The notes beneath the pieces are model-generated. The model worked only from the letters and a program-made list of their open reading frames with translations, was not told the origin of the DNA and did not search any database. DNA of 15,925 nucleotides from Candidatus Micrarchaeota archaeon (lineage in GTDB: Archaea; Micrarchaeota; Micrarchaeia; Norongarragalinales; SBBD01), in contig JBBSVW010000035.1 of NCBI GenBank assembly GCA_038046605.1, positions 1-15,925 on the forward strand. Reading direction: 5' to 3'. The translations under genes and the position numbers were made by a program. Below are positions 1 to 15,925 of the stretch, piece by piece (position 1 is the stretch's first letter; the number at the start of each line of letters is the position of its first letter).

Positions 1-175
1 CATTAGGGAGGGCGCCTTTCTTGAATGAGTGTCCAAGGAAAGAGAGAAGCGATAGGATGCCGGTTTCAAGGCCGGGGATGTCCTGCCTTGGGATTTCTGG
101 AATGGGTAAAACTGCACGGCCCCTGCGTGTGGCGGGTTTTCTAGCCAAATCCTTCATTTTTCGCACTTTAACCAT
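1..175 (-). CDS. Probable next gene, 3'-partial, unknown function
   Basis: ATG at 175 (alternative in-frame ATG at 157), 22 nt after the giant gene stop. 58 open codons to the window edge: MVKVRKMKDLARKPATRRGRAVLPIPEIPRQDIPGLETGILSLLSFLGHSFKKGALPN. Confidence 0.5.
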   Translation of the reverse strand, partial: MVKVRKMKDLARKPATRRGRAVLPIPEIPRQDIPGLETGILSLLSFLGHSFKKGALPN

Positions 176-201
176 AATGTTTAGCCTTTGAAAAATATTA
201 A
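176..201 (-). promoter_or_regulatory. AT-rich spacer: possible oligo-T terminator and/or TATA-like element for the next gene
   Basis: Minus strand reads TTAATATTTTTCAAAGGCTAAACATT-ATG: a T5 run just after the stop, and TTAATAT 20-26 nt before the ATG at 175. Confidence 0.25.
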
Positions 202-3200
202 CGTTTGCTACCAAAACTCTTGAGCCTTGAGGCAACCGATTCGAGGTATGTGTCGGACATCCTGAAAAGCCCTTGCTTTAATTTATCGCTTGCGATTTTT
301 AGCTCGAGCTCCACATCATAGGTGTCAACCCCTTTTGCCTTGAGCGCATCAATCTGGACCCTTGCAGCTTCCACCTTTTGCTGTATCCCGGTTATTTGCT
401 GGAGCTCTTCTTCAGTCAAGGCAAATGTCGAGTGGAGAAGGGGCCGAAATGCGACAAACCACGGCTTGCCTTCATTGTACTCGGGGTTTTGCACAAGGCC
501 AGTCCCGATGGTGAGCTTGGTTATCTTGCTGGCATATTCGCCGCCATACTTTGTCTTGACCCTGCCAATATCCCCTTCGTATTTTGTGCGGAGCTGGATT
601 TCATTTGCAATGTTGGCACGAACGGCGCCCTTGAAATCAAGGAGCACTTGCGAAATCATGAACATTCCAAGACCCCACTTACGGAACTCGCGGTAGCCCC
701 TTTCAAGTTGGGCGTAGGCGCCCTTGCCCCCATATTTGGGAAGCAGGCGATGGACTTCATCGTAAACTATTAGGAGCTTAAGCTCCTTTGATTCAAGGGG
801 CCTCATATCGAAAACTGCCTGGATGGAGCGCTTGACAAAGCCGTCGAGCTGCGCCGGCTGCAATTTGTTCATGACAAACACGGTGATTTCGCCGGGGATC
901 AGGTACTTCTTGTATTCTATTGGCTGGTTGGGATCTAGGACATTTATGATGTTTGTCTTGTAGCTTCTTGCATCCTCGGGCTTCATTGCAAATTTGGGAT
1001 AGAGGGCAAGCATTTGCTTATCCTTGTTTGGCCGGATGTATCCCGTCCACTGCGCGGTTGGATCGAACACCACAACTGGCACATTGCGCTTGAGCAATTC
1101 CTCGACAACGACCTGCGCTGAAACCGATTTTCCAGAGCCCGTGCCTCCCGCCGCAATTGAGTGTGTCTGCAATTTATCCATATCAAAGTACGCCGTCACA
1201 TCGGTTTCGGCAATGCGGCCAACTGGTATTGCACGCGGACCTGCCTGCGGGAGCTTCTTATAGTCCATCGGGATGATGTAGCGCTGGCCTTTGAGCTTGC
1301 GCTGCTGGTAAACCGCATATGCGCGCTTTCCCCCGACAAAGAGGATGATTCCAAGGATCAGGGCGTATGTAAGCCAGCTTGAAGTGACGGTTTGCACAAC
1401 CAAACCTGTTACGGAAGTTCCGGTGACTTCGACGGAATCGGACCCAATTGAAACTTTTCTTCCTTCTAGGTAGGTTGCAGTTACCTGGAAGATGTATATT
1501 CCCGGCTCAGCATCACCCGGAACCTTTGCGGTTTGCGATCTTGTGACAAGATCAGAAATCTGCACGGTTTCAGAGGAGGTGTAAATTGTCTTGTCCTCTG
1601 AGAGGGTCTTTAGGGTGTATTGAAGCGAAACATCCGTTGCCGCCTCCGCCTCGCCGCGGTTTACGATAGTTATTTCAGCGCGGACATTATCTCCAGGCCG
1701 GACAACTTTAGAGAGCACAGAAACCTTCACATCAAGGAGCGGGTCTTTTGATTTTTCTATGCGCAAGGTAACCGGAGTTATCTTCACGACATTTCCAAGC
1801 TTCACAATTATGTCGGCAGTGTAAATTCCGGGGAATGTGGTATCTGGGACGCTGATTAATACCTTGATGGATTCAAGCGTCCGGCTTTTCACAGTTGTTG
1901 TTGGCTTTTCTATGCTAAGGAAGGCTGCGGCATCGCCTTCGATAATAAAGCTTCCAAGCAGATCAACATCAAGGTTGTTCACCAAATCGATTACCTGGGT
2001 GCGCTTATCCCCGGGCTTAAGTGTTAGGTCAATTGAGCTCGACCGCACTTCAGGGGGCCCAATCCGGCCGCCATCGCCTCCTGCGCCGCCCGAACCATTG
2101 CCTGCGCCGGCGCCTCCAGCCCCGCCTGCGCCAGTTGATGGGGTTGCGGTTCCTCCGGCACCTGCACTCGAACCGCCGCCTCCTGCACCAGCGCCAGTGC
2201 CTGCGCCCCCACCACCAATTGTTGCGGTTGCAGATGGCGTTGCGGTAACAGTCACATTCGGAGCGGGGCAATCCGTTGAGCAAACAGCAGTGCTCTCACC
2301 AGTTGATGCCTCGCAAATTCCATTCCCGCAAACATATTCCGCAAGTGCGTAGGCCATGCTCGCATTTGTTGAGGTATAGGTGATGATCCCTTTTGATGGG
2401 TCCCTAAAGGCGCTTTGGCGCGTCCAGTTAAGCGTGCATCCAGACATTGGCGAATAGGCGGAACAGCTATAGATGCCCAAGTTGCTTTCGAGGGAATACG
2501 GAAGGCCAAGGTAGTTGAATGAGACATTTGATGAAGTGTAGGTCAGGTTCACATAGTATATTACACCTGCAAGCGCGCCAGCGCCAATCCTGGTTGTTGG
2601 AATTAATCCAAAGCGCAGTGGATCTGCATAATCCATTGTGAGCGGGACCTGGGTTAGGAGAAGGGATTTACTTTGGAGGCTCGCGTTAACATAATAGGTG
2701 TCGTTGAAAACCGTTTGGTTGTAGTGCCCGGAGGAATTTGCTTGGAAGGCATATAATTGCGAGCTTAGGTTTGCTGATGAATAGAGCCTAAATTCGGGCT
2801 GTAGGGCAGGCTGGGAAATCTGCTCCAAATCAAGCGCCCTTCCGGCAAAAACTATTGCGCTTCGCACAAGGAATGAGCCGGAGGTGTAATTGCAGTTGCT
2901 TGATGCGTCGCACACCTTGGCATTGACGGTATAATTGCCGATTTGGGATGTGTTTTGGAACGAATTCAAATAAAGGTATGAATCGCCGCTCCTTGATGCG
3001 AAGTTGAAAACGATTGTGCTAACGCTCCCGGATGGATATGTGATGTTTGCAACAACCGCGGAGGAATTCTGGAACATCGTGCCCGTGTCGTTTGCATTGA
3101 TTGTGATGTTTATCTGGCTGCTCTTGATCACAGTACTTGCGGAGGAGTATGAAACCTGGGGAGGCGTCGTGTCGGTGTAGCCGATTGCACGGATCTCGAT

Positions 3201-6200
3201 TTTTGTCAGGTTAAGGCGCCTTGCCAGGTCGAAGAATGTCACATTCAAGTCATAACTTTTGCCGGTTGCAAGGGAGGGCGCGGTGAAATTAAGGGTCCAC
3301 AGGCCCGATGAAAATGTTTGGGAGGTTAAGGAAACAAGGGTCTTGGTGGAGCTATCCTGGAGAGTCACATTGAAACTTACATTTGCGGATAAGGCGCCAG
3401 CACCATAGGTCGCATTCACGACAACAGAAAGCGCATTGCCCGGATTCACATTAAGCACCGGCGCCGATTCAGTTGGGCTTAAAATAATTCCGTAGAACGG
3501 ATGCACCGTCAGGTTGATGAACGTGGCCTTTTCGGGAGGCGTTGCGGTTGCATTTTGCGTGGTGGCATTGCCAACATAATTGGTAAGAACGGAAACGGAT
3601 GGGGCTGAATAGTTTATCTGGAACCCACTAGAGCCAAGTGCGGATATGAGAAGGCTTGAGGCATTGAACACAAGGTAGGGCGAAACGTTGCCTTGGCCAA
3701 TAATTGCTACATAAAGGATCTGGTTCCCGATGTTTGTTACGGATGCGACGGTTATTTCGCCGCTTTGACCGGTTATGACTTCCGCATTGATCGACGAGGG
3801 GGATTGCGTCCAGCTAAGGTTTGACGGCACGGTAATGGAAAATATGGCGGTATCTCCGGTGTTGTTCGAGCCGTTTGCAACAATTGTTCCGGTGTAAACT
3901 CCGGATGCAAAGCCGGAGGTTACGGTAACTGTTGCGTTAACCTGCTGCGAAGAACCAGTTGGCAGGAAGGATATCGAGGATGGCAAAAATGAAACCGTGA
4001 ACGAAGAGCAGGCACTTCCGCTTGCGCAGCTATAGGTGATGCCGGTTAGGTTTGTTGTTCCATCTGAAATTATGGTAAATGGTACGGTTCCGGAAGTGCC
4101 AGCCGAGATGATTTGGGAAATTGTTGTTTCATTTATATTCAATACCGCATTTTGCCCAACAATTATTTGCAGCTGTGTGATGTTCGAACTCGCCGTCCCA
4201 TCCAGGTTGGTCCAATTAATCGTAAGGTTTGCAACGTATGCTCCAGCAGGCGTTCCTGCATTTGCAACAAAGGTAATTGCAAGGGTAGAATTGGATGAAG
4301 CATAAATCGTACCCCGAACGCCTGAATTGGGGGATACGGAAAAGTTTTGCGGCATCGAGATATTGAAAGTGGAATTGAGAGCGCGGGCATAGCCTAAATT
4401 GTTTATTGATAGGTTTATTGTCGTATTGGCATCGGAGGATAAGGTCACATTCGAAATGGTTATTTGGGGGCTTTGGAAGGATAGGTTGGTTTGGGAATAG
4501 GCTGTAATATTGAATTCGGATGAGCAATCGACCAGGTTGCTTGTGTCATTTGCGCAAACCTTAATGGAATGATTTCCGGAAATTGTGGAATTGTAAACGC
4601 CGGAATATATTGTGCTATTCTTTGTTAGGAATTGCTGCACGGTCGAACCGTTTCTTGTCACATTTATCCAAACGGATGAAACGCCAAAATTGTCCGTGAC
4701 ATTTGCGGAAATCGTCGAATTGCCGAAAGTTATTTCAAAATTCGCCGGAATGCCAGTGGCATTTTGTATTATTGGGGGGAGATCGGTAATGTTTAGGCCG
4801 ATGCTAATGGTTTGGGATGAGGGGGTCCCATTGCTCGAGAGCAGTGTTATGGTTCCGGGGTAAAAGCCAGGGGTCGTGCTTGCTGGAACGGAATAGCTCA
4901 CATTGACAACGCGCGTTATTTGCTTATCTATATCAACTGCAAGAACCGAAAAGCCATCGAAAAGTAGGTAGGGTGAGGCTATGCCGGAGGTTGCAAAGGT
5001 GAAGGTGGATTTAATGTTCCCGTTGTTTGTGACGGAGATATTTCCAAATATTGCAGAAGTGTTCGGCGCAATGGTCAGGTTTCCAAAAGTGGATGGCACC
5101 CTAACCCACGAGCCATTGGAGGGGATCGTGAAATTGACAAGTACCGTATCCAAAAGTCCGCTCGCATTTGCCTGGATGAATGTCCAGAAGGATCCGGGAG
5201 GCTGGGTTGGAGGTATGGAAATAGCTATGTTGGATGTGAAATTATCACCCGCATTAAGAAGGCCTTGGAAGCTTGGTGAAATGGATAGGATGCACGAAGG
5301 GCAAAGCGTCGCTATATCGCCGCCTATAGCGGTCAATTGCACATTGAGCAGGCGCTCATTTCCAGTTGCCGCAGATGTTATGTTTGAAACGACTCCGGAA
5401 AATCCGCTTTGGACATCCAATGCCATTGGAGAGTTGAGAATGTCAACAATTGGATTTGCGGATACCACTATCGTCGAGGTATTTTGATTTGTGGAAATCG
5501 TAAGATCGGCATTTTTCCAGCTGGCATTCACAACCAGGGCAATTAATTTTTGCGCAGTCCTAGGAAGCACGGTAACGGTTACAGCCCAGGCGCAGGTTTG
5601 ATTCGGCTGAAGCGTTCCACACGCCTCGAATGCATCGTTGTAGGAAACCTCGGATGATGAATCATCATATATGGTAAGGTTGGTTCCGTACATGGGAACG
5701 GGCCCGCGGTTTGTCAGGTTTAGCGCAATTGCAAAGGTATAGCCAGATGATTGGGTTATGCCTGAAGCGATAACCGATATCGGCAGTAGGAAAACCGTGG
5801 AATTGGTTTTTCCAAGGGAAACAAAATAGCCCGCAAAGGAATAATTCGCATTGTTTTCCGGGGGCGCATCTATTGCAACAATCGTGACATTATAGGTGCC
5901 ATTGATTGTGGGTGTGTAATTTACGGCGTAGGTTCCGTTTACAATTTGCGGCATTGTAACGTTTTGTATTGTGCCATTTGGCCAGTTGATGGAGGCATAA
6001 ACGCTGCTAATTGAAGTGTCATCTGAAACCGCTGCGGTAATCTGCGTAAAATTGAGGTTGGTTTCAAGGGATTGATTTGGGATGATGGACGAATTGTGTA
6101 TTATGGGGGCGCGAGTGTCAAGTTCGGTCACATATACCGTCGATGAGTTGATGTTTGCACTGTAGAATTTCGGCTGGTCGTCATAAATTACGCATGTGAA

Positions 6201-8342
6201 CGATACAAGGCCTTTGACTGTTGGGGAAAAGGTGAAGTTGGTGTAGCCCGATGAATTTGTGGTTAAGTTTTGTGTCAGGTTCCCTCCGGAATAATTGTAT
6301 GAGAACGTAATGTTGTAACTTCCAACCCCTACGCTGCTATCGTGGTCAAATACACGGCAGGATACGGAAACATTCAGGGGATAGGTTAGGGATGTGCCAT
6401 TGGCCGGGTAGACAACGGATACATCGGATAAACCGGAAATGCGGATCAGGGCGCTTTTTATATCAGTATCGTAGAAGGATTTTGATGAGGCCGCGGTGAA
6501 ATTCCTATAGCCCGTTGTTTGCGTGATCAGGGGGAGGGCAACCGGCGCGGTATTTGAGGTTGTGGTCGAAATTTGGCCCGTTTCATTCGTCCAAACAACA
6601 GTTAGGGCAATTGTATTCCTGTTTTCATCCAAAACAGTGGCTGCAAGATCGGCCGATTGGGTCTTGCTGTAGAATGAGCCGTTTAGGGGCGCAGTTATAT
6701 TCGAAACCAAAATACCGTTAACAGTTATTGTGGTGTAGTTGGTATCCGAATCCTCATTGCCGGATTTTGTTGCGTTCATGTGGAGAACGTAGGTGCTAGG
6801 GGTTGCATTCTCATTTGGGTTGAAGTAAACCGAGCAGTAGCCCTGTGAATTAGTCGTGCAATTGGATAGGAGGGAATAAGTTGAATTATATAGCCAAACA
6901 GCGGCGCTTGCGGCCGAGCCAATATTTGCATCTTTTACGTGGATTGTGATGTTGCTTTGGTTTGGCGCAAAGGAATTGTTCCGGTATATGGAGGGGTAGT
7001 CTGGGGAAATCGAATCAATCACAAGCTGCCTTCTGATAATGATTGTGATATTGGCTGAATCCGAGGAAGTATTGTAGTAGAGGTAGGAATTATTCAGTAT
7101 TGCGCAGGAGATGTCATATGAGCCAGCGCCATCTGATGAGGTGGCCCATTGCCAGGTGGTTGAGCCATTTGATGAGGCATTTGAATTTTGCTGCAGGGTG
7201 CCATTCTTGAAGAAACTCACGGGATAGTTTGTAATGTTGGCTTGGGTGTCATTGTCCGCAACACCGCATATTACATCCACAATGGTTCCCGAAACGATCT
7301 GGGAGCCATTGGAGGGCGAATAAATCAATGGCCTGCTCCAGCCGTGAATGTATAGAGGGGTGGAATTTGTCCCATTGTCAAAATAGTTACGGGAAGCATT
7401 CGTATTGATCGTGGTTAGGCCCAGCTTGTATTTCGGGGGAACGGTCCAATTGGCGGAATAGTTCCTTGCAAGAAGAGCAAAGGACTCATTGTACCAATCC
7501 ACATTGGCATCGTTTATCGAAACAGAGCAATCATCAATCACCTGCGTAATGAAGCTTCTGTTGTAATTTCGCTGGGCAACCGCATTTGCAAAATTGGGAA
7601 GGATTGCCGTTTGCAGCTGGCCGTAAACGGTCAGGGTCGTATTGCTGGAGTTGACGGTTCTGTAGCAGCTATCCGTTGTCCGGGCGTACCAATATTGAAC
7701 CGAAGCATTTGTGGTGCAGGCGGGATCGTGCGTAGTTTGGCAATAGCCGCTGCTTGAACTGCAGCTGTAATTCACATCATAGAGGGAATTGTTCCTAGTA
7801 ACAAAGATCGTCGCATTAGTGGAATTGGGATAAATGCCATAATCCGTATCGAAAATCCTGACCTTTAGCAGGGCGGAATTCGAGCTGTTCCTCCTAACTG
7901 TAGCATTACTATCGGAATCAATCAAAACCGTGACATCGTCCACATCCATTATGAATGTTTTGTTTGAGGTATTTGCAGTGAACCCGAATTGGTCTGTTGT
8001 TGAGAAGTAATAAAAGTTGGGCCCAATATCTGCACAGGTAAAGTGGGTTTGGAAATCGGTGGAGGTATTCTGGCCCCCGATTGTGGTGACATTTCGGATG
8101 TCAACTTGGGTATAATTCACCCCATTTAGGCTCTTCCAAACGCTTACAGTGTTGATGTTTTGATCCTGGTCGGTGATGTCGACATGGAATGTGTAAAGGG
8201 CGCCCCATCCATCGCTGGTTGGAGTTACAAAATCATTTGAGAGCGTTGGCGATGACCCAAGGAAGAAAGCCTGCGATTTTACAGTGGAATTCGAGAGGTA
8301 GTAGGATTTGGAGACATCAATTGTGGCATTGTAATAGCCCAT
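198..8342 (-). CDS. C-terminal part of the giant surface protein: Ig-like repeats, Cys-rich motif, Gly linker, TM helix and HerA/DUF87-like ATPase (frame open up to 8471)
   Basis: 2714-aa ORF with abundant N-x-S/T sequons, one hydrophobic helix, Walker A GGTGSGKS and Walker B LLIVYDEVH; ends at TAA 198..200. The Met at 8342 lies mid-repeat, with no signal peptide and no evident Shine-Dalgarno sequence. Confidence 0.9.
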   Translation of the reverse strand: MGYYNATIDVSKSYYLSNSTVKSQAFFLGSSPTLSNDFVTPTSDGWGALYTFHVDITDQDQNINTVSVWKSLNGVNYTQVDIRNVTTIGGQNTSTDFQTHFTCADIGPNFYYFSTTDQFGFTANTSNKTFIMDVDDVTVLIDSDSNATVRRNSSNSALLKVRIFDTDYGIYPNSTNATIFVTRNNSLYDVNYSCSSSSGYCQTTHDPACTTNASVQYWYARTTDSCYRTVNSSNTTLTVYGQLQTAILPNFANAVAQRNYNRSFITQVIDDCSVSINDANVDWYNESFALLARNYSANWTVPPKYKLGLTTINTNASRNYFDNGTNSTPLYIHGWSRPLIYSPSNGSQIVSGTIVDVICGVADNDTQANITNYPVSFFKNGTLQQNSNASSNGSTTWQWATSSDGAGSYDISCAILNNSYLYYNTSSDSANITIIIRRQLVIDSISPDYPSIYRNNSFAPNQSNITIHVKDANIGSAASAAVWLYNSTYSLLSNCTTNSQGYCSVYFNPNENATPSTYVLHMNATKSGNEDSDTNYTTITVNGILVSNITAPLNGSFYSKTQSADLAATVLDENRNTIALTVVWTNETGQISTTTSNTAPVALPLITQTTGYRNFTAASSKSFYDTDIKSALIRISGLSDVSVVYPANGTSLTYPLNVSVSCRVFDHDSSVGVGSYNITFSYNYSGGNLTQNLTTNSSGYTNFTFSPTVKGLVSFTCVIYDDQPKFYSANINSSTVYVTELDTRAPIIHNSSIIPNQSLETNLNFTQITAAVSDDTSISSVYASINWPNGTIQNVTMPQIVNGTYAVNYTPTINGTYNVTIVAIDAPPENNANYSFAGYFVSLGKTNSTVFLLPISVIASGITQSSGYTFAIALNLTNRGPVPMYGTNLTIYDDSSSEVSYNDAFEACGTLQPNQTCAWAVTVTVLPRTAQKLIALVVNASWKNADLTISTNQNTSTIVVSANPIVDILNSPMALDVQSGFSGVVSNITSAATGNERLLNVQLTAIGGDIATLCPSCILSISPSFQGLLNAGDNFTSNIAISIPPTQPPGSFWTFIQANASGLLDTVLVNFTIPSNGSWVRVPSTFGNLTIAPNTSAIFGNISVTNNGNIKSTFTFATSGIASPYLLFDGFSVLAVDIDKQITRVVNVSYSVPASTTPGFYPGTITLLSSNGTPSSQTISIGLNITDLPPIIQNATGIPANFEITFGNSTISANVTDNFGVSSVWINVTRNGSTVQQFLTKNSTIYSGVYNSTISGNHSIKVCANDTSNLVDCSSEFNITAYSQTNLSFQSPQITISNVTLSSDANTTINLSINNLGYARALNSTFNISMPQNFSVSPNSGVRGTIYASSNSTLAITFVANAGTPAGAYVANLTINWTNLDGTASSNITQLQIIVGQNAVLNINETTISQIISAGTSGTVPFTIISDGTTNLTGITYSCASGSACSSFTVSFLPSSISFLPTGSSQQVNATVTVTSGFASGVYTGTIVANGSNNTGDTAIFSITVPSNLSWTQSPSSINAEVITGQSGEITVASVTNIGNQILYVAIIGQGNVSPYLVFNASSLLISALGSSGFQINYSAPSVSVLTNYVGNATTQNATATPPEKATFINLTVHPFYGIILSPTESAPVLNVNPGNALSVVVNATYGAGALSANVSFNVTLQDSSTKTLVSLTSQTFSSGLWTLNFTAPSLATGKSYDLNVTFFDLARRLNLTKIEIRAIGYTDTTPPQVSYSSASTVIKSSQINITINANDTGTMFQNSSAVVANITYPSGSVSTIVFNFASRSGDSYLYLNSFQNTSQIGNYTVNAKVCDASSNCNYTSGSFLVRSAIVFAGRALDLEQISQPALQPEFRLYSSANLSSQLYAFQANSSGHYNQTVFNDTYYVNASLQSKSLLLTQVPLTMDYADPLRFGLIPTTRIGAGALAGVIYYVNLTYTSSNVSFNYLGLPYSLESNLGIYSCSAYSPMSGCTLNWTRQSAFRDPSKGIITYTSTNASMAYALAEYVCGNGICEASTGESTAVCSTDCPAPNVTVTATPSATATIGGGGAGTGAGAGGGGSSAGAGGTATPSTGAGGAGGAGAGNGSGGAGGDGGRIGPPEVRSSSIDLTLKPGDKRTQVIDLVNNLDVDLLGSFIIEGDAAAFLSIEKPTTTVKSRTLESIKVLISVPDTTFPGIYTADIIVKLGNVVKITPVTLRIEKSKDPLLDVKVSVLSKVVRPGDNVRAEITIVNRGEAEAATDVSLQYTLKTLSEDKTIYTSSETVQISDLVTRSQTAKVPGDAEPGIYIFQVTATYLEGRKVSIGSDSVEVTGTSVTGLVVQTVTSSWLTYALILGIILFVGGKRAYAVYQQRKLKGQRYIIPMDYKKLPQAGPRAIPVGRIAETDVTAYFDMDKLQTHSIAAGGTGSGKSVSAQVVVEELLKRNVPVVVFDPTAQWTGYIRPNKDKQMLALYPKFAMKPEDARSYKTNIINVLDPNQPIEYKKYLIPGEITVFVMNKLQPAQLDGFVKRSIQAVFDMRPLESKELKLLIVYDEVHRLLPKYGGKGAYAQLERGYREFRKWGLGMFMISQVLLDFKGAVRANIANEIQLRTKYEGDIGRVKTKYGGEYASKITKLTIGTGLVQNPEYNEGKPWFVAFRPLLHSTFALTEEELQQITGIQQKVEAARVQIDALKAKGVDTYDVELELKIASDKLKQGLFRMSDTYLESVASRLKSFGSKR
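201..404 (-). other. C-terminal amphipathic helical / coiled-coil tail
   Basis: LTEEELQQITGIQQKVEAARVQIDALKAKGVDTYDVELELKIASDKLKQGLFRMSDTYLESVASRLK: charged helical pattern, no prolines. Confidence 0.6.
405..1230 (-). other. HerA/FtsK-superfamily P-loop ATPase domain (DUF87 / HerA-like)
   Basis: HSIAAGGTGSGKS (Walker A, 1125..1148), VVVFDP strand, LLIVYDEVH (Walker B, 750..776), REFRKWG arginine-finger motif (672..692) followed by MFMISQ. This motif order is characteristic of HerA/VirB4/TrwB-type ATPases. Boundaries are approximate. Confidence 0.9.
1329..1376 (-). other. Single transmembrane helix
   Basis: WLTYALILGIILFVGG followed by basic KRAY..QQRKLK; the positive-inside rule puts the ATPase in the cytoplasm. 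Confidence 0.85.
2067..2216 (-). repeat. Gly/Ala-rich low-complexity flexible linker (GC-rich cryptic repeats)
   Basis: GGGGAGTGAGAGGGGSSAGAGGTATPSTGAGGAGGAGAGNGSGGAGGDGG; recurrent cctgcgcc / cctgcac motifs on the + strand. Confidence 0.9.
2268..2330 (-). other. Cys-rich motif CGNGICE-x4-E-x4-C-x2-DC
   Basis: CGNGICEASTGESTAVCSTDC, a four-Cys CG(N/D)GxC-type module of the kind seen in archaeal surface proteins and myxobacterial cysteine-rich repeats. Confidence 0.75.
3501..6119 (-). repeat. Second, older tandem duplication: a ~430-445-aa multi-Ig module x2
   Basis: DTRAPII...ITAAVSDD...WKNAD...FTIPSNGSW...SVTNNGN (starts 6119) parallels DLPPII...ISANVTDN...WTNLD...ITVPSNLSW...SVTNIGN (starts 4784); offset 1335 nt. 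Confidence 0.8.
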
Positions 8343-8477
8343 GGGCTGCGAGCTTGATGGCCAGGTGCAGTTGTATGTGCCCCCGCCTGAAAGTATGTCA
8401 GTGCATGATTTGTCGCCGCCTACATTGGCCCTAACTTTGAAGGTGGTTGTTGCACTTGCAACAAGTGAACATTAATC

Positions 8478-11400
8478 TTAAAGGGTGGCATTGATCGGCA
8501 CATTGTCACCCCTAAGGAAACCGTTTCCATTAGGATAATTTATGAACGGATAGAGGGGCGCATTGACATCAACGGAATAATTACTGGAATTTGAGTTCTT
8601 GTAGCAGGTGTTGTCGATTATCCCCCCCTTCCACCTTTGGGTGCCGGTTAAGTAGGAGCAGCTGGGATCGAAATTAAGGTTTATGTAGCTGCTGGAATTT
8701 GTCGAAATGGACGACCCGTTGTCATAAGTTGAACCATTGGTTGTGACCCATATGGTTGAATTCCAACCAGAGCCTATCGATTCGTTTTTATCCGAGTCGG
8801 TTGCAAGAAGCGAAAGTGATCTTTGGGATGAGCCGTTTCGAAGGACTGTTGATCCATCCCCAAATGCCAACGAAACGGAAATGTCATCCGCTTCCTGCGT
8901 GAAATTGCCAGTTGCATTTTCCTGGTAGGTTCGCGCATCTATAGCTTCAAACCTAAAGTTCCAAGCGCCCAAATCGGCGCAGGAGAAATTGCCAGAATTG
9001 AACGTTAGGTTGACGATTTGGTTTGAGGGGGATGAAACTGTTTTGGCATCGCGCGCAGAGCCCCAGGATGCTGCGGTTGTGCGCTTGGCATAAAGCCTGA
9101 TGGTTACGCTATCTGCATCATCATCGTTAAGTACCACGGAGAATGGGAATGTTTCCCCCCAGCCAGCAAGGGTTTTAAGCGCGGTTTGGTTAGTCATCGC
9201 AGGCCTTGTTTCGATAAATAAGCTATCTGCAAGCACATAGGTATCATTGGTGTTATAGAAGCTCTTTGAGGAATTCATTGCAAGGTTGTACCATTGGTAG
9301 AGCAGATTGGTTGTGTTGAAGGTGCATTGGTATGCCCCACCAACCGGATTTGAAACTGGCGAACATGCATATGGCATTCCGGTCGAATTGTGGATCGGGT
9401 TTAGGGTTACTGATGCGCTACTAATGTCAAGGCCGCAATCATCAGCAACCGCAGATGAGATTGTTACATTGGTGCCCTTGAGAACTTGGGACCCCTGGGG
9501 AGAGGAGATTGAATTTTGCAGTTCACCATACAAGGTCAAATTCAGGAAATTGCCAGGGGCGGTTACGTTTGTTGATTTATAGCATACATCACCGATGATG
9601 CCAGCGGTCCAATTCTGGCGCCCAACCAGATAGTTGCAATTGGAATCAAAATTGAGGGCAAGGTGGCCAGATGCATTTGTTTGGGTGCTATTTGAAGAAT
9701 ACGATACCCCATTGGTTGTTATCCAATACGTGCCATTGACTCCGCTTGGCACATAGGAGGAATTATCAGAATTATACACCCGAATGGCAAGTGGCCAAAG
9801 CGTTGGGCCCGTCCTATTTAGCGAAGTATTATTGCCATATATGTGCGAAACTGAAATGTCGTTTGCCTCAATTTGGTAGCCGGTTGCAACGGAGGTGTTG
9901 AACCTGTTTGTGCCATCGTAAATATTGAAGTAGAAATTGGTGGTGGCACTTATATCACCGCAGTTAAATGCCGAGACATTGATTATGCAAGTGCCAACGC
10001 CGCCAGCAATTGTCATATTGCCGCGGCTCACATTGGTTGAGCCACTGTTTACTGATGTATATAGCGTGCAGGTGACATTGTCATTTTGGGGATCCGAAAC
10101 GGGGATTGAAAAGCCAAATACCTCGCTCCAGCCGCCAAGTGTGGGCGTGACATTTTGAGTGCCTATTGCGGGGGCGGTGTTGTTGAAATATGACCAATTA
10201 GTGAAAATAGTTGTGTTGCTTAGGTAATTTGTTAGGGTCGAATTGACGTGGATGCTCCAGTTGCCGCCCTGGTGATTGGATGTATTTAAAGTGCAATTGA
10301 AGATGCTTCCGCTGACATTGCTTACTGGGGAGCACACTTCGGAAACTCCAAAGGGCGAAACGATTTGCATCCCAACTGTTGCATCCGATCTTGGGATGGC
10401 GCATTCGTCCGTGGCATTTGCACTGATTGTTAGATTAGAGCCTACAGGGATGCTTGCCTGGAAGGGCGGGTAAACTATATTGTTCCTCATCTGCCCCCTA
10501 ATTGAAAACGAGCGGGTTGAATCGTTAACATCCTGGTAGCAACTATTGCCAAGGGTCCCTGCCTGGAAGGTTTGCGCACCCGCAGAATATGCGCAAGAGG
10601 GGTTGAAGAAATCAAATGCGAAGCCATTTGCATCGGTTTGGACTATGGTACCAGAATCCTGGGATGAACCATCCATTGTCATCCAATATGTCACATTAAT
10701 GCCGATGCCAACATATGTGTTCATGTGATTGTCGAACACGCGAACCCGGAATGTGCCGTTGCTGTTGCCATTGCGGTCAATTGTTATGCCCGTGCCGGTC
10801 CCAAATTGGGTTTGCACGAGCTCTTTTGCTATGGTAAAGCTTGATTCATCCGATTCATTGGTATTGTTGTTGCTTGCATCCGTCGCATTGAATTTAAAGT
10901 AATTCGTGCCAATGTCGGCGCAGGTGAACCTGTGCTTGAATGACACCGTGGTCGGATTCAGGTAGGTGCTGGTTGTTTGATTGTAAAGGGCGTATGATCC
11001 GGCAAGCCCGACTTTTTTCCAGAAATTCACGGTAACAACATCCCCCTCAATATCATTTGCCGTAACGGAAAAAGTATAGAGGTTGCCCCAATCATCAGAA
11101 TTGTCATCAACAGCAGGGCTGGTTAGGGCGGGCCTTGCCGTCAAAGTGAAAGCGCTGGAATTCGTATTTGCGGAAACATTATGGAAACTCCTGGAGGAAT
11201 TCATGGTTACATTGTACGCGCCTACTGCAAGCCCAGCGCTATCCACATCAGGGATAGTGCAGTTGTAATAGCCAGTGTTTTCATCCCTAATTGGACTGCA
11301 GCTATATGTGGATCCAGATCCGCTTGTTAGCCGGGCGCTGAAAGTAACCGTTGAGGAGTTGAGGTAATTATTGCATTCGTCCTGGACAATGCCCCTAAGG

Positions 11401-14400
11401 GTTATGTTTTGGCCGCGGAAATATTTCTGACCAGATGGCGCCGTTATTGAGGCATTTAGGTCCGCCGTGACATTGAAATCAAATGACGAGGTATTTGCAG
11501 CCTTGTAGAAGGTGCTTTCAAAAATCGCGCCAAACCATGTCTGCTGCCCTGGAACATATGTGCAATCAGGATCAAAATCGGTCTTGTTCAGGTATCCGGA
11601 TGGATCTGTGAAGAGGTCAAAATAAGCGTAACTGGAGCCGTTGAGGGTGGCATTTATCCTTCCTGGAGAGCCCCCGCCCAAATAAACAACACCCTGGGAA
11701 TCAATGTCCCTAGCCCTAATTGTGAACGCTGTTGTTAACGATCCTGGCCGGTATAATGATTGATTTGCGCCAAAGATGTAGTCAAGCCTCACATCGTTCT
11801 TCTCAACGGTATAGTTGCCAATTGCGGATTCCACCTGCGCGTCATTGTTTGTTGCATTCCATTTGAAGGAGCGGTTTCCCATTGCGCTTGAAACGCCATG
11901 GGAATAATTGAAGGTAATTGGCACGTTGCTTCCATTGACTGTAGTCGAATAGAGGTTTGTTTCCGTTCCGCCAACCTTCCTTTCCCATAGCCTTACTGTT
12001 ACGGAATCGCCATCTGGCTCGGTCGCATTTACCGAGAAGGTGAAATTCTCGCCCCAGCCGCCTACTAATGGGGTTACATTCACCTGCGTTAGGAGGGGAA
12101 TGCTTGAAATAATGAAGCTATTTGCAGTGGAATTGGTCCTGAAGTTATAATAGGTTTTTGTGGCATTTGTCGTGACATTGTAGGCGCCATATGCCTTGCC
12201 GGTCGTATTGATCGTGCAGTTGTAAATCCCGCCGCCTATTCCAGTTGTCTGTGAGCATAGGGCTGTGCCATCACTCCTGGAGGCATTGAAGGCAATGGTG
12301 CCGTTTAATAGCGGGGCGGAGCAATCGTCAGCTATATTCGAGCTTAATGTGATGTTTGTCCCTATTGCAACCCTTTGCGAATTGAGCGGATAGAGCTGGA
12401 TGATCCCGAACTCTCCAAGTATTGTTACGTTGAAATTGGAGGTATTTGTATTCGCATAGCAAACATCCGTAGTACCTCCTTTCCACAATTGCGTTCCAAC
12501 GGTGTAGCTGCATGAAGGATTGATCCAAAGGGATGCCCTTCCAGACGAGTTTGATTGGGTCTGGTTGCCAGAATCGTATTCGGATAGATTGGTCGTCACC
12601 CAGAACGTGACATTGGAATTATTCACATAAGTAAGGTTTTCGGCATCGTAAATGCGAAGTTCTAAATAGCCAGCTCCATTGCTCCGGTTGACCGTGGAGC
12701 CGTTGCCGAAGATGTGGGAAATGGTGACGTTGGTTGTTGTCAGGTTGGGGCCGTAAACCGGGGAGGTGTTGAACTGGTTTGCGGGCTCGCCGTTTATGAT
12801 GTGCCATTTGAACCAGTTATCCGTGCCCATCTCGCCGCAGGCAAGGCTGTAGACGGATATTGTGCAGTTGCCGGCGCCGGTTACTGTTGTGTTGCCCTTG
12901 TTTTGCCAAGAGGCCTGGTTGTCGGTTGAGACGAATAGGGTGCAGGTGACATTGTCAGAGGCATCATCCGTAATCTGGACGGAGTAATTGTAGGGCCTGC
13001 TCCAGCCGCCGGATGCCGGGTTGACGGATGCGTTTTGGGCAATTGGCGAAACGTCCTTGATGTAAAACCATTGGGAAAGGGTGGTGCTATTTGATGCGTA
13101 TAGGCCGGGGCGGCTAAGGTTCATTTGGATGCTATAGTTGCCCTGCACCTTGTTTGAGGAATCCCAGGTGCAGTTGTAAAAGCCCGCATTGCCGCCAGCT
13201 TCCGAAGCTACCGGGGCGCACGAGGTGGAGGTTGCATTGGGGGAGATGATTGTGACTACCGGGGTTACGTTTATTATCATGCCTTCAGCCGAGCAATCGG
13301 AAGTTGCGTTCAGCCGGAACAGTATTTGCTGGGATTTGTTGAAGTTCTGGTTGTAATATGGGTTTAGGAGGTTTGCCATCAGTTGGCCGGTGACATTCAA
13401 GGTGTAGTTTGTAAGGGCGGTGTTCTTGTAGCAGGTGTCATTGACAATCCCTCCCACCCATTTTTGCGTGCCGGTTGTGTAGGAACATGATGGGTTGAAA
13501 TAGTAGGAAGTATTGCCCGTTGAATCGGTAGCATTGAACGTGCCGCCGTCAAATACCACCCCATTTGTTGTTATGTAAAAAGTGGTATTGACATTTGAGC
13601 TCACATACGCATTGCTCTTGTCATTGTCCCTGACCCGTAATCGTAGTAGCCCAACAGTTCCGCCCTCCCTAAGTATGTTAATTCCAGAACCCGCATCTGA
13701 TTCCGTATCCGCATCGTCCTTTTCAATTGTGAAAGCACTGGAGGATAATTCCGTGCCAAAGCCCCATTGGTTTGTGGCGTTGAATTTCCATTGGCTGGTT
13801 GCGGAAGGGGTAATATCGCCGCATACGAATGTTTCGGCGTAGGATTTGGTCACGAAATCAACGCCGGTGCAGTTCTTGGTTTCGACTGGCGACCAATCAT
13901 ATGTGGAGTTTAGGCGCTTCCAAAGCGTGACGTTGAATGTGCCGCCATCGATTTGCCGGCAATCGACGGACCATGTGAAGGTTTCGCCCCAGCCGCCAAG
14001 CGCCTTGTCCAAGGAGGCTAGCTGGAGTTCTGGGCCGGCTACGAGTTGGAGGGCATTAACCTTGGTTGAATTTTGCTGGGCGTAGTAGGCCTTGTCGACC
14101 TGGGCGGTCAAATTGTAATAGCCAAATTCCTTTCCTGTTGAATCCCAGGAGAAGTTGTGGGTGCCATTTCCAAATATTGTAAAGCCCGAGCTTTCGGTGT
14201 AAGCGGTTGAACCCCTGAAATAGAGCACGGGGGTTGTGGAATTGACCGGGTTTAGGCATTCGTCGGTGACGTTGAAATCTACAGGCACCCTTGAGCCCCT
14301 TGTGTAATTTACACCTAGGGGCCGGGCAACTGCAACGGACATGTTCGTTTGCAGGGTTATGTTGTAGACGGAGGAATTGAATTCCTTATAGCAGCTGTTG

Positions 14401-15925
14401 GCAGTAGTTCCAATCTTCCAACCCTGCACTCCGGGCGCATAGCTGCAGGTGGGATCAATTGTGCTGTTGAAAAAGCCCGAGGATGTGGTGACACCGGTGC
14501 CGGTATCGTATTGGCTGCCATTGACCGTGACCCATCTAGTGCCGCTTGCAAGGCCCGTGCCGATAAGGGTATTTGCATTGTCTATATCCCTGACCTGGAC
14601 GGATAGTGTTGTGGATTGCGAGCCGTTCCTCCAAATGGTTTCACCGTCTCCCGAAATGTAGGTAATGTTGACATCGTCGCGCTCAATTGTGAAATTCATC
14701 GGGGTGAGGTTGGCCGTGAAATTCTCATCGGAGGCATTCCAGAAGAACTGCCAGCCGGCAATGTCGCCGCATGCAAAATTGCTCTTGGGGATTGAGAGCA
14801 TGGTGTTGTTGCAGTTGCTTGAGCAGGTACGGGTGGACACAATGGTCCAATCACCCGAGTAGCCCTGGCGGATGAAGAGATAGGCGGTGACAAGATCGTT
14901 GTCATCGTCGGTTACGGTAACATTGAAATTGAATGTTTCCTTCCAGCCTCCGGCATCCGATGTGTTGGAATCCTCATTTGATGTGTTGACGAATTGCACA
15001 ACAAGGGTGGGACCGGTCTGGATGCGGAAGATGTTGTTTGTCGTAAGGGAGTTGAAGTTGTGGAAGGGCTTTGATGAATTGGCGGTGACATTGTAGTAGC
15101 GTGCGGGCAACAAGGAGGTATTGAAGGAGCAATTGTATGATCCGGTTGTCTCATTGGTAACTGGAGAGCACGAATAGCCGCTTTGGCCCTGTTTGTAGGT
15201 CAGGTTCACCTGGGCATCTGTTAGGGGAATTAGGCATTCATCGGTAACATTGACCCGCAGGGTAACGTTTGAATTGCGCGGGTAGTTGGCGCCATTTGGG
15301 GAAAGTAGGGTGTTTTGGATATCGGCGTATATGCTGATGTTGAAATTTGAGGAATTGGTTTGGGTGTAGCAGCCATCAGTAATCCCGCCTTTCCAGGATT
15401 GTTTTGCTGCGCCATAGGAACATGATGGGTTGAAATAAACAGCGGCATGGCCGGAGGAATTGGATGAGGTTTGGTTGCCTGAATCGAAGGAAACCGCGTT
15501 CGCAGTAACCCAGAACGTGACATTGGAATTATTGACGTAGGTGAGGTTTTCGGCATCGTAAATGCGGATTGAGAAGTAAGCGCTTGCCTGGCTCCTGTTG
15601 ATTGAAGTCTCGTTGCCGAAGATATGGGAAATGGTTACGTTGGTTGTTGTCAGGTTGGGGCCGTAAACGGGCGAGGTGTTGAACTGGTTTGCGGGCTCGC
15701 CGTTTATGATGTGCCATTTGAAATAGTTGTCGGCCCCCATTTCGCCGCAGGAGAGGCTGTAAACTGAAATTGTGCAGTTGCCAGCGCCGGTTACTGTTGT
15801 GTTGCCCTTGTTTTGCCAGGTGGCCTGGTTGTCGGTTGAGACGAATAGGGTGCAGGTGACATTGTCGGCCGCATCATCCGTAATCTGGACGGAGTAATTG
15901 TAGGGCCTGCTCCAGCCGCCGGATG
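8478..15925 (-). CDS. N-terminal part (5'-partial) of the giant surface protein: tandem ~320-aa Cys-containing Ig-like repeat units
   Basis: The 2420-aa ORF extends without a stop to the window edge. Its listed Met (MGADNY) corresponds to the internal MGTDNW of a later repeat, so it is not the true start. Confidence 0.9.
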   Translation of the reverse strand, partial: SGGWSRPYNYSVQITDDAADNVTCTLFVSTDNQATWQNKGNTTVTGAGNCTISVYSLSCGEMGADNYFKWHIINGEPANQFNTSPVYGPNLTTTNVTISHIFGNETSINRSQASAYFSIRIYDAENLTYVNNSNVTFWVTANAVSFDSGNQTSSNSSGHAAVYFNPSCSYGAAKQSWKGGITDGCYTQTNSSNFNISIYADIQNTLLSPNGANYPRNSNVTLRVNVTDECLIPLTDAQVNLTYKQGQSGYSCSPVTNETTGSYNCSFNTSLLPARYYNVTANSSKPFHNFNSLTTNNIFRIQTGPTLVVQFVNTSNEDSNTSDAGGWKETFNFNVTVTDDDNDLVTAYLFIRQGYSGDWTIVSTRTCSSNCNNTMLSIPKSNFACGDIAGWQFFWNASDENFTANLTPMNFTIERDDVNITYISGDGETIWRNGSQSTTLSVQVRDIDNANTLIGTGLASGTRWVTVNGSQYDTGTGVTTSSGFFNSTIDPTCSYAPGVQGWKIGTTANSCYKEFNSSVYNITLQTNMSVAVARPLGVNYTRGSRVPVDFNVTDECLNPVNSTTPVLYFRGSTAYTESSGFTIFGNGTHNFSWDSTGKEFGYYNLTAQVDKAYYAQQNSTKVNALQLVAGPELQLASLDKALGGWGETFTWSVDCRQIDGGTFNVTLWKRLNSTYDWSPVETKNCTGVDFVTKSYAETFVCGDITPSATSQWKFNATNQWGFGTELSSSAFTIEKDDADTESDAGSGINILREGGTVGLLRLRVRDNDKSNAYVSSNVNTTFYITTNGVVFDGGTFNATDSTGNTSYYFNPSCSYTTGTQKWVGGIVNDTCYKNTALTNYTLNVTGQLMANLLNPYYNQNFNKSQQILFRLNATSDCSAEGMIINVTPVVTIISPNATSTSCAPVASEAGGNAGFYNCTWDSSNKVQGNYSIQMNLSRPGLYASNSTTLSQWFYIKDVSPIAQNASVNPASGGWSRPYNYSVQITDDASDNVTCTLFVSTDNQASWQNKGNTTVTGAGNCTISVYSLACGEMGTDNWFKWHIINGEPANQFNTSPVYGPNLTTTNVTISHIFGNGSTVNRSNGAGYLELRIYDAENLTYVNNSNVTFWVTTNLSEYDSGNQTQSNSSGRASLWINPSCSYTVGTQLWKGGTTDVCYANTNTSNFNVTILGEFGIIQLYPLNSQRVAIGTNITLSSNIADDCSAPLLNGTIAFNASRSDGTALCSQTTGIGGGIYNCTINTTGKAYGAYNVTTNATKTYYNFRTNSTANSFIISSIPLLTQVNVTPLVGGWGENFTFSVNATEPDGDSVTVRLWERKVGGTETNLYSTTVNGSNVPITFNYSHGVSSAMGNRSFKWNATNNDAQVESAIGNYTVEKNDVRLDYIFGANQSLYRPGSLTTAFTIRARDIDSQGVVYLGGGSPGRINATLNGSSYAYFDLFTDPSGYLNKTDFDPDCTYVPGQQTWFGAIFESTFYKAANTSSFDFNVTADLNASITAPSGQKYFRGQNITLRGIVQDECNNYLNSSTVTFSARLTSGSGSTYSCSPIRDENTGYYNCTIPDVDSAGLAVGAYNVTMNSSRSFHNVSANTNSSAFTLTARPALTSPAVDDNSDDWGNLYTFSVTANDIEGDVVTVNFWKKVGLAGSYALYNQTTSTYLNPTTVSFKHRFTCADIGTNYFKFNATDASNNNTNESDESSFTIAKELVQTQFGTGTGITIDRNGNSNGTFRVRVFDNHMNTYVGIGINVTYWMTMDGSSQDSGTIVQTDANGFAFDFFNPSCAYSAGAQTFQAGTLGNSCYQDVNDSTRSFSIRGQMRNNIVYPPFQASIPVGSNLTISANATDECAIPRSDATVGMQIVSPFGVSEVCSPVSNVSGSIFNCTLNTSNHQGGNWSIHVNSTLTNYLSNTTIFTNWSYFNNTAPAIGTQNVTPTLGGWSEVFGFSIPVSDPQNDNVTCTLYTSVNSGSTNVSRGNMTIAGGVGTCIINVSAFNCGDISATTNFYFNIYDGTNRFNTSVATGYQIEANDISVSHIYGNNTSLNRTGPTLWPLAIRVYNSDNSSYVPSGVNGTYWITTNGVSYSSNSTQTNASGHLALNFDSNCNYLVGRQNWTAGIIGDVCYKSTNVTAPGNFLNLTLYGELQNSISSPQGSQVLKGTNVTISSAVADDCGLDISSASVTLNPIHNSTGMPYACSPVSNPVGGAYQCTFNTTNLLYQWYNLAMNSSKSFYNTNDTYVLADSLFIETRPAMTNQTALKTLAGWGETFPFSVVLNDDDADSVTIRLYAKRTTAASWGSARDAKTVSSPSNQIVNLTFNSGNFSCADLGAWNFRFEAIDARTYQENATGNFTQEADDISVSLAFGDGSTVLRNGSSQRSLSLLATDSDKNESIGSGWNSTIWVTTNGSTYDNGSSISTNSSSYINLNFDPSCSYLTGTQRWKGGIIDNTCYKNSNSSNYSVDVNAPLYPFINYPNGNGFLRGDNVPINATL
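12598..13015. repeat. Near-identical DNA direct repeat, copy 1 (offset 2910 nt)
   Basis: 12701..13015 vs 15611..15925: 22 mismatches in 315 nt by hand count (~93%). 12598..12656 vs 15508..15566: 4 mismatches in 59 nt. Confidence 0.95.
15508..15925. repeat. Near-identical DNA direct repeat, copy 2 (runs off the window edge)
   Basis: Gap-free alignment to 12598..13015. Confidence 0.95.

What the first reader, a model, noticed from the sequence alone, without database searches (positions are those of the whole stretch)
8472..8480. Two in-frame TAA stops one codon apart (TAA-GAT-TAA) split an otherwise intact giant gene
Seen: CTT TAA GAT TAA TGT = L*D*C, where the other eight units read VTDEC, VTDEC, ATSDC, IADDC, VQDEC, ATDEC, VADDC and VIDDC. 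Each stop is one substitution from a fitting codon (GAA Glu for the second; e.g. CAA Gln for the first). The repeat spacing across the site (954 nt) equals that of the equivalent earlier unit, so an indel is unlikely, and there is no other lesion in ~5,240 codons. Inference: two independent nonsense mutations 6 nt apart are improbable, which points to one clustered event, a local base-calling error, or a selected truncation. A truncation would release an unanchored ectodomain and leave a TM-ATPase half with no signal peptide. Readthrough of two consecutive TAAs is the least likely explanation.
Basis: partly seen in the sequence, partly recalled or inferred. Interest (0 to 1): 0.8.

Follow-up and report, generated by a model that had tools for sequence, protein, structure and literature searches.

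The report
Assembly-private double stop in giant archaeal gene
The two stop codons are really in this deposited contig, but every other copy of the gene that could be checked reads ordinary Tyr and Glu codons there, so the split is most likely a low-coverage sequencing or assembly error (or a rare broken variant) in an intact giant surface-protein gene of a tiny symbiotic archaeon.

Summary
On the minus strand, window 8480-8472 reads TAA-GAT-TAA, and these are the only internal stops in 5,242 in-frame codons. The stops are in the public record, because its 2,481/2,420-aa and 2,714-aa products are on file.

They are private to this assembly.
- Independent contigs from 3 of 3 runs that cover the site (two studies) read TAC-GAT-GAA, i.e. 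Tyr-Asp-Glu.
- A sibling protein of 5,180 aa matches 5,176 of 5,180 residues without a gap and has Y and E at the two positions.
- 6 of 6 aligned homologues have an aromatic residue or Arg, then Asp, then Asp/Glu, then Cys.
- The orthologous stretch is uninterrupted in every relative that has one, including a 12,373-codon open frame in the same genus.

TAA is an ordinary terminator in this genome and ends this gene too. The record name is tagged at about 7x coverage.

My reading: base-call or assembly error about 0.62, real rare null allele about 0.30, programmed split or readthrough under 0.03.

The gene is a DPANN (labelled Micrarchaeota) giant surface protein with a transmembrane helix and a cytosolic HerA/VirB4-like ATPase. 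It has the same architecture as the published nanohaloarchaeal "SPEARE" giants.

The parts
8472..8480 (-). TAA-GAT-TAA, the two in-frame stops (codons 2482 and 2484 of the window's frame). Other assemblies read TAC-GAT-GAA here (+ strand 8474 C instead of A, 8478 G instead of T).
8481..15923 (-). Upstream open frame, 2,481 codons. It is part of the ectodomain, made of repeats of about 322 aa rich in N-x-S/T sequons and Cys. It is open at the window end and continues past a 100-N scaffold gap.
198..8471 (-). Downstream open frame, 2,757 codons plus the terminal TAA (198-200). It holds the rest of the ectodomain, the TM helix and the cytosolic ATPase.
8340..8342 (-). First possible start codon (ATG) after the stops, 43 codons downstream. 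A product starting here (MGYYNATIDV...) shows no hydrophobic leader by eye.
4212..4433 (-). NPCBM_assoc (NEW3) type beta-sandwich domain in the ectodomain (E 1.1e-08, 35.5 bits against cut-off 24.4).
2058..2258 (-). Gly/Ala/Ser/Thr-rich low-complexity linker near the membrane.
1323..1382 (-). Single hydrophobic transmembrane segment (SSWLTYALILGIILFVGG) followed by a basic stretch (KRAYAVYQQRKLKGQR). The topology is N-out, C-in.
   Evidence: topology inferred from 0 sequons in 411 C-terminal residues against 6.2-6.6 per 100 upstream
354..1256 (-). Cytosolic P-loop ATPase of the HerA/FtsK/VirB4 kind. Pfam DUF87 matches at 1053-1229, Walker A (GGTGSGKS) is at 1125-1148 and Walker B (LLIVYDEVHRL) at 744-776. 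The domain borders are approximate.
201..428 (-). C-terminal helical tail. It looks coiled-coil-like by eye, which was not tested. It is conserved in a 7,378-aa protein labelled Nanohaloarchaea.

Best explanation
The gene is intact in the organism. The TAA-GAT-TAA pair is private to this one low-coverage assembly and is most likely a local base-call or consensus error. At two positions 4 nt apart (+ strand 8474 and 8478) the contig has A and T where the population has C and G, which turns TAC (Tyr) and GAA (Glu) into TAA. The gene encodes one chain of more than 10,000 residues. It has a heavily N-glycosylated, Cys-containing ectodomain of repeats of about 322 aa, one TM helix, and a cytosolic HerA/VirB4-like ATPase with a helical tail. 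This is the DPANN 'giant surface protein' architecture proposed in the literature to bind the host cell and couple that binding to an ATP-driven transfer step. Shown here: the stops are absent from every other copy examined, and the domain order. Inferred: that the cause is error rather than a rare allele, the topology, and the function.
For: (1): of 4 runs laid, 3 cover the site (X1, X2 of study P1; X4 of study P2), and 3 of 3 read 8474 A>C and 8478 T>G, giving TAC-GAT-GAA. X1's contig differs from the window in only these 2 of 1,201 letters. X4 carries 2 further SNPs in 266 nt, so it is a separate strain. (2): the same 90% cluster holds a 5,180-aa protein from a 42,965-nt contig with 5,176 of 5,180 residues identical, 0 gaps, Y at 2482 and E at 2484. 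(3): 6 of 6 aligned homologues have Y/R/F, then D, then D/E, then C. The closest (P0014, 71% identical) reads LYDEC. (4): 12 of 31 genomes have a match. Every listed match outside G000 has no stop inside, including the best orthologous ones (G006 64% identical in a 12,373-aa open frame, G001 71%, G004 57%, G009 45%, G016 43%, G007 43%, G011 42%). (5): TAA ends 373 of 1,059 open frames of 200 aa or more, and ends this gene, so there is no recoding. (6): the source record's name carries a coverage tag of about 7. X2's contigs break at the site, with one ending at 8483 and the next starting at 8479, which fits a local shortage of clean spanning reads. (7) Both changes are of the A/C and G/T kind, which four-colour Illumina base calling confuses most (recalled knowledge, not a call). 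Several miscalls in one poor read tail would explain the clustering. (8): the C-terminal TM-ATPase module is 55% identical over 437 aa to that of a protein labelled Nanohaloarchaea, against 34-38% for the ectodomain. The ATPase is therefore the most constrained part, and a stop that uncouples it should be selected against.
Against: No raw reads could be examined; all four runs were served as contigs, which drop minority variants. X2's second contig starts exactly one base after variant position 8478. That is also what a graph branch caused by a second allele in that run would give, so some reads may really carry the stop allele. Two random miscalls both making stops is itself a coincidence of a few per thousand (my estimate). 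Selection of this window by a reader who was looking for stops offsets that. X1 and X2 may be the very data the contig was built from, so they are not fully independent of it. A third in-frame TAA sits 70 nt from the scaffold's end, and I could not check it against any other copy.
Confidence: 0.62

Rival explanations
1. A real but rare null allele. A subpopulation in the sampled groundwater carries a double G:C>T:A change made in one clustered mutational event, and the assembler happened to follow it. In those cells the first ~7,900+ residues would be made without anchor or ATPase, and the rest would lack an export signal. The allele would therefore be a loss of function, either tolerated briefly or favoured (for instance to shed a surface receptor).
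For:: in run X2 one contig ends at 8483 and the next begins at 8479, directly after variant position 8478, as expected at a branch between two alleles. The two contigs also differ in depth (6 against 8.69); the stops are in the deposited record. Both changes are the same class of transversion, which fits one event. Giant surface genes are organism-specific, variable regions in nanohaloarchaea (passage in PMC10266531).
Against: 3 of 3 covering runs give the sense allele as their contig sequence. The sibling assembly is intact. There are no other differences in 1,201 nt and only 2 other residue differences in 5,180, so there is no sign of a diverged strain or of decay downstream. One stop would be enough for a knock-out. 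The ATPase module is strongly conserved.
Confidence: 0.3
2. A functional split or programmed readthrough. The organism either makes two proteins on purpose, or reads TAA through or recodes it at this site.
For: Both halves are long and otherwise undamaged. There is a further in-frame TAA near the scaffold's end.
Against: The stops are absent from the 99.9% identical sibling, from 3 of 3 covering runs and from all relatives with a match. TAA terminates 373 of 1,059 long open frames and this gene itself. The first start codon after the stops is 43 codons away, against 0-19 codons at the 30 other same-frame junctions in the genome. The downstream product would begin inside a glycosylated ectodomain repeat and shows no leader by eye.
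Confidence: 0.03
3. Targeted hypervariation (a diversity-generating retroelement or similar), or a mis-join through a paralogous repeat unit, wrote the letters.
For: DPANN genomes are known to carry such retroelements (recalled, not from a call). The gene is highly repetitive.
Against:: no other copy of the 36-nt stretch around the site exists in the genome at up to 8 mismatches, and every 13-mer spanning both variant positions is unique. So there is no template repeat and no paralogous donor. Only two positions differ, and the adenines around them are unchanged.
Confidence: 0.02

Closest known systems
Giant membrane-anchored surface proteins of Nanohaloarchaeota ('SPEARE' proteins; SVXNc_0300, 9,409 aa, and BNXNv_0298, 8,880 aa), as described in passages of PMC10266531, which cites Hamm et al. 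2019 (not read)
   Same: The order of parts is the same: a very long ectodomain of tandem repeats, one TM helix, a cytosolic P-loop ATPase of the VirB4/TraG/HerA kind, then a helical tail. The TM-ATPase-tail module is 55% identical over 437 aa to a 7,378-aa DUF87 protein labelled Nanohaloarchaea. The organisms are small-genome DPANN archaea.
   Different: The nearest named homologues here are labelled Micrarchaeota. The repeat unit is about 322 aa with conserved Cys and a D-[DE]-C motif, not a simple 100-aa Ig unit. The gene is longer: at least 10,679 codons here and 12,373 in a congener. In the congener G006 the two ORFs downstream have no Pfam family, so the second VirB4/TraG ATPase reported next to the nanohaloarchaeal genes was not found there. 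I did not compare directly with SVXNc_0300 itself.
HerA/FtsK-superfamily ATPases (Pfam DUF87, PF01935; solved HerA-type hexamers such as 8wiv and 4d2i)
   Same: The DUF87 match is above Pfam's cut-off (43.5 against 23.2 bits). Walker A and Walker B motifs are present. There are weak but consistent matches to solved HerA-type chains (E 1.2e-05 to 8e-03).
   Different: Only the first 62 of 220 profile positions match. The domain is fused behind a TM helix to a giant ectodomain. No helicase or nuclease partner was examined.
Premature stop codons in draft metagenome-assembled genomes (assembly or base-call errors, or pseudogenes)
   Same: The stops are private to one low-coverage draft contig and absent from sibling assemblies and relatives.
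   Different: There are two stops one codon apart, which is unusual for either an error or a mutation.

Membership tests
DPANN giant surface protein with C-terminal ATPase (SPEARE type) | TM helix followed by a cytosolic VirB4/TraG/HerA-like P-loop ATPase at the C-terminus | tested here: met
   DUF87 E 5.3e-11; Walker A and B motifs; one hydrophobic segment just upstream; 0 sequons in the last 411 residues
DPANN giant surface protein with C-terminal ATPase (SPEARE type) | Very long ectodomain of tandem Ig-like or adhesin-like domains | tested here: inconclusive
   Nine repeats of about 322 aa in the window, with 6.2-6.6 N-x-S/T sequons per 100 residues. Only a sub-threshold Big_7 match (17 bits against cut-off 24.1) and one NPCBM_assoc match above cut-off. 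No structure was predicted.
DPANN giant surface protein with C-terminal ATPase (SPEARE type) | Sequence homology to a nanohaloarchaeal member | tested here: met
   55% identity over 437 aa of the TM-ATPase-tail module and 36% over the queried ectodomain region to P0002, a 7,378-aa protein labelled Nanohaloarchaea. The published SVXNc_0300 itself was not compared.
DPANN giant surface protein with C-terminal ATPase (SPEARE type) | N-terminal export signal | not testable with these tools
   The 5' end lies beyond the scaffold. In the congener G006 the 12,373-codon frame starts with about 70 cytosolic-looking residues and then a hydrophobic segment. The weak MazE/AbrB-like match is below cut-off (E 0.048).
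DPANN giant surface protein with C-terminal ATPase (SPEARE type) | Second VirB4/TraG-family ATPase gene immediately downstream (reported for the nanohaloarchaeal loci, PMC10266531) | tested here: not met
   The window ends 197 nt after the gene, so this was tested in congener G006. The next two ORFs (1,018 and 555 aa) have 0 Pfam families at E<=0.001. It is a neighbourhood trait, not part of the protein.
Programmed readthrough / stop-codon reassignment | The stop is conserved at the site in relatives, or the codon is not used as a terminator genome-wide | tested here: not met
   Sense codons in the sibling, in 3 of 3 covering runs and in all relatives with a match. TAA ends 373 of 1,059 long open frames.
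Split gene / established pseudogene | The lesion is shared by independent genomes of the lineage, or there is further decay downstream | tested here: not met
   No other stop or gap in 5,242 codons. The lesion is absent from the sibling assembly.
DGR variable region | A template repeat elsewhere in the genome that differs at adenines | tested here: not met
   No second copy of the 36-nt stretch at up to 8 mismatches in the 1.64-Mb draft, which is 90.7% complete

The most novel reading that the evidence does not exclude
The TAA pair is a real allele. One clustered double transversion knocked out the giant host-attachment and ATPase protein in part of a natural population of an episymbiotic archaeon, and those cells persist at a frequency high enough to be assembled. 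That would be a natural experiment on whether this protein is needed for the symbiotic life style.
Probability: 0.3. Interest if true: 0.3.

Novelty: not a real feature. Interest (0 to 1): 0.1.

Why it matters
The main value is as a correction. The public record annotates two proteins (2,481/2,420 aa and 2,714 aa) where the organism almost certainly has one. Because of the scaffold gap, the true gene is about twice as long again, at more than 10,600 codons, and a congener has 12,373 uninterrupted codons. Anyone counting 'truncated' or 'split' giant adhesins in DPANN MAGs should treat such lesions in ~7x contigs as unverified. If the allele were real, it would mark a natural knock-out of the presumed host-contact machine. 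That would be of moderate interest but would not be a new kind of biology.

Tried and rejected
- **RNA evidence:** no RNA holder was listed for the stretch, so nothing can be said about expression.
- **Run X6:** its contig covers only 7900-8049, not the site, so it gives no information.
- **Metagenome scan:** an exact 29-nt stretch next to the site found only the source record itself, L001. No further independent copy turned up in that collection.
not run. The sibling differs at 4 of 5,180 residues, so there has been no time for decay, and the next relatives are 57-71% identical in protein, where synonymous sites are saturated. The test has no power either way.
- **Genome-wide look for similar lesions:** 31 places have two open frames of at least 250 aa in one frame separated only by stops. 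At the 30 others a start codon follows within 0-19 codons, so they look like ordinary adjacent genes. This gave no sign of a general stop problem or of recoding.
- **Paralogous donor or DGR template:** none found.
- **The third in-frame TAA (C35:32338-32340):** a search for a near-identical longer protein covering it found only two homologues of 47-48% identity. Their alignments start after the site, and only proteins of 2,014-5,000 aa were searched. It remains unresolved.
- **Sibling of the upstream 5,350-aa product:** its cluster has 1 member.
- **Earlier notes of this scan:** none fitted.
- **PMC8784108:** the term search found nothing on giant proteins.
- **Supplements:** no supplementary files were consulted.

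Full report
**1. The observation**

The feature is on the minus strand. Window + strand 8472-8480 is TTAATCTTA, so the coding strand reads CTT TAA GAT TAA TGT. Translating 15923 to 198 in that frame gives 5,242 codons. The only stops are at codons 2482 and 2484 and the terminal TAA.

The interval into the affected unit is 966 nt, the same as the interval before it.

The stops are in the public record. Exact products of 2,714 aa, 2,481 aa and 2,420 aa from a 32,410-nt contig are on file.

**2. Setting**

- The window is the first 15,925 nt of scaffold C35 (32,410 nt) in a 1.64-Mb, 106-contig draft genome that is 90.7% complete.
- A 100-N gap follows the window directly. Beyond it the same strand stays open for another 5,437 codons, to within 73 nt of the scaffold's end.
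- The gene therefore has at least 10,679 codons, and its 5' end is missing.
- The nearest named homologues are labelled Candidatus Micrarchaeota, Aenigmatarchaeota, Nanohaloarchaea and Parvarchaeota, that is, DPANN archaea.
- The runs that hold the DNA are labelled groundwater metagenomes.

**3. Are the stops there in other copies?** No.

- *Contigs of other runs.* I laid contigs of four runs on 7900-9100. X6 does not reach the site. X1, X2 (study P1, two samples) and X4 (study P2) do, and 3 of 3 read C at 8474 and G at 8478, which gives TAC-GAT-GAA = Tyr-Asp-Glu. X1's 2,150-nt contig differs from the window in only these 2 of 1,201 letters. X4 has two further SNPs in 266 nt, so it is a slightly different strain that also has the sense codons.
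- *Sibling protein.* The 90%-identity cluster that holds both halves also holds a 5,180-aa protein from a 42,965-nt contig. It matches 5,176 of 5,180 residues with no gaps. Two of the four differences are Y at 2482 and E at 2484. The other two lie in a near-identical internal repeat.
- *Aligned homologues.* 6 of 6 have a sense residue at both positions: Y, R, R, Y, Y, F and then E, D, D, D, D, E. The closest (71% identical) reads INATLYDEC.
- *Related genomes.* Among 31 related genomes (G000 included), 12 have a match. Every listed match outside G000 has no stop inside (9 weaker matches were not listed). The orthologous stretch lies in open frames of 12,373 aa (G006, same genus, 64%), 2,908 aa (G001, 71%), 5,034 aa (G004, 57%) and others.

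**4. Is TAA read differently here?** No.

- TAA ends 373 of 1,059 open frames of at least 200 aa (TGA 421, TAG 265), and it ends this gene.
- Of 31 same-frame junctions between long open frames in the genome, the 30 others have a start codon 0-19 codons after the stop, as adjacent genes do. This one has none for 43 codons.

**5. Error or rare allele?** This is the one open point, because only contigs and not raw reads were served.

For error:
- The record's name tags the contig at about 7x coverage.
- The two changes lie 4 nt apart, as miscalls in a poor read tail do.
- Both are A/C or G/T confusions, the commonest four-colour Illumina miscalls (recalled, not from a call).
- There are no other differences from X1 or X2 in 1.2 kb.
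- A nonsense allele that uncouples the best-conserved module should be selected against. That module is 55% identical to a protein labelled Nanohaloarchaea, against 34-38% for the ectodomain.

For a real minority allele:
- In X2 one contig stops at 8483 and the next starts at 8479, one base after variant position 8478. A branch between two alleles would produce this, although a local lack of spanning reads would too.
- The depths of the two contigs differ (6 and 8.69).

I put error at about 0.62, a real rare allele at about 0.30, and everything else under 0.08. No paralogous donor or template repeat exists for the stop-bearing sequence.

**6. What the gene is**

- *Ectodomain.* It consists of repeats of about 322 aa with conserved Cys and 6.2-6.6 N-x-S/T sequons per 100 residues. 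It also has an NPCBM_assoc domain above cut-off and MG2- and Big_7-like matches below their cut-offs, followed by a Gly/Ala-rich linker.
- *Membrane and cytosolic part.* One hydrophobic segment (window 1323-1382) is followed by a basic stretch and then a cytosolic domain with no sequon in 411 residues. That domain carries DUF87/HerA (E 5.3e-11), Walker A at 1125-1148 and Walker B at 744-776, and ends in a helical tail.
- *Solved structures.* Relatives found by sequence are HerA-type ATPases (E 1.2e-05 and weaker).
- *Published parallel.* Passages of PMC10266531 describe the same order of parts for nanohaloarchaeal giant proteins of 8,880 and 9,409 aa: signal peptide, about 75 Ig-like domains, TM helix, VirB4/TraG-like ATPase, coiled coil. 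The authors propose that these proteins bind the host surface and drive secretion into it. By homology and architecture this gene is a member of that kind. The function remains the authors' hypothesis and is inferred here.

**7. Verdict**

It is best treated as an assembly-private lesion, most likely an artefact. Interest is low.

The side observations may be more useful than the stops: the true gene length, the gap placed at a near-identical repeat, and the unverified third TAA.

Noticed in passing
G000:C35:15926-32410 (just outside the window's high end): The window stops at a 100-N scaffold gap. The same strand stays open for 5,437 more codons beyond it, so the gene has at least 10,679 codons. 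The orthologous open frame in congener G006 has 12,373 codons without a stop, longer than the 9,409-aa protein called the largest in cultivated archaea in PMC10266531.
   Followed up: partly
G000:C35:32338-32340 (L010:3539-3541), minus strand: There is a third in-frame TAA, 70 nt from the scaffold's end, inside a Pro/Ser-rich run (…SISPSP*FSPEPSVNVSPSP…). In homologues this region is a continuous linker several hundred residues long that precedes a region aligning to proteins annotated as PEGA-domain. No other copy could be found to check it.
   Followed up: partly
window 12595-12894 and 15505-15804: A 300-nt direct repeat at 85% identity lies 2,910 nt (three units) apart, and the protein stretches GGWSRPYNYSVQITDD… are nearly identical. 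The scaffold gap sits right at one copy. The only two non-stop differences from the sibling protein (residues 989 and 1005) lie in the other copy, where the sibling carries the first copy's letters. This looks like repeat-driven assembly ambiguity.
   Followed up: partly
L008:1314-1613 (G006, start of the 12,373-codon frame): The congener's giant frame starts with about 45 residues that weakly resemble a MazE/AbrB-type fold (E 0.048, below cut-off), followed after about 25 more residues by a hydrophobic segment. The same start (MV[VL]IQRKKDQFTITLPKDVV…) is seen in P0022, labelled Micrarchaeota. A small cytosolic N-terminal domain therefore seems to precede the ectodomain.
   Followed up: partly
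window 201-1322 against 1383-15923: There are no N-x-S/T sequons and no Cys in the 411 C-terminal residues, against 6.2-6.6 sequons per 100 residues and 82 Cys in the ectodomain parts counted. This is a clean compositional mark of the membrane topology.
   Followed up: yes
G000 contigs C9, C7, C38 (outside the window): The same 1.64-Mb genome has further very long open frames: 5,337 aa on C9, 2,051 aa on C7 and 2,062 aa on C38. Their families were not examined.
   Followed up: no
L009:2386-7196 (G006, downstream of the giant gene): The two ORFs after the congener's giant gene (1,018 and 555 aa) have no Pfam family at E<=0.001. The second VirB4/TraG ATPase reported beside the nanohaloarchaeal giants was not seen.
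   Followed up: partly
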